Source: Obrimoposthia wandeli
Taxonomy: Eukaryota
DNA: 64,000 nt
Assembly (NCBI GenBank): GCA_977020255.1
Contig: CDROCS010000506.1
Location: forward strand, 806,001 to 870,000
Direction: 5' to 3'
The translations under genes and the position numbers were made by a program. Numbering within the stretch: position 1 is the stretch's first letter; the number at the start of each line of letters is the position of its first letter. Shown here piece after piece: positions 1 through 64,000 of the stretch. The notes under the pieces were generated by a model, which had not been told where the DNA came from, did no database searches, and saw only the letters and a program-made list of their open reading frames with translations.

Positions 1-5
1 TGATT

Positions 6-2132
6 ATGAAAGAATATCAGTACAAATCTTTACTATTGATGTCTTCATTATTTTATAGTTTGAGTGCTGTATCAGCGCCTTTTGATAGCTGTCCTACAGA
101 AGCGTTTTTATCTCAATATAAAAATGGTGCAACACACTATAAGTCAGTCGATCTTAGTTCAGGCCTAGTAACTACCTTACAAACCGATGATAACCTAGGC
201 TCAGATTCAATTAATGCCATAGCATTCAACAATACTGACAAATATATCTACGGTTTTGACCGCAACAAATTAGCCCTCGTAAAATTAGATAGTGATTTTA
301 AAGCTACAGTATTAAACTTTACTAACCCACCAAATAATAATTTCTATGTCGGTGATATTGACGACAACAAATTTTATTTTTATCGCCGTTATCTTGGCCT
401 TTTCTACACGAATCTTGATAGTAGCGCAGCTGATTACCTTACTATCACAAGCGTTACAGGTTCAAATAAATCGATCAATATTGCCGACTTTGCCTTCCAT
501 CCAATCAATAAAAAAATATATGCTGTGGAAGGGAAAAGTGGCATTTTATATGAAATAGATCCAGCCACGGGTATTGCCACTAATGTTGCAAATACGGGTG
601 TCACATCGCCACGTAGTGCATTTGGGGCAGCCTATTTTGACTCGTCGGGTTTCCTTTATTTTCTTCGTAATAATGACGGTAATATTTACCGTACCGACAT
701 CACCGACCCGAATAATATCACGGGTGATACAGTCTACTTCGCGAAAGCAGCAGCAAGTAACAGTAATGACGGTGCACGTTGCTCTGAAGCTGCAGTAGTA
801 TCAACGGGTACCGATTTTGGTGACGCCCCTGATTCATATGGTACGAGCTTATCGGCTAATGGTGCTCGTCATCTTGTTAATTATAATAACTATATTCTCG
901 GTAATATCATTGATGCTGAAGACGACGCGAAACTATCACCAAGCAGTGATGATACAGATAACCTTGCTGATGACGATGGCATTTTATTTCAAACAGCGCT
1001 GGTTACTGGTTTTGATAGTCAAATCAATGTCACCGTTAGTGGTGGTCAGGAATCAGCTTATTTCAATGCTTGGTTTGACTGGAATCAAGACGGTGACTTT
1101 GAGGATGCCGGTGAACATGTATTTGATGGCACCAGTCTAACGACAGACTCTCATAACTTAACATTAAGCGTACCACCGACCGCACTACAAGGTAACACAT
1201 GGGCTCGCTTTAGAATTGGTAATCAGGAAGTAATGAGTAGTACAGGTGGTTACAGCACAGGGGAAGTTGAAGATTATCCAATTTCAATCGTCGATGGTAA
1301 TACAACGAACATTTATTACCCAAGTGAAAATGACTTCGTTACACTTGCATTTGAAGACCTCTGGCCTGAAAACGGTGATTATGATTTTAATGATGTTGTA
1401 GTCCATTACCGTATTGTACAAACCATTAAAAACAATCAAGTTACTCGTGTCGATATACAAGGGGAGCTAATTAACTACGGCGCAGGTTATTTCAATGGTT
1501 TCGCTGTTCACCTTCCCGGGATACTACGCAGTAATGTAAATCAAAGTTTATTAAACGCGAGTTACAATTCGATACCTGCAGCAACAACAGGTTTATTAGA
1601 AGAGAATCAGACTGATGCGGTTATCATTGTTTCTGACAATTTGAAAGGCGAGTTCACATCGACCTGTGGTAGTCATTTCTTTAATACCGAATCTGGTTGT
1701 ATGGATAGCAGTAGTGTTTATACATTCGAGATTAATGTCCCGATGAATAATCCTGTTGATATTGCTAACATGCCCGCGATGCCATTAAACCCCTTTATTT
1801 TTGCGACCGAGAACCGTAGCCGAAATGATTTCTTTGGTGGCCCAATGGGACGTGATTTAGAAATTCATTTACCTGACCAACCTATTACAGATTTAGGCAG
1901 TTCGGATTACTTCGGTCTTTTAGATGATAACTCTAACCCTCCGACTACAACATTCAGAAATGCAGAAAACTTACCTTGGGCGATTGAGGTTGGTAATACT
2001 GAGTGGAAAGCACCGTTAGAATCAACGGATATATCTTCAGCTTATCCAGAGTTCATCCAATTTATTACCAGCGGTGGAACCATTAGCCAATATTGGTTTG
2101 ATAATCCAGTTCATCACAGAACCGTAGACTAG
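6..2132 (+). CDS. Secreted LruC-domain (DUF4842) protein with N-terminal beta-propeller-like region and GEVED domain
   Basis: 708 aa with signal peptide; DFGDAPDSYGT, WFDWNQDGDF and GEVEDY motifs; C-terminal TLAFEDLWPENGDYDFNDVV...LEIHLP...PWAIEV is typical of LruC/DUF4842. Confidence 0.85.
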   Translation: MKEYQYKSLLLMSSLFYSLSAVSAPFDSCPTEAFLSQYKNGATHYKSVDLSSGLVTTLQTDDNLGSDSINAIAFNNTDKYIYGFDRNKLALVKLDSDFKATVLNFTNPPNNNFYVGDIDDNKFYFYRRYLGLFYTNLDSSAADYLTITSVTGSNKSINIADFAFHPINKKIYAVEGKSGILYEIDPATGIATNVANTGVTSPRSAFGAAYFDSSGFLYFLRNNDGNIYRTDITDPNNITGDTVYFAKAAASNSNDGARCSEAAVVSTGTDFGDAPDSYGTSLSANGARHLVNYNNYILGNIIDAEDDAKLSPSSDDTDNLADDDGILFQTALVTGFDSQINVTVSGGQESAYFNAWFDWNQDGDFEDAGEHVFDGTSLTTDSHNLTLSVPPTALQGNTWARFRIGNQEVMSSTGGYSTGEVEDYPISIVDGNTTNIYYPSENDFVTLAFEDLWPENGDYDFNDVVVHYRIVQTIKNNQVTRVDIQGELINYGAGYFNGFAVHLPGILRSNVNQSLLNASYNSIPAATTGLLEENQTDAVIIVSDNLKGEFTSTCGSHFFNTESGCMDSSSVYTFEINVPMNNPVDIANMPAMPLNPFIFATENRSRNDFFGGPMGRDLEIHLPDQPITDLGSSDYFGLLDDNSNPPTTTFRNAENLPWAIEVGNTEWKAPLESTDISSAYPEFIQFITSGGTISQYWFDNPVHHRTVD

Positions 2133-2141
2133 GAGCAGACT

Positions 2142-2645
2142 ATGAAACTTATTAAAACACTGATTATTTGTAATATTGCCTTCATCTCTGCTTGCGGAGG
2201 AAGCGATAGCCCAAGTGGTAATACGCCAGCGGCTGCTGAATCATCTGCGATTGATGGACCGGTACGACAATTAACTGCAGATGAAGATGGATTTATTACC
2301 ACTGAAGGAGAAAGCACCAGATTTCAAAATATTGAAGTACCAGAAGATCAAGACTTCACGGCTTCAAAACAACAACAGTTAACGATTACATCGGCAGGGG
2401 GGACTTCGTGCCATATAAATGTATATTCTCGATTCAATAAAGCCCAAGGTAACAATTATTCACCTTCGGCAGCAAGCCGCATTGTTCAAATGTATTCAGA
2501 TACATGTGAATACTCAGGTACTATCTACATCCTAAACCAACAACAAAAATTGTTAGTAGAGGTGATAAATTTAAACCTAGATGACACAACAAGTTATTAT
2601 GAAAAATTAATAGACAACAAGCCTATTGAAGTAGCAGTTAAATAA
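2142..2645 (+). CDS. Hypothetical lipoprotein, in an operon with the LruC protein
   Basis: AGGAG RBS 9 bp after the upstream stop; lipobox-like FISAC-GG; 167 aa. Confidence 0.75.
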   Translation: MKLIKTLIICNIAFISACGGSDSPSGNTPAAAESSAIDGPVRQLTADEDGFITTEGESTRFQNIEVPEDQDFTASKQQQLTITSAGGTSCHINVYSRFNKAQGNNYSPSAASRIVQMYSDTCEYSGTIYILNQQQKLLVEVINLNLDDTTSYYEKLIDNKPIEVAVK

Positions 2646-2660
2646 CGTTAGTAGTACGAC

Positions 2661-2771
2661 ATAGAAAAACATTGATAGCTCCAAAGTAATATGAAATAGA
2701 AAACATTGATAACATTGATAACTCCAAAGTAGTATGAAATAGAAAACATTGAAAACATTGATAGCTCCAAA
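2661..2771 (+). repeat. Three degenerate tandem copies of a ~35-43 bp unit (ATAGAAAACATTGATAGCTCCAAAGTARTATGAA)
   Basis: Read directly; copies start at about 2661, 2696 and 2739, with internal AACATTGA duplications. Confidence 0.85.
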
Positions 2772-2773
2772 CC

Positions 2774-2808
2774 AAAAGCCACTGCAGAGTTCTGCCAGTG
2801 GCTTTTTT
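2774..2808 (+). terminator. Rho-independent terminator
   Basis: AAAAGCCACTG...CAGTGGC followed by T7. Confidence 0.85.
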
Positions 2809-2949
2809 TGTATCTCCCTATGTAGAATCTCTATTTTCGACTATCGCGATCGAATTGGGCCATAAATATAATCCCCTTTTGATTGTTAATTATGCATCTT
2901 GAAGTAGCCTAGGTATAATAATCTCGATTCCCATTCAAAGGTCACTTAA

Positions 2950-4365
2950 ATGCGTTTAACCATTTTCCATAAATTGTTTATCTCACTGATGCTCATTAGC
3001 TTAATCATGATGGCGGGTATGGCGCTGTTGATAAATAATAGCTTTCAAAACGGCTTACAAAGTTATTTAAACCAAAGTGAAATTGAAAAAATAGAAACCC
3101 TAGCCGAGCGGATCAGTGATTATTATTCACCTCAAAACGGTTGGAAAGACATCCAACGAGAGCCAAAGCAATGGGCGCAGTTACTGCAAAATATTGGTGA
3201 GCATCCGAGTCCTTCTAAAAATCACCCCGAACGTAAAGACTACAAACCCAGTTTTAATCGCCTTGAAGCACGATTAAACTTGCTCAACAAAAACGGTAAA
3301 TCCATTATCGGTAACCCGAAGAACTTACGTCGTTTACATAATAATATTCAGATCACCAAGATCCCCGTGATCAGTAACAACAGAACCGTCGGTTGGTTAT
3401 CGGTGATACAACGTGAAAGTATCAAAGGCCGTCTTGCCGAACGTTTTCTACGTCAACAATTAGACAATTTTTATTGGATTGCAGCTTGGGCAGCCTTATT
3501 TTCATTTATTGTTGCAGCTTTATTAGTTCGCCATTTTTTAAAACCACTTAAAAACTTAGATAGCGCTGCGAAATCATTATCGAACGGTAACTTTGATTAT
3601 CAAATTGATGTCCGTGGTAAAGATGAATTAGCGGAGCTATCGCTCGCGTTCAACCTGCTAACTACTACACTCAAGACCCAAAAACACGCTCGAGAACAAT
3701 GGTTATCCGATATATCTCACGAACTGCGCACCCCGATTGCCGTTTTACTTAGTGAAATTGAAGCCATTGAAGACGGGATCCGTAAACCCGAGCCAAGGTA
3801 TATAAGATCATTGCACGATCAAGTCATGACCCTTACCCGCTTAGTCGATGATTTATATTCGTTATCATTATCTGATAGTGGCGTGCTTATCGATACGACT
3901 CAAAAAGTTGATATAACGAATATCATCAGTAATATTGCCAACCAAAATGAAGTGCGTTTAGCCGATAAACACATTGCGATACAACGTCTATACGATCACA
4001 ACCAATGCACGTTATTACACGCCGACGCCAAGTCAATCGCACAGTTAATTGGTAATTTATTTGAAAATAGTTACCGCTACACCAATCCCAATGGGCAAAT
4101 TCATATTAACCTGCAGCAGACACCTGACACGATAATATTAACCATTGAAGACAGTGCCCCAGGCGTACCCGATGACGCATTACCTAAACTGTTTGAACGC
4201 TTATATCGCGTAGATAAGTCTCGCAGCCGTGCCAATGGTGGTTCTGGTTTAGGGTTATCGATTTGCGAAAACATCGTCAAGATGCATCATGGCGATATCA
4301 GTGCTCAACACTCTGAACTTGGCGGCTTAAAAATAACTATATCTCTTCCAATTAAGGACCATTAA
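2950..4365 (+). CDS. baeS: BaeS-like sensor histidine kinase
   Basis: Two TM helices, HAMP domain, H-box DISHELRTP, N-box NLFENSYRY, G-boxes DSAPGV and GGSGLGL. Confidence 0.85.
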   Translation: MRLTIFHKLFISLMLISLIMMAGMALLINNSFQNGLQSYLNQSEIEKIETLAERISDYYSPQNGWKDIQREPKQWAQLLQNIGEHPSPSKNHPERKDYKPSFNRLEARLNLLNKNGKSIIGNPKNLRRLHNNIQITKIPVISNNRTVGWLSVIQRESIKGRLAERFLRQQLDNFYWIAAWAALFSFIVAALLVRHFLKPLKNLDSAAKSLSNGNFDYQIDVRGKDELAELSLAFNLLTTTLKTQKHAREQWLSDISHELRTPIAVLLSEIEAIEDGIRKPEPRYIRSLHDQVMTLTRLVDDLYSLSLSDSGVLIDTTQKVDITNIISNIANQNEVRLADKHIAIQRLYDHNQCTLLHADAKSIAQLIGNLFENSYRYTNPNGQIHINLQQTPDTIILTIEDSAPGVPDDALPKLFERLYRVDKSRSRANGGSGLGLSICENIVKMHHGDISAQHSELGGLKITISLPIKDH

Positions 4366-4368
4366 TCC

Positions 4369-5049
4369 ATGACACAGTCAGCAAAAACAATTCTCGTGGT
4401 TGAAGATGAGCCGTCACTGGCCATTGTTTTATGTGAGTACCTAGCACAAGCGGGATTCCAAACCCATATCATTGATAACGGCCTTGAAGTAATAGACTGG
4501 GTGAAACAACACAACCCAGATCTGCTTATTCTCGATTTAATGCTGCCCTATCGTGACGGTCTCGATATCTATCGTGAACTGCGTACCTTCAGCCAAGTAC
4601 CCGTGGTGATGGCGACTGCGCGTGTCGATGAAATTGACCGTTTATTAGGCCTTGAACTCGGCGCCGATGATTATATCTGCAAACCATATAGCCCGCGTGA
4701 AGTCGTCGCGCGTATCAAAAACGTATTACGCCGCTCTGCCGAGGTGACTGCGCCATCAATACAGCATGGCCTCATGATTAATGATGAGCAGATGAAAGCG
4801 ACATTTGATGGTAATGAACTTACTTTAACTCCCGCAGAATTTCGCCTTCTGAGCTTTTTTAATCAGCATTCAGGTCAAGTATTTAATCGTGACCAATTGA
4901 TGCAAAAGATTTATGCCGACCATCGCTTAGTCACCGACCGTACCATCGATAGTCACATTAAAAACTTACGTAAGAAATTACAAGATGCAGCGCCAAACAA
5001 TGAATATATCAAATCAATTTACGGCGTTGGCTATCGCTTTACGTTGTAA
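4369..5049 (+). CDS. baeR: BaeR-like OmpR-family response regulator
   Basis: Receiver domain (EDE, LDLMLP, GADDYICKPYSPRE) and winged helix (DRTIDSHIKNLRKKL...YGVGYR). Confidence 0.85.
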   Translation: MTQSAKTILVVEDEPSLAIVLCEYLAQAGFQTHIIDNGLEVIDWVKQHNPDLLILDLMLPYRDGLDIYRELRTFSQVPVVMATARVDEIDRLLGLELGADDYICKPYSPREVVARIKNVLRRSAEVTAPSIQHGLMINDEQMKATFDGNELTLTPAEFRLLSFFNQHSGQVFNRDQLMQKIYADHRLVTDRTIDSHIKNLRKKLQDAAPNNEYIKSIYGVGYRFTL

Positions 5050-5080
5050 TTATTTTAGTCTTTTTGAATATGCTGGCTAA

Positions 5081-5136
5081 TCTCCACATTTTCTCCACAT
5101 TTTATCCATAATGCCTGCGCATTTGTTGCTTATAAT
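5081..5136 (+). promoter_or_regulatory. Putative BaeR-type operator (three 11-bp direct repeats) and -10 box for the EF-hand gene
   Basis: TCTCCACATTT (5081), TCTCCACATTT (5092), TATCCATAATG (5103), then TATAAT at 5131; resembles the E. coli BaeR TCTCCAT-containing site. Confidence 0.65.
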
Positions 5137-5210
5137 GACTCCATCAACAGGTTAACCCGCTATGAACTAACCTTGTTTAAGACTAACAACCAGCAATAAG
5201 TGAGAGCATT

Positions 5211-5771
5211 ATGAAAAAGACATTATTTATTACCGCAGCCTTATTAACAGCGATGACAACAACTACATTTGCTTATGCAGATAATGATAACAAGCAAGGT
5301 AACCATGTGTCTTTTGAACAAATGGACACCAATCAAGATGGTCAAGTATCAAAAGAAGAAGCCACTGGTCGTTTAGCTAAGCACTTTGATAAATTAGATA
5401 GCGACAACGACGGTTTCGTTAGCAAAGCAGATTTGCCAAATAAAGGTAAGCACCATAAAGGCGAAAAGTTTGCAGCAATGGACACCGACAATGACGGTAA
5501 AATCTCAAAAGAAGAAGCAACGGGTCGCCTAGCTGAAAACTTTGATAAAATCGATACTGACAACGACGGTTTCATCACTAAAGATGACATGAAAAAAAAT
5601 AAGCACCATAAAGGTAAAAATCATCGCGGCATGATGTTCAAGCAAATGGACACCAATAACGACGGTAAAATATCTAAAGAAGAAATGATGCAACACTTTG
5701 ATAAATTAGATTCAAACGGCGACGGTTTTATCACTAAAGAAGACATGAAAGCGCAATATAAAAAACGTTAG
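5211..5771 (+). CDS. Secreted multi-EF-hand protein
   Basis: Signal peptide (AYA); six DxN/DxDG-type loops in three internal repeats; His/Lys-rich linkers. Confidence 0.9.
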   Translation: MKKTLFITAALLTAMTTTTFAYADNDNKQGNHVSFEQMDTNQDGQVSKEEATGRLAKHFDKLDSDNDGFVSKADLPNKGKHHKGEKFAAMDTDNDGKISKEEATGRLAENFDKIDTDNDGFITKDDMKKNKHHKGKNHRGMMFKQMDTNNDGKISKEEMMQHFDKLDSNGDGFITKEDMKAQYKKR

Positions 5772-5801
5772 AACCTAAAAACAATAAATTACACCACACT
5801 A

Positions 5802-5837
5802 AAAAATGCCTGTTAGTTATCACTAACAGGCATTTTT
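5802..5837. terminator. Rho-independent terminator (bidirectional architecture)
   Basis: AAAAATGCCTGTTAGT / ACTAACAGGCATTTTT inverted repeat. Confidence 0.85.
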
Positions 5838-5992
5838 ATTACCTCGCTAGCTGCTTTTTAACCAAAAAGTATAACTTTAGTGTTAACTAGATCATGTTTA
5901 TTCGTGTAAAAGCTCCTTTAACGATCTGAATTACATAAGATGAAGATAACCAATAAATGTGACCCAGCTAACAAATAGAGTGTGAGTGATTT

Positions 5993-7975
5993 ATGTCAAA
6001 ACCTTATCCCCTTGGAGCAAATTTGCAGTCTGTCAGCAGCTTAAAACCACAAGGCTGTAACTTTGCGATATATGCACCGGATTGCGCCAATTTGCAGCTG
6101 GTACTATTTAATGGCAAAGCCCAACGTAGTTTTACTATCGAAAAAAAATATGCGGGTGTCCATCACATCTTCATTAGCGATATTCACGCTGGTCAAGAGT
6201 ATGGTTTCTCAAGCAATATAGACGGTAAAGACTGGCTGTTGCTTGACCCTTACGCAAAAGCTGTCAGCAAAGCACCTTATTATGAACCGCCTTACAGTGC
6301 CGATAAAAGCTGGCACATGGCAAAAGCGCTAGTTACCGATAATACGTTTGATTGGCAAGCTGTGCCGCCACCCGATGTGCCACTTGCCGAAACTATTTTA
6401 TTAGAGACCCACGCCAAAGGTTTTAGCCAATTAAACCCGGCGATAACATCCGCAGCACCAGGCAGTTATCAAGCATTAGCAGACCCAGCCAATATTAAAC
6501 TGTTAAAAGAACAAGGTATTACCAGCGTACAGCTGCTACCTGTTGCCGTGTGTATGCATGAGCCACACTTGTTAAAACAACAAGGCGTTAATTTTTGGGG
6601 TTATAGTACCCTCGCCTTTATGGCCCCCGATCCCCGTTATGCGACCCTCGATGCGGTAACTGAATTAAAAACCGCGATCCGAGAACTACACAGACATGGT
6701 ATCGAAGTGATCTTAGATGTGGTCTTTAACCATACCGCAGAAGGTGGTCAAGATGGCCCTATATTCAATCTTAAAGCACTCGATCACCGTTATTACTTGC
6801 GAGATGAAAATGGCCTACGCAACTACACAGGTTGTGGTAACAGTTTAGACTTAACTCATCAGGCCAGTCTTAATTTAGTCATGGACAGCTTACGTTATTG
6901 GGTAAGTGAATATCATATTGACGGTTTCCGTTTTGATTTAGCCGCAACACTGGGCCGTAACGGCGATCGCTTTAACCAACAGGCACCCTTTTTCCATGCC
7001 GTAGCGCAAGATCCTATTTTACAAGCGACTAAACTTATCGCGGAACCTTGGGATATTGGCCCTGATGGCTATCAGCTCGGTTATTTCCCTGATGGTTGGA
7101 ACGAATGTAATGATAAATTCCGTGATACTGTACGCAGCTTTTGGCGTGGCGATCACGGCTATTTAAAAGATTTTGCTACCCGTATTATGGGCTCTCGTCA
7201 CTTCTTTAGTGGTGGACGCTGGCCACATAAGTTGCCCGTCAATTATATTGCTTACCATGATGGTTTTACCCTGCAAGATTTAGTGTCTTACAACGATAAA
7301 CACAATTGTGCTAATGGTGAAAATAATCGCGATGGCCATGGTGATAACCGCTCGTACAATTGTGGCATTGAAGGCGTAACCGATAATGTCGAGATTATCG
7401 CCTTTCGTGAAAAACAAAAGCGTAATTTGATCACTACTTTACTGTTTAGTTTTGGCATACCGCATCTGTTGGCTGCCGATACCGTGTCGCACACTCAAGG
7501 CGGTAACAACAATGCTTACTGTCAAGATAATGAGATAAGCTGGCTAAACTGGGAGATGGACGAATTAAAACAAGAATTCCAAGACTGGTTAAGTAAGATG
7601 ATCGCAGCGCGTAAAGAATACATGCTGCCATTCATTGACGCGTTTACCGGCGATGGACGTAATGATCACCGTATTAGCTGGTATTGCTGCAATGGCGAAG
7701 TGATGCAACAGCATGACTGGGAACATCAAAGCAGTTTAGGCCTTCATCTTGGCCTTGGTACCGATGGCGATGAACTGCTGTTGTTATTCAACCAAATCGA
7801 TACACCCGTTGATTTTAAATTACCGGATGTACCGCCAATTTGGCATCGAGTTTGTGATACCAGTTCAATGCACCTTGCGCCATTGAATGTGAACGATCAC
7901 TATCAACTAGCTGGCCGTTCTATGGTGGTATTACAACGCAGTGGTATTACGACGAGCACTAGCGATATTATCTAA
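5993..7975 (+). CDS. glgX: Glycogen debranching enzyme (GH13, isoamylase-type)
   Basis: YPLGA N-terminus, NFWGY, DVVFNHT, DGFRFDLA, LIAEPWD, HDGFTLQDLVSYN, GNNNAYCQDNEISW. Confidence 0.93.
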   Translation: MSKPYPLGANLQSVSSLKPQGCNFAIYAPDCANLQLVLFNGKAQRSFTIEKKYAGVHHIFISDIHAGQEYGFSSNIDGKDWLLLDPYAKAVSKAPYYEPPYSADKSWHMAKALVTDNTFDWQAVPPPDVPLAETILLETHAKGFSQLNPAITSAAPGSYQALADPANIKLLKEQGITSVQLLPVAVCMHEPHLLKQQGVNFWGYSTLAFMAPDPRYATLDAVTELKTAIRELHRHGIEVILDVVFNHTAEGGQDGPIFNLKALDHRYYLRDENGLRNYTGCGNSLDLTHQASLNLVMDSLRYWVSEYHIDGFRFDLAATLGRNGDRFNQQAPFFHAVAQDPILQATKLIAEPWDIGPDGYQLGYFPDGWNECNDKFRDTVRSFWRGDHGYLKDFATRIMGSRHFFSGGRWPHKLPVNYIAYHDGFTLQDLVSYNDKHNCANGENNRDGHGDNRSYNCGIEGVTDNVEIIAFREKQKRNLITTLLFSFGIPHLLAADTVSHTQGGNNNAYCQDNEISWLNWEMDELKQEFQDWLSKMIAARKEYMLPFIDAFTGDGRNDHRISWYCCNGEVMQQHDWEHQSSLGLHLGLGTDGDELLLLFNQIDTPVDFKLPDVPPIWHRVCDTSSMHLAPLNVNDHYQLAGRSMVVLQRSGITTSTSDII

Positions 7976-9091
7976 GGCACTGACGCGTTTAATTTCTTGG
8001 GGGCTGAAATAAGCCTCTCGTAATTGCGCAATTTCGAGCTGTTGTTGCTCACTATCGCTGTTCTCATCTGCGGCATTATTGGTAATAACAGCCAGCTCTT
8101 CTCTATATTCAGCTAACTTTACCTGCCACAGCTCACGCTTAACATCTAATGCAGCTAAACGATCTGCCACTTCAGGTGAAAATGATTGTTGGGTGAAATC
8201 TTGTAATTCACTCTGACTCGCACCTTGCGCTTGCAACACCTGATACTGTTCCCGGTATTCATTGAGTTGATTGGCGTTACGCTGTTGCGTCAATAGCCAT
8301 TCCGGCGCGGTGCTATCTAACGCTGCTATCGCCGTCTGTTTTTCAGCGCTATTTAATAACGCATCCTTATTAATCTTAGCCAAACTTAACATGTAATCTT
8401 CGTACTCATCTGCTTGACCAAAAAAAGCTGTAATGACATCATCATCAAGATAAGTCGTGCGCGCATCAAGGACCATTTCACGCACTTCAATCACGCTGTC
8501 TAATGCATATTCATTACTATTTTCGGGACCAATACTCTGCTCAAATTGCTGTTTAATCGCAGCCACTTCATTTAAATATTGTAAATAGCCCGAGAATATA
8601 TCCATACCTTTAGTCAGCGCAGGCTCAGTAAGCTGCGATGTAAGGCTGTGCTTAATACGCATAACAATAATATCGAGACTCTCCTCTCCCATTGCTGACA
8701 GGTAAAAATCAAATAAATGCTGAATTTTTTTGTTAATAACCAATTCACCAAATTCATTCACATCCAGAGTCTCTGGTAATACAGCGCCTAACAATGAGCT
8801 AGGTAATAACAACGGCACTGCTTGCCCTTCAGTATTTTCAGCAAGCCCGTCATCACCCCGATTAACCAAGGCGTTAATGGCTTCAGGTGATAATGGATAG
8901 CTAACCTGCTGCTTTACTATTTGTGAGGTGACTATTGGCGATGGCGGTAAAATTGGTGACACTGGTGTTGTAGCTATGGATTGCGCATCATCTGACGATA
9001 AAAAGAATGCGCTGGCCATAACCACAATAACGCCCGATAACGCAGTCGCAATAATAAGCGGTGTTGATTTAAACGACATAACAGACTCCAT
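7931..9091 (-). CDS. lifO: Lipase chaperone (lipase-specific foldase)
   Basis: N-terminal membrane anchor; FDFYLSAMGE foldase motif; helical C-terminus; directly downstream of the lipase. The start may be the second Met (MSFK). Confidence 0.88.
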   Translation of the reverse strand: MESVMSFKSTPLIIATALSGVIVVMASAFFLSSDDAQSIATTPVSPILPPSPIVTSQIVKQQVSYPLSPEAINALVNRGDDGLAENTEGQAVPLLLPSSLLGAVLPETLDVNEFGELVINKKIQHLFDFYLSAMGEESLDIIVMRIKHSLTSQLTEPALTKGMDIFSGYLQYLNEVAAIKQQFEQSIGPENSNEYALDSVIEVREMVLDARTTYLDDDVITAFFGQADEYEDYMLSLAKINKDALLNSAEKQTAIAALDSTAPEWLLTQQRNANQLNEYREQYQVLQAQGASQSELQDFTQQSFSPEVADRLAALDVKRELWQVKLAEYREELAVITNNAADENSDSEQQQLEIAQLREAYFSPQEIKRVSALDNIASARRNTTAL

Positions 9092-9163
9092 CTAACTACA
9101 TTTTGTAGATAGCTAATCATGATGAAAAGCTATCTACCTTAAATAAACACTATAAATAACTAA

Positions 9164-10153
9164 TTACAGTCCAGCGCTCGTTAAACGCTTCGCATGTGCT
9201 GCATATAAAGGTAAAGGACTGGTGCTACCTAAACCGCGTAAACCAAACATACCATTGATTTCATCGGCGTGATTCATCGTGTAATCATCGCGGATCACTT
9301 TACCTAAATGCGTCGAACAGCGTCCAACGACACCATCATTTGCTTCATCTATCGTAAGATACGTCACTGCTAATAAGCCATCAGCAAGATCAAGTACATT
9401 AGAGTTGAATACCGGATTATATGTACCGCCCCATGAATAATACGATACACCGTTAACACTATGATCGCCGTCATTGACTGAATAGTCATACACCCAATTT
9501 GGCCACCACCATGAACCCGCGTTATAACTTGGTGTCGCTTTACATTCACCCTGCCTTAAGCCTTCAGGGTATTTAGCATTAAAAATTGCCGCGTCTTTAG
9601 AGTTCAATGCTTCTAGCGAACCCATCGCATTAACAGCGTTATCATTATTGCCAGTAGCAACTGCAAGTAAACTCGCAACCGCATTACCAATAGCCATTGC
9701 CGGGCCTTCTAATGGTGAATCTTTAATAATATCCGCGGTACCTGAACCTCGATGTGGAGAACCCACCGACGTAACAGACGCGATCAAATCAGGTCGTACC
9801 GAGGCAACATAACGTGAATCAATCCCGCCTTGAGAATGACCAATTAAGTTAAACTTGTCAGCGCCCGTGACTGCACTTAGTTGCTCTAAATAGCTCAGTA
9901 GCTGCTCACCACGTACTTCACTGGTATCATAGCCACTGACTTGTGGTGTATACACATTAGTTGCGCCCACATCTGCTAACGCACCTTTCACACCATAAAA
10001 ATAATCTGCTAGCACACTATCAAACCCTGCAAGGCCATGCACTAATACCACTGGGTATTTGGTTTTCCCCGAAGTATCTGCTTGAGCGGGTGTAGCCATA
10101 AAGCACAAGGCTCCGGCTAAGACAGGAAGTAAAGTCCGAGTTTTTTTTAACAT
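9164..10153 (-). CDS. lipA: Secreted triacylglycerol lipase (family I, Pseudomonas/Vibrio type)
   Basis: Signal peptide; TKYPVVLVHGL; nucleophile GHSQGG; NDGVVGRCSTHLG; NHADEING. Confidence 0.93.
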   Translation of the reverse strand: MLKKTRTLLPVLAGALCFMATPAQADTSGKTKYPVVLVHGLAGFDSVLADYFYGVKGALADVGATNVYTPQVSGYDTSEVRGEQLLSYLEQLSAVTGADKFNLIGHSQGGIDSRYVASVRPDLIASVTSVGSPHRGSGTADIIKDSPLEGPAMAIGNAVASLLAVATGNNDNAVNAMGSLEALNSKDAAIFNAKYPEGLRQGECKATPSYNAGSWWWPNWVYDYSVNDGDHSVNGVSYYSWGGTYNPVFNSNVLDLADGLLAVTYLTIDEANDGVVGRCSTHLGKVIRDDYTMNHADEINGMFGLRGLGSTSPLPLYAAHAKRLTSAGL

Positions 10154-10588
10154 AGTTAATCCTTTATCGTTAAGTTATCGCCAACTTATTTATGACGGCA
10201 ATGTCGCGCACCCATAATGACAACCTGTCTCGATTTGAGTGCAGAAAAGTTATAACGTAAAAAAACAACAGGTACAACCAGATAAAAGGCGTTAGTTTGA
10301 TGAATGGTTTTAAAGTCAAAAAGTAGCTATAAACATCAATTAAAAACAACAAATCAATTAAATGAATTAAACCAAAGCAATTTGTAAGCATAAAATTTCA
10401 AATGGTAATGATTACCACTCAAAGATTTAATTGTATCGAGAAGTCACGATTAATCTATAAGCTATTGTAAATAAGCTATATTTAAAAGGTATTAGCATGT
10501 TTGAAATAAGTTTAATTTTCTATAAACATATTTATAGTTATCAGACTTAGATCATACTAAGGCATGAAATGAGGTTTATAGCAGACAC

Positions 10589-10617
10589 AAAAAAACCAGT
10601 AATCAGATTACTGGTTT
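10589..10617 (-). terminator. Terminator of the epmC-kinase-yfcL operon
   Basis: AAACCAGTAATC / GATTACTGGTTT stem with an A-tract on the + strand (U-tract on -). Confidence 0.8.
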
Positions 10618-10690
10618 AAAATGATAAGCCACTTTAATTTGTAATAATACGCATTAAATGGCTGAGTGTTCATAATCATTTAATCGAATA

Positions 10691-10960
10691 TCAATGTTTA
10701 TTGATATCATCCCACATACCGAGTACCAGCGCTTGTTTCTGAGGAGTTAACTCATTTGAAACCAGTGCGTCTCGTAAGCTGTGCACGACTTGAAACTTAA
10801 TGTCGTGGGGATAGATTTTACCTATATTTTCGCACTTCGCCGTAGCAAAAGTAACGTGGCCGTGTAAATATTCAGCCGCAAATAGTTGATCCGACGTTCC
10901 TTGTTCTACAAATCCATCAAGCTTTTCCATTAGCTTGCTTTGATAAGTAGGTTTAGACAA
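10691..10960 (-). CDS. yfcL: YfcL family protein
   Basis: 89 aa; DQLFAAEYLHGH and ELTPQKQALVLGMW; conserved position downstream of epmC. Confidence 0.8.
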   Translation of the reverse strand: MSKPTYQSKLMEKLDGFVEQGTSDQLFAAEYLHGHVTFATAKCENIGKIYPHDIKFQVVHSLRDALVSNELTPQKQALVLGMWDDINKH

Positions 10961-10963
10961 TGA

Positions 10964-12115
10964 TTAATCCTCATATTCTGGGTTAGCGACACGATACATG
11001 ATGTAATCACGATAACCAGTGGTTACTCGAATAAAACCTGATAATGCTTGGTCTAATTCAACATCCCCCGTGTCTACGATTAAGGGACGTCCTGCTAATG
11101 CCGACAACTTCGTTTTGGTTGCCAACACTATAATGTTTTCTTTACCGATTTGTTTAATCAACTGCGGCGACAGTTGTTGATTACCACGACCAAAAATATG
11201 TCCCTGGCCACCAATTAAGGTGATCACCAATTTACAGGGCTTACCTTGTGTCAACGCGATTAACTGCGCTGCGGTTTGGTCTGAAGCAATCAATTCATGC
11301 TGATGTACAACATCAACACCTAATAAGGTATTATCAAGTCCTAGTTCGCCCATGGTGAATGCCACCGTTGACCCAGACCCCATAATATAATAATCATCTT
11401 CCATATCTGCCATGACATCAGCAGCTATGTCGGTAAGCACCAATTCGTCTGATTCAATACCGCCCATTTTTACGCTTTGTACATAACGTAAATCGCTCGG
11501 TACCATCATCTCGCCATAGCGCTTTGCTTTAACTGTACCTTGACGAAATGCAACTTCATCAATATCCATCACATCAGCATCCGCTAAGGTAACCAGTTCG
11601 CCTAAAATTAATCGACGAACCACACAGCCAGCAGCTTTTGGCGTTACGCCATAGACACCTGAATGGATCTTACAGCCTGCAGGTACACCTAATACCGGCA
11701 CGACATCGTTGATCGTCGCACAAATATTACGGGCAGTACCATCACCACCAGCAAACAATAACAAATCTATATCTTGTGCTAATAATGCTTCAACCGCAGC
11801 ATAAGTATCTTGCTCTGTGGTCATATCATTAACTGGTCGATAAGCCACGGTCACATTAAGGCCGAGTTCTAAACTACAGCGCTCGCCCATCTCGCCACCC
11901 GCAGTCACTACAGTAAAACGCGGCGCAAGATCAGCAAATTGACCGAGTGCTTGTAACATACGATTATTGGCTTGCGGTATAGCACCTAAACTAAGCGCTT
12001 GCTGGGCAACATTATCACTGCCTTTTAACGCGACACTGCCACCAACACCTGCAACTGGATTAACAATAATACCCAGTTTAAACGGCTTCACGTTCATACA
12101 TACCTCGATAATCAA
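10964..12115 (-). CDS. ATP-NAD kinase family protein
   Basis: IVNPVAGVGG..LKGSD, FAGGDGTARN, GCKIHSGVY, GGQGHIFGRGNQQLS. Confidence 0.88.
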   Translation of the reverse strand: MIIEVCMNVKPFKLGIIVNPVAGVGGSVALKGSDNVAQQALSLGAIPQANNRMLQALGQFADLAPRFTVVTAGGEMGERCSLELGLNVTVAYRPVNDMTTEQDTYAAVEALLAQDIDLLLFAGGDGTARNICATINDVVPVLGVPAGCKIHSGVYGVTPKAAGCVVRRLILGELVTLADADVMDIDEVAFRQGTVKAKRYGEMMVPSDLRYVQSVKMGGIESDELVLTDIAADVMADMEDDYYIMGSGSTVAFTMGELGLDNTLLGVDVVHQHELIASDQTAAQLIALTQGKPCKLVITLIGGQGHIFGRGNQQLSPQLIKQIGKENIIVLATKTKLSALAGRPLIVDTGDVELDQALSGFIRVTTGYRDYIMYRVANPEYED

Positions 12116-12710
12116 AATCTGCTAATACCAGCGGTTTTGTATTATAAAATGCTTGCAGTGCTGTCACTAACGCTTGCGTTCTCGCTGATAAACCGTTTTC
12201 TAAATATAAGCGTACTTGATCGTGGATCTTGTGCTGAAAAGCTAGTCGGTCGATGACAATATCAGCCAAATTATCCGCACTAACACGAAATTGAAATCCC
12301 GCAGCAACGCAAATAATCCATTCAATCGCCTGCGGTACAATCTCGACTTTTTCAAATTCAGCTTGCTGCTGCGCATTACGCCCGTCAGCAATATACCAAT
12401 AACCAAAATCCACCAATTGATGGCGCGCTAATCCCGCGACTAGCCAATGTGATATTTCATGCAAACCACTGGCAAAAAAACCGTGGGCAAAAATAATACG
12501 GTGATATTCACAACTGACATATTGTTCAAAGTCAGTATGCGCCGGCATGTAAATCGGCTCGTCACCGCCTTTGACTAATTGGGTATTAAATTCGCTTGCA
12601 AATGTGTGGTTAAAAACAGCTATCAAATCTGGATATTTATGTTGCTGCTCATCGCTTACATCATTTACTAATAAATCGCTTGTTAATAAGTCTTTTAAAT
12701 CGTCTTGCAT
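12078..12710 (-). CDS. epmC: Elongation factor P hydroxylase
   Basis: LVKGGDEPIY, FAHGFFASGLHEISHW, DFGYWY..DGR, FEKVEIVPQAIEW. Confidence 0.92.
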   Translation of the reverse strand: MQDDLKDLLTSDLLVNDVSDEQQHKYPDLIAVFNHTFASEFNTQLVKGGDEPIYMPAHTDFEQYVSCEYHRIIFAHGFFASGLHEISHWLVAGLARHQLVDFGYWYIADGRNAQQQAEFEKVEIVPQAIEWIICVAAGFQFRVSADNLADIVIDRLAFQHKIHDQVRLYLENGLSARTQALVTALQAFYNTKPLVLADFDYRGMYEREAV

Positions 12711-12846
12711 ACTGCGCCTAGCTAATCTTAGAATTACTGAGCACTATTTAATGAGCAGGATTATACCCCTATGGTAGTGGTATGTCCGCTACTATATCGC
12801 GCTCAAATCGGTAATTTTCGCTAGTAGAATACTCCTTTACGCGATA

Positions 12847-13818
12847 TTAATCTAATACTGATGGTGAAGTTAATGTCACTACACCGACACGTGCATCAGT
12901 TCCGAAACTCGCTTCTGCAGTGAGTAACAACTGATGATCACCTTGCCAGATAATACTCTCCCACTGTCCATAGAGAGAGAGGTTAAAGCGTTTTGCCATA
13001 TCCCAATTTAAGTTATTGTTATTAATCGGCACAATCCAAATAAAAGGGTGTTTGTAAACTAAGTTACTATCATATCCAAGTAATACCAATTGCGCGGTTT
13101 CAGCATTATAATCTGCCGCCGTGATCAAACCATCGACATTCAAGGTTTGCGCGGGAATGACCTCTATAACACTGTCGTTAGCAGTGCTGTTGTTGATGTC
13201 GACTAAGTCCATTCGATACAAACGGCTGTGTAAATCACTCCAGTTTTTACTTAACACCCATAACTGTTGATCCACCACGGTTGCCGCTTCGCAATCATAA
13301 TCATGCATATAACTGGTTAATTCAGTGTCAGGTTTATCCGCCATCGAAAAACGCGCAGTATTAACCGCTGCAATAGTATCTCCATCATCAGCTTGCATTA
13401 ACATGTCTGTATCAACACGAATAATGCTGCGACTGTCGCGGGTACCATGATTATTACCACAGTCCATGATAAAGATATTGCCTTCATCTTGCGCTAGTGA
13501 TTCCCAGTCTTCGCTGATGACATCATCAATGCGTACCTGTTTAAGTACTTGCCCCGTTTTATCATCTATTTGATATAAATTAGCGCCATCACCACTGTCA
13601 TTCGTCGTCCATGTTTGACCACTAAACCTTGCCAGCGCAGAACTTTCTTTTACCTTATCTTGCAGGATGCTTTGTATTTTTATATCAAGTACCGGGTAGT
13701 TATCCAGCGGTTTTGACCAATAAAAATGGCCGAACACGGCAAAAATCCCTGCAATCAATAAGCCCCACATGACTTTTTTAAGTACCCATCTAAATCTTGT
13801 CATTACGACCCTCTGCAA
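12847..13818 (-). CDS. Membrane-anchored periplasmic hypothetical protein, probable beta-propeller (SdiA-regulated/phytase-like repeats)
   Basis: N-terminal TM helix; WTTNDSG, DWESL, DCGNN, YDCEA, ITAAD and GQWESI motifs; likely start MTRF at 13803. Confidence 0.6.
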   Translation of the reverse strand: MQRVVMTRFRWVLKKVMWGLLIAGIFAVFGHFYWSKPLDNYPVLDIKIQSILQDKVKESSALARFSGQTWTTNDSGDGANLYQIDDKTGQVLKQVRIDDVISEDWESLAQDEGNIFIMDCGNNHGTRDSRSIIRVDTDMLMQADDGDTIAAVNTARFSMADKPDTELTSYMHDYDCEAATVVDQQLWVLSKNWSDLHSRLYRMDLVDINNSTANDSVIEVIPAQTLNVDGLITAADYNAETAQLVLLGYDSNLVYKHPFIWIVPINNNNLNWDMAKRFNLSLYGQWESIIWQGDHQLLLTAEASFGTDARVGVVTLTSPSVLD

Positions 13819-14076
13819 CTCTGTTTCATATTAATAAGTTATATGCTCTGCAATACCCGCCCTAGAATACGCGCGACAAGGCTATCAATCAAAAAAAACC
13901 AAAGCATAAAATAGTACTTTAACTATATCGCATTGATAATAAAACTTAATTTCACTAATTATCCCCTTTCCTAGTACTAAAAAACCATACAATGCATTTA
14001 TTCACTTTAAATTGAAATTATTTAAGCGTACACTTGTACGCCTAACTGGTATGACAACTTAACGATAGGATAATGT

Positions 14077-14772
14077 ATGTCTCCTGGACCGATAACAAGT
14101 GCGACACCGATAATAACAACGACAAGCCCCCTTGCTGCACCTTATGGTGTCAAAGAAGAAGCTGCAAACACATGGTCGCATCTCTTTGGTGCCTTGCTGA
14201 GTATTGCCGCGCTTATCGCACTATTAATACCGTCAATCGAACAAGCTGATCCTTGGCGCATTGCCAGTTTTAGTATTTATGGCATTTCGATGTTTTTATT
14301 ATTCTTTGCCTCAAGCGCTTATCATTATGCGACGAACCCTGCGACTAAAGCGAAATTAAAAACACTCGACCATTGTGCGATTTTCTTGCTGATCGCTGGC
14401 ACTTATACGCCATTACTCTTGATTGAACTACGCGGTACACTCGGCTGGAGCATCTTTGCAATTGTTTGGTCAATGGCAATCTTTGGCATCATCGCCAAAC
14501 TCTACTGGGCTGAACGCTTTAAAAAAGTATCGTTATTTTTCTATCTTATTATGGGTTGGTTAATTGTCTTTGCTGGCGATGAGTTATTAGGTAAGTTAGA
14601 CACTGGCGCGCTGTACTGGCTGTTTGCTGGCGGGCTTGCTTATTCAGTTGGTGCAATTTTTTATGCCAATAAACGCATTCCGTATAACCACGCTATTTGG
14701 CATATATTTGTATTACTTGGTAGTGCTTGTCATTTTGTGACAATTTATCTTTATGTACTGCCTGTGGCATAG
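14077..14772 (+). CDS. Hemolysin III / PAQR family membrane protein (YqfA-like)
   Basis: EEAANTWSH, SSAYH, LDHCAIFLLIAGTYTP, HAIWHIFVLLGSACH; seven hydrophobic segments. Confidence 0.92.
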   Translation: MSPGPITSATPIITTTSPLAAPYGVKEEAANTWSHLFGALLSIAALIALLIPSIEQADPWRIASFSIYGISMFLLFFASSAYHYATNPATKAKLKTLDHCAIFLLIAGTYTPLLLIELRGTLGWSIFAIVWSMAIFGIIAKLYWAERFKKVSLFFYLIMGWLIVFAGDELLGKLDTGALYWLFAGGLAYSVGAIFYANKRIPYNHAIWHIFVLLGSACHFVTIYLYVLPVA

Positions 14773-14790
14773 CAGTAGCACAGTGTAGAC

Positions 14791-15213
14791 TTAATCTAGC
14801 TTAGATATATGTTTCATAAATTCTAAGCCTGGTGCTAACGTAATACGCCAAGAGACACCGACGGCATTATTGTACCTTGGATAAAACGCGGCTAACGTAT
14901 CAAGCAAAGTGTCGATAAAGACATCATATAAAGTTGAATCTATTTTCAACTGGTCTTTATGCAGACAAGCGATATCAACAAAATGCTTACGTGCTCTTTT
15001 CGTAACAAAAAAATTCACCATATACGCGACCGCTTTTCTTAGCATTAACTTTTGGTTTTCCATATCAGTATGTCGAAATGCTTGGGCGATTTCCGGTGAC
15101 GCTGCAATAAATTTTGTATAGAAAGCATCATAAAAATCATCCTCACTGTTCAGGACAAATTCATAGCTGTCATTGAATAGTGCATTAAAGTCGATATCCA
15201 TAATAATTATCAT
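14791..15213 (-). CDS. Single-domain globin
   Basis: FYDAFYTKFIAASPEIAQAF, QKLML, proximal-His-like IACLH, LYDVF, W in helix H; true start may be 15201. Confidence 0.8.
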   Translation of the reverse strand: MIIIMDIDFNALFNDSYEFVLNSEDDFYDAFYTKFIAASPEIAQAFRHTDMENQKLMLRKAVAYMVNFFVTKRARKHFVDIACLHKDQLKIDSTLYDVFIDTLLDTLAAFYPRYNNAVGVSWRITLAPGLEFMKHISKLD

Positions 15214-15359
15214 CCCTGTGCGTCATGTTATCAAAGTTTATTTTTATAAACATATACCTAATAACAATAGCACAACAACAAAAACGTAAACGAATTCACA
15301 TCAAAATTTGAGCGGATCAATCACACTATTTACAAGACGCTTAAATACATAAAATATAA

Positions 15360-18044
15360 TCAATTAACTAAACTAATAGCTATATCACAGCTTGCCATTA
15401 CTCGTTTAATTTCAGGAATACAAGAACCACAACCCGTCCCTGCTTTACTGCAACCACCAACAGCTTCAACCGTATCAGCACCTGATTTAACGGCTTCAAC
15501 AATGTCATATTCTGTGACTTGATGGCACGCACATATCATCCGACTTGGCGGAGTGTTTGCCTCACCTTTTAACGTGGTACGTAAACCTACATCAGGCGTC
15601 AACAAGGTTAAACTAGCTAACCAAGAATCATCGTCAACATCGTTAGCAGGTGTCACCATTAAGCTAATATCTAAACTGTCTTTATGATCGCCTTGAAAGC
15701 TCATAGCAAAACGGTATTTCTGCTCAGCTACATTCTCATAATCAACTTGCTTGGTCATATAGCTGTTATGTAGAGCGAGTTTTAATTGTTGAAAAAATTC
15801 TGCAGGTGCTGCAACACTGGCAAGATAATATAAAAAACCCTGCTCTAAACGACGTTCAACCCAATAATCCACCATAGGTAATATCTTAGTAACTTGCAGG
15901 CGACGTTGACTCCATAATGCCGCGCGTGATGCATGTGACCAAGCACCGACACTAACAGGCGTATATTTATTTTCTGGTTGTCCCGATAATGGGTCGGTAT
16001 GCCCTGCCACTAAGCTCGATATTGCCCCAGCACTGGCGTTTTGACGACTCCAGTGAATAGGTAAAAATAATTCCCCAGGGTTTTGACTCACCGTCGCATG
16101 TGCACGTACTAATAACTTCCCCTGTAAACTTTCAACCGCGACTAAGCTGCCATCGGCAATATCACGTTCAATTAAGTCTTGTGGGTTAATCGACAATAAC
16201 GGTTCTGGCATATGACCATTAAGCTTGGTGGCTAAACCAGTACGACTCATACTGTGCCATTGGTCTCGATTACGCCCGGTATTTAAGATCATCGGATAAT
16301 CTTGGCAGACTGAACTTGCTGCTGACTTATGGTAAAGCGCAATGAAGTTCGCTTTACCTGACGGCGTCGAAAAATGCCCGTCGGTGAATAATCGCGCTTG
16401 TGACTTGTTATCTTTTATCGGCCACTGCATCGGTTTATGCTGGTCATAATCTTGCTCAGCCAGTACCGCAATATCTAGCCCCCTTGGTAAAGTGTCTTGT
16501 TTAAAGCCAGTCATCTGCGCATATTCCGCAAACACATCAGCCTCTGACTCAAAGCTAAAGTCCTTGGTAAAGCCCATACGTTTAGCCACTTCCGCTAATA
16601 ACCACCAATCAGCTTTAGCTTCACCAATACTCGGTAGGAAACCACGTTGACGTGATATACAGCGCTCAGAATTGGTCACAGTACCCGTTTTTTCACCCCA
16701 GCCTTGCGCGGGTAACAGGACATCAGCGCACGCAATCGTATCTGACTTAGCAATGCAATCTGACACCACCACCAGCGGACAATTTAGTAACGCCTGCTGA
16801 ATTTTATCTGAATCAGGTAAGCTCACCACCGGATTCGTCCCCATGATCCAAATCGCTTTGATCTTACCTTGATGCACTTGATCAAACATGTCGATCGCTT
16901 TGGCACCGTTTTTTGTAGCCAGCTTATCGGTATGCCAGAACTCACTCACCAGCGCATGACTCTCAGGCGTGAAGTCCATGTGCGCTGCTAACATGCTTGC
17001 AAGGCCACCGACTTCACGGCCCCCCATCGCATTTGGTTGACCGGTCACAGAAAATGGACTTGCCCCTGGTTTACCGACACGTCCTGTTGCTAAATGGCAG
17101 TTAATAATCGCGTTTACTTTGTTAGTACCACTGGTTGACTGGTTCACCCCTTGGCTAAACAAGGTCAAGGTCTTATCGATATCGGTAAAACGACGGAAAA
17201 AAGCCAACATAGTATCGAGTTCAAGATTACAAAATTCCGCTAACGCTACCCAGCTTGGTGTTGATTGGTAAGCAGATTTAAGTGCTTCTTCAAACCCTTC
17301 GGTATGCTCGGCGATATAGGTAAGATCACAAGCATTCTCTTGGTCCAGAAACTCCAACAGCCCGTTATACAGTGCCACGTCAGTACCCGGACGAATAGCT
17401 AAATGCAGGTCGGTAATATCACAGGTATCAGTTCGACGTGGATCAATAACAGTGATTTTTAAATTTGGATTGGCGATCTTTGCCTGCTTTATCCGGCGAA
17501 ATAATATTGGATGGCACCAAGCCAAGTTCGAGCCAACTAAACAGATATGCTCTGCAGCTTCAATATCCGCATAACAAGCGGGGACTGCATCTTCACCAAA
17601 TGCACGCTTGTGGGCTACAACGGCAGAAGACATACACAGACGTGAATTCGAATCGATATTACTGCTACCAATAAAGCCTTTCATCAATTTATTAGCAATA
17701 TAATAGTCTTCGGTAAGTAACTGCCCTGATACATAAAAGGCAACGGCATCTGGACCATGCTCGGCAATCACTTTATTAAATGAAGAGGCGACATAGCTTA
17801 ATGTAGTTTCCATGCTCTGCGCTTGCCCGCGAATATAACATTCGGTAAGACGTCCTTCTGGGACTAGGGTATCGGCTAGCGTTAATCCTTTTGAGCAAAG
17901 GTTACCTAAATTGGTCGGGTGAGATTCATCACCACGAATAGTCACTGAATTGTCTTGATTTACTTGCGCTTCGACACCGCAACCGGTGCCGCAATAAGGA
18001 CATGTTGTTTTAACCCATTTGGGTTGTTGCTTTAGCTTCTGCAT
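15360..18044 (-). CDS. nasA: Assimilatory nitrate reductase catalytic subunit (Mo-bisPGD) with C-terminal BFD-like [2Fe-2S] domain
   Basis: TTCPYCGTGCG...LCSKG [4Fe-4S] motif; SGQLLTEDYY; DSNSRLCMSSA; GQPNAMGGREVGG; C-terminal CACHQV...AGTGCGSC. Confidence 0.92.
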   Translation of the reverse strand: MQKLKQQPKWVKTTCPYCGTGCGVEAQVNQDNSVTIRGDESHPTNLGNLCSKGLTLADTLVPEGRLTECYIRGQAQSMETTLSYVASSFNKVIAEHGPDAVAFYVSGQLLTEDYYIANKLMKGFIGSSNIDSNSRLCMSSAVVAHKRAFGEDAVPACYADIEAAEHICLVGSNLAWCHPILFRRIKQAKIANPNLKITVIDPRRTDTCDITDLHLAIRPGTDVALYNGLLEFLDQENACDLTYIAEHTEGFEEALKSAYQSTPSWVALAEFCNLELDTMLAFFRRFTDIDKTLTLFSQGVNQSTSGTNKVNAIINCHLATGRVGKPGASPFSVTGQPNAMGGREVGGLASMLAAHMDFTPESHALVSEFWHTDKLATKNGAKAIDMFDQVHQGKIKAIWIMGTNPVVSLPDSDKIQQALLNCPLVVVSDCIAKSDTIACADVLLPAQGWGEKTGTVTNSERCISRQRGFLPSIGEAKADWWLLAEVAKRMGFTKDFSFESEADVFAEYAQMTGFKQDTLPRGLDIAVLAEQDYDQHKPMQWPIKDNKSQARLFTDGHFSTPSGKANFIALYHKSAASSVCQDYPMILNTGRNRDQWHSMSRTGLATKLNGHMPEPLLSINPQDLIERDIADGSLVAVESLQGKLLVRAHATVSQNPGELFLPIHWSRQNASAGAISSLVAGHTDPLSGQPENKYTPVSVGAWSHASRAALWSQRRLQVTKILPMVDYWVERRLEQGFLYYLASVAAPAEFFQQLKLALHNSYMTKQVDYENVAEQKYRFAMSFQGDHKDSLDISLMVTPANDVDDDSWLASLTLLTPDVGLRTTLKGEANTPPSRMICACHQVTEYDIVEAVKSGADTVEAVGGCSKAGTGCGSCIPEIKRVMASCDIAISLVN

Positions 18045-18082
18045 ATATCATCCTTGGTTACGCATGTTCATACCAAGGGATA

Positions 18083-18100
18083 AAGCAAAAAATCAGCCAA
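18083..18100 (-). promoter_or_regulatory. Sigma54 (-24/-12) promoter of nasA
   Basis: The - strand reads TTGGCTGATTTTTTGCTT, an exact GG-N10-GC, about 40 bp upstream of the ATG. Confidence 0.75.
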
Positions 18101-18236
18101 GTCTAACGTTTAGCGAGAACAAATTTAAAATCACCGGGAAATAAGCTCAGATGCTCCGATACAAGGCTGTGAATGACTTTATTGCCAGAATAGAACTGCA
18201 CTGAGTGTAAGGCTAGTACTAAAAAAGTCTTAAAGC

Positions 18237-18283
18237 AGTACTAAAACAGTGCTACAACAAATGAATCGCACCACCTTGGTGCG
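18237..18283. promoter_or_regulatory. NtrC enhancer (strong site 18267-18283, weak site 18237-18253)
   Basis: CGCACCACCTTGGTGCG matches TGCACCA-N3-TGGTGCA; the second site AGTACTAAAACAGTGCT is 30 bp away; both lie about 140-185 bp upstream of the sigma54 site. Confidence 0.7.
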
Positions 18284-18320
18284 TTTCATTATCATCGCCA
18301 ATATATTTATCGGTTTAACT

Positions 18321-19244
18321 TCATTCCTGAGTCATGTCGCTGAATTTTTCAAACAGAAAATCTAAGAACAAGCGAATGCGTTTTGGTTGATACTGCTTAC
18401 TGGTATAAATAACATTTAAGTCAGCACTCGATACTGACCTCGAAGTATTAAAATTCTTCATATAGCCATCAAGTACTGTCACAAGGCGGCCGCTATTAAT
18501 ATCATCTTGCACATCCACAATTGATTTAAGTGCTATCCCAGCCCCCGCTAATGCCCACTGCCGAATCACTTCACCATCATCAGACAAGCGTTTTGCTACC
18601 ACTGTCATTGTGCTCTTATGATCTTGTTGTTGGAAATGCCACGTCTTTAATTCTTCGTTACCACGTAACATCACTAAGCAATCATGTTCGACTAACGCTT
18701 CTGGTGTTAGTGGCACACCACGCTTGGCTAAATATTCCGGTGATGCACACAATACTCGCCAACTTGATGATAACCGCCTTGATATAAGGTTACTATCTGC
18801 CAGTTCACCATAACGAATGACGATATCAATCCCCGATTCAGCAATATTTGATATCCGATCATTGAGGTATAAATAAGGTACAACATCAGGGTAGCGTTTA
18901 GAAAACTCAGATAATATCGGCAGAATATATTGCTTACCTATATCCTTTGGCGCCGAAATTTTAAGTGAACCTTTCACTTGTTCAACCACATTTTGTAAGC
19001 GGTTTTCAGTCTCATTGACACTGGCGATTATTTCCAGCGCCGCCTGATAATAAAGCTCACCAGCATCCGTTAATGCAATATGCCGCGTTGTTCGATTCAA
19101 TAACTTCACCGCATACCTTTCTTCTAATGCTTGTAGTCTTGCGGTCATTGTCGCGGGAGAGAGCCCCATGTCACGCCCAGCTGCGGCCAAACCTTGGTGT
19201 TTAACAATGCTAACAAACATGGTCATATCAGAAAATTTATCCAT
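18321..19244 (-). CDS. LysR-family regulator (CrgA/DmlR-like)
   Basis: HTH LAAAGRDMGLSPATMTARLQALE...LLNRTTR; substrate-binding domain; divergent from the MFS-nemA pair. Confidence 0.92.
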   Translation of the reverse strand: MDKFSDMTMFVSIVKHQGLAAAGRDMGLSPATMTARLQALEERYAVKLLNRTTRHIALTDAGELYYQAALEIIASVNETENRLQNVVEQVKGSLKISAPKDIGKQYILPILSEFSKRYPDVVPYLYLNDRISNIAESGIDIVIRYGELADSNLISRRLSSSWRVLCASPEYLAKRGVPLTPEALVEHDCLVMLRGNEELKTWHFQQQDHKSTMTVVAKRLSDDGEVIRQWALAGAGIALKSIVDVQDDINSGRLVTVLDGYMKNFNTSRSVSSADLNVIYTSKQYQPKRIRLFLDFLFEKFSDMTQE

Positions 19245-19254
19245 ACCCTCTCCT

Positions 19255-19277
19255 ATTGTTCGGTTTATTCGAATAAT
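19255..19277. promoter_or_regulatory. Putative LysR recognition box
   Basis: ATTGTTCG-N7-CGAATAAT dyad in the divergent intergenic region. Confidence 0.5.
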
Positions 19278-19352
19278 GATTTCATATTTTACTCAATTAT
19301 CAAAATAAATCGAATGAATATAATAGACAGCATATTATAAACAGAGATAACC

Positions 19353-20519
19353 ATGATGATTGAAAAAGAAAAAATGCCTTTCCAAGTTTGGATACTAACA
19401 CTTGCCGCGTTTGCGATTGGCACCGCAGAGTTTGTTATCGCCGGTATTCTGCCGCAAATAGCTGTATCACTGTCTATAACAGAAGGTCAGGCAGGTTACT
19501 TAATCAGTGCTTATGCGTTAGCCATTGTTATTGGCGGTCCGATCTTGACGATATATTTAGCCCGTTTTAATAAAAAAGCGGTACTGACAGGGTTAATGGT
19601 GCTGTTTATTCTCGGCAATATACTGTCCGCTTTAGCGCCAACCTACGAATTATTATTAGCTAGCCGTGTTATTGCGGGACTAGTACAAGGCCCATTTTAT
19701 GGCATTGGCGCGGTTGTAGCGACAAACCTGGTATCAGAAAAAATGGCTGGTCGCGCCGTAGGTCAAATGTTCGCAGGCCTAACGCTGGCTAATGTACTAG
19801 GTGTTCCTGCAGGTACTTGGATCAGCTTGCAGTTCGGCTGGCACAACACGTTTTTGACCGTTGCCGCATTCGGTGCTGTCGCTATGGTTTTCATTCTCAT
19901 GTCGATCAAATCAACGGGTCATGGCGAAGCTAAGAATATTAAAGCCCAGCTTATGGCTTTCAAAAATCCGATGTTATTACTGAGCTTAGCAATCACCGCT
20001 TTTGCATGGTCAGGTTTCATGACGCTATACGGATATATTGCCCCGATTGCGATGCACATCACCGGTTATGGCGAAGATGCTGTTACTTGGATCTTAGTGA
20101 TTGTCGGCCTTGGTCTCATCATAGGTAACACTATAGGTAGCCGTTCAGCAGACAAAAACCTCAACAAAGCATCGCTATTCTGGGCTGTGGCCATGATTCT
20201 TTCATTGGTATTAGTCGGGCTGGTTATTGATAACAAAATACTTTTTGTCATCGCCGCATTTATCTTCGGCATAGCATCATTTGCCAATGTACCTGCAATG
20301 CAACTTCGAGTCATGAATCACGGTGGCGAAGGTCAAGAATTAGCGGCCACAGCAAATATCTCGGCATTCAATTTGGCCAACGCATTCGGCGGCATCCTTG
20401 GCGGTATCGTACTTGATAGCAGTATGGGCGCGAGCATGATCCCTTACGCTGCAATCATAGTCCCAGTGATTGGCTTACTGTTCATCGTTAAAGCAAACAA
20501 ATCCACATTAAACGGCTAA
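19353..20519 (+). CDS. MFS efflux transporter (DHA1/AraJ-like)
   Basis: AFAIGTAEFVIAGILP, motif A-like ARFNKK, LANVLGVPAGT; about 12 TM segments. Confidence 0.9.
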   Translation: MMIEKEKMPFQVWILTLAAFAIGTAEFVIAGILPQIAVSLSITEGQAGYLISAYALAIVIGGPILTIYLARFNKKAVLTGLMVLFILGNILSALAPTYELLLASRVIAGLVQGPFYGIGAVVATNLVSEKMAGRAVGQMFAGLTLANVLGVPAGTWISLQFGWHNTFLTVAAFGAVAMVFILMSIKSTGHGEAKNIKAQLMAFKNPMLLLSLAITAFAWSGFMTLYGYIAPIAMHITGYGEDAVTWILVIVGLGLIIGNTIGSRSADKNLNKASLFWAVAMILSLVLVGLVIDNKILFVIAAFIFGIASFANVPAMQLRVMNHGGEGQELAATANISAFNLANAFGGILGGIVLDSSMGASMIPYAAIIVPVIGLLFIVKANKSTLNG

Positions 20520-20534
20520 AATAAGGTAAATATA

Positions 20535-21632
20535 ATGAATAAATTATTCCAAAGCACGACCCTAAAACAATTAGACTTACAAAATCGCGTCGTAATGGCA
20601 CCAATGACCCGAGCACGTACTACCCAACCAGGCAATATACCCAATGAATTGATGGCAACTTATTACAAGCAACGTGCCAATGCCGGATTAATCATTTCTG
20701 AAGCCACGCAAATTTCTGATGATTCACAAGGTTATTCATTCACACCGGGCGTTTATACCGATGAACACGTTAAGGGCTGGCAACCGATCACCCGCGCTGT
20801 CCATGAACAAGGTGCTGCCATGTTTTGTCAGTTATGGCATGTAGGCCGCGTTTCTCATCCAACATTTCAACATGGTGAGTTACCTATCGCACCCTCTGCA
20901 CTCGCGCCAATTGAAACTAAAGTATGGATATCTGACGACCAAGGTAATGGCAATATGGTTGATTGCATTCAGCCTCGCGAGATGACTCAAGCAGACATAA
21001 CACGCGTAATCAAAGACTTTGCTTATTCAGCTAAGCGTGCTGTAGAAGCTGGTTTTGATGGTGTAGAGATCCACGGTGGTAATGGTTATCTTATCGATCA
21101 GTTCTTACGTACAAATTCGAACAAACGTGTGGACAAATATGGTGGCACAAATAGTAACCGCATCCGTTTTCTATTAGAAGTTGTTGATGCTGTGATTGCA
21201 GAAATTGGCGCTGATAAAGTCGGTGTACGTCTTGCACCCTTTATCACATTTAAAGACATGAACTGCCCAGAGATTGTGCCTACAATCCTTGAAGCATCAG
21301 AAGAACTACAAGCACGTGACATCGCTTACATGCATTTATCTGAAGCAGATTGGGATGACGCACCAGTAATTCCAGAAAGCTTCCGTATTGAACTACGAAA
21401 TCTTTTCACAAATACCATCATTGTCGCGGGCAGTTATACGCAAGAACGTGCCGAAGAAATATTAACTAAAGGCTACGCGGATTTAATCGCCTTCGGCCGC
21501 CCATTCGTCTCAAACCCCGATTTAGTATCACGCTTGCAGCACAGTTACGCACTAGCAGATCTTGACGGCGCGACATTGTTTGGTGGTAATGCTGCTGGTT
21601 ATATTGACTATCCAACTTATGCCGAAATCTAA
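20535..21632 (+). CDS. nemA: Alkene reductase / Old Yellow Enzyme (N-ethylmaleimide reductase-like)
   Basis: NRVVMAPMTR, QLWHVGR, EIHGGNGYLIDQF, YGG...NRIRF, FGRPFVSNPDL. Confidence 0.92.
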   Translation: MNKLFQSTTLKQLDLQNRVVMAPMTRARTTQPGNIPNELMATYYKQRANAGLIISEATQISDDSQGYSFTPGVYTDEHVKGWQPITRAVHEQGAAMFCQLWHVGRVSHPTFQHGELPIAPSALAPIETKVWISDDQGNGNMVDCIQPREMTQADITRVIKDFAYSAKRAVEAGFDGVEIHGGNGYLIDQFLRTNSNKRVDKYGGTNSNRIRFLLEVVDAVIAEIGADKVGVRLAPFITFKDMNCPEIVPTILEASEELQARDIAYMHLSEADWDDAPVIPESFRIELRNLFTNTIIVAGSYTQERAEEILTKGYADLIAFGRPFVSNPDLVSRLQHSYALADLDGATLFGGNAAGYIDYPTYAEI

Positions 21633-21643
21633 TTAATCACAAA

Positions 21644-21674
21644 TAAAGCCAGTTAATTAGTACTGGCTTTTTTA
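21644..21674. terminator. Terminator after nemA
   Basis: AAAGCCAGT...ACTGGCTTTTTT. Confidence 0.75.
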
Positions 21675-21683
21675 GGATCTAAA

Positions 21684-22214
21684 ATGCACAAGAATAAAGG
21701 TTTTACCCTCATTGAATTAGTGATTGTCATTATTATTTTGGGGGTATTGTCTGCAACGGCAATACCAAAGTTTCTTAATATTGGCACCGATGCTAAAAAT
21801 GCAACATTGCAGAGTATGCAAGGATCATTAAATGATGCCATTGAATTGTCATACGCTAAATTAGCCATTCATGGTAAAGAGGCTACTAGTATACTAATAG
21901 GTAAGGATGTGGGCGACATTATTGCAGGCTGTGACGATTGTATTTTTTATTATGGCCGGCCACAATTAGGTATCAAAACATTATCGGTGTTGATTGATGG
22001 CATAAATCCAGATAACGACGGCGACTTTGTACTGACAACGTCTATTTCATCTACTGCTGGGAATGTAAATTCGAATTATGCTTATATTACCTTGCCAGAA
22101 AATATGGATAGCAGTGGCAATATAATTGACCTATCCTGCTATATAAAGTATTCACAAGGCGGCTACTCAGCAACAGTAGCAAAACCAGAACTAACATTCA
22201 AAGAATGTAAGTAA
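21684..22214 (+). CDS. MshA-like type IV pilin / prepilin
   Basis: Class III signal KG^FTLIELVIVIIILGVLSATAIPKF; MSHA-type alpha-helix; C-terminal cysteines. Confidence 0.85.
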   Translation: MHKNKGFTLIELVIVIIILGVLSATAIPKFLNIGTDAKNATLQSMQGSLNDAIELSYAKLAIHGKEATSILIGKDVGDIIAGCDDCIFYYGRPQLGIKTLSVLIDGINPDNDGDFVLTTSISSTAGNVNSNYAYITLPENMDSSGNIIDLSCYIKYSQGGYSATVAKPELTFKECK

Positions 22215-22276
22215 TAGCCGGAAATAATAAAGGCTCACATCAGTAAGCCTTATTATGCATTAAATGTAATCTGCTG

Positions 22277-22933
22277 CTATTTACTCACCGCCAAATACGC
22301 GCCTGCGGCGATCATAATACTACCTGCGCCACGGTTTAATCGCTGATGCGCCACAGGTGTTTTTAACATTCCAGCCATGCGGCTAGCACCAAAAGCAATC
22401 AACATTAACCCTGACATTAAAGCGATAGCCGACAATACAGACACTAAGGCAATATCTTGCGCCTTTAATACCGTCAAATCGATAAACGTCGGTAAAAATG
22501 AAATATAAAATAGGATCACTTTCGGGTTCGATGCTGAAATTAGAAAGCCCTGAGTAAAACTCGCTAACATCGACTCTGCTTTCTGCGCATCTGCTTCAGC
22601 TTGAATATCATCTTTAATCTGCGGTAAGGCTTTAATCATCTTATAACCAAGATAAATCAAATAACCGGCACCAATATAACGAATAGCAGTAAATACTTCA
22701 GACCAATTTTCAGCAATAGTAGCAAGACCAAAGCAAGCTAAAATTAAATAAATCACATCACTACCGATCATGCCCATTGCCAGCATGATACATTTTTTAG
22801 GACCTTCAACCATCGCACGAGCCAAAATGGCAAATACACCAGGCCCAGGCGTAATACCAAAAATAAATATCGCGATAAAAAATGTAACTGCAGACTCAAA
22901 GGACATCAATAATTCTCTCTCTAAAAACAACAA
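22277..22933 (-). CDS. LysE/RhtB family translocator
   Basis: ITPGPG, GFLISASNPKVILFY, LNRGAG; likely start MSFESA. Confidence 0.9.
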   Translation of the reverse strand: MLFLERELLMSFESAVTFFIAIFIFGITPGPGVFAILARAMVEGPKKCIMLAMGMIGSDVIYLILACFGLATIAENWSEVFTAIRYIGAGYLIYLGYKMIKALPQIKDDIQAEADAQKAESMLASFTQGFLISASNPKVILFYISFLPTFIDLTVLKAQDIALVSVLSAIALMSGLMLIAFGASRMAGMLKTPVAHQRLNRGAGSIMIAAGAYLAVSK

Positions 22934-22944
22934 CTAAATACTAA

Positions 22945-22992
22945 CTAAGTAATGGCCTAAGTAATGACCGAAGTAATGACCGAAGTAATGAT
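22945..22992. repeat. Four tandem 12-bp repeats (CTAAGTAATGGC, CTAAGTAATGAC, CGAAGTAATGAC, CGAAGTAATGAT)
   Basis: Read directly, upstream of the LysE gene. Confidence 0.85.
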
Positions 22993-23142
22993 TAAGTTTA
23001 ATAACGTATTTTATTAAAGTGGACTGTATCATAGCGACTCGTCCAGTCTCAAAAATTAATGATGATTAAGCATAATTAATTATTATTAATATGCAAAAAC
23101 GTACGAACCCAACTTTAACATCGGTTATTTAAACCCATAGAC

Positions 23143-23418
23143 TTACTCAAAAATTTCATAATGCCGTTGTACATTGGCTGTAGCTTTAGCCCAGGCTGAA
23201 CCTTTTACTCTGGTTTGATGTTGTTCAAAAGCCGCTTTATTAATAAATTCTTCATAGACCTCGAAGCGATTAAGATTAATCTCTGACAGCGTGACATTAA
23301 ACAGTAAACACCCCGGTTCATTACGCGTCAGTTCTTTATGACTAATAAGTGCTTTCTTCACTGCAGGCAGGTCCACTGTTGGGACAATAATAAATCCTTT
23401 TAGAATAACTTTTTTCAT
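23143..23418 (-). CDS. ABM-family putative quinol monooxygenase
   Basis: TRNEPGCLLFNV, FEVYEEF, AAFEQH. Confidence 0.82.
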   Translation of the reverse strand: MKKVILKGFIIVPTVDLPAVKKALISHKELTRNEPGCLLFNVTLSEINLNRFEVYEEFINKAAFEQHQTRVKGSAWAKATANVQRHYEIFE

Positions 23419-23522
23419 CTTTAGCTCCTGATACGCTTAAAATAAATAATCCTCAATCTAAAATATAACGTAATAGCGCCTGTTTACATTACCAGGTCTG
23501 ATTTTTGCGATCTGCCTAAAAC

Positions 23523-23556
23523 AAAAAACGGCCTCAAACATACATTTGAGGCCGTT
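23523..23556 (-). terminator. Terminator of BCCT copy 1; same stem-loop as the copy 2 terminator
   Basis: AAAAAACGGCCTCAAACATACATTTGAGGCCGTT. Confidence 0.88.
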
Positions 23557-23601
23557 GGCATTTATTCTATTAAGCTTTACGCTTAACTTAACGCTAAATC
23601 A

Positions 23602-25200
23602 TTACTTGTATAAATGACGCTCTGAGTTCAAGCCTTTAATTAAGCTCACACACATAAGCAGCAATACAAACGTAAATGGTAGCGCGGTGATAGTCACACC
23701 CGCTTGTAACGCTTGCAGTGCTTCAGAACCACCAATCCATAACATAACACCAGCAATAGTACCTTCTACTACAGCCCAGAATATACGCTGTGGTACAGGT
23801 GCATCAATCTTACCGCCAGACGTGATGCTGTCGATTACCAGTGAACCCGAATCTGATGATGTAATGAAGAAGATTAATACTAAAATAATCGACAATACTG
23901 ATAGTACATCACCATACGGCAGTGCATCGTATACGTGGAATAAAGATAATGATAAATCAGTTAAGCCATTAGCGCCCAATTCACCCACTTTATTCACGAC
24001 TTGATCGATAGCAATACCACCGAATGTCGCCATCCAAACTAACGTTACTAACGTTGGTACAAAGACTACTGCAGACAAGAATTCACGTACAGTACGGCCT
24101 TTAGAAATACGCGCAATGAACATACCTACGAATGGTGACCATGAAATCCACCAAGCCCAGTAAAATACAGTCCAACCTTGCATCCAAGCAGTATCTTCAC
24201 GACCATGCGGATTACTTAAACCAATAAAGTTTTGGCCATAAGCAATTAAGGTTTCAGGAATTGCGACAGTGACAACATCAAAGCCAATAACCAATACAAA
24301 AAGCAATAAGGCAAAAGCAAATACCATATTGATATTACTCAATACTTTAACGCCGCCATCAATACCACGGATAACCGAGAAGATTGCAATTAAGGTTACA
24401 AAGGCAATCACAATCAACTGCATGCCAATGCCACCATCAGTACCAAATACATGATTGATACCACTTGTCGCTTGCTGTGCACCTAGACCTAGCGATGTCG
24501 CAAGACCAAATAGCGTTGCAAGAACAGCTAAGATATCAATAATGTGACCAGCCCAACCCCAAGCTCTATCACCAATAATCGGATAGAAAACAGAACGAAT
24601 TGAAAGAGGAAGACCTTTGTTATAAGCAAAGAAAGCCAACGCAAGCGCTACGATACCGTAGATAGCCCAACCGTGGATACCCCAGTTATAAATTGTTGCT
24701 GCAAGTGCTAATGACTTTGCTTCAGCAGTTAACGGTTCAACATTAAATGGTGTTCCCCACCAATTAGTGAAATAAGCCGTTGGTTCTGCAACACCCCAGA
24801 ACAGTAGACCGATACCCATACCACCAGCAAATAACATTGCTAGCCACGAGATCGTTGAATGTTCAGATTTTGCATCTTTACCACCAATACGGATCTTGCC
24901 AAACGGCGATACGATTAATACGGCAATAAAAAAGACGAAGAAGTTAGTTGACCACATAAAGAAGCTATCGAAATCAGCTAAAATGCCATTTTTAATAGTA
25001 TTTAATGTTTCTTTTGCGGTTGCTGGGTCTACTAGGAGGAGTGCTGAAAGGAAGAAGAGAATAAGGCCGGCACTGATACCGAACACAGGGTTATGTATAT
25101 CGAAACCCCATTTTTGTACATTATCTTGACCAACTTGGTAATCAGTGGTTTCAATACTGTATTTATTTGACGTACTATTTTTGTTTAACGAGCTATCCAT
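23602..25200 (-). CDS. BCCT (betaine/carnitine/choline) transporter, copy 1
   Basis: SWLAMLFAGGMGIGLLFWGVAEP, GWTVFYWAWWISWSPFVGMFIARISKGRTVREF, FFITSSDSG. Confidence 0.95.
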   Translation of the reverse strand: MDSSLNKNSTSNKYSIETTDYQVGQDNVQKWGFDIHNPVFGISAGLILFFLSALLLVDPATAKETLNTIKNGILADFDSFFMWSTNFFVFFIAVLIVSPFGKIRIGGKDAKSEHSTISWLAMLFAGGMGIGLLFWGVAEPTAYFTNWWGTPFNVEPLTAEAKSLALAATIYNWGIHGWAIYGIVALALAFFAYNKGLPLSIRSVFYPIIGDRAWGWAGHIIDILAVLATLFGLATSLGLGAQQATSGINHVFGTDGGIGMQLIVIAFVTLIAIFSVIRGIDGGVKVLSNINMVFAFALLLFVLVIGFDVVTVAIPETLIAYGQNFIGLSNPHGREDTAWMQGWTVFYWAWWISWSPFVGMFIARISKGRTVREFLSAVVFVPTLVTLVWMATFGGIAIDQVVNKVGELGANGLTDLSLSLFHVYDALPYGDVLSVLSIILVLIFFITSSDSGSLVIDSITSGGKIDAPVPQRIFWAVVEGTIAGVMLWIGGSEALQALQAGVTITALPFTFVLLLMCVSLIKGLNSERHLYK

Positions 25201-25487
25201 AAGTTATGCTGAGCATATATCCTGCAATACTTTTTAATCGAAAAGTAAAAACGAAAGGGTCATTAGTTAAAGCCATAATGAACCAAGTTATAAAAATCGG
25301 TTGAAAGAGTAGCAAAAAATATGGCAAAACTCAAATAACCGCCGCTTGAACTTTATTTTAATCGAAAAATTAGTTTTGGGATATAAACATATATAAAGAA
25401 CTGTAGGAGAATTATTGTACTTATATATAAATTATTTTTATCGTGAATAATAAGCTCATAATCAACAGTCGAAATAATACTAATAAG

Positions 25488-26597
25488 TTAATAGTACTGA
25501 TAATTACTCGAGTTACCTTCTTTTAGTCCTTTCGCCACATACATTGCAGAATCGGCAGTTAAAAATAATTTATTTACCGTATTCACCTCCTCTGATGAAA
25601 AAGAAATACCTATCGCAGAACCAACACAGACTATATGACCATCTATATTAATCGGTTGCTGTATCTGCTCTATGATCCGCTCAACAATCGTATCCACGTT
25701 TGTACGGTTACCGTAATCACACAAAATAAGAATAAATTCGTCACCACCAATACGAGAGAAAATATCCTCGCCACCAATACTATAGGACACTCTTTTTGCA
25801 ATCGTTTGCAATACTTCATCGCCGGTGTGGTGACCTAATGTATCGTTTATCTGTTTAAATCCATTCAGATCAATAAAAAAACAACATAGCGATTTTTTCT
25901 TTTGCATTTTTAACGTGATCAATTCAACACAACGCTTTCTATTCGGGAGCAGTGTTAACGCATCTATATTTGACTGTTCTTGCGTTCGTTTAAAGTTCAG
26001 ATACGTCACTGACCAAACGGTAATTAACAAGGTTACAATAAACAATGCACTATAGATAATGTATAACAGTCGCTGCTGGTTACGATTAACCTCGTCAGTA
26101 AAAAGGTTAAGATCACTGCCTTTCAATTCAAAAAATACAATCTTGTCATGGCCTAATTTTAATTGTTCAATAACCTTTAATATATCCGGATATTGATTAA
26201 CCGTTTTTTCTTCAGCCAAAATCGGCAACGCTACCTCATCTAATTTAACGATGTTTTCTTGCAAAGTATTAATCGCATAACGTTGTAATAAAGGCGATAT
26301 TTTTTCATCGAACGCTAAGTATTCATAACTCACAATTAAAAAATCTAATTTTTCTAATATGTCCTCGTTATCGCTTTTATTTAAATATATCGCCTTTTTT
26401 ATTTGTGCTTCAAATAGTGACAGTTCCTTGCCAAAATACCAAGTCCCCCAATATGATGCTCGTATCGACTCCACATTTCGCATGACATCTTTATTACTCT
26501 GCTCATATCTCAACGTAATAAAGCCAGCTAAACACAGTTCAAACAATATGATGACAGTCAAAGGCAACCACATTGCCGCAGTACACTTATTTTTCAT
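25488..26597 (-). CDS. Membrane diguanylate cyclase (two TM helices, periplasmic sensor, GGDEF)
   Basis: IDALTLLPNR, FIDLNGFKQINDTLGHHTGDEVL, RIGGDEF, AD.AMY.AK; no RxxD I-site; the ATG at 26597 overlaps the upstream stop codon. Confidence 0.9.
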   Translation of the reverse strand: MKNKCTAAMWLPLTVIILFELCLAGFITLRYEQSNKDVMRNVESIRASYWGTWYFGKELSLFEAQIKKAIYLNKSDNEDILEKLDFLIVSYEYLAFDEKISPLLQRYAINTLQENIVKLDEVALPILAEEKTVNQYPDILKVIEQLKLGHDKIVFFELKGSDLNLFTDEVNRNQQRLLYIIYSALFIVTLLITVWSVTYLNFKRTQEQSNIDALTLLPNRKRCVELITLKMQKKKSLCCFFIDLNGFKQINDTLGHHTGDEVLQTIAKRVSYSIGGEDIFSRIGGDEFILILCDYGNRTNVDTIVERIIEQIQQPINIDGHIVCVGSAIGISFSSEEVNTVNKLFLTADSAMYVAKGLKEGNSSNYQYY

Positions 26598-27102
26598 CAA
26601 GCTTAATTCCACAATTAATATCGATCCTTTCAACAAACCAAACTAGGTTAATCACAATATCTAATTCATGAATATCATCGATATTAACAGCACTCAAATC
26701 ACGCATTAATACGAGCGGCCCCTTCTGCCTTCGAGTTATCATTTCATCATTAATGGCATAAGCAAGCATGTACTTATGTTGCTGTAATTCTGCTGCAGAT
26801 ATCTGCACACTGTAATCATTCTTTGCATGTACATTTATCGTATCTAAGCTACTACCGTCAACACGCTTGATGATATCTTCAAGATAAACCCCTGAGTAGC
26901 GATGTGCCTGCTTTTTCCAAGGTAATAATGTCGTTATTTCAGTACTCTGTAAGGCTTTAAACGCTGGCATCGTAAAGCTTACACCTTGCTTGTTTTTACA
27001 GTTACTCACGCTGAAAACTGTTTTATCACTGCCGTACGAAAAGAACGTAATCAATGTTAACAACACACTGATTAGCCTGATTATAAAAACATTATTTTTC
27101 AT
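26587..27102 (-). CDS. Periplasmic molybdopterin-oxidoreductase-like (SUOX-fold) protein, PruR-like putative pterin receptor
   Basis: Signal peptide MKNNVFIIRL...YG; TTLLPW, YSGVYL, HAKNDY, KGPL, LVWFV; start placed at ATG 27102 behind an AAGG RBS. Confidence 0.75.
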   Translation of the reverse strand: MKNNVFIIRLISVLLTLITFFSYGSDKTVFSVSNCKNKQGVSFTMPAFKALQSTEITTLLPWKKQAHRYSGVYLEDIIKRVDGSSLDTINVHAKNDYSVQISAAELQQHKYMLAYAINDEMITRRQKGPLVLMRDLSAVNIDDIHELDIVINLVWFVERIDINCGIKLDEK

Positions 27103-27275
27103 GCTTACCTTCTTCATTATTGTCAATATATAAGCTTTTAATGGTTTTAACTTCAGGTAAGGAAAGGACAAATGTATCGACCAAACTGAGCTCAAGATGC
27201 TTGCCAGATTCACTTATAATAAGCGTTTCTGCTTGTGCACATGCTTTCTTATAAGCTCTTTCCGAGGTCAGCGCA

Positions 27276-27992
27276 TCAAACACATGACATCACACTTAAT
27301 GACTCTCGCGGATCTCGAACACTTAAATCGACATTATCTAAGATACAGCACAGGCCTGCGAAATCAGTGATATAGACACTGCTCCTTTCGAGTTCGATAT
27401 AACCTAAGCTTTCCAGTTGCTTTAGCGCTTCATTTACCCGTTGACGGGCAATACCGATAATCATGCTGATCTGCTGCTGTGAAATGGCAATTTTAGGGAT
27501 TGCGCCTTTAATTATTTTTTGGTGCATGGCTAACTCAATCAACAAATAACTAATTTTTATTAGTTTATTTTCAGATGAAAGTAGTTGTGATTGACGCCAT
27601 TTCCGCTGTGAAGCATTCACGACATGGTATAGCCATTTCACCACTTCTAAATCATCGTCCATTAAAATATTCAATTGATTTCGTGGAAAAAAAATTAAAT
27701 TAAGCGGTTCTATTTCTGATAATGAAAATGCCACTAAATTATTTTCTACCGATTGGCAATCTCCAAACCATTCTTGCTTTCCCATTACCATGCTGTTTAC
27801 TGTTTTTAAATTACGAGATTGCATGCAAATAGCAGCATTACCTTGGTATATATAACAAACACCATCAGAAAATATCTGCCGGTTATCCGTAAATTCCGTT
27901 TTACACTGTGCGATTTTAATTAATTTACGTTTAGTATTATTGGACAATGTAGTTGGCCAAATGATTGTTTTGGCGATCTCCAGTTGGATCAA
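27276..27992 (-). CDS. Crp/Fnr family transcriptional regulator
   Basis: cNMP-fold (EWFGD) and C-terminal HTH ISQQQISMIIGIARQRVNEALKQLE; TTG start. Confidence 0.85.
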   Translation of the reverse strand: MIQLEIAKTIIWPTTLSNNTKRKLIKIAQCKTEFTDNRQIFSDGVCYIYQGNAAICMQSRNLKTVNSMVMGKQEWFGDCQSVENNLVAFSLSEIEPLNLIFFPRNQLNILMDDDLEVVKWLYHVVNASQRKWRQSQLLSSENKLIKISYLLIELAMHQKIIKGAIPKIAISQQQISMIIGIARQRVNEALKQLESLGYIELERSSVYITDFAGLCCILDNVDLSVRDPRESLSVMSCV

Positions 27993-28126
27993 TTTATATA
28001 ACCTTTAATGTTTAATGTTGCATGCCTATCTCGCTTCAATTTATAACGTTTTTATTAAAACGATTGAAACCAAATACAGTGATATTAGGAATTGGTTTAA
28101 CACTAACATTGAAAGTTATATCCTTT

Positions 28127-28142
28127 TGTCCGCTGGCGGACA
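28127..28142. promoter_or_regulatory. Perfect palindrome TGTCCGC-TG-GCGGACA, a putative operator
   Basis: 7-bp inverted repeat with TGTCC-N6-GGACA geometry, about 135 bp upstream of the Crp/Fnr gene. Confidence 0.45.
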
Positions 28143-28298
28143 CAGCGTTTAGACAACAATCGAACAATCATCAATAAAGGCGATATCATTCCTATAGAGG
28201 TAGACATAACGATGGGAAATAAAGGCAGGCGCCGTAGTTGATAGCCGTATTAGCGGTCAGCATGAGATAACAATAGTGAAAAGGATATTCGCAGACAT

Positions 28299-28333
28299 AA
28301 AAAAACGGCCTCAAACATACATTTGAGGCCGTT
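28299..28333 (-). terminator. Terminator of BCCT copy 2
   Basis: Same stem-loop sequence as 23523-23556. Confidence 0.88.
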
Positions 28334-28380
28334 GATATTACTCATTTTTGATCATGAGTAACTATTGGTAACCAAAGTCA

Positions 28381-29994
28381 TTATTTATATAAATGATACT
28401 CTGAGTTTAAACCTTTTATGATACTCACACACATCACTAGCATTAACAATGCGAATGGTAGTCCGGTCGTTACAACACCCGCTTGTAGAGCTTGTAGCGC
28501 ATCAGTACCGCCGATCCAAAGCATAGTCGCAGCAATTGAACCTTGTATCACAGCCCAGAAAATACGCTGTGGAACAGGGGCATCAACTTTACCGCCCGAC
28601 GTAATACTGTCAACCACTAGCGAAGCAGAATCTGATGACGTAATAAAGAAGATTAATACCAATATAATCGATAATACTGACAACACTTTGCCATACGGTA
28701 ATACATCGTATACGTGGAATAATGATAACGAAATATCAGTCAAACCATTAATACCAAGCTCACCCACTTTATTCATAACTTGATCGATAGCAATACCACC
28801 GAACGTCGCCATCCATATCAACGTCACTAACGTTGGTACAAAGATCACGGCACACAAGAATTCACGTACTGTACGACCTTTAGAGATACGCGCAATGAAC
28901 ATACCTACGAATGGACCTAATGAAATCCACCATGCAAAGTAGAATACCGTCCAACCTTGCATCCATGATAGATCGTCACGGCCATGCGGGTTACTTAAAG
29001 CCACAAAGTTTTCAGCGTAAGCAATGAAGGTTTCAGGAATCGTTACTATGATCACATCAAAACTAATAATCAAAACAAAGATTAATAGTCCAAATGCAAA
29101 CACCATATTGATGTTACTCAATATTTTAACACCGCCGTTAATACCACGCATTACAGAGAATATTGCGACTAAAGTAACAAGTACAATAACAACTAACTGT
29201 AAGCCAAGACCGCCTTCAGTACCAAATACATGATTGATACCACTCGCCGCTTGTTGTGCACCTAAACCAAGTGATGTAGCTAACGAGAATAACGTAGCAA
29301 GTACAGCCATGATATCAACAAGGTGACCAGTCCAGCCCCACGCACGATCACCAATGATCGGATAGAATACCGAACGAATAGATAGTGGCAAACCTTTGTT
29401 AAAAGAAAAGAAAGCCAGAGCAAGTCCAACTACGCCATAAACAGCCCAGCCGTGGATACCCCAGTTATAAACTGTTGCCGCCAGCGCTAATGATCTTGCT
29501 TCAGCGGTGAATGGTTCAACATTTAATGGCGTTCCCCACCAATTGGTGAAATAAGCTGTTGGTTCAGCAACACCCCAAAACAATAGACCAATGCCCATAC
29601 CAGCAGCAAATAACATCGTCAACCAAGAGATAGTTGAATGATCTGTTTTAGCTTCTTTACCACCAATTCGGATTTTACCAAACGGTGATATAATCAGTAA
29701 CATAGTGAAAGCAACAAAGAAATTTGTTGACCACATGAAGACCACATCAAATTCTGCCATGATGCTATTTCTAACATTAGTTAGAACTTCTTTTGCGGTG
29801 GATGGTTCTACAAAGAGGAGGGCTGCAATGAGGATGAAGATTAAACCGGCGCTAATACCGAATACAGTATTATGTATATCGAAGCCCCACTTTTGAATGT
29901 TATCTTGACCGACTTGGTAGTCCGTGGTCTCAATACTATATTTATTTAACTGACTATTTTTTAACTGGTTACTTGTTTTAAACGCACTATCCAT
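28381..29994 (-). CDS. BCCT transporter, copy 2 (paralog of 23602-25200)
   Basis: Same BCCT motifs; GWTVFYFAWWISLGPFVG; long stretches identical to copy 1. Confidence 0.95.
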   Translation of the reverse strand: MDSAFKTSNQLKNSQLNKYSIETTDYQVGQDNIQKWGFDIHNTVFGISAGLIFILIAALLFVEPSTAKEVLTNVRNSIMAEFDVVFMWSTNFFVAFTMLLIISPFGKIRIGGKEAKTDHSTISWLTMLFAAGMGIGLLFWGVAEPTAYFTNWWGTPLNVEPFTAEARSLALAATVYNWGIHGWAVYGVVGLALAFFSFNKGLPLSIRSVFYPIIGDRAWGWTGHLVDIMAVLATLFSLATSLGLGAQQAASGINHVFGTEGGLGLQLVVIVLVTLVAIFSVMRGINGGVKILSNINMVFAFGLLIFVLIISFDVIIVTIPETFIAYAENFVALSNPHGRDDLSWMQGWTVFYFAWWISLGPFVGMFIARISKGRTVREFLCAVIFVPTLVTLIWMATFGGIAIDQVMNKVGELGINGLTDISLSLFHVYDVLPYGKVLSVLSIILVLIFFITSSDSASLVVDSITSGGKVDAPVPQRIFWAVIQGSIAATMLWIGGTDALQALQAGVVTTGLPFALLMLVMCVSIIKGLNSEYHLYK

Positions 29995-30171
29995 AAATTA
30001 TGCTAAGCATATATCCTGCAATACTTTTGATCGAAAAGTAAAAACGAATGGCCCATCGACGAAACATCAATGACACCAATAAATAAAACGCTTCGCAGGG
30101 TAACAACAACCGAACTAAAGTTCAAATAAATATATTCCAGCTTAATCACCAGAAATTTGTTTAATTATATT

Positions 30172-31656
30172 CTAGCTTTTAACTCCTTGAAATAGCGGTA
30201 GAGATCCATTCGTAAAACGTTTCAAATTCGGAAATAATATATTTACCTCATCTGTCGATGCCCCAAACCAGGCTGCCAAACTGGCATTGATTTGCGTTAA
30301 AGATGTGGTAGGAAGTAGCCTGCCACTACGATAATCATCGGTTCCACCACGTAACATAATTGGCCACTGACCATATAATCCGCCCTGTACAGCACCACCC
30401 AAAACCAGTTGATGCGAGCCCCAACCATGATCGGTACCACTGCCATTACTGGTTAAAGTGCGACCAAAATCAGAGGCTGTAAATGTAGTGACTTGCTGGG
30501 TTAACGACAACGACGCGAGGGCTTGTTGAAAACTGGTTATTGCACGACTTAGCTCTGCCAATAACAACGGCTGCTTATCAATCTGTCCAGCATGGGTATC
30601 AAAACCACCTAACTCGACCATAAAGACTTGGCGTTGCATGCCCAAACTTTCACGTAACAAAATTGTTTGCGCTACCGCGGCTAATTGCCGAGACAATTTA
30701 CCGTCATCAAAAAAAGCATCAATTTTGGCTAATGCTTTGCTATTTTTAGTCCACAACTGCGTTAATACTGTGGCGAGGTCTTGCGCTGAGGTTAATTTAC
30801 CGCGCATAACGCGAATTAATACATCATCACTGGGTAAGGACTGTAAAGCTTGTACGGTTGCGGTTCTAGCCTGTTGTCTTTTATTGCCCTTCTCATCCAA
30901 TCCGATAATTTTACCCGGCTTGCCGGGGGCTAATACCGCGCCGACTGAATGTTCGCCACGTAACCACTGATTACTGCCATGGAAAGAAATGCCCATAGGT
31001 AAAACTGCGTTTGCTTTTTCCTGTTTTAAGTCCTGTTTTAAGCCATGTTTTAAACCCTGCTTTAAACTAGGCAACTCGGTCATATTCCCAGCCCAACCAG
31101 TCGTTACATTATTGTCACCAATACCGGAATAAACCGCTTTACGTTGTTGGTTATGGGCAAATAAAAAGGCCGGTTTACGTTTCTTATTTTGTTTAAATTC
31201 TTCACGACTACCTGGTTCAATCAATACCCCGGTATTAGCAATCACAGCAACTTGTTTATCTCCAGCTAACGCTTGCAGTCCTTCCATACCCGGATGAAAA
31301 CTTAACGCGTGCTGCTGACCAGATCGATCACGTAACATGATCGGTAATAATTGCTTGCTGTAACGAGCATCCCCTTTATTGGCCAAGTACTGCGGTTGAT
31401 TAACATAATACGGTACCGCCAATGCTTGGCGGGTGTCCATGTAGTTCTGGTATTGCGGATGAGGGGTATCAGGAAATACCATATTAAATGCATCATTACC
31501 GCCATTGAGCATGATGCAAACCAATCCCTTGTAATCGCTTGCCCCATGCTGTTTGTCTGCAATGACTTGCAATGCCTGCAGTGGATTTGATTGTAGTAAT
31601 GCAGTTGATGCGCCGAGCAATCCAAATGCCTTAAGTATTTCCCTGCGTAAAATCAT
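30172..31656 (-). CDS. DUF1501 family protein with Tat-like signal peptide
   Basis: MILRREILKAFG; DYKGLVCIMLNGGND; LFAHNQQ; GGFDTH; TASDFGRTLTSNGSGTDHGWG. Confidence 0.9.
   Translation of the reverse strand: MILRREILKAFGLLGASTALLQSNPLQALQVIADKQHGASDYKGLVCIMLNGGNDAFNMVFPDTPHPQYQNYMDTRQALAVPYYVNQPQYLANKGDARYSKQLLPIMLRDRSGQQHALSFHPGMEGLQALAGDKQVAVIANTGVLIEPGSREEFKQNKKRKPAFLFAHNQQRKAVYSGIGDNNVTTGWAGNMTELPSLKQGLKHGLKQDLKQEKANAVLPMGISFHGSNQWLRGEHSVGAVLAPGKPGKIIGLDEKGNKRQQARTATVQALQSLPSDDVLIRVMRGKLTSAQDLATVLTQLWTKNSKALAKIDAFFDDGKLSRQLAAVAQTILLRESLGMQRQVFMVELGGFDTHAGQIDKQPLLLAELSRAITSFQQALASLSLTQQVTTFTASDFGRTLTSNGSGTDHGWGSHQLVLGGAVQGGLYGQWPIMLRGGTDDYRSGRLLPTTSLTQINASLAAWFGASTDEVNILFPNLKRFTNGSLPLFQGVKS
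31021..31068. repeat. Four degenerate 12-bp in-frame repeats inside the DUF1501 gene
   Basis: CTGTTTTAAGTC, CTGTTTTAAGCC, ATGTTTTAAACC, CTGCTTTAAACT (encoding SLKQ GLKH GLKQ DLKQ). Confidence 0.8.
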
Positions 31657-31667
31657 GGTGATAATTC

Positions 31668-33524
31668 CTAAGGCTGTACGGCGTAATCAGCAGAGCTGAC
31701 AATTAAGTAAATGGCTTCTTTTAACTGCCTTTTCTGGCCTTTAATATTATTCAGGTGTAACTGTAACTGCGCTTTAAATGCAGGTGTCATTTTTCCTGCC
31801 AGTAATAGTTGATCAAGATAATCCAGCATATCAACACTGTTATCAGCAAGCGCTAAGGGCTCGGTCAGATCTAAATCAAAATTGGCTTTATTTGACATAG
31901 TTTGTTTAAACATCAACGACAGTTGCTTGATGATAAGCGGGTCGACCATAATCTGTGATTCAGGCGACACAGTAGTCATTTGCTGGTTAGCTAGAATGCC
32001 TTTCGATGAGCCTGCATTCGACTGTTCACTTTCTTCAGTACGTTCTTGAACGTTACCTTGAACGTTACCTTGAACGTTACCTTGAACGTTACCTTGAGCA
32101 TTACCTTGGAAATCGTCTTGAATATCACTCTCAAAACCGGAGCTGTAATTCGCTTTAAAATCTGGCTGATAGAAATTAAACACTGAATCAGCGCGCATTG
32201 CACCCTGACCAAATGTGCTACTCAGCTGACGTAATTGATAATGTTCTGACTTTGGCGTTGCTGAAAACGCGCGTAAAAAGCCAATATAATTCAACAAAGG
32301 TTCTTTTAATTTTAACGCGGGAGAGTTTAGCGGTGCTTGGGCATCATCATCGAGTAAAATAGCTTGTACTACCGCGCCTAAATCACCACGTTCACCGTCG
32401 CCATTATCATTAAAGACTGTCGCTATACGTTTAATATATTCAGGAGAAGGATTTGATGACACTAAACGTTGGATCAATTGACGACTAATAAAAGGCCCAA
32501 CATTCGGGTGATTAAATAATAAGTCTAAACTTGCAGACAATTCTTTATCCGCTTTCATGCCTGCTTTTATTGATTGACCAAATAATTGCTTTTCATTGTA
32601 GTCATGCTGCTTTGGTGACAATTCCATAAAGGTATCGTAACGACCAGTTCGGCGATTACCATAACGCTTGTTTTCAACCAGATCCCAACCGGTAAATACC
32701 CGTGCTAAATTTTCAACATCACCTTGTTGATAGCTAGGTAGTTTATTGCCCTGCTTGTCTAAAATAGCTTGTCCGCTAATATCTAATTGATACAAACCTA
32801 TACTGAATAATTGCATCACTTCGCGAGCATAATTTTCATCGGGAAAAGTATTTTTATTGAGATTGGCTTTACGGTTACCCTGCATCGAAAGGTAAACGCC
32901 CATTGCAGGTGATAAAGTCACATCTTGTAACAAATCTCGATAGTTACCAAAGCTGTGTTTGACTAATAAATCGTAATACCACGCTAAGCCATCGCCGTAT
33001 TTAGCCAGTGGCGGTTCTTTACTTGATACCACTAATATCTGTGACAAGGCAAACGCCACGCGCTGACGTAGTTGATCTTGCGCCGTTAGTGCATGCTCTA
33101 ACCAAACAGATTCTTGCGCTTTTAAACAGGCGCGAGGATTTGGCGATTTGTTGTTTTCTACCTTGCTCGTATTAGCACTGTCAGAGCCATCGACTATATT
33201 TGTTGCGGGAGTAATCGAACCATCACAGTATTGGGTCGTTAAAGGATAATGCCAGCTTGGTGCTAATTGCATCTGCGTCGCGATCCATTGCTGACGTGTG
33301 ACTTGCTGCGCATTTAACAGCGTTTCAGGCGTAGGTCCAAAACTACCTTGGTATAATAATTTTACTGCGGCATTGGTTACTGACGGTGATTGATTCATCG
33401 ACAGTGCTGTAGTGTAACTATTGGCTTGTGTCACTGCTGTGCTGTTACTCGCCGCAGCAGAGCTTAAATTTAAGCAAGCCAACAAAGTACAACTGATACC
33501 GTTCACAAATAAAGATTTACTCAT
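31668..33524 (-). CDS. DUF1800 family protein
   Basis: Signal peptide; DQLRQRVAFALSQILVVS; VTLSPAMGVYLS; PDENYAREVMQLFSIGL; HPNVGPFISRQLIQRLVSSNPSP; KLKEP. Confidence 0.92.
   Translation of the reverse strand: MSKSLFVNGISCTLLACLNLSSAAASNSTAVTQANSYTTALSMNQSPSVTNAAVKLLYQGSFGPTPETLLNAQQVTRQQWIATQMQLAPSWHYPLTTQYCDGSITPATNIVDGSDSANTSKVENNKSPNPRACLKAQESVWLEHALTAQDQLRQRVAFALSQILVVSSKEPPLAKYGDGLAWYYDLLVKHSFGNYRDLLQDVTLSPAMGVYLSMQGNRKANLNKNTFPDENYAREVMQLFSIGLYQLDISGQAILDKQGNKLPSYQQGDVENLARVFTGWDLVENKRYGNRRTGRYDTFMELSPKQHDYNEKQLFGQSIKAGMKADKELSASLDLLFNHPNVGPFISRQLIQRLVSSNPSPEYIKRIATVFNDNGDGERGDLGAVVQAILLDDDAQAPLNSPALKLKEPLLNYIGFLRAFSATPKSEHYQLRQLSSTFGQGAMRADSVFNFYQPDFKANYSSGFESDIQDDFQGNAQGNVQGNVQGNVQGNVQERTEESEQSNAGSSKGILANQQMTTVSPESQIMVDPLIIKQLSLMFKQTMSNKANFDLDLTEPLALADNSVDMLDYLDQLLLAGKMTPAFKAQLQLHLNNIKGQKRQLKEAIYLIVSSADYAVQP
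32046..32108. repeat. In-frame 12-bp VNTR in the DUF1800 gene (QGNV x4 plus QGNA)
   Basis: TTGAACGTTACC x4 followed by TTGAGCATTACC. Confidence 0.92.
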
Positions 33525-33533
33525 CCTAGATCA

Positions 33534-33591
33534 CATCCTTAAAAACGGTGACCCTTGAATATATGCTGATTTTGTTTTTACGACAGTGATC
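33534..33591. repeat. Direct repeat copy A (DUF1800 upstream region)
   Basis: Matches 41375-41431 with two substitutions and one indel; the last 39 bp are identical. Confidence 0.92.
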
Positions 33592-33774
33592 TATGTCTCC
33601 TATCTTAGACTTGACTTGACTCGTTTCGTAAGTCCCAGATATATAATTAATACCTACTGTTTAAAAACAGTAATTGAACCGCGCCCCCACTGATTAAGTG
33701 TAAAGTGACCAAGTAAAAGAAAGTACACAAGTGGTATCCCTAAACACAGTACACGGCTAATTTAACATCGTTTT

Positions 33775-34947
33775 TTAAAACATTGGGTAATGAACCGGTG
33801 AATACCCTTGTTTCATCGCATCAACCATTTTTAGCATTATTGGTAATGCGTGTTTAAAAAACACCTCATAACCCTCGCATAAAACGTTATGCTCTTCTCC
33901 GTTGCTGGTTTTACGGATTCTATTTTTTGGGCATCCGCCATTACATAATGGTTTAAAATCACAGCGTAAACATTTTTGGCTTAGAGAATCATGTTTATCT
34001 TGCCCGAATTTTTTTTGTTCTGCAGAACTAACTATATCCGCTAATAACGCGTTGTCATGATGAATATTACCCACCTTGTAGTCATCGTAACCGTAATGAT
34101 CACAACTGAATACGTCACCATTAGACTCCATCATTAATTGTTGCCCGCAAGTATCAGCATGGTGACACATTTGGCTTTGCTGTCCCATCAGGATCATTAA
34201 ACAATTCTCAAAAAATTGAACATAGATTTTACCAATATCATTAACTGCCCACTCATCAAACACATCACACAAAAATTGTCCCCACTGCTTGCCTGATAAA
34301 GTCCAATCGTAATCAAAACGACGGTCCATTTCATGATCGATACAGGGCTGGAATTGCAAATATGTGCTGCCATTGTTTTTTAAAAAATTATAAATAGCCT
34401 TGCCGTGTTTGTAACTTTTATTATTAATAACCGTAAGAGTATTGAATTCGACGTTATGATCTTTCAAATGACGTATGCCACGCATGGTTCGTTCAAACGA
34501 AGAGTTTCCTGATTTATCGATTCTCGCAATATCATTAATAAGCTGAGGACCATCAATACTGATCCCGACCAAAAAATGATGAGCAGAAAAAAAGGAAGCC
34601 CAACGGTCATTAATTAAGGTGCCATTAGTTTGAATGGTATTTTTAATCGGCGTACTTGAACCTTGCTGTTGTTGTAATTTAATGGCCGATTGGTAAAAAT
34701 CTAAACCTCTCATCATTGGTTCCCCACCGTGCCAAATAAAATCAATAACAGGCGTTTGGATGGGTTGAGATTGCATATGATTAACGATCATTTTTTCTAA
34801 TGTCTCGCTATCCATACCTGGCTTTTTTTTATCTTCATTCTTGAGGTAATAACAGTAGTGACAATCTAAATTACATTTTGCACTTTCAGATTTTATAAAC
34901 AGACTGTAAGGCGTTGTAGTAGTGACATTAGGCGTAGGCGTAGACAT
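33775..34947 (-). CDS. Anaerobic sulfatase-maturating enzyme (radical SAM/SPASM; AslB/ChuR family)
   Basis: CNLDCHYC; WHGGEPM; QTNGTLI; GISIDGP; SPASM cysteines CHHADTCG, CDHY, C..C...C.GGCPK.R, LCEGY. Confidence 0.93.
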   Translation of the reverse strand: MSTPTPNVTTTTPYSLFIKSESAKCNLDCHYCYYLKNEDKKKPGMDSETLEKMIVNHMQSQPIQTPVIDFIWHGGEPMMRGLDFYQSAIKLQQQQGSSTPIKNTIQTNGTLINDRWASFFSAHHFLVGISIDGPQLINDIARIDKSGNSSFERTMRGIRHLKDHNVEFNTLTVINNKSYKHGKAIYNFLKNNGSTYLQFQPCIDHEMDRRFDYDWTLSGKQWGQFLCDVFDEWAVNDIGKIYVQFFENCLMILMGQQSQMCHHADTCGQQLMMESNGDVFSCDHYGYDDYKVGNIHHDNALLADIVSSAEQKKFGQDKHDSLSQKCLRCDFKPLCNGGCPKNRIRKTSNGEEHNVLCEGYEVFFKHALPIMLKMVDAMKQGYSPVHYPMF

Positions 34948-35114
34948 AACATTGATTACCTTGTTTATAAGTCATAAGTTACATCTATTAATTTAATGAA
35001 TTACATAGCCATAGTCGAATTGCATTTTTTAATAGAGGTTATTCATTCTTACAATTTTCCTTATTTATAAAGAGCCGTTAGTCTGAATTAGTCTTTATTA
35101 TTTGAGGTGTCACG

Positions 35115-36512
35115 ATGAAAAAATCAATCATAGTAAGCGTAATAGCGAGCAGTTTGTTAAGTAGTACAGTGGTGTTTGCTAATGAATTAACGCCAATTAA
35201 TCCCCAAGAGGAATTAGCTTATAATTTAGGATTACAGGCCTTTATTTATGGCGCAGGACCATTAACCGTAGCTCAAGTAAGAGCGGCATCAACTAACGTG
35301 ACTACCCCTATGGATAATGGAGCTGCGCCTTTAAATATGATGGGGAAAACTCTCCGGCTTGCAGGACCTGAAGACAAAGTAGTACCAACCGTCAATAATG
35401 ATACCCTTTACTCTCAATCACACATTAATTTAAATGATACAGGTCCATTGGTTATCGAAATCCCACCAACCAATAATCGTTATTTTATTGTGCAATTACT
35501 TGATGATTATTCTGAAGCGGTAGGAAACCTTATAGAAAAAAATGTTGGTGAAAATGGCGGTAAGTTCCTTCTTGTGAATAAGGATTGGAAAGGCGTTGAA
35601 GGTGGTATTCCCGATGGTATTGATGGTGTTATTAAGTCAAGAACGCCATTAGTTTGGTACATTCAACGAACGGGTGTGTCAGGCGATAAAGACTTAACTG
35701 CCGCACTAAAAGTGCACGATGGCTTTATTAATTACCCATTATCTGAATTTGGACAAGTACATAAACCGGTTAAACTGACTCATGCAAAAACAGGCATTTC
35801 TCCAGTCCCTCGCCCCCAAGGACTCGATTGGTTTAAGTTGATCGACAGTGAATTACGTCATAATCCAATTGCTGCTGATGCGGCGATTGTGGATCAATTT
35901 AAATACATTGGTATTGGCGGTGACGAGTCTTTTAATCCGGATAACTTAACCGTAGATCAGAAAAAAGGACTCATGCGAGCCTTGAACGCCGCGCCTCAAG
36001 TCATTCAATACGCGAGTCGTGATTTAGGTATTAAGAATAATGGTTGGTCGATGATGTTCGAGGGCGGTAAATATGGTAATGATTTCCTGAGCCGAGCAAG
36101 TATCAACTTCCGTGCAGCAGGATTGAACACCAAAGAGCGCGCGCTATATCCAAATCGTTATACCGACTCTAAAAATCAACAACTCACAGGGAACAATAAC
36201 TATCGTATGACAATGACTGCCGATGCGCCTGCAAAAGCTTTTTGGTCATTAACGATGTATGATGCGAAAAATCTATTTATGATACCAAATAGCATTGACC
36301 GCTACTCCATATCGACAAATCGTAAAAATGAGCTGACGTACAACAAAGATGGTTCTTTAACGGTATGCATCCAAAACCTTAAACCAACAGATTCGAACTG
36401 TAATTGGTTGCCTGCACCTAAAGATGATTTCTATTTACACATGCGTTTATACGAACCAACACAAGCAGTACTAGATAATTCGTATGCACTTCCTCAAGTG
36501 ATAAAACAGTAA
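35115..36512 (+). CDS. Secreted DUF1254/DUF1214 domain protein
   Basis: Signal peptide; PTVNNDTLYS, RYFIVQLLD, FWSLTMYD, NWLPAPKDDFYLHMRLYEP. Confidence 0.88.
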   Translation: MKKSIIVSVIASSLLSSTVVFANELTPINPQEELAYNLGLQAFIYGAGPLTVAQVRAASTNVTTPMDNGAAPLNMMGKTLRLAGPEDKVVPTVNNDTLYSQSHINLNDTGPLVIEIPPTNNRYFIVQLLDDYSEAVGNLIEKNVGENGGKFLLVNKDWKGVEGGIPDGIDGVIKSRTPLVWYIQRTGVSGDKDLTAALKVHDGFINYPLSEFGQVHKPVKLTHAKTGISPVPRPQGLDWFKLIDSELRHNPIAADAAIVDQFKYIGIGGDESFNPDNLTVDQKKGLMRALNAAPQVIQYASRDLGIKNNGWSMMFEGGKYGNDFLSRASINFRAAGLNTKERALYPNRYTDSKNQQLTGNNNYRMTMTADAPAKAFWSLTMYDAKNLFMIPNSIDRYSISTNRKNELTYNKDGSLTVCIQNLKPTDSNCNWLPAPKDDFYLHMRLYEPTQAVLDNSYALPQVIKQ

Positions 36513-36537
36513 GTTATTTATCTTTTAAAAGAGTGCA

Positions 36538-37065
36538 TTGATGATGAATAAAAACCATTCTTTAACCTTATTAAGTTCTGCTTTATTACTTTCATTCCAG
36601 GCTAATTCAGCCGGTACCTTAGTGCAGGAAATGAGCAAAATGACAGTAAGCACCGCAGGCGCAGGCAGTGCTGTATTGGCTGAGAATGCGTCTGTTGCGT
36701 ATTCGAATCCTGCGGGAATGAGTTATATTGAAGGCAATGCACTCAGCATTAATGCCGCACTTATGGACCTTAGTATTTATTATAATGATACGAACAATCC
36801 GAAAGACAGCAGTGGTAATGCCGGAGGCCTTCAGCCCTATGGCTCGCTATATTATGTCCATCAACTTAATGATGATGTGCATCTAGGCATAAGCGTGTCA
36901 GCTCAAGGGGGAAGTGCCCTTGATTATGGTCATGATTACGCCGGAGCGTTAACCTTAAATGATCTCAAGTTATCTGTAATTCAATTTAATCCAAGTGCTT
37001 CTTATCAAGTGAATGATACGTTATCTATTGGCGCGGGATTGCAAATTGACTATGCCACTCTATGA
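36538..37065 (+). pseudogene. 3'-truncated FadL/OmpP1-family outer-membrane channel
   Basis: AGAG.AV.AENAS..YSNPAGM hatch motif and NPSASYQVND; stops at 175 aa, far short of a full barrel, and has no C-terminal Phe. Confidence 0.75.
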
Positions 37066-37162
37066 CATATCAACGTCATCGTGACGTTGGGATTCATCGT
37101 TAGCGCTTGAATAAAAAAGGAATCAGTACAATAAGCAAAAGAGAGAGTGGTAAGTGTTTCAT
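37062..37162 (-). pseudogene. Relic 5' end of a secreted-protein gene (frameshifted and truncated)
   Basis: GAGGA RBS, then ATG AAA CAC...MKHLPLSLLLIVLIPFLF; the shifted frame continues SANDESQRHDDVDMS and ends at the fadL break. Confidence 0.5.
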
Positions 37163-37193
37163 GATAATCCTCAATATAAACATGATGGATAAT

Positions 37194-37220
37194 AAAAGAG
37201 GAGCGATAATGCTCCTCTTC
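37194..37220 (-). terminator. Terminator after the sulfatase gene
   Basis: AAGAGGAGC / GCTCCTCTT stem with an A-tract on the + strand. Confidence 0.75.
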
Positions 37221-37234
37221 TGGTTATTGTTTGA

Positions 37235-38773
37235 TTACTTCACTGAATTATCTGACATTCCAATGCCACCTGATTTTTGACGCGGTGGGAAGGCTTTCAG
37301 AGATTGTTGATATCCAACAATCGATTTTTGTATGGTTGGAACGATCCATGAACGTTCTTTCATCCACAAGAACCAACCATTCGTATCAATGCTGCGCTCG
37401 AATGGATCTGCTTTAATATCAAGGATAATACCAAGAGGCCATGCTTTAGCCGGTTCAGTCCATTCCGTTTTTGTTTTCAAGTGGACTTTCCAGTTATCTA
37501 CACGAACGGCATTTAAACTTTGTTCGTTGTAGAAATAAAATTCATGACGTTTACTTAGTCCTTTCTTGGTCAGCATATCCATTTGGTTGTAACCATCTAA
37601 ATGCACTTTATAATGGGTATCCCCTATTTTCGTGCCTTTTAAAAGGTCTTGTTTAACCTTTTTATCACCTGTTGCTGCAGCCATTAGGGTTGGAAGCCAA
37701 TCTTCAGAAGTCATGAAACCACTGGTGTACTCCCCTTCTGGAATGTGTCCAGGCCAGCTAATCAGCATTGGTACTCGGAAAGCGCCATCCCATGTTGTGC
37801 CTTTTTGACCTCGGAATTCTGCACTTCCTGCCATTGGCCAATGATCAAGGTTAATACCATTATCAGCAGTGAACATAATGATGGTGTTGTCTGTTTCACC
37901 AAGGGCATCGAGTTTATTCAACAACACCCCAATTTGGTCATCCAATTCTTTTAGTGCATCGAAATATTCAGTGTGACCACTTGCCCCTAAATACTCATCT
38001 TTTACGTGTATTTGTTGATGCATACGTGATGGGTTAAACCACATAAAGAAAGGTTTATCTGGTGTTTTCGCTTCGTGCTGATCTAACCAATCGGTAGAGA
38101 ATTTTACAAATTCGTCATCAATGGTTTTCATGCGTTCAGAACCCAGAGGACCTTTATCTTCAATACGTTGTTTTCCAACTTCCCCCCAACGAGACTGCAC
38201 CGTTTTGTCGTATTTATTGGTGGCAAAGCTGTGGACCATGTTGCGAGGGCGGCCAACAAAATCGGGATCCTCAGGGAAATTGGGTTGCTCTGGCATTTCC
38301 ATTACATTTAGGTGATATAAGAAACCATAGAACTCATCAAAACCATGTACGGTTGGTAAGAACTTATTGCGATCACCTAAGTGACTTTTCCCGACATGAA
38401 TAGTGTCATAGCCTTTCGCTTTAAGCATATCCGCAAGAGTAGGATCTTCTTTTTGTAGGCCTATGTTTGATCCCGGTTGACCAACCGTCGTTAAGCCGGT
38501 TCTAAATGGATATTGACCCGTAATAAACGCGCTTCGGCCTGCCGTTGAACTACCTTGAGCATAATAATCACTCACCATCATGCCGCGTTTGGCAATCCGG
38601 TCAATATTAGGGGTTTCAATCGCCCCTAAACCACGGTGATAGGCGGAAATATCCATTGGGCTAACATCATCAACCATGATCGTTATTATGTTTGGTTGAG
38701 TTTGAGCCGCATGAGCGCAAAAGGAAGTAACAGCGAGAGCTAAGGCTGTTTTTGCAATGATTTTTGTTTTCAT
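37235..38773 (-). CDS. Ser-type arylsulfatase (formylglycine-dependent), secreted
   Basis: PNIITIMVDD; signature S-T-A-G-R-SAFITG (Ser at the FGly position); GKSHLG; TADNG; GQKGTTWDGAFRVP. Confidence 0.93.
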   Translation of the reverse strand: MKTKIIAKTALALAVTSFCAHAAQTQPNIITIMVDDVSPMDISAYHRGLGAIETPNIDRIAKRGMMVSDYYAQGSSTAGRSAFITGQYPFRTGLTTVGQPGSNIGLQKEDPTLADMLKAKGYDTIHVGKSHLGDRNKFLPTVHGFDEFYGFLYHLNVMEMPEQPNFPEDPDFVGRPRNMVHSFATNKYDKTVQSRWGEVGKQRIEDKGPLGSERMKTIDDEFVKFSTDWLDQHEAKTPDKPFFMWFNPSRMHQQIHVKDEYLGASGHTEYFDALKELDDQIGVLLNKLDALGETDNTIIMFTADNGINLDHWPMAGSAEFRGQKGTTWDGAFRVPMLISWPGHIPEGEYTSGFMTSEDWLPTLMAAATGDKKVKQDLLKGTKIGDTHYKVHLDGYNQMDMLTKKGLSKRHEFYFYNEQSLNAVRVDNWKVHLKTKTEWTEPAKAWPLGIILDIKADPFERSIDTNGWFLWMKERSWIVPTIQKSIVGYQQSLKAFPPRQKSGGIGMSDNSVK

Positions 38774-38824
38774 TTCAAAGTACCTATAAGTAAAAAATAA
38801 TGGTTTCGATAATGGGTCTGCGTT

Positions 38825-40279
38825 TTACTTCATTGGATTAATTGGGGGCACAGTCCACTTCATATCGAGAATTTCTTGTGAAGGAATATATAAACGTGTG
38901 ATAGCGTAGAAGTTGCCAGTTGAGATTGGTAACCAATTAGTAAGCTGCTTGCTGTTATTTGGTTTTTGGTGAGACAAGATTAAATCAAAAGAACCGTCTT
39001 TATTTTTCTGAATCGGTGTCTGGTCATTAATGTTAAAACGTTGTATTTCATTACCAATCAGCATTTTTGTTTTTGCGTCATATACGGTGATAGACCAAAA
39101 TGAATCAACTGGTGGCACGGTTTTAAAATGCATCGAGTATTGGCTATGACCAGATAACAATTTTCCTTTTGAGTCGGTATAAGTAATTGGATACATAGCT
39201 TCTTTCGCGCCCTGCCCACCTAAGTAAGGGTGTGATATTAGTGATCTGAGTGCATTATCATCGCCAAATTGGTCAAGAACAAAAGAGTAATACCAACCAT
39301 CTTTCATTTTCAACGTGACAGGATTTGAACTTTGAGCCGCAACTATTTTCTGACCATCTTTAACCGCTTTTTCCAGTTGCAATTTCATCGTAAGGGTTAA
39401 TTTTGAGCGGTCAAAACCATTTTTACTTAATCCAATTTTATTGAATTGACCTAACAATGCCTGCTGACGCTTAGGGATAGGATTAACTTTTAGGTAAGCG
39501 CCAAGTTCCTCATAAAAACGCAGCGGGTCATTTACTTCTCCCGCTTGTGGGGGCAATACTGGTGAGATTAATTCCGCTGGATCTTGCGATAGATATTTGC
39601 TGAGTGGCGTTAACGTGTATTGGTCTTGTATAGCATGAACCGTTGGGTAATCTTTTTCATCAAATACTTGAGTACGACCCCATAACCAGACTTTTGTAGT
39701 TGGGGCTTCAACTACCTTGATACCTTTAGGTACATCTCCTTGCCAATAAGGTGGCACAATCATGATCTCTTGAGATGTCTCTCCCGTTGCTCGTGTTCCT
39801 ACGTACTTAAACAAGTTATGCCACATATCAAACATATCGATAACAAAGTAACGATCTTTTACTGTAGGCGTAGAGAGAATAATCGGTTCATTTGAGAGAT
39901 CGACAATTGCACTTGAATATAATGTGTCTCGATTGGCCGTTGGCATGTCCGTATCTTGATCTGTTGGAAGCCGACGAGCATGACCAAAATGATTTAAAGG
40001 TGCTCGGTAGCTGGTATCATTTTGAGCTTGAGACATATCCGTATATTGGCGAGCGACTTGTTCCATACGAACGAGTGTCGAACCCCATAAATACGCATTG
40101 GTTGCGAGTAAATAACTTTCTTGATCAAGCCAAGTCGTTGCTTGATCCTGCTGTATTTGTAGTGAGGGTGTCGATACGGGTGATTTAAGTTCCTGAGCAT
40201 TAATACTCAGCGAGCTCATTAAAATACTTGTAACGATGGCGGCAGTAATTTGTTTTTTAAACATCAGCGGCTCCTTCAA
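38825..40279 (-). CDS. Secreted DUF1254/DUF1214 domain protein (second copy)
   Basis: PTANRDTLYS, RYFVIDMFDMW, FWSITVYD, NWLPI...RLYIP. Confidence 0.88.
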   Translation of the reverse strand: MKEPLMFKKQITAAIVTSILMSSLSINAQELKSPVSTPSLQIQQDQATTWLDQESYLLATNAYLWGSTLVRMEQVARQYTDMSQAQNDTSYRAPLNHFGHARRLPTDQDTDMPTANRDTLYSSAIVDLSNEPIILSTPTVKDRYFVIDMFDMWHNLFKYVGTRATGETSQEIMIVPPYWQGDVPKGIKVVEAPTTKVWLWGRTQVFDEKDYPTVHAIQDQYTLTPLSKYLSQDPAELISPVLPPQAGEVNDPLRFYEELGAYLKVNPIPKRQQALLGQFNKIGLSKNGFDRSKLTLTMKLQLEKAVKDGQKIVAAQSSNPVTLKMKDGWYYSFVLDQFGDDNALRSLISHPYLGGQGAKEAMYPITYTDSKGKLLSGHSQYSMHFKTVPPVDSFWSITVYDAKTKMLIGNEIQRFNINDQTPIQKNKDGSFDLILSHQKPNNSKQLTNWLPISTGNFYAITRLYIPSQEILDMKWTVPPINPMK

Positions 40280-40374
40280 ATGATAGGAACAGCTTACGTT
40301 TTTTGATTAAAAATTATCTCTATACTCTCTATTACTATTTTTAATAAAGATAGCGTTAGATAAAAAATAAACAG

Positions 40375-41280
40375 CTATAGTGTTTTTAAAATACCTTTTG
40401 TCTCTTTTATTAACCACTCAGTAAGCGGCTGTTTACGATTCATTTGATGACAGAAAAAAGAGATCTTGCGTTGATAGCTTTTTGGTACTAATTCGGGAGG
40501 CAGCGATAAGAAACGGAAACCATCTCCAATCGAGTTTTGAAGAGAACACGGCATGATGCCGATATAATCACTCTCCTTCATTAAGTTAGTCATTAAAGAT
40601 ACATCACTGGTTCTTAAATTAATTTTCTTTTTTAGTTTGAAATGACGAATCAATTGCTCCGCTTTAGAAGGACCGGTAACGCCAGGGATAATGCAAATAG
40701 ACATGGGATAAGGCAGAAGATTATTGATTGTTGCTTCAGTGAGGGGGTGATCGTTGCGAACTACAAATGCAAAGGTATCACTGCCAACTTCTTGCTCCAT
40801 TAATGTTTTATTGGTCTCCATTGGTAAATAAGTAATACCGAAATGCTGGTGAGAGTTCATCTCAAGTTTTTTGGCGGTATTAATACTCCAATGTGAACAT
40901 TGCACTGTGAGTTCAGGAGCTAATAAGGTTAACCGCTTAACTAACTGAGAGCCTAATGTAGAGACCAGTGGTGGTGAGAGTAAAAGATGTAGTTCACCAT
41001 TAAGTTGAGATATATCCCATGCCATATTATCACTATATAACTTATCAAGCTGCCCCAGAATATCGGGAAGTGTTAATAAAATATGCGCACATTTTACAGT
41101 TGGTATCAGGTTGTTTTTATCACGAATAAATAATGGATCATCAAATTGGTCTCGTAACTTTTTAAGCATAATACTGATGGTTGGTTGACTTAAGTTCATT
41201 CGCTTTGCCGCTAATACGGTTTGCCTTTCTTCATTTAGAATTATAAGCAGCTTAAGTAAATTTAAATCTTTATAGTGCAT
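40375..41280 (-). CDS. LysR-family regulator
   Basis: DLNLLKLL, AAKRMNLSQPTISIMLKKLRDQFDDPLFIR. Confidence 0.9.
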   Translation of the reverse strand: MHYKDLNLLKLLIILNEERQTVLAAKRMNLSQPTISIMLKKLRDQFDDPLFIRDKNNLIPTVKCAHILLTLPDILGQLDKLYSDNMAWDISQLNGELHLLLSPPLVSTLGSQLVKRLTLLAPELTVQCSHWSINTAKKLEMNSHQHFGITYLPMETNKTLMEQEVGSDTFAFVVRNDHPLTEATINNLLPYPMSICIIPGVTGPSKAEQLIRHFKLKKKINLRTSDVSLMTNLMKESDYIGIMPCSLQNSIGDGFRFLSLPPELVPKSYQRKISFFCHQMNRKQPLTEWLIKETKGILKTL

Positions 41281-41299
41281 TATGTTTCCTTAGAGCCGT

Positions 41300-41377
41300 C
41301 TATTTTTCTGAACCAACATTCGGATGAGAAGCAAGCAAAGCACAATTGATCGCGTTTATAAATAACGATTTACTCAT
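41300..41377 (-). pseudogene. Internally deleted relic of a DUF1800 gene (MSKSLFINAINCALLASHPNVGSEK*)
   Basis: The first 16 codons match the DUF1800 N-terminus MSKSLFVNGISCTLLA and are fused to HPNVG, which lies about 1 kb inside the intact gene (32496-32511). Confidence 0.8.
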
Positions 41378-41431
41378 CCTTATAAACGGTGGCCTTGAAT
41401 ATATGCTGATTTTGTTTTTACGACAGTGATC
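41375..41431. repeat. Direct repeat copy B
   Basis: See copy A at 33534-33591. Confidence 0.92.
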
Positions 41432-41539
41432 GACATCACACTGATAAGCAGTTATTGCAGACTTGATTATGCTAACTTTATCCCCATATATCTTTCATAA
41501 ACAATCTTTATACGATACGCAATTTGATGGAGCTAATCA

Positions 41540-42391
41540 GTGCAGAATTATATCCTTGACCTTACCAGTGAAAATTTTCAAGAGATCTTGCTACAAGGCA
41601 AATACTCACAACCAATCGTCATTGATTTCTGGTCTGAACGCGCACCAGAAAACCAAGTCAGTGCGCGCCTATTAAACATCGCGCAAAGCTTAAATGGCGA
41701 AATTATACTGGCACGACTTAATTGCGACCGTCACCCTGAATTAGCAAAACAATTTGGCATTAAGAGTTTACCGACAGTAGCTATTTTTAAAGATGGTAAA
41801 CCCCTTGATAGCTTTGTGGGCGAACAAGAAGAAGCGGCTATCCGTGAAATCATCGGCCGTCATTTACCACAACAAGAACAGGTATTATTGCAGCAAGCAC
41901 AAATGCTATTAATGGACAGCAAGTTTGCTGAAGCTGTGCCGCTAATCGGCCAAGCTTACGAACTCGCACCTGATAATACTGATATCAAGATTGCTTATGC
42001 GCAAGCGCTATTAGGTTCACACCAAGTTGAAGCGGCTGAAGCACTACTAGATACCTTCGCTGAAGCAGAGCAACAAAGTCACCAATATCAAACACTGCGT
42101 TCGCATTTAGATACGGCAAAAAAATCAGCAGAAACGCCAGAAATCGTTGCATTAACGGCTGCGCATCAAGCAAATCCAGATGACTTACAAATAGCCTATG
42201 ACCTTGCTATACAACTGCAGATTGCTAACAAACATAATGATGCAATGGCACTGTTATATAAGATTTTAACTACCGAGTATGATTTCTTAGAAGGTGGCGC
42301 AAGAAAGGTTTATTTAGAATTATTATCTGTGATGACAGATGCAGCCGTTGTGGCTGATTACCGTCGTAAGCTGTATACCTTGATGTATTAA
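41540..42391 (+). CDS. ybbN: Thioredoxin-TPR co-chaperone YbbN/CnoX
   Basis: PIVIDFW, LARLNCD, FGIKSLPTV, TPR region, YRRKLYTLMY; GTG start. Confidence 0.9.
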   Translation: MQNYILDLTSENFQEILLQGKYSQPIVIDFWSERAPENQVSARLLNIAQSLNGEIILARLNCDRHPELAKQFGIKSLPTVAIFKDGKPLDSFVGEQEEAAIREIIGRHLPQQEQVLLQQAQMLLMDSKFAEAVPLIGQAYELAPDNTDIKIAYAQALLGSHQVEAAEALLDTFAEAEQQSHQYQTLRSHLDTAKKSAETPEIVALTAAHQANPDDLQIAYDLAIQLQIANKHNDAMALLYKILTTEYDFLEGGARKVYLELLSVMTDAAVVADYRRKLYTLMY

Positions 42392-42407
42392 CTTTCAACT
42401 TAATCAT

Positions 42408-42435
42408 AAACCTGAGTATCATACTCAGGTTTTTT
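42408..42435. terminator. Bidirectional terminator
   Basis: AAACCTGAGTAT / ATACTCAGGTTTTTTT. Confidence 0.85.
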
Positions 42436-42464
42436 TATTGTTTATTTTTATTCAAATACGCTCG

Positions 42465-42815
42465 TTATGCATAAACAGGATGATCGTAATGATTACCTTC
42501 ATCTGTATAAGCCGTTACCATAACGTCAGCAACTAGCCCTGTCTCAGCTTGCACTTGCGTCTCGAAAAAGTGTTGGATCTGCTTTCTGTTGCCATGCGCA
42601 GTCCAAGCCTCTGCATTTTCCCAAATTTCGTTAAAGACAATTGAGTATTCATTGTTGCTGGCACTTGGATGGCTAATTTGACGAGTCAGCATATATTGAA
42701 TACAACCTTCCTCGCGGTATGAATCCGGTTCTAATGCTTTTAATATTTCAAACAACTCATCTTGCTTGCCTTCTTTTGGTTTGAATTGCGCTAAAACGTA
42801 TACTCGACTTGTCAT
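42465..42815 (-). CDS. ABM-family putative quinol monooxygenase
   Basis: SYREEGCIQYML, FNEIWENAEAWTAH. Confidence 0.8.
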   Translation of the reverse strand: MTSRVYVLAQFKPKEGKQDELFEILKALEPDSYREEGCIQYMLTRQISHPSASNNEYSIVFNEIWENAEAWTAHGNRKQIQHFFETQVQAETGLVADVMVTAYTDEGNHYDHPVYA

Positions 42816-43076
42816 AACAGTTCCCTTTTTTGTAAATTATAATGATATTAGATAAAATTGGCACATTAACACTGCTAATCCATGCAATTGAAAGCAGTGC
42901 AAGCTACTGAAAGTGTAGTTATTTAGTTAATGAATAGTTACTATACACTCTGTCAATAGCAATATTAAGTACTAATGCATCGTTATTAGGTGATAGTTAT
43001 GCCCATCACAAATAATGACAAAGTGGTATGATTTCAGGTGTTTTGATGTAAATGACAGTTGTTTGTGCGGTTTATA

Positions 43077-43085
43077 TGGTATTAT
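43077..43085 (+). promoter_or_regulatory. Extended -10 promoter candidate for icd
   Basis: TG-G-TATTAT; predicts a transcription start near 43092. Confidence 0.5.
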
Positions 43086-43092
43086 GGCAAAA

Positions 43093-43226
43093 GTAGATAC
43101 GGAGCATCTGCTAGGATAACAGCTGTTGCGATTTCTGCAACCTAGCTATAACATTTATCAATCCCCCTAGGATCTACGCTTATTTTAAGACACTAGGTCA
43201 GATGTTCCTACATTTTAGCAGGGGGA
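43093..43226 (+). ncRNA. Candidate structured 5' leader RNA of icd
   Basis: Several complementary segments, including GGAGCATCTG/CAGATGTTCC, TCCCCCT/AGGGGGA, GCTAGG/CCTAGC and GTTGC/GCAAC. Confidence 0.45.
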
Positions 43227-43253
43227 CCATATGCTAGTAATCCAGGGAATAAT

Positions 43254-45491
43254 ATGTCTGACGAAAATTCAAAGATTATTTACACTTTAACGGACGAAGC
43301 TCCGTTATTGGCGACTTACTCACTTCTACCGATCGTAGAAAAATTCACTTCAGCTGCCGGTATTGATGTAGTTAAAAGTGATATCTCGGTTGCAGCCAGA
43401 ATCTTGGCCGAATTTCCAGATTACTTAACTGAAGCACAACAGTTACCAGATAACCTCAGTGAGCTAGGCCGTCTGACTCAAGATTCAAACACTAACATTA
43501 TTAAACTGCCAAATATCAGTGCATCTGTACCACAGTTGCAAGCAGCGATTAGTGAATTGCAATCTCAAGGTTTCAACATTCCAAACCTGCCAGAAAACCC
43601 ACAATCTGAAGAAGAAAAAGTGCTGTTACAGCGCTATTCGAAAGCCCTAGGTAGTGCTGTAAACCCAGTACTTCGTGAAGGTAATTCAGATCGCCGTGCA
43701 CCAAAAGCAGTTAAAAACTTCGCCCGTAAACACCCACATTCAATGGGTAAATGGAGCCAAGCATCACAAACTCACGTAGCACACATGCGTGAAGGCGACT
43801 TCTACCACGGCGAGAAATCAATCACACTAGACAGTGCGCGTAATGTAAGAATGGAGCTCGTTGCTGAAAACGGCGAAACAACAATTCTTAAAGATAATAT
43901 CGCATTACTCGATGGCGAAATTATCGATAGCATGTTTATGAGCAAAACTGCACTTTGTGATTTTTATGAGCAAGAAATGCAAGATGCTTATGAAACTGGC
44001 ATGATGTTCTCATTACACGTAAAAGCAACAATGATGAAAGTCTCTCACCCGATCGTGTTCGGTCACGCGGTAAGAATTTTCTACAAAGACGCATTTGCTA
44101 AACATGATGAACTATTCAAAAAACTAGGCGTTAATGTAAATAACGGTTTGTCTAACCTTTACGAAAAAATTGAAGGTTTACCAAGCTCGCAACGCGAAGA
44201 GATCCGTCGTGATTTACACGCTTGTCATGCACACCGTCCAGAACTAGCAATGGTAGATTCTGATAAAGGTATCTCAAACCTACACGCGCCAAACGACGTG
44301 ATTGTTGATGCATCTATGCCAGCAATGATTCGTAGTGGTGGTAAAATGTGGGGTGCAGATGGTCGTCCTAAAGACACTAAAGCCGTGATCCCAGAATCAA
44401 CATTTGCCCGTATTTACCAAGAAATCATTGCCTTTTGTAAAACCAACGGTGCATTTGATCCAGTGACTATGGGTAGCGTACCAAACGTTGGCCTAATGGC
44501 ACAAAAAGCCGAAGAATACGGTTCGCACGATAAAACATTCGAAGCACCAGTAACAGGTGAAGCACGTATCGTTGATATCGATACTGGCGAAGTACTAATG
44601 ACTCAAGATGTTGAGAAAGACGACATCTGGCGTATGTGCCAAGTTAAAGACGCGCCAATACGCGACTGGGTTAAATTAGCTGTAGAGCGTACTCGAGATT
44701 CGGATACACCAGTGGTATTCTGGCTTGACCCTTACCGTCCACATGAAAACGAACTGATCATTAAGGTAAATGAATATCTTAAAGATCATGATACTGAAGG
44801 ATTAGATATCCAAATCATGTCACAAGTTCGTGCGATGCGTTACACACTAGAACGTGTTGCTCGTGGTCTAGATACTATTTCTGCAACGGGTAACATTCTA
44901 CGTGATTACCTGACGGATCTATTCCCTATTATGGAATTAGGTACAAGCGCTAAAATGTTATCTATCGTGCCATTAATGGCAGGCGGTGGTTTGTTTGAAA
45001 CCGGTGCAGGTGGTTCAGCGCCTAAACACGTACAACAGCTTGTAGAAGAAAACCACTTACGTTGGGATTCACTGGGTGAATTCTTAGCATTAACGGTTTC
45101 TTTAGAAGAAGTAGCTAAAAAGACAAATAGCGTTAAAGCCAAAGTACTGGCAACAACGCTAGATCAAGCAACAGAAATGTTACTTGATAACGGTAAGTCG
45201 CCATCACGCCGTACTGGTGAATTAGACAACCGTGGTAGTCACTTCTACTTATCTTTGTTCTGGGCTAAATGCCTCACAGAGCAAACAGATGATGCAGAGC
45301 TTGCTGCGCAATTTGCACCACTTGCAGCTAGTCTTGCTGCCAATGAACAGCAAATTGTTGAAGAGCTAAATTCAGCTCAAGGCAAAGCAGTTGATATCGG
45401 TGGTTACTTCAACGCAGATCCTGCGAAGATGGAAGCTATCATGCGCCCAAGTGCAACATTCAATGAATTGTTAAACGTAGCACTTAGCTAA
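43254..45491 (+). CDS. icd: Monomeric NADP-dependent isocitrate dehydrogenase
   Basis: 745 aa; [66 protein letters not shown]. Confidence 0.97.
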
Positions 45492-45522
45492 TAGCGCTAT
45501 TTAGTTATTAACAAGCATACCT

Positions 45523-45555
45523 ACCCGTAATGGATCTGTCCGTTGCGGGTTTTTT
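45523..45555 (+). terminator. icd terminator
   Basis: ACCCGTAATGGA / TCCGTTGCGGGT followed by a T-tract. Confidence 0.85.
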
Positions 45556-45820
45556 ATGCCTCCCGATAAATTTTAAATCTATTCCACTAAAGTAATGTGC
45601 ATACGCAGTGATTATCTCACTAATATTTCATTTACATTTCTACAAAATTCTCTTAATGTCAGTGAACACTTGCGCTTTATTTTTAATAATCGTGATTTAC
45701 ACTTACAAAAGCCAGCTGACAATAACGTAAACTAAAATATTGCGATACACTTTAGAATAAGGTCGTGATCATGACAGCTCTCAAAGTAAATAATTTTCAA
45801 GGTTAATAAAGGTACACAAG

Positions 45821-47695
45821 GTGAAGTTTAGAACTGACTTAAATGGCTTAAGAGCAATCGCACTGATTGCTGTCGTATTGTTCCATTTTAATCCGAGCAT
45901 TGCGCCCGGAGGTTTTGCTGGTGTCGATATTTTCTTTGTCATATCTGGTTTCTTAATGACTGGGATTATCTTTAAGGGCTTAAACACCGACTCGTTAAAT
46001 TTAGCTGAGTTTTATTTATGCCGAGCCAATCGCATTATCCCCCCACTTGCCCTACTGTGCTTTACCCTATTGTTATTTGGTTGGTTTTTATTGCCGCCGA
46101 TGGATTATTCAAACTTAGGTAAGCATGTAGCCAGCAGCATTACCTTTCTATCCAATATTACCTATTTTTATGAAGCTGACTATTTCGATGCTGGTGCTTA
46201 TGAGAAATGGTTACTACATACTTGGTCTTTGTCGGTTGAATGGCAATTTTATATTATTTACCCGATTATTCTATTATTTTTAAAACGCTATTTTTCACTT
46301 GAATCATTAAAGCGTCTACTCATTGTCGGTACAGTAGTTGGTTTTATATTTTGTACTGTTGCGACAGATTTGTGGCCAACATTCGCTTACTTTTCTCTGC
46401 CAACACGAGCATGGGAAATGTTACTCGGTGGCGTAGCTTACTTCTATCCATTGAAGCTAAAAGAAAACCAAAAAAGACTACTCGAAGTTATCGGCATGAC
46501 GTTAATGCTACTCTCATTCACGCTGACCTCAAAAATGACACCTTGGCCTGGTTATGTGGCTTGCGTCCCCGTATTTGGTACTTTCCTGATCCTATTAAGT
46601 AACCGAGAAACGAGTTTACTCACTAACAATCGAGTATTTCAAACACTGGGGAAATGGTCATATTCGATCTACCTTTGGCATTGGCCTATTGCGGTCTACG
46701 GCGCCTATTTTAAAATGGATAACTGGATCCCAATTGGTTTAACATTATCAGTGCTGTTTGGTGCAATGAGCTATTACCTCGTTGAAAATAACCAGTTTAA
46801 AAAAAGAAAACAGACTCTCATCTTTACCTTAGTCGTCACATTTGTATTTGTTGGCTTTTACAAATCAATCCCCTTTATGCTCTACCACGTATCAGGCATG
46901 CCAAAATACATTATTGAAGCTAACTTAAATCAATCAGATAAAGGCGAACTCTATACTTGGCGTATGATGAACACGCTGAAAAACAACAAGATTGATGACA
47001 AAAAACTAAATGTTATGTTCATCGGAGACTCTCAATCTGCAGACTTTGTTAATGTCATCAATGAGAAAGTCAGCGTCACAAATAATGATCGTATTAATTT
47101 CATGGCGCAAAAAATATCAGCTAAATGTGGGGTGTTTTACCACCTGCCTCTGCCATTAAATGCCCTCTACGACAGGATCAATCTGTCTGAGAATATCGGT
47201 GAGAAAAGATTACTAAAATGCGCGTCAAGGATCCGAAAAATAACCGCAGATACGCGTTTACTCAATGCTGATTTTATTTTTCTGGCGATGAATTGGCGTA
47301 ACTGGTCTTTGGATTATAATCTCCAAGCCATTAAAGAAATAAAACAAAGAAACCCACAAGCGAAAATAGTGATTATCGGTAATAAAGGCATGAGTAAACC
47401 ACTGCCCATTATGATGGTTAATGCCTTTAATAATGAACAAGCAGTAAGCGAACGCGTTTTTAATTCACTACCTGCTAGCAACATTAAAAACAACCGTTTC
47501 TTCTCTGAAAACCAAGGTCCAGATTACCAATTTATCAACATGACTTATGCATTTTGTCCAACTAAAAAGTGCACTGTTGTCGATAAAAATGGCTTGCCGT
47601 TTTTCTATGATGAGGTACATACCACCAAGCAAGGGGCTGTCTATCTTTCTGAACGACTCAAACCGCTATTACCGCCTGAGTTTTATCGACCGTAA
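45821..47695 (+). CDS. O-acyltransferase AT3 fused to an SGNH domain (OafA-like)
   Basis: FRTDLNGLRAIA, GVDIFFVISGFLM, LHTWSLSVEWQFY, SYSIYLWHWP; SGNH GDS and D-x-x-H (DEVH); GTG start. Confidence 0.92.
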   Translation: MKFRTDLNGLRAIALIAVVLFHFNPSIAPGGFAGVDIFFVISGFLMTGIIFKGLNTDSLNLAEFYLCRANRIIPPLALLCFTLLLFGWFLLPPMDYSNLGKHVASSITFLSNITYFYEADYFDAGAYEKWLLHTWSLSVEWQFYIIYPIILLFLKRYFSLESLKRLLIVGTVVGFIFCTVATDLWPTFAYFSLPTRAWEMLLGGVAYFYPLKLKENQKRLLEVIGMTLMLLSFTLTSKMTPWPGYVACVPVFGTFLILLSNRETSLLTNNRVFQTLGKWSYSIYLWHWPIAVYGAYFKMDNWIPIGLTLSVLFGAMSYYLVENNQFKKRKQTLIFTLVVTFVFVGFYKSIPFMLYHVSGMPKYIIEANLNQSDKGELYTWRMMNTLKNNKIDDKKLNVMFIGDSQSADFVNVINEKVSVTNNDRINFMAQKISAKCGVFYHLPLPLNALYDRINLSENIGEKRLLKCASRIRKITADTRLLNADFIFLAMNWRNWSLDYNLQAIKEIKQRNPQAKIVIIGNKGMSKPLPIMMVNAFNNEQAVSERVFNSLPASNIKNNRFFSENQGPDYQFINMTYAFCPTKKCTVVDKNGLPFFYDEVHTTKQGAVYLSERLKPLLPPEFYRP

Positions 47696-47727
47696 TTTTA
47701 TATCTACCGTAACTTTATCCACCGTAA
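47682..47727. repeat. Three ~14-bp direct repeats duplicating the 3' end of the acyltransferase gene
   Basis: TTTATCGACCGTAA, TATATCTACCGTAA, TTTATCCACCGTAA. Confidence 0.8.
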
Positions 47728-47836
47728 TGGTCATCAAAAAAAGACTGCTCAAGAGTCGCTAGGATACACGGGTATTTTAGCGGCTATTCTTCCTAGCACC
47801 ATCCTAGTACCTATTAACATGCCCTATCAACACACG

Positions 47837-47887
47837 CTGTTAATACACAGTATCAACATGGCCTCATCATCGACTGTGTATTAACAG
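47837..47887. repeat. Perfect 15-bp inverted repeat with a 21-bp spacer
   Basis: CTGTTAATACACAGT ... ACTGTGTATTAACAG. Confidence 0.85.
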
Positions 47888-47968
47888 GCTGATATTAAAT
47901 TAGCCTGTAAATAGATCTTCAAAATTTGCTACAATCGTATTATAAGCATCTTAATTATTAGCGATATC

Positions 47969-48676
47969 ATGTCAAAAGCAGCACCAGCAAAGCCTAAATT
48001 AACTCTAGGTAGAAAGAAAAGCCCATCTGAACAGGGTAAAAAGAGCCAGATCAGCTATACCAATACGGTACAAGCACGCGGCAAGAGTAATCGCCCACAG
48101 CATGCTAAGCCTAAAGAAGCTGGTCCAACCCAAGTTTATGTTTTCAACAAACCGTATATGGTATTAACGCAGTTTACCGATGCTGATAATCGCGAAACCT
48201 TAAAAGACTATATCAAGGTGCCGGATATTTACGCCGCAGGTCGCTTAGATCGTGACAGTGAAGGTTTATTACTGCTAACCAACAACGGTCGCTTACAAGC
48301 AAAATTAACCCAACCTGGTGAGAAAACAGAAAAAACCTATTGGGTACAAGTTGAAGGTGAACCTAGCCCTGAAAAGATCAGTGATTTACGCTACGGTATC
48401 GTCTTAAAAGACGGCCCTACACTGCCCGCTAAAGTTGAAATAATGACTGAACCAGCGGTGTGGCCACGTGTACCACCAATCCGTGAACGTCAAAATATTC
48501 CAACAACTTGGTTAGCAATTACTATCGTTGAAGGCCGTAACCGTCAAGTGCGTCGAATGACTGCACATATAGGCCATCCGACCTTACGTTTAATCCGCTA
48601 CAGCATTGGTCCTTGGACACTGGATAACATCCAACCAGGTGAGCTAGTTGAAAGCAGTATTAACATGATGAATTAA
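47969..48676 (+). CDS. rluE: 23S rRNA pseudouridine synthase E
   Basis: [48 protein letters not shown]; upstream of mnmA. Confidence 0.92.
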
Positions 48677-48852
48677 GAGCAAAGCCTATTTTTGCGCTGG
48701 TCTTCATGGTAAAATTCGCGCCATTGAAATTTGGTCATCTGAGAAGGGTGAATAACCTAACAAAGAACGCCGATTTCAACAATATATTTAATACATAAGC
48801 AAAAAAGCCTTTAACTTTATTTGCATTACTACAAGAGTAATTAAAAGGTCCT

Positions 48853-49992
48853 ATGACAAATACTACAATTGACGCAAGTACTAAAGCATTAAACAGTACT
48901 AAAAAAGTAATCGTTGGCATGTCCGGCGGTGTTGACTCATCTGTATCTGCTTACCTGCTACAACAGCAAGGTTATCAAGTAGAAGGCCTGTTCATGAAGA
49001 ACTGGGAAGATGACGATAATGATGAATATTGTGCCGCTGCAGAGGACCTAGCAGACGCACAAGCAGTATGTGATAAATTAGGTATCGAGTTACACGCTAT
49101 TAATTTCTCTGCTGAATACTGGGATAACGTATTTGAGTACTTCCTTGCTGAATACAAAGCAGGCCGTACACCAAACCCTGATATTCTTTGTAACAAAGAA
49201 ATCAAATTTAAAGCATTCCTGCAGTTTGCATCAGAAGTACTTTCTGCTGACTACATTGCTATGGGTCACTATGTTAGCCGTCGCGAAAAAGCCGATGGTA
49301 CATTTGAAATGCTACGTGGCTTAGACAGCAATAAAGACCAAAGCTATTTCCTTTACACACTAGATCATGTGCAAGTTTCTCGCTCATTGTTCCCAGTGGG
49401 TGAATTAGAAAAACCGGAAGTACGTCGTATTGCTGAAGAACAAGACTTGATCACAGCAAACAAAAAAGACAGTACGGGTATCTGCTTTATCGGTGAACGT
49501 AAATTCACTGAATTCTTAAGTAAATACTTACCTGCACAGCCGGGTAAAATTGAAAGTGTTGATGGCGAAGAAATTGGTGAACACCAAGGTCTGATGTACC
49601 ACACACTAGGTCAACGTAAAGGTCTGCATATCGGCGGCATGAAAAACAATAGCAGCCAAGAACCTTGGTATGTAGTCGATAAAGATATGGAGCGTAACGT
49701 ATTGCTTGTGGCACAAGGTCACAATCACCCACGTTTATTCTCGGAAGGTTTAATGGCGTCGCAACTCCATTGGGTTAGCCGCGAACCATTAACACAGCCA
49801 TTACGTTGTACTGTAAAAACACGCTACCGTCAGACTGATGTGCCTTGTTTGGTAACACCAATTGGCGAAGACCAAATTGAAGTAACTTTTGATAAACCCG
49901 AACTTGCTGTTACACCAGGTCAATCAGCGGTATTTTACCTTGATGACGTATGCCTAGGTGGCGCAATCATCGATGTTCAAATTAGGGGCTAA
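48853..49992 (+). CDS. mnmA: tRNA 2-thiouridylase
   Basis: [55 protein letters not shown]. Confidence 0.97.
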
Positions 49993-49994
49993 CA

Positions 49995-50618
49995 GTGTCA
50001 ACTAACTTCCAAGAATCAAATATAGCCTTTGCTGGCGTTTGTCAGGCTGCAGCACTCGTGCACCAGCTTGCAACAACTGGCAATTGTGATGAAACACAAT
50101 TAAGTAATACCTTACGTTGTGTGATTGTGACAGACCCAAGTCAAACGATTGAGGTTTATGGCGATTACGCAAACCTAGAATTAGGCTACAAAACCCTCAT
50201 TGCTCAGTTAAGTAATACTTCTAAAGGTCCTGATAGCGCCTTAACACGCTACATGATCGGCTTAGTTGCCCTAGAGCGTAAACTGGCTAAACGCAATGAT
50301 ATTCTTGGTATGTTAGGTGAGCGCATCTCACAAGTTAAACGTCAAACTCATCATTACGAGTTAACGGAAGCGCAAATTTTAAGTAATATGGCGTCAATCT
50401 ATGTGGACTTAATCAGCCCACTTGGCACCAAGATCCAAATTGCAGGAACAGCAAGTTTCCTACAACAAACATTGGTGAGAGATAAGATCCGTGCATTACT
50501 ATTTGCCGGTATTCGCTCAGCAGTGTTGTGGCGACAAACAGGCGGTCAACGTCGCCAAGTAGTTTTCAATCGTAAACACATGGTAGAGCAAGCAAAGCAA
50601 CAATTAGCTCGAATTTAA
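49995..50618 (+). CDS. hflD: High-frequency lysogenization protein
   Basis: IAFAGVCQAA, IYVDLISPLG, KIRALLFAGIRSAVLWRQTGG; between mnmA and purB. Confidence 0.95.
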   Translation: MSTNFQESNIAFAGVCQAAALVHQLATTGNCDETQLSNTLRCVIVTDPSQTIEVYGDYANLELGYKTLIAQLSNTSKGPDSALTRYMIGLVALERKLAKRNDILGMLGERISQVKRQTHHYELTEAQILSNMASIYVDLISPLGTKIQIAGTASFLQQTLVRDKIRALLFAGIRSAVLWRQTGGQRRQVVFNRKHMVEQAKQQLARI

Positions 50619-52010
<1,392 letters not shown>

Positions 52011-52014
52011 TTTA

Positions 52015-52074
52015 TAGCTGTAGTTGTAGCTGTAGTTGTAGCTGTAGTTGTAGTTGTAGTTGTAGTTGTAGTTG
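52015..52074. repeat. Hexanucleotide microsatellite (TAGYTG)x10
   Basis: (TAGCTG TAGTTG)x3 followed by TAGTTG x4, immediately after the purB stop. Confidence 0.95.
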
Positions 52075-52141
52075 TAAATAGTTAAGCTCTCTACAGCTAA
52101 TAATGCCATAGACAATCAAGTACGCAGTAGATAATGAAAAC

Positions 52142-52193
52142 AGCCCAAGTAACGCGTTAACTAGAAATAGTAACAAATTGCTTGGGCTTTTTT
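52142..52193 (+). terminator. purB terminator (long hairpin)
   Basis: AGCCCAAGTAA / TTGCTTGGGCT followed by T6. Confidence 0.8.
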
Positions 52194-52429
52194 GTGCGCT
52201 AGTTATCATTCCACTTTTTGATATCAATAAAGTGAATGTCGTAAAAACACTAAAACGTAAAACATTAATTCAAAACGAAACAACAAAACATCACCATAGT
52301 TTCAATCTGAAACACATAAATAGCCTTTTATAAAACATCCTTTCGAAGTTAGCCCACCATCTTGTAACTATTCCATTTACACGGATAATCAGCATTACAT
52401 TTACATCTGGTTAACCAAGGATTTACAGA

Positions 52430-53062
52430 ATGAACGGATCATTTCTTATTGAAGCATTTCAAGCACCCTCAACGTGTGCGCCAAACTTAGGTAATTTCTT
52501 TAATGATTTAGGTGCCGATCCTTACCTTGAAAGTAACTGTCGATTCCGAGCATTTTCTCAATACCAAAAAAATGATGCACAATTTGAAAAATTAAACTCA
52601 AGCACCTTCATGCAGTCATCAGATGTAAACCGCCTTATCGGCAACGTTGAACGTAAATTCGAGGACATTTCTCCAGCACTTGATCAACACCCTGACTTTC
52701 AGAATCTACTGAATGCATTTCTTGAGCGTACTAACGTTGATACCACTAAGCAGCCAATTGGCGTACATCAGATCCGCGTAGTTTGCTCACAAGATAAATC
52801 AGGCTCACCAGCACCAGAAGGTATTCACCAAGACGGTTTTGATTTTGTCGGTATTTTCTGCGTAAAACGAGACAACATCGCTGGTGCTTTTACGCAGATA
52901 TTTTCATCACCAGTGGACCAACATCCACACATGAGTACCACGCTAGAAGAAAACCAATTTATCATTTTTAATGACCGTCGTTATTATCACTACGTGACTG
53001 AAACACTGCCTGGTTTACAAGATGAAACCGGTCTGCGCGACGTATTTGTTTTCACCGCTTAA
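52430..53062 (+). CDS. Fe(II)/2-oxoglutarate dioxygenase (2OG-Fe_Oxy_2 / BsmA/IDO-like)
   Basis: GVHQIR, APEGIHQDG (HxD), YYHYVT (distal His), RDVFVFT. Confidence 0.88.
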   Translation: MNGSFLIEAFQAPSTCAPNLGNFFNDLGADPYLESNCRFRAFSQYQKNDAQFEKLNSSTFMQSSDVNRLIGNVERKFEDISPALDQHPDFQNLLNAFLERTNVDTTKQPIGVHQIRVVCSQDKSGSPAPEGIHQDGFDFVGIFCVKRDNIAGAFTQIFSSPVDQHPHMSTTLEENQFIIFNDRRYYHYVTETLPGLQDETGLRDVFVFTA

Positions 53063-53213
53063 TCGATAAAAAAGAAAATAAAGCAGCGTAAAAAGCAACA
53101 ATGCGAATTGTCATTAAAACAGTCAGCACAACGTATTTAACACACTAAATAACAGCATTACGCTTACACAAAAAGCAGTAAACGTAATCATGATTTTATT
53201 AAAGGAATAACCG

Positions 53214-54464
53214 ATGAACTTATGTATTGAGTCAATCCGCCAAGCGTTTCCAGCACTACAGCAAAAAGTAAATGGCGAGCCAGTGTATTTTTTTGATGGT
53301 CCTGGTGGCTCACAAGTTCCACAGTCAGTACTCGATACCATGACTGCTTACTTAGGTAAATATAACTCGAACCTTGGCGGCCGCTTTTTCTCTAGTGAAA
53401 AAACCGTTGATGTCATGCGTAACGCCCGCCTTGCTGGCCAAGCACTATTAAATACCGAGTCACCAGATAACATCGTTTTTGGCGCCAACATGACCTCATT
53501 AACATTCCAATTAAGCCGTGCTATCAGCCGTGATTGGCAAGCAGGTGATGAAGTGATTGTTACTTCATTGGATCATTATTCAAATGTTTCAACATGGCAG
53601 CAAGCCGCGGATGATAAAGGCGCGATAGTACATCAAGCGCGTGTGAATGAAGATGATTGCACACTCGATAGTGAACACTTAATCTCACTGATTTCCGCTA
53701 AGACTAAATTAGTTGCTCTCACTTTTGCATCTAACACCACAGGTTCATTGGTGGACGTTAAGCCAATTATTGCAGCTGCACATGCTGTCGGTGCTAAAGT
53801 CTATATTGATGCGGTACATTACGCGCCACACAAGCTGGTAGACGTGCAAGCATTGGGTTGTGACTTCTTGGCTTGTTCTGCATATAAGTTCTTTGGCCCA
53901 CATGTTGGCATCGCGTATGTGGCACCACAATGGCTACATAGCTTATCACCGTACAAGGTAGAGCCAGCAACAAACCAAGGACCAGGTCGTTTTGAAACCG
54001 GCACTCAAAGCTTTGAAGCATTGGTTGGGTTTACCGCGGCTGTTGAATACCTTGCTCATGCAGGTGATCAGACACTGCCGTTACGCGAAAGACTGGTGCA
54101 AAGTTTCGATCTATATCAAGCTCATGAGCAGCAGTTAAGTAAACACTTCTTGGCTAAGCTAACGCAATATAGCAACGTGACGCTGTACGGTATCAATGAT
54201 ATTGAAAGACTGGCCGAGCGTACCCCAACCTTCTCTATCCGCATTGATCATGCCTCTCCTGAAGACGTATCTGGCCTACTTGGTCAACATAACATGTGCG
54301 TTTGGAACGGTCATTTCTATGCTATCGGCTTGTGTAAGCAATTAGGTATTTTAGATAAAGGCGGCGTGATACGTATTGGCTTTATGCACTACAATACCAC
54401 CAGCGAAATTGATGCATTATTTGCAATATTAGAGACCGTATTAGAAACAGCAGTAGAAAAATAA
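53214..54464 (+). CDS. Cysteine desulfurase-like PLP enzyme (class V aminotransferase)
   Basis: FDGPGGSQVP, DAVHYAPH, CSAYKFFGPH (PLP lysine), RFETGTQSFE; WNGHFYA with no catalytic loop Cys seen. Confidence 0.88.
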   Translation: MNLCIESIRQAFPALQQKVNGEPVYFFDGPGGSQVPQSVLDTMTAYLGKYNSNLGGRFFSSEKTVDVMRNARLAGQALLNTESPDNIVFGANMTSLTFQLSRAISRDWQAGDEVIVTSLDHYSNVSTWQQAADDKGAIVHQARVNEDDCTLDSEHLISLISAKTKLVALTFASNTTGSLVDVKPIIAAAHAVGAKVYIDAVHYAPHKLVDVQALGCDFLACSAYKFFGPHVGIAYVAPQWLHSLSPYKVEPATNQGPGRFETGTQSFEALVGFTAAVEYLAHAGDQTLPLRERLVQSFDLYQAHEQQLSKHFLAKLTQYSNVTLYGINDIERLAERTPTFSIRIDHASPEDVSGLLGQHNMCVWNGHFYAIGLCKQLGILDKGGVIRIGFMHYNTTSEIDALFAILETVLETAVEK

Positions 54465-54500
54465 CCACTAATACTAGCAGTAAGCTGTAAATAGACCGTA

Positions 54501-54532
54501 TAAGCCCAAGTGTTTCCTGACACTTGGGCTTA
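54501..54532 (+). terminator. Hairpin terminator candidate
   Basis: TAAGCCCAAGTGT / ACACTTGGGCTTA. Confidence 0.7.
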
Positions 54533-54695
54533 AATTTATCAACTCATTATTCAATCCCATCACAGCCGATATCCGCTTAAATAGTAAAAACAACACTTCG
54601 ATAACACTTTCATTTTATTCGTTATGCTAGCCTATTAATACATCAAAAATAGTAATCATCACACGTTAATCTACGACACAGCAAGGAAGCAGAAT

Positions 54696-55175
54696 ATGTC
54701 ACGTCAATCAAGGACAGTACAACAATGGTTTGATGAATATGGGGTTAGCCACCAAAACAAAACCAATAAACTTATCCATTGGATCATGGTGCCGATAATT
54801 TTCTTTACCATCGTTGGTTTGCTCTGGTCTATCCCAAAAATGGATTGGATGGGCGCATCGCCTTGGCTGAACTGGGCAACAATAGCCATGCTACCGGCGA
54901 TGTATTTCTATTACACCTTATCAAAGCGTATCTTATTAGGCATGTTGCTGTTTACCGGATTATGTCTAGTCGCTTGCTATATGCTGACGCAATATTTAGC
55001 CATGCCGTTGTGGTTATTCAGTGCGGTATTGTTTGCGATAGCGTGGGTTTTTCAGTTTATCGGCCATAAGATTGAAGGCGCGAAGCCCTCGTTCTTTGAA
55101 GATCTACAATTCTTATTAGTCGGTCCAGCTTGGTTGTTAGGGTTTATCTACCAACGCGCTGGGATCCGTTATTAA
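54696..55175 (+). CDS. DUF962 / Mpo1-like membrane protein
   Basis: YGVSHQNKTNKLIHWIMVP; QFIGHKIEGAKPSFFEDLQFLLVGP. Confidence 0.88.
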   Translation: MSRQSRTVQQWFDEYGVSHQNKTNKLIHWIMVPIIFFTIVGLLWSIPKMDWMGASPWLNWATIAMLPAMYFYYTLSKRILLGMLLFTGLCLVACYMLTQYLAMPLWLFSAVLFAIAWVFQFIGHKIEGAKPSFFEDLQFLLVGPAWLLGFIYQRAGIRY

Positions 55176-55213
55176 TAGCTGGTATTAGTCATTTAATATC
55201 AATAAATGACTCG

Positions 55214-55660
55214 CTACTTTACTGCCAGGTTATACGAAAAATACGAGGTATCTTTTACAAAACCCAACTTTTCATATAAGGCTTGTGCCGAGAAGTTATC
55301 TTGCGCAGTATTCAAATCAACACGGATAGCACCGGTATTGCGCGCTTCCCTCACTACTCGATGAATTAGCTCATTAGCCAACCCTTGTCGGCGATATTCG
55401 GGGGCTATAAATAAATCGTTTAACACCATTATCCTACCCAACGACACCGATGAAAACGAATGATAGTTAAGTACAAACCCCATCGGATCACCCACTTTGT
55501 TATAAGCGATAAACACGGTGGCATCGTTATTAAGTAAACGCTCACCTAAATACGGTCGGTACTTTTTCGGGGCTGACGGCTGCTTATAGAACACCATATA
55601 TTGGTCAAATAAACTAACGAGATCGTTTAATTCTGCGAGTGAGGCTTGTTTGATATTCAT
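55214..55660 (-). CDS. GNAT N-acetyltransferase
   Basis: LNDLFIAPEYRRQGLA; NFSAQALYEKLGF. Confidence 0.9.
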   Translation of the reverse strand: MNIKQASLAELNDLVSLFDQYMVFYKQPSAPKKYRPYLGERLLNNDATVFIAYNKVGDPMGFVLNYHSFSSVSLGRIMVLNDLFIAPEYRRQGLANELIHRVVREARNTGAIRVDLNTAQDNFSAQALYEKLGFVKDTSYFSYNLAVK

Positions 55661-55892
55661 AAAATTCCTTTTTAATATGAATCAATAGATAAGGGTAATA
55701 ATAACGTGTATTACATACATCTATATTAATATAGTTAGCTATCCAGAGTAGCAACTTATAGTTAAATTACAACAGCATAAAACTCCTTATTTATTCATAC
55801 TTTAAGCATTGTTTTTAGTTATATACTGGCGTTCTTCATATCGACAAATAAATATACTTTTTGCTATTTAGCTCATTTAACAAGGACGTAAA

Positions 55893-56522
55893 ATGAAACT
55901 AATACCTCTGTGCTTAACATTAGCTTCGCTGTTTTCCAGCGCTGCGTTTGCTAATGGTTTTTATACCCCTGTTAGCTATCGCTACTACCAACTAAATTAC
56001 ACTGAAGTCACGACCGAAGATGTTGACGACCCATTGGCCATGTATCAACTCAACATCAGTAATTTACTCAGCCCTTTTCTGTTTAGCCGAACAAGTCTTA
56101 ATTACTTAAGCAGAGAAAACGAGAGCGACGCAAGTAATGCGATTACCACAACATCTATGCAAGCCATATTAAACATGGGCACACGCTTAGTACTACATCC
56201 TCGACTCGATCTGACCATTGAAAGTGGCGCGGTTTATGAATTTGCTAAAGAAGTTAAAGTTAAATCAAATGCAGGTACTGCCACTAATGATGATTTCGAC
56301 AATGAGATTGGATTTAATGCCGCGGTTGGCCTAGCAATGCATTTTAGTCATCAACTAGAGTTTATTATTGATGCCGCCTACATTGATATTGGCGACCAGT
56401 CAGATATTGAGTACAGTGCAGAAATGGTCGCTCATGTACTACCTAACCTTGCCCTCACTGCTAATGGTATTATGTATGAAGAAAATATAGGCTTTGGTTT
56501 CGGTCTACAGTTTGATTTTTAA
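55893..56522 (+). CDS. Small outer-membrane beta-barrel protein
   Basis: Signal peptide (AFA); alternating amphipathic strands; C-terminal GFGLQFDF. Confidence 0.72.
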   Translation: MKLIPLCLTLASLFSSAAFANGFYTPVSYRYYQLNYTEVTTEDVDDPLAMYQLNISNLLSPFLFSRTSLNYLSRENESDASNAITTTSMQAILNMGTRLVLHPRLDLTIESGAVYEFAKEVKVKSNAGTATNDDFDNEIGFNAAVGLAMHFSHQLEFIIDAAYIDIGDQSDIEYSAEMVAHVLPNLALTANGIMYEENIGFGFGLQFDF

Positions 56523-56592
56523 GTATGTATATCGTGATAATAGTGATGACAGCCATTAAGCCAATTTAATTACTGTCATCATTAATACGTAC

Positions 56593-57117
56593 TTATACTG
56601 GCGATAGACGATACCTCAGCACATGAAGTGCTTCCTCTTCACTATAGAATTGATTAATAAACTCACCGCCACAACTTTCAATGACCTGACGCGATGCGAG
56701 ATTAGTGGGTTCACAGGTAATGATAACGTCATCAGTCAATACCGCCTTTTGAATATGAGCCAACATCAACTTAGCGACACCTTTACCTCGCGCAGAAGGT
56801 CTGGTTTCATAACCGATATGACCAATCACGTTCTCGATATAATCACCGCTACCTTGCCTTACTCTTATAGATCCAAGAATAACGCCATCCTCGATACAAA
56901 AATAAGTTTGGATCGGCGTCCAACCTATCGGTAAATGTTCACCTTTAGCATAAGCAATGCGCTTACTAAGATAACGTTCGTAATGGCTAAGAATAAATTC
57001 ATACAGCACAATGCCATCAACGACACATTCGTCGACATAAGATTTGAACACCTCTAAATGTTCCATCTTGGCGAGTTCTATTATCACTCGCTCTGTTTTT
57101 GCTAATGCCTTGTTCAT
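56593..57117 (-). CDS. GNAT N-acetyltransferase
   Basis: GHIGYETRPSARGKGVA; ITCEPTNLASRQVIESCGG. Confidence 0.88.
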   Translation of the reverse strand: MNKALAKTERVIIELAKMEHLEVFKSYVDECVVDGIVLYEFILSHYERYLSKRIAYAKGEHLPIGWTPIQTYFCIEDGVILGSIRVRQGSGDYIENVIGHIGYETRPSARGKGVAKLMLAHIQKAVLTDDVIITCEPTNLASRQVIESCGGEFINQFYSEEEALHVLRYRLSPV

Positions 57118-57199
57118 ATCACGGTTGTTCCTAAGTTACTAAATTTGGTTCTGAGCTAAGTACAACTATACCATGCCCTCAATCAGCTTTTAAATTACG

Positions 57200-57245
57200 A
57201 TAGATTTAACCAATCGTTTTCATAGATTTAATCAGATTTACCTAT
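57200..57245 (+). promoter_or_regulatory. OxyR-binding site upstream of ahpC
   Basis: ATAG-N7-CAAT-N7-ATAG tetranucleotides at 11-bp spacing plus a downstream CTAT; ahpCF is a canonical OxyR target. Confidence 0.6.
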
Positions 57246-57338
57246 GCAGTCAATTACCCCATAATCCTTCTCATGGATTCGCAGCAAGATTGCAGTAAGA
57301 GTCCCATCATACAATTAACTAATTAATAGGATAACAAC

Positions 57339-57896
57339 ATGATCAACACTCAAATTAAACCATTCAACGCAACGGCTTTCAAACAAGGCGAATTCGTAGA
57401 GATTTCAGAGCAAGACGTACTGGGTAAATGGGCTGTATTCTTCTTCTACCCTGCTGACTTCACATTTGTTTGCCCTACTGAGCTAGGTGATGTAGCAGAC
57501 CATTACGAAGAACTACAAAAACGTGGCGTTGAAGTATTCTCAGTATCAACTGACACTCACTTCACTCACAAAGCATGGCACGATAGTTCAGACACTATCG
57601 GCAAAATCAACTACTTCATGGTAGGCGACCAATCAGGCAACATCACAAACAACTTCAATGTGATGCGTGCAGGTCAAGGCCTTGCAGACCGTGCAACTTT
57701 CTTAGTTGACCCACAAGGTGTTATCCAAGCAATGGAAATCACTGCCGAAGGTATTGGCCGTGACGCTGAAGACTTAATGCGTAAAGTAAAAGCAGCGCAA
57801 TATGTAGCAGCTCATCCAGGTGAAGTTTGCCCAGCTAAATGGAAAGAAGGCGAAGCAACACTAGCACCTTCATTAGACCTAGTTGGTAAAATCTAA
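57339..57896 (+). CDS. ahpC: Alkyl hydroperoxide reductase C (2-Cys peroxiredoxin)
   Basis: [14 protein letters not shown]; GEVCPAKW. Confidence 0.98.
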
Positions 57897-58118
57897 TTTA
57901 AAGGCAACTTTAAAGACTGATTATTTAAAGTAATGAAATCGACCTCAGTTAACGATAATTGAGGTCATTTAAAAATACATTTTCGCTAACTCGCTAAAAA
58001 ATAAAAAGCAGAGTGCTAAAAATAGAAGCAGAAAATAGATTTTTAAATTAACCAAATTGCTAATAGCGTTTACATAAACGCATCTCATATAGCCATAAGC
58101 AGAATAAAAGGTGTCACC

Positions 58119-59708
58119 ATGTTAGACCAAAATATGAAAACCCAATTAAAAGCGTATTTAGAAAATTTAAAAACTGAAGTACAGCTCGTGCTTAGCCTTG
58201 ATGACAGTGAGACAGCACAAAAATTACATACTTTAGCCAACGACATCGCATCATTGAGCGACAAAGTAAGTGTTATTGAAGACCAAAATGCGAGCGCACG
58301 TAAACCTATCATGCAAGTGGTCAACCCAATCAAAAAAACAGCGGTTGGTTTTGCCGGTTTACCGATGGGCCACGAATTTACCTCATTGATATTGGCGCTA
58401 CTGCACAGTGGTGGTCACCCAATGAAGTTAGACGCAAACGTCATTGAACAAATGGCTAACCTTGAAGAAGAAATGAATTTCGAAGTATACATTTCATTAA
58501 GCTGTCAAAACTGCCCGGATGTTGTGCAGGCATTAAATATGATGGCAGCGACAAATCCAAATATTAAAACCACCATGATTGACGGGGCTGCATTCCAAGA
58601 TGAAGTCGCAGAACGTAACATCATGGCAGTACCAAGTGTTTACTTAAACGGTGAAGTGTTCACCCAAGGTCGCATTTCATTAACTGAAATTTTAGCGAAA
58701 GTAGATACTGGCGCAGCAAAAAAACAAGCGTTAGCATTAAACGAAAAAGCACCTTATGAAGTCCTTGTTGTAGGTGGTGGTCCAGCTGGCGCATCCGCTG
58801 CAATTTACGCAGCACGTAAAGGCATTCGCACAGGTGTAGTAGCCGAGCGTTTTGGTGGCCAAGTCATGGATACCATGTCTATCGAAAACTTTATTTCGGT
58901 AAAAGAAACCCAAGGTCCTAAACTCGCAGCAGCCCTTGAAGAACACGTCAAAGAATACAACGTCGATATCATGAATGAGCAAAGAGCCAGTGGTATTGTC
59001 AGCGCAGAAAAAACAGCCGATGGTTATATTCACGTTGAACTCGATAGCGGCGCAATATTAAAAAGCCGCAGCGTGATCTTATCAACTGGCGCACGCTGGA
59101 GAGAAATGAATGTACCTGGCGAACAAGAATACCGTAACAAAGGTGTCGCTTACTGCCCACACTGTGACGGTCCATTGTTTAAAGGCAAAAAAGTAGCCGT
59201 GATCGGTGGCGGTAATTCCGGTATCGAAGCAGCTATCGACTTAGCGGGCTTGGTTGAACATGTGACTGTTCTTGAATTTGCAGATACCTTACGTGCCGAT
59301 CAAGTATTGGTTAATAAGGCCGACAGCATTACTAATATTACCATTATTAAACAAGCTCAAACCACAGAAGTGATTGGTGACGGTACACGTGTAACAGCGC
59401 TTAATTATGTTGACCGCGCCACTGGTGATGCAAAACAAATCGAACTTGCCGGTATCTTTGTACAAATTGGCTTGATGCCTAACAGTGATTTCTTAAAAGG
59501 CAGTGGTGTTGCGTTATCACCGCGTGGTGAAATTGAAGTGAATGCTAAAAATGAAACCTCTGTTGCAGGTATATTTGCTGCTGGTGACGTAACAACGGTA
59601 CCTTACAAGCAAATCATCATTGCGATGGGCGAAGGTTCAAAAGCCAGCTTAAGTGCTTTTGATCATTTAATTCGCACACCATCACCAACTGATACAGTTA
59701 GCGCTTAA
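58119..59708 (+). CDS. ahpF: Alkyl hydroperoxide reductase F
   Basis: [31 protein letters not shown]. Confidence 0.97.
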
Positions 59709-59800
59709 CTGTAAATAGTAATTTGTAAGTGCTAAATTGCAAAAAACAGCAATAAGATAAAATTTGCGCTAGTCCCCACGTGCAAGGCTTATCCCCTATA

Positions 59801-59830
59801 AACCAGCAGTCGCCAACGATTGCTGGTTTT
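59801..59830. terminator. Terminator between ahpF and the convergent thioredoxin gene
   Basis: AAACCAGCAGTCG / CGATTGCTGGTTT followed by a T-tract. Confidence 0.8.
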
Positions 59831-59833
59831 TTA

Positions 59834-60169
59834 TTATATACCAGCCAATAAATCTCGCACCTCTGTAATACCAGTCGGCCTGACAAGTCGCGATACCTCC
59901 TGTCCATCTTTTAGCAGTATCAACGTCGGCCATAACTTAACTTTAAATACCCGTCCGAGTTTTTTGCCTCGACCGTCGGCTATTTTGACATGTGGTAATT
60001 TGGGATGAGCCACCAGCACATCTTTAATCACCGATTCAGCCGCTTGACAGTGACCACACCAAGATGCCCCAAACTCTAAAATAGCATAACCAGTCCACGC
60101 TTCAATATCTGTGAGCGCCGGAGCCTCTTCACGGTATTCAGGATTAAAGCTGAAGTAATCAGTTGTCAT
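59834..60169 (-). CDS. Thioredoxin family protein
   Basis: EFGASWCGHC; FKVKLWPTLI (cis-Pro). Confidence 0.88.
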   Translation of the reverse strand: MTTDYFSFNPEYREEAPALTDIEAWTGYAILEFGASWCGHCQAAESVIKDVLVAHPKLPHVKIADGRGKKLGRVFKVKLWPTLILLKDGQEVSRLVRPTGITEVRDLLAGI

Positions 60170-60208
60170 ATTATAGTCCTTTCAGAAATTCAATAGCTTG
60201 CTGCTCAT

Positions 60209-60258
60209 AAAAAAGCCTTACCTTAACCCATTATAGTAATGGATTAAGCGTAAGGCTT
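60209..60258 (-). terminator. Long hairpin terminator of the aap operon
   Basis: AAGCCTTAC..TTAA.CCATTA / TAATGG.TTAAG.GTAAGGCTT with an A-tract. Confidence 0.75.
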
Positions 60259-60336
60259 ATCAGTAGTACATCATACTTTCATCAATGCTACTTATTTCAA
60301 GAGCCGTAATGATAATACTCTTACAACAGCATCAAT

Positions 60337-61083
60337 TTAGTGCGATAAAATCTGTTCTAAGAACTGTTTAAGGCGATCTGATTGCGGATTATCAAAGAAT
60401 TCATGCGGTTCATTTTCTTCAACAATTTGCCCTGCATCCATAAAGATAACGCGATCAGCCACTTTCTTAGCAAAGCCCATTTCGTGGGTTACACAGATCA
60501 TAGTGATACCTTCATCAGCAAGCTCAACCATCACGTCTAATACTTCCGATACCATTTCTGGATCCAGTGCCGATGTCGGTTCATCAAATAACATGATTTC
60601 AGGATTAATACACAGACAACGTGCAATTGCTACACGCTGCTGCTGTCCACCAGATAACTGATTTGGAAATTTATGTGCTTGGTCAGCAATTTTTACGCGT
60701 TCCAAATACATCATCGCCGTTTTAATCGCTTCATGACGGGGTTTTTTATGTACCCAAGTTGGCGCTAGTAATAAGTTTTCTAATACTGAAAGATGCGGAA
60801 ACAAATTAAAGTGTTGGAATACCATACCCACTTGCGAGCGAATATGACGCACCACTTTTACATCTTCAATCAAGTCCGTGCCGTTAATGTTAATCTTACC
60901 TTCTTGAAATTTTTCAAGATGGTTCAGGCAACGAATAGTCGTCGATTTACCTGAGCCAGACGGGCCACAGATAACCACTTTCTCGCCTTTCTTGATATTT
61001 AAGTTAACGTCTTTAAGTACGTGAAAATCACCATACCATTTGTTAACGTCTTGCATGCTGATCATATAATCTTGTTCTGACAT
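60337..61083 (-). CDS. aapP: Amino acid ABC transporter ATPase
   Basis: [30 protein letters not shown]. Confidence 0.9.
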
Positions 61084-61149
61084 GATATTTCCTTATACCA
61101 ATTACCTTACGTAAATGGTCAGTGTTAAGCTGTAAATTTACGGTAATTG

Positions 61150-62229
61150 CTAATGATCGGTATTGTATCGACGTTCTATCACGCGCGAGTATTGCGACAT
61201 GCTGAAACAAAATACCCAATAGATCATAGTAACAAACACATAACCTTCGATTTCAAAACCAAGCCAACTAGTATCACTGTTTGTCAGTGTCACCATTGCT
61301 AGAATATCGAATAAACCAATAATTAATACCAAGGTCGTGTCTTTAAATAACGAGATGAATGAGCCCACCAAGTTCGGAATCGAGATCTTTAACGCTTGTG
61401 GCAGAATAATTAAAATCATTCCTTGCCAATAGGTTAAGCCTAATGACTCACTCGCTTCATATTGGCCTTTCGGAATAGCTTGTAAACCACCACGAATAAC
61501 TTCGGCAATATATGCAGCCTGGAACAAGGTAATACCAATTAACGCACGTAATAACTTATCAAACTCGATACCATCGCTAAAGAATAATGGCAGTACTACC
61601 GATGCCATAAATAGGATAGTAATAAGCGGCACACCACGAATAAATTCGATAAAACCAACACATAAAGTTTTAACAATCGGCATATTGTCTGACTGACGAC
61701 CTAACGCCAATAAAATACCAATTGGGAATGATGCGATAATACCAACGGCAGCAACTAAAATGGTCAGCATTAAACCGCCCCATTTTTCAGTACCTACCAC
61801 TTCAAGTCCTAAACCACCACGGATCAAGATGAAGCATATAACCGGATACAACAGCATACTGACAAATTTAATTTTAATACTGCTCAGACGCGGTATAAAA
61901 AACACAAAAATGATGCTGATAATAGCGACTAAATTCGGACGCCAATGTAGTGCTTCAGGATAGAACCCATACATAAACTGGTCGAATTTCTCGATAATAA
62001 ATATCCAGCGCGCACCTTCTTTTACCACTTCTTCTTTAGTACCACTCCATGTCGCATCAAAGATCATCCAATCTAATAGCGGTGGGATTGTAGTATAGAT
62101 AAAGTAAATACCTAGCAGTGTTAACAGCGTATTAGGAATAGTAGAAAATAAATTCTCTCGTAACCAGAATACCAACCCCTTACTCGTCGAAGGTGCAGGT
62201 TTGGCCTCTTTCATCGTATAAACAGCCAT
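61150..62229 (-). CDS. aapM: Amino acid ABC transporter permease
   Basis: WLRENLFST, EFIRGVPLI, AEVIRGGLQAIPKGQYEA; start MAVY at 62229 behind a GGAAGA RBS. Confidence 0.88.
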   Translation of the reverse strand: MAVYTMKEAKPAPSTSKGLVFWLRENLFSTIPNTLLTLLGIYFIYTTIPPLLDWMIFDATWSGTKEEVVKEGARWIFIIEKFDQFMYGFYPEALHWRPNLVAIISIIFVFFIPRLSSIKIKFVSMLLYPVICFILIRGGLGLEVVGTEKWGGLMLTILVAAVGIIASFPIGILLALGRQSDNMPIVKTLCVGFIEFIRGVPLITILFMASVVLPLFFSDGIEFDKLLRALIGITLFQAAYIAEVIRGGLQAIPKGQYEASESLGLTYWQGMILIILPQALKISIPNLVGSFISLFKDTTLVLIIGLFDILAMVTLTNSDTSWLGFEIEGYVFVTMIYWVFCFSMSQYSRVIERRYNTDH

Positions 62230-62230
62230 A

Positions 62231-63415
62231 TTATCTTCCTTTAATTTCCATTTTTGCATTAACCCAGTTCAGCAGCAGTGAAATAACAATACTGAAAACA
62301 AGATACACGGCCATCGTCATTAAGATAATCTCAATAGCCTGCCCGACTTGGTTAAGCGTCGTCCCTGAGAACAAGGTAACAATTTCTGGATAACCAATTG
62401 CTGTAGCCAGTGATGAGTTTTTCACTAGGTTAAGATATTGGTTAATAACCGGTGGGATAATCACGCGTAATGCTTGCGGTAAAACGACTTTACGTAAGAT
62501 CACATGTTCTTTTAAGCCTAATGATTTTGCCGCTTCTTTTTGACCTGGAGGTACAGCTTCAATCCCCGCTCGTACAGCTTCAGCAATATAGGTTGCGGTA
62601 TAGATACTTAACGCAAAGATAAGCGCAAGTAACTCTGGAATAATGGTGATCCCGCCTTTGAAGTTAAAGCCTTTTAGCGCAGGATATTCAGCACTGATAG
62701 GTTGACCGGTAAGGAAAAATACTAATAAAGGAGCTGCAACAACCATAGCCAAAGATACTTTCACTAATGGAAATTCTTCGCCTGTTAAGTCATGACGTTT
62801 AGTCGCCCATTTACTCAAAAAGACCACACTAATACAAGCCAGTACAAATGCGATAAGAATAAAACTACTGCCTGATTCAAAGATTGGATCAGGTACGATT
62901 AAGCCACGGTTATTAATAAAGATAGAATCAAAATAAGAAATACTTTGACGCGGACTCGGCAGCGCAGCAAGTACCACGTTATACCAAAACAAGATCTGCA
63001 ATAAAATAGGGATATTACGGAAAGTTTCAATGTAAACCAGTGACAATTTAGCAATTAAATAATTAGACGATAGACGACCAATACCAACCATTAGGCCAAT
63101 AATCGACGCGAGTACAATACCAATAACACCCACGAGCATGGTATTTAAGATACCAACAATAAATACATCTAAAAACGTTGAGCTTGTATCATCATAAGGA
63201 ATAAGTGCTTGGCTGACACCAAAACCAGCTGTTTCGCCTAAGAATGAGAAACCTGTAGTGATACCCCTTTTTGCTACATTATCAAACATGTTGTTAACGA
63301 AGTAAAAAATGCATAAAACCACAACCACTAAAGAAAGCACTTGGAAAATAATTGCGCGATTTTTGGGGCTGTTAAATAAACCGCTGGAGCTTGGGGGGAG
63401 TTTTGAATTATTCAT
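62231..63415 (-). CDS. aapQ: Amino acid ABC transporter permease
   Basis: GFSFLGETAGFGV, YIETFRNIP, AEAVRAGIEAV, NSSLATAIGYPE. Confidence 0.88.
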   Translation of the reverse strand: MNNSKLPPSSSGLFNSPKNRAIIFQVLSLVVVVLCIFYFVNNMFDNVAKRGITTGFSFLGETAGFGVSQALIPYDDTSSTFLDVFIVGILNTMLVGVIGIVLASIIGLMVGIGRLSSNYLIAKLSLVYIETFRNIPILLQILFWYNVVLAALPSPRQSISYFDSIFINNRGLIVPDPIFESGSSFILIAFVLACISVVFLSKWATKRHDLTGEEFPLVKVSLAMVVAAPLLVFFLTGQPISAEYPALKGFNFKGGITIIPELLALIFALSIYTATYIAEAVRAGIEAVPPGQKEAAKSLGLKEHVILRKVVLPQALRVIIPPVINQYLNLVKNSSLATAIGYPEIVTLFSGTTLNQVGQAIEIILMTMAVYLVFSIVISLLLNWVNAKMEIKGR

Positions 63416-63431
63416 AACAAAATAACCTTTT

Positions 63432-63452
63432 AAAAAAGGGGGCTAAGCCCCC
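63432..63452 (-). terminator. Intercistronic terminator between aapJ and aapQ
   Basis: The - strand reads GGGGGCTTAGCCCCC followed by T6. Confidence 0.75.
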
Positions 63453-63513
63453 GATATACTTAGGTCACTTCACATACCAACAGCTGATAACATGAAGCGA
63501 CTGAAGTATTAAT

Positions 63514-64000
63514 TTATCGAATTGGCATTGCGTACATTAAGCCGCCTTTATTCCATAAATTATTGAGGCCACGGTCAATATTAAGCGGTGAGTTTTTACC
63601 AACGTTATTCTCAAACATTTCTTCGTAGTTACCAACTTGCTTGACGATTTGGTAAGCCCAATCTGATTTAAGTCCTAAGTTTTCGCCAGCTTTACCTGAT
63701 ACACCTAATAAACGTTTAATAGATGGGTTAGCTGATTTCAATTGCTTATCAACATTGCTTGCTGTCACACCTAGCTCTTCAGCTTCAAGTGTTGCGAATA
63801 AGCTCCAACGAACTACGTTAAACCATTCATCATCACCTTGGCGTACAACTGGACCCAATGGTTCTTTAGAAATAATATCAGGTAGTACAACGGCTGATTT
63901 AGGATCATCTAACTTAATTCTTAAACCATATAACTGCGATGCATCAGAGGTAACTGCGTCACAACGACCTTTTTTGAATGCATCAATTGTTTGACCTGAT
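63514..64000 (-). CDS. aapJ: Amino acid ABC transporter substrate-binding protein (5' part lies outside the window)
   Basis: GRCDAVTSDASQLY, ISKEPLGPVVRQGD, VKQVGNYEE, RGLNNLWNKGGLMYAMPIR. Confidence 0.9.
   Translation of the reverse strand, partial: SGQTIDAFKKGRCDAVTSDASQLYGLRIKLDDPKSAVVLPDIISKEPLGPVVRQGDDEWFNVVRWSLFATLEAEELGVTASNVDKQLKSANPSIKRLLGVSGKAGENLGLKSDWAYQIVKQVGNYEEMFENNVGKNSPLNIDRGLNNLWNKGGLMYAMPIR

What the first reader, a model, noticed from the sequence alone, without database searches (positions are those of the whole stretch)
25488..27992. Crp/Fnr, PruR-like pterin-binding protein and diguanylate cyclase: a candidate pterin-sensing c-di-GMP module
Seen: a secreted ~170-aa SUOX-fold-like protein (LPW, NDY, GPL, VWFV) whose stop overlaps by 11 nt the start of a two-TM GGDEF cyclase with an intact active site and no I-site. 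The cyclase periplasmic domain contains W-x7-E (WGTWYFGKE). Known: in Agrobacterium the periplasmic pterin-binding protein PruR controls the c-di-GMP enzyme DcpA encoded just downstream; I recall W/N/Y/W ligand residues and a Wx7E motif, which need verifying. Inferred: a cyclase-only marine version under a dedicated Crp/Fnr regulator, possibly linking extracellular pterins to biofilm formation.
Basis: partly seen in the sequence, partly recalled or inferred. Interest (0 to 1): 0.7.

Follow-up and report, generated by a model that had tools for sequence, protein, structure and literature searches.

The report
PruR pterin sensor with diguanylate cyclase
A Moritella-like marine bacterium carries a small secreted pterin-binding protein (PruR type) coupled to a membrane enzyme that makes the biofilm signal c-di-GMP; the gene pair is of a kind catalogued in 2024, and here it is what remains of a five-gene operon that recently lost its signal-degrading half.

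Summary
Three minus-strand genes lie at 25488-27992: a Crp/Fnr-like regulator, a 171-aa secreted PruR-type protein, and a 369-aa two-TM GGDEF cyclase whose start overlaps the pruR stop by 11 nt.

PruR membership is well supported. The four best PDB sequence matches and the seven best Foldseek matches are the PruR crystal structures, and all four PruR signature residues (the Trp replacing the Mo-Cys and the three pterin-contacting residues) are kept. The cyclase loop (147 aa) matches DcpA-type periplasmic domains (hhalign 90%), with W50 and E58 on the invariant WX7E positions.

This kind is known. Greenwich et al. 2024 list more than 5,500 pruR-dcpA pairs, including cyclase-only ones (V. cholerae CdgA). 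Other pieces of this same assembly were already reported by this scan as PruR pairs.

New here:
- Relatives carry a five-gene cluster: Crp-like, SBP_bac_3, dCache-HD-GYP, PruR, DGC.
- The window has a ~2.8-kb deletion that leaves a 63-codon HD-GYP relic (27092-27283).
- Moritella sp. F1/F3 lost the same two genes through a separate deletion.
- A conserved palindrome, TGTCCG-N4-CGGACA (28127-28142), lies upstream of every Crp-like ortholog.

Pterin binding, cyclase control and regulation by the Crp-like protein remain untested.

The parts
28127..28142 (-). 16-bp palindrome TGTCCG-N4-CGGACA, about 135 nt upstream of the Crp-like start; candidate operator of the Crp-like regulator
   Evidence: It is the only match in the 64-kb window, even with 2 mismatches allowed. 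Exactly one copy occurs, always upstream of the Crp-like gene, in every Moritella-type locus, and also in a Shewanella locus (L093). In the alignment of 9 loci the arms are invariant and the spacer varies. Function is inferred.
27276..27992 (-). Crp/Fnr-like transcription factor (238 aa, TTG start); its last ~5 codons were replaced by the deletion junction
   Evidence: HTH_Crp_2 E 2.6e-10. The Foldseek top 50 are all Crp/Fnr proteins, but the model is poor (pLDDT 56). It is 78-96% identical to orthologs that head the cluster in relatives.
27280..27285 (-). Deletion junction with a 6-nt microhomology (ATGTGT) between the crp 3' end and HD-GYP codon ~657
   Evidence: blastn against the intact loci L008 and L097 and junction alignments. 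About 2.8 kb (L097 1649-4435) is missing.
27092..27283 (-). Relic of an HD-GYP phosphodiesterase gene: its last ~60 codons only, with no catalytic motifs and an in-frame stop just upstream
   Evidence: 73% aa identity to residues 657-716 of the 716-aa HD-GYP of L008, E 3e-27. The right-hand block that contains it (relic, pruR, dgc and the start of the downstream BCCT gene) is 94% nt identical to L097. The intact protein has HD and HHEKWDGSGYP motifs.
26587..27102 (-). pruR-type gene: secreted 171-aa pterin-binding-protein homolog (signal peptide ~1-24; P61-W62, N95, Y97, W155)
   Evidence: PDB phmmer: the top 4 hits are PruR structures, best 7kom at E 2.6e-9. AF2 model pLDDT 89.3. Foldseek top 7 are PruR structures, TM 0.88, rmsd 2.0 A, E 3.7e-10, against ~1e-4 for sulfite oxidases. 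The ligand residues are invariant in alignments. dN/dS 0.18-0.36.
25488..26597 (-). DcpA-type diguanylate cyclase, GGDEF only (369 aa): TM1 11-29, periplasmic loop 30-176, TM2 177-195, GGDEF domain
   Evidence: Pfam GGDEF E 2.9e-35. Hydropathy. hhalign of its N-terminal 205 aa against 24 PruR-linked periplasmic domains: probability 90%, E 1.5e-6. dN/dS 0.06-0.13.
26424..26450 (-). WX7E motif (W50...E58) just after TM1
   Evidence: It aligns on the two invariant columns of the DcpA-type profile. It is kept in 4 of 5 Moritella-type orthologs; the C5369 ortholog has E one residue earlier.
25734..25748 (-). GGDEF active-site codons (residues 284-288); the I-site position upstream reads GGED
   Evidence: Read directly from the sequence.

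Best explanation
The locus is a PruR/DcpA-type periplasmic-ligand c-di-GMP module in a Moritella-like gammaproteobacterium.

Proposed mechanism:
- The 171-aa protein is exported and binds a pterin in the cleft formed by N95, Y97 and W155. W62 replaces the Mo-coordinating cysteine of sulfite-oxidase-fold enzymes.
- The ligand-bound protein docks on the 147-aa periplasmic loop of the two-TM cyclase (W50/E58 region) and changes its cytoplasmic GGDEF activity. By analogy with Agrobacterium it most likely lowers c-di-GMP synthesis.
- The two genes are translationally coupled through the 11-nt overlap.
- They are probably transcribed from the promoter upstream of the Crp-like gene, which carries a conserved TGTCCG-N4-CGGACA site that the Crp-like protein would bind.

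History: the present three-gene arrangement is secondary. The ancestral operon was Crp-like, SBP_bac_3, dCache-HD-GYP, PruR, DGC. That is a degrading arm and a synthesising arm, each with its own periplasmic binding protein. A ~2.8-kb deletion between 6-nt repeats removed the binding protein and all but the last 60 codons of the phosphodiesterase.

Shown here: family membership, fold, conserved residues, the deletion, and conserved synteny with the palindrome. Inferred: pterin binding, the sign of control, the operon structure, and the role of the Crp-like protein.
For: PruR membership:
- PDB sequence search returns the four PruR entries as its only significant hits.
- The AF2 model (pLDDT 89.3) matches PruR structures at TM 0.78-0.88, with an E-value five orders of magnitude better than sulfite oxidases.
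- N95 and Y97 are invariant and W155 nearly so across 40 homologs; W62 is invariant across the 11 closest. These match the residues in PMC11194511.

Cyclase:
- Two TM segments and a 147-aa loop, against 138-150 aa in the paper.
- hhalign probability 90%, with W50 and E58 on the invariant W and E.
- Intact GGDEF and upstream catalytic motifs.

Five-gene ancestry:
- Metagenome or sequencing-run contigs L008, L010/L011, L095/L096 and L097, the second contig C5369 of this assembly, and 3 of the 4 Moritellaceae species genomes that have the ortholog all carry Crp-SBP-HD-GYP-PruR-DGC.
- The relic is 73% identical to the HD-GYP C-terminus.
- The junction has been mapped.

Genes still under constraint: dN/dS 0.06-0.36.

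Operator.

Transcription: no terminator-like site between crp, pruR and dgc; the one terminator found lies upstream, after the BCCT gene.
Against:
- No FolM/PruA-type pteridine reductase reaches its cut-off anywhere in the assembly. The best candidate has the generic TGX3GXG motif. An endogenous reduced-pterin signal is therefore not evident. The same is true of V. cholerae.
- The near-invariant R of the DILWSR motif in DcpA-type loops is S90 here, and one close ortholog shifts the E of WX7E by one residue.
- The profile match is 90%, not higher, and rests on 5 query sequences.
- Promoter-like hits are not above chance.
- The C-terminal AK..GRN-like segment of GGDEF domains reads AKGLKEGNS. 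Whether that matters is my own recollection, not tested.
Confidence: 0.8

Rival explanations
1. The Crp-like gene is only a neighbour. It regulates something else, such as the flanking BCCT osmolyte transporters or only itself, and pruR-dgc has its own control.
For: A 43-44% paralog in Moritella genomes sits next to a BCCT gene with no c-di-GMP genes nearby (L092; second hits). The 45-48% homologs in Shewanella are not linked to pruR or GGDEF genes, yet one keeps the same palindrome. None of 73 distant pruR loci has a Crp-like neighbour.
Against: Every ortholog of 78% identity or more heads the cluster, whatever lies upstream: BCCT in G101, F3 and the window; DUF1501 in G173 and C5369; thioredoxin in L095/L096. 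The gap from crp to the next gene is 30 nt in L097, and no terminator follows crp in the window.
Confidence: 0.2
2. The PruR-like protein senses a ligand other than a pterin, or acts without a ligand, in this lineage.
For: No pteridine reductase was detected in the assembly. PruR and the cyclase loop diverge much faster than their neighbours (47-53% identity against 85-94% in G173), which could reflect changing specificity. The review states that the in vivo ligand is unresolved even in Agrobacterium.
Against: The three pterin-contacting residues and the Trp replacing the Mo-cysteine are kept in all Moritella-type copies, including those only 43% identical. The fold matches neopterin-bound structures (7rkb, 7kp2) at rmsd 2.1-2.3 A.
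Confidence: 0.15
3. After the deletion the remaining pruR-dgc pair is functionally dead or decaying, for example through loss of proper expression.
For: The deletion removed the upstream genes and clipped the crp 3' end. The relic shows more change against L097 (dS 0.39, dN 0.063) than the adjacent pruR (dS 0.08, dN 0.03).
Against: Both ORFs are intact with all motifs. dN/dS is 0.06-0.36. The same two genes were kept intact after an independent deletion in Moritella sp. F1/F3. The Shine-Dalgarno sequence and the 11-nt coupling are preserved.
Confidence: 0.1

Closest known systems
V. cholerae VCA0075-VCA0074 (PruR homolog + CdgA), the cyclase-only form of the PruR-DcpA family (Greenwich et al. 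2024, PMC11194511)
   Same: A secreted PruR-type protein sits immediately upstream of a two-TM protein of ~370 aa with a DcpA-type loop and a GGDEF domain only. The best structural match is the Vibrio PruR (7kom from V. vulnificus, 7kp2 from V. cholerae). V. cholerae likewise lacks a PruA-type reductase.
   Different: Sequence identity is only 20-22% in the Foldseek alignments. Here the pair belongs to a lineage-specific operon headed by a Crp-like gene and formerly included an SBP + HD-GYP pair. The near-invariant R of DILWSR is missing.
A. tumefaciens PruR-DcpA (Atu3496-Atu3495)
   Same: The fold (7kos/7kou, TM ~0.8), the W/N/Y/W residues, the WX7E position, the loop length and the gene order.
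   Different: DcpA is a dual GGDEF-EAL enzyme that PruR switches toward degradation. Here the partner only synthesises. In the ancestral cluster the degrading activity was a separate HD-GYP protein with its own dCache sensor and SBP partner, and it is now deleted.
Periplasmic binding protein + transmembrane c-di-GMP enzyme pairs in general (e.g. NspS-MbaA in V. cholerae; named from my own knowledge)
   Same: The logic of a soluble periplasmic ligand-binding protein docking on the periplasmic domain of a c-di-GMP enzyme. The lost SBP_bac_3/dCache-HD-GYP pair looks like this type.
   Different: The families of binding protein and sensor domain are different. No experiment has been done on the Moritella pair.
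Crp/Fnr-family regulators, including the c-di-GMP-responsive Clp of Xanthomonas (3iwz)
   Same: An HTH_Crp_2 domain, overall Crp/Fnr architecture, and a 16-bp two-fold-symmetric candidate site.
   Different: The N-terminal domain scores below the Pfam cNMP_binding cut-off. No cysteines are conserved across the subfamily, so an FNR-type cluster is unlikely. The effector is unknown, and any link to c-di-GMP is speculation.

Membership tests
PruR pterin-binding proteins | N-terminal secretion signal, small size (~150-175 aa) | tested here: met
   171 aa. A single hydrophobic segment at residues 5-23 follows K2. AF2 shows a detached N-terminal helix at 3-19. No SignalP run was available.
PruR pterin-binding proteins | Degenerate SUOX fold closest to the PruR crystal structures | tested here: met
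   The Foldseek top 7 are PruR entries (7kom TM 0.88, rmsd 2.0 A, E 3.7e-10). Sulfite oxidases score E ~3e-4 or worse.
PruR pterin-binding proteins | Mo-coordinating Cys replaced by Trp (PW motif) | tested here: met
   P61-W62 aligns to the TPW of 7kos/7rkb/7kp2. W62 is invariant in A1.
PruR pterin-binding proteins | Pterin-contacting Asn, Tyr and Trp (A.t. N102, Y104, W160) | tested here: met
   N95 and Y97 are invariant and W155 nearly invariant in 40 sequences. They align to NDY and W in the PDB hits.
PruR pterin-binding proteins | Binds pterins | not testable with these tools
   Needs ITC, DSF or co-crystals.
DcpA-type PruR partners | Gene immediately downstream of pruR | tested here: met
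   11-nt overlap.
DcpA-type PruR partners | Two TM segments around a periplasmic loop of ~138-150 aa | tested here: met
   TM 11-29 and 177-195; loop 147 aa.
DcpA-type PruR partners | Invariant WX7E shortly after TM1 | tested here: met
   W50 and E58 fall on the invariant W and E of 24 PruR-linked domains. Caveats: the C5369 ortholog has E one residue earlier, and a ~700-aa GGDEF-EAL subgroup lacks the W.
DcpA-type PruR partners | Overall similarity of the periplasmic domain | tested here: met
   hhalign probability 90.2%, E 1.5e-6 over 149 columns. tblastn alone finds nothing.
DcpA-type PruR partners | Cytoplasmic GGDEF (with or without EAL) or TorS/BaeS-type kinase output | tested here: met
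   GGDEF only, E 2.9e-35, no EAL.
DcpA-type PruR partners | Activity controlled by PruR | not testable with these tools
   Needs genetics or biochemistry.
Crp/Fnr transcription factors | C-terminal Crp-type HTH | tested here: met
   HTH_Crp_2 E 2.6e-10, above the cut-off.
Crp/Fnr transcription factors | N-terminal cNMP-binding-type beta-barrel | tested here: inconclusive
   No Pfam hit in the window protein. Orthologs score 16-18 bits against a cut-off of 27.5. AF2 N-terminal pLDDT is below 50. All top-50 Foldseek hits are full-length Crp/Fnr proteins, but TM is only 0.35-0.40.
HD-GYP phosphodiesterases (the relic at 27092-27283) | HD and HHExxDGxGYP catalytic motifs | tested here: not met
   Only the segment after GYP survives. 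It is a gene fragment, not a member.

The most novel reading that the evidence does not exclude
The ancestral Moritella operon is a two-input push-pull c-di-GMP unit. An SBP-gated HD-GYP degrades c-di-GMP and a PruR-gated cyclase synthesises it. Both are co-transcribed with an autoregulated Crp-like factor that binds TGTCCG-N4-CGGACA and may itself read the c-di-GMP level. Two independent losses of the degrading arm (this genome and Moritella sp. F1/F3) would then be adaptive rewiring toward a pterin-controlled, synthesis-only state. The parallel fast divergence of PruR and the cyclase loop would reflect co-evolution of their interface or ligand range.
Probability: 0.25. Interest if true: 0.6.

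Novelty: new member of a known kind. Interest (0 to 1): 0.35.

Why it matters
PruR-linked signalling is a recently defined and still thinly tested way for bacteria to couple excreted pterins to biofilm decisions. This locus adds a cold-marine member.

The set of close relatives also offers a natural experiment. Near-isogenic versions exist with and without a partner phosphodiesterase arm (94% nt identity to an intact version). A candidate operator for the associated regulator is present. A graded series of PruR and receptor-loop pairs (47-95% identity) could be used to map the interface.

None of this changes the known picture; it gives material for testing it.

Tried and rejected
- tblastn of the cyclase's periplasmic part against 73 PruR loci gave no hit. 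A profile-profile comparison was needed.
- Two scans of metagenome contigs, one with the protein and one with an alignment, found no relatives.
- The look-up of encoding contigs had no record for P0012 or P0020 and no DNA for P0011.
- L007 and L092 are not in the species-genome collection. Moritellaceae genomes were reached instead through an order-level sample centred on an Aeromonas locus.
- The search for a PruA/FolM pteridine reductase used E. coli FolM and NCBIfam NF005066 and NF006598. It returned only generic SDRs below the cut-offs. In this 1.35-Gb mixed assembly only the best candidates are scored, so this means 'not found', not 'absent'.
- The AF2 model of the Crp-like protein is poor in its N-terminal half (pLDDT 56 overall), so I draw no conclusion about its ligand pocket.
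- I considered that the L012 contig showed a third deletion. It does not: its 243-aa ORF is the HD-GYP 3' part cut by the contig end.
- I considered that the window and F3 share one deletion. This is rejected because each keeps ancestral sequence that the other lacks.
Full report
**What is in the sequence**

The interval 25488-27992 holds three minus-strand ORFs.

The first (27276-27992, TTG start, 238 aa) carries a Crp-type HTH (PF13545, E 2.6e-10) and no other domain above threshold.

The second is best started at the ATG at 27102, which follows an AGAAGG ribosome-binding sequence, and it ends at 26587, giving 171 aa. It has one N-terminal hydrophobic segment at residues 5-23. It matches Pfam Oxidored_molyb just above the cut-off (E 8.8e-6).

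The third starts at the ATG at 26597, 11 nt before the end of the second gene, and ends at 25488, giving 369 aa. It has two hydrophobic segments (11-29 and 177-195) around a 147-aa loop. It also has a GGDEF domain (E 2.9e-35) with GGDEF at 284-288, GGED where an RxxD I-site would lie, and WGTWYFGKE at residues 50-58.

**Is the small protein a PruR?**

PruR proteins are secreted. They have a sulfite-oxidase-like fold in which the Mo-coordinating Cys is replaced by Trp (P69-W70). They hold the pterin ring between Y104 and W160, with N102 hydrogen-bonding it. DcpA-type partners have two TM segments, a 138-150-aa loop and an invariant WX7E.

- A phmmer search of all PDB sequences returns the PruR entries as the only four significant hits: 7kom 2.6e-9, 7kos/7kou 6.6e-6, 7rkb 2.7e-4 and 7kp2 5e-3. 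LPW, NDY and VW align on the corresponding residues.
- An AlphaFold2 model built on a 40-sequence alignment has mean pLDDT 89.3.
- Foldseek against the PDB puts seven PruR chains first: V. vulnificus 7kom at TM 0.88 and rmsd 2.0 A over 133 columns, E 3.7e-10, then V. cholerae, A. fabrum and K. pneumoniae. Sulfite oxidases and dehydrogenases follow five orders of magnitude behind.
- N95 and Y97 are invariant and W155 nearly so in 40 homologs. W62 is invariant among the 11 closest.

Membership in the PruR family is therefore met for every feature that can be tested in silico. Ligand binding itself cannot be tested here.

**Is the cyclase a DcpA-type partner?**

tblastn with the loop finds nothing in 73 distant pruR loci. 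I therefore collected the genes immediately downstream of pruR in those loci. I aligned the first 200 residues of 24 of them, with GGDEF-EAL, GGDEF-only-length or kinase outputs. In that alignment W and E of WX7E are the only invariant columns, as the paper reports.

I compared this profile with a profile of five Moritella-type N-termini. hhalign gives probability 90.2% and E 1.5e-6 over 149 columns, and it places W50 and E58 of the window protein on the invariant W and E.

There are caveats:
- The near-invariant Arg of the DILWSR motif is Ser here.
- The ortholog on contig C5369 has its Glu one position earlier.
- A WX7E in that zone arises by chance in 3.7% of shuffles, so the motif counts only together with the profile match.

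The catalytic part looks active. DxLTxLPNR, the D/N/D metal and base motifs, and RIGGDEF are all present.

Between the crp-like stop and the pruR start lies a 63-codon ORF (27092-27283) whose product begins FDALTSERAYKKA. It is 73% identical (E 3e-27) to the last 60 residues of a 716-aa dCache/HD-GYP protein encoded just upstream of pruR in a related metagenome contig.

Close relatives carry five genes in a row with tiny gaps: Crp-like, SBP_bac_3, dCache-HD-GYP, PruR, DGC. In L097 the gaps are 30, 4, -29 and 13 nt. The relatives are:
- L008, L010/L011, L095/L096 and L097;
- a second contig of this same assembly, C5369;
- three of the four Moritellaceae species genomes that have the Crp-like ortholog, out of 13 in that family.

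The intact HD-GYP has HD and HHEKWDGSGYP motifs, and the SBP has a signal peptide.

Against L097, the closest intact version, the window lacks L097 1649-4435, about 2.8 kb. L097 is 94% nt identical over 3.2 kb on the pruR side.

The junction lies inside the crp 3' end, so the last five codons are replaced. It joins HD-GYP codon ~657 at a 6-nt repeat, ATGTGT.

Moritella sp. F1/F3 (L007, G188) also lacks SBP and HD-GYP. However, it keeps the crp stop and about 15 nt beyond it, and it lacks a further 109 nt of the HD-GYP 3' end. Each genome retains ancestral sequence that the other has lost, so the two deletions are independent.

pruR and dgc remain under purifying selection, with dN/dS 0.18-0.36 and 0.06-0.13.

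**The Crp-like gene**

Orthologs of 78-96% identity always head the cluster, whatever lies upstream: BCCT, DUF1501 or thioredoxin genes.

An alignment of the upstream regions of nine loci shows a palindrome, TGTCCG-N4-CGGACA, with invariant arms and a variable spacer.
- In the window it lies at 28127-28142, about 135 nt before the start codon.
- It is the only match in 64 kb even with two mismatches allowed.
- It occurs exactly once in each Moritella-type locus. It also occurs upstream of a 45%-identical Shewanella homolog.

This is a good candidate for the regulator's own operator. No terminator-like site separates crp, pruR and dgc.

More distant homologs (43-48%) in Shewanella, and a Moritella paralog, are not next to c-di-GMP genes. 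None of the 73 distant pruR loci has such a neighbour. The link is therefore clade-specific.

The effector is unknown.
- The N-terminal domain falls below the cNMP_binding cut-off.
- No cysteines are conserved across the subfamily.
- The AF2 model is poor (pLDDT 56), although all top-50 Foldseek hits are Crp/Fnr proteins.

**Pattern of divergence**

Identity to the window falls in step from the flanking genes to the sensor parts. For G173 the values are:

| Component | Identity to window |
|---|---|
| BCCT (the two paralogs) | 94% / 90% |
| LysE | 91% |
| Crp-like | 85% |
| GGDEF part of the cyclase | 70% |
| Cyclase periplasmic loop | 52% |
| PruR | 47% |

PruR and its presumed docking domain thus diverge together and fastest.

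Synonymous divergence from L097 is 0.48 in crp but 0.08-0.21 in pruR-dgc. This suggests a mosaic history by recombination.

**Source of the ligand**

No FolM (NF005066) or pteridine reductase (NF006598) match reaches its cut-off in the whole assembly. The best candidate has the generic TGX3GXG motif rather than TGX3RXG. The 2026 review notes the same for V. cholerae and suggests that such systems may read exogenous pterins. In this large mixed assembly only the best candidates are scored, so the result is 'not found'.

**Where the DNA comes from**

The assembly has 1.35 Gb in 6,912 contigs and holds many bacterial contigs. The window's contig is Moritella-like. Its nearest named relatives are Moritella sp. 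F1/F3, and a genome whose 4,734,363-bp contig equals that recorded for M. marina ATCC 15381. That name is inferred, because genomes in that collection are unnamed.

The assembly also contains other PruR pairs: PruR+GGDEF, PruR+GGDEF-EAL (two copies) and PruR+histidine kinase. Two of these were already reported by this scan.

**Comparison with what is known, and verdict**

More than 5,500 pruR-dcpA pairs are catalogued, about a quarter with kinase outputs and some cyclase-only, such as V. cholerae VCA0075-CdgA. The main text of that paper mentions neither HD-GYP, Crp nor Moritella. Its dataset is not held, so I cannot say whether this pair is already listed.

The finding is a new member of a known kind. 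What is added here is its context: a Crp-headed five-gene operon, a conserved candidate operator, and two independent losses of the phosphodiesterase arm.

The mechanism I commit to is as follows. A pterin-loaded periplasmic PruR docks on the cyclase loop and modulates c-di-GMP synthesis, most likely lowering it. Expression comes from the autoregulated crp-like promoter. I put confidence at about 0.8 for the module's identity and history, and at about 0.5 for the sign of control.

Noticed in passing
window 23602-25200 and 28381-29994: Two BCCT transporter paralogs (about 80% aa identity) flank the module. In G173, G057 and contig C5369 the same two genes lie in tandem downstream of the cluster, so the cluster or one BCCT gene has been rearranged within Moritella. 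A near-identical ~35-nt terminator hairpin follows both paralogs (28304-28333 and ~23523-23557).
   Followed up: partly
G000 contigs C5369 (L018/L013), C3840, C2637, C2422, C2357: The 1.35-Gb assembly is a mixture with many bacterial contigs. C5369 is the orthologous locus of a second Moritella-like genome with the intact five-gene cluster. Four further PruR pairs are present with GGDEF, GGDEF-EAL (two copies) and histidine-kinase partners.
   Followed up: partly
L015, L016, L053, L084, L085, L087, L088, L091 (genes downstream of pruR): A subgroup of ~700-aa GGDEF-EAL PruR partners lacks the Trp of the 'invariant' WX7E and has F/L-x-x-Q-Y-E-Y-E instead, while keeping the LWSR motif. The PruRs of L015 and L016, the two checked, read NW or RW instead of PW.
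   Followed up: partly
L093 7428-7443 (Shewanella sp. 10N.286.45.A1): The same TGTCCG-N4-CGGACA palindrome lies upstream of a conserved 94-aa ORF plus a 45%-identical Crp-like gene that has no c-di-GMP neighbours. This suggests the site is a subfamily-wide operator.
   Followed up: no
window 27294-27992 against 25491-27102, compared with L097: Synonymous divergence from L097 is 0.48 in crp but 0.08-0.21 in pruR-dgc and 0.10 in the downstream BCCT gene. The SBP and HD-GYP genes of L097 are closest to the G173 type, while its PruR and DGC are closest to the window. The cluster is a recombination mosaic.
   Followed up: partly
window 21684-22214 (+): A 176-aa ORF with a type IV pilin/pseudopilin-like N-terminus (KGFTLIELVIV). 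It was seen in the ORF list only.
   Followed up: no
window 25491-25535 (cyclase C-terminus): The segment that in many GGDEF domains reads AK..GRN is AKGLKEGNS here and in all Moritella-type orthologs. Whether the missing Arg affects activity was not assessed.
   Followed up: no
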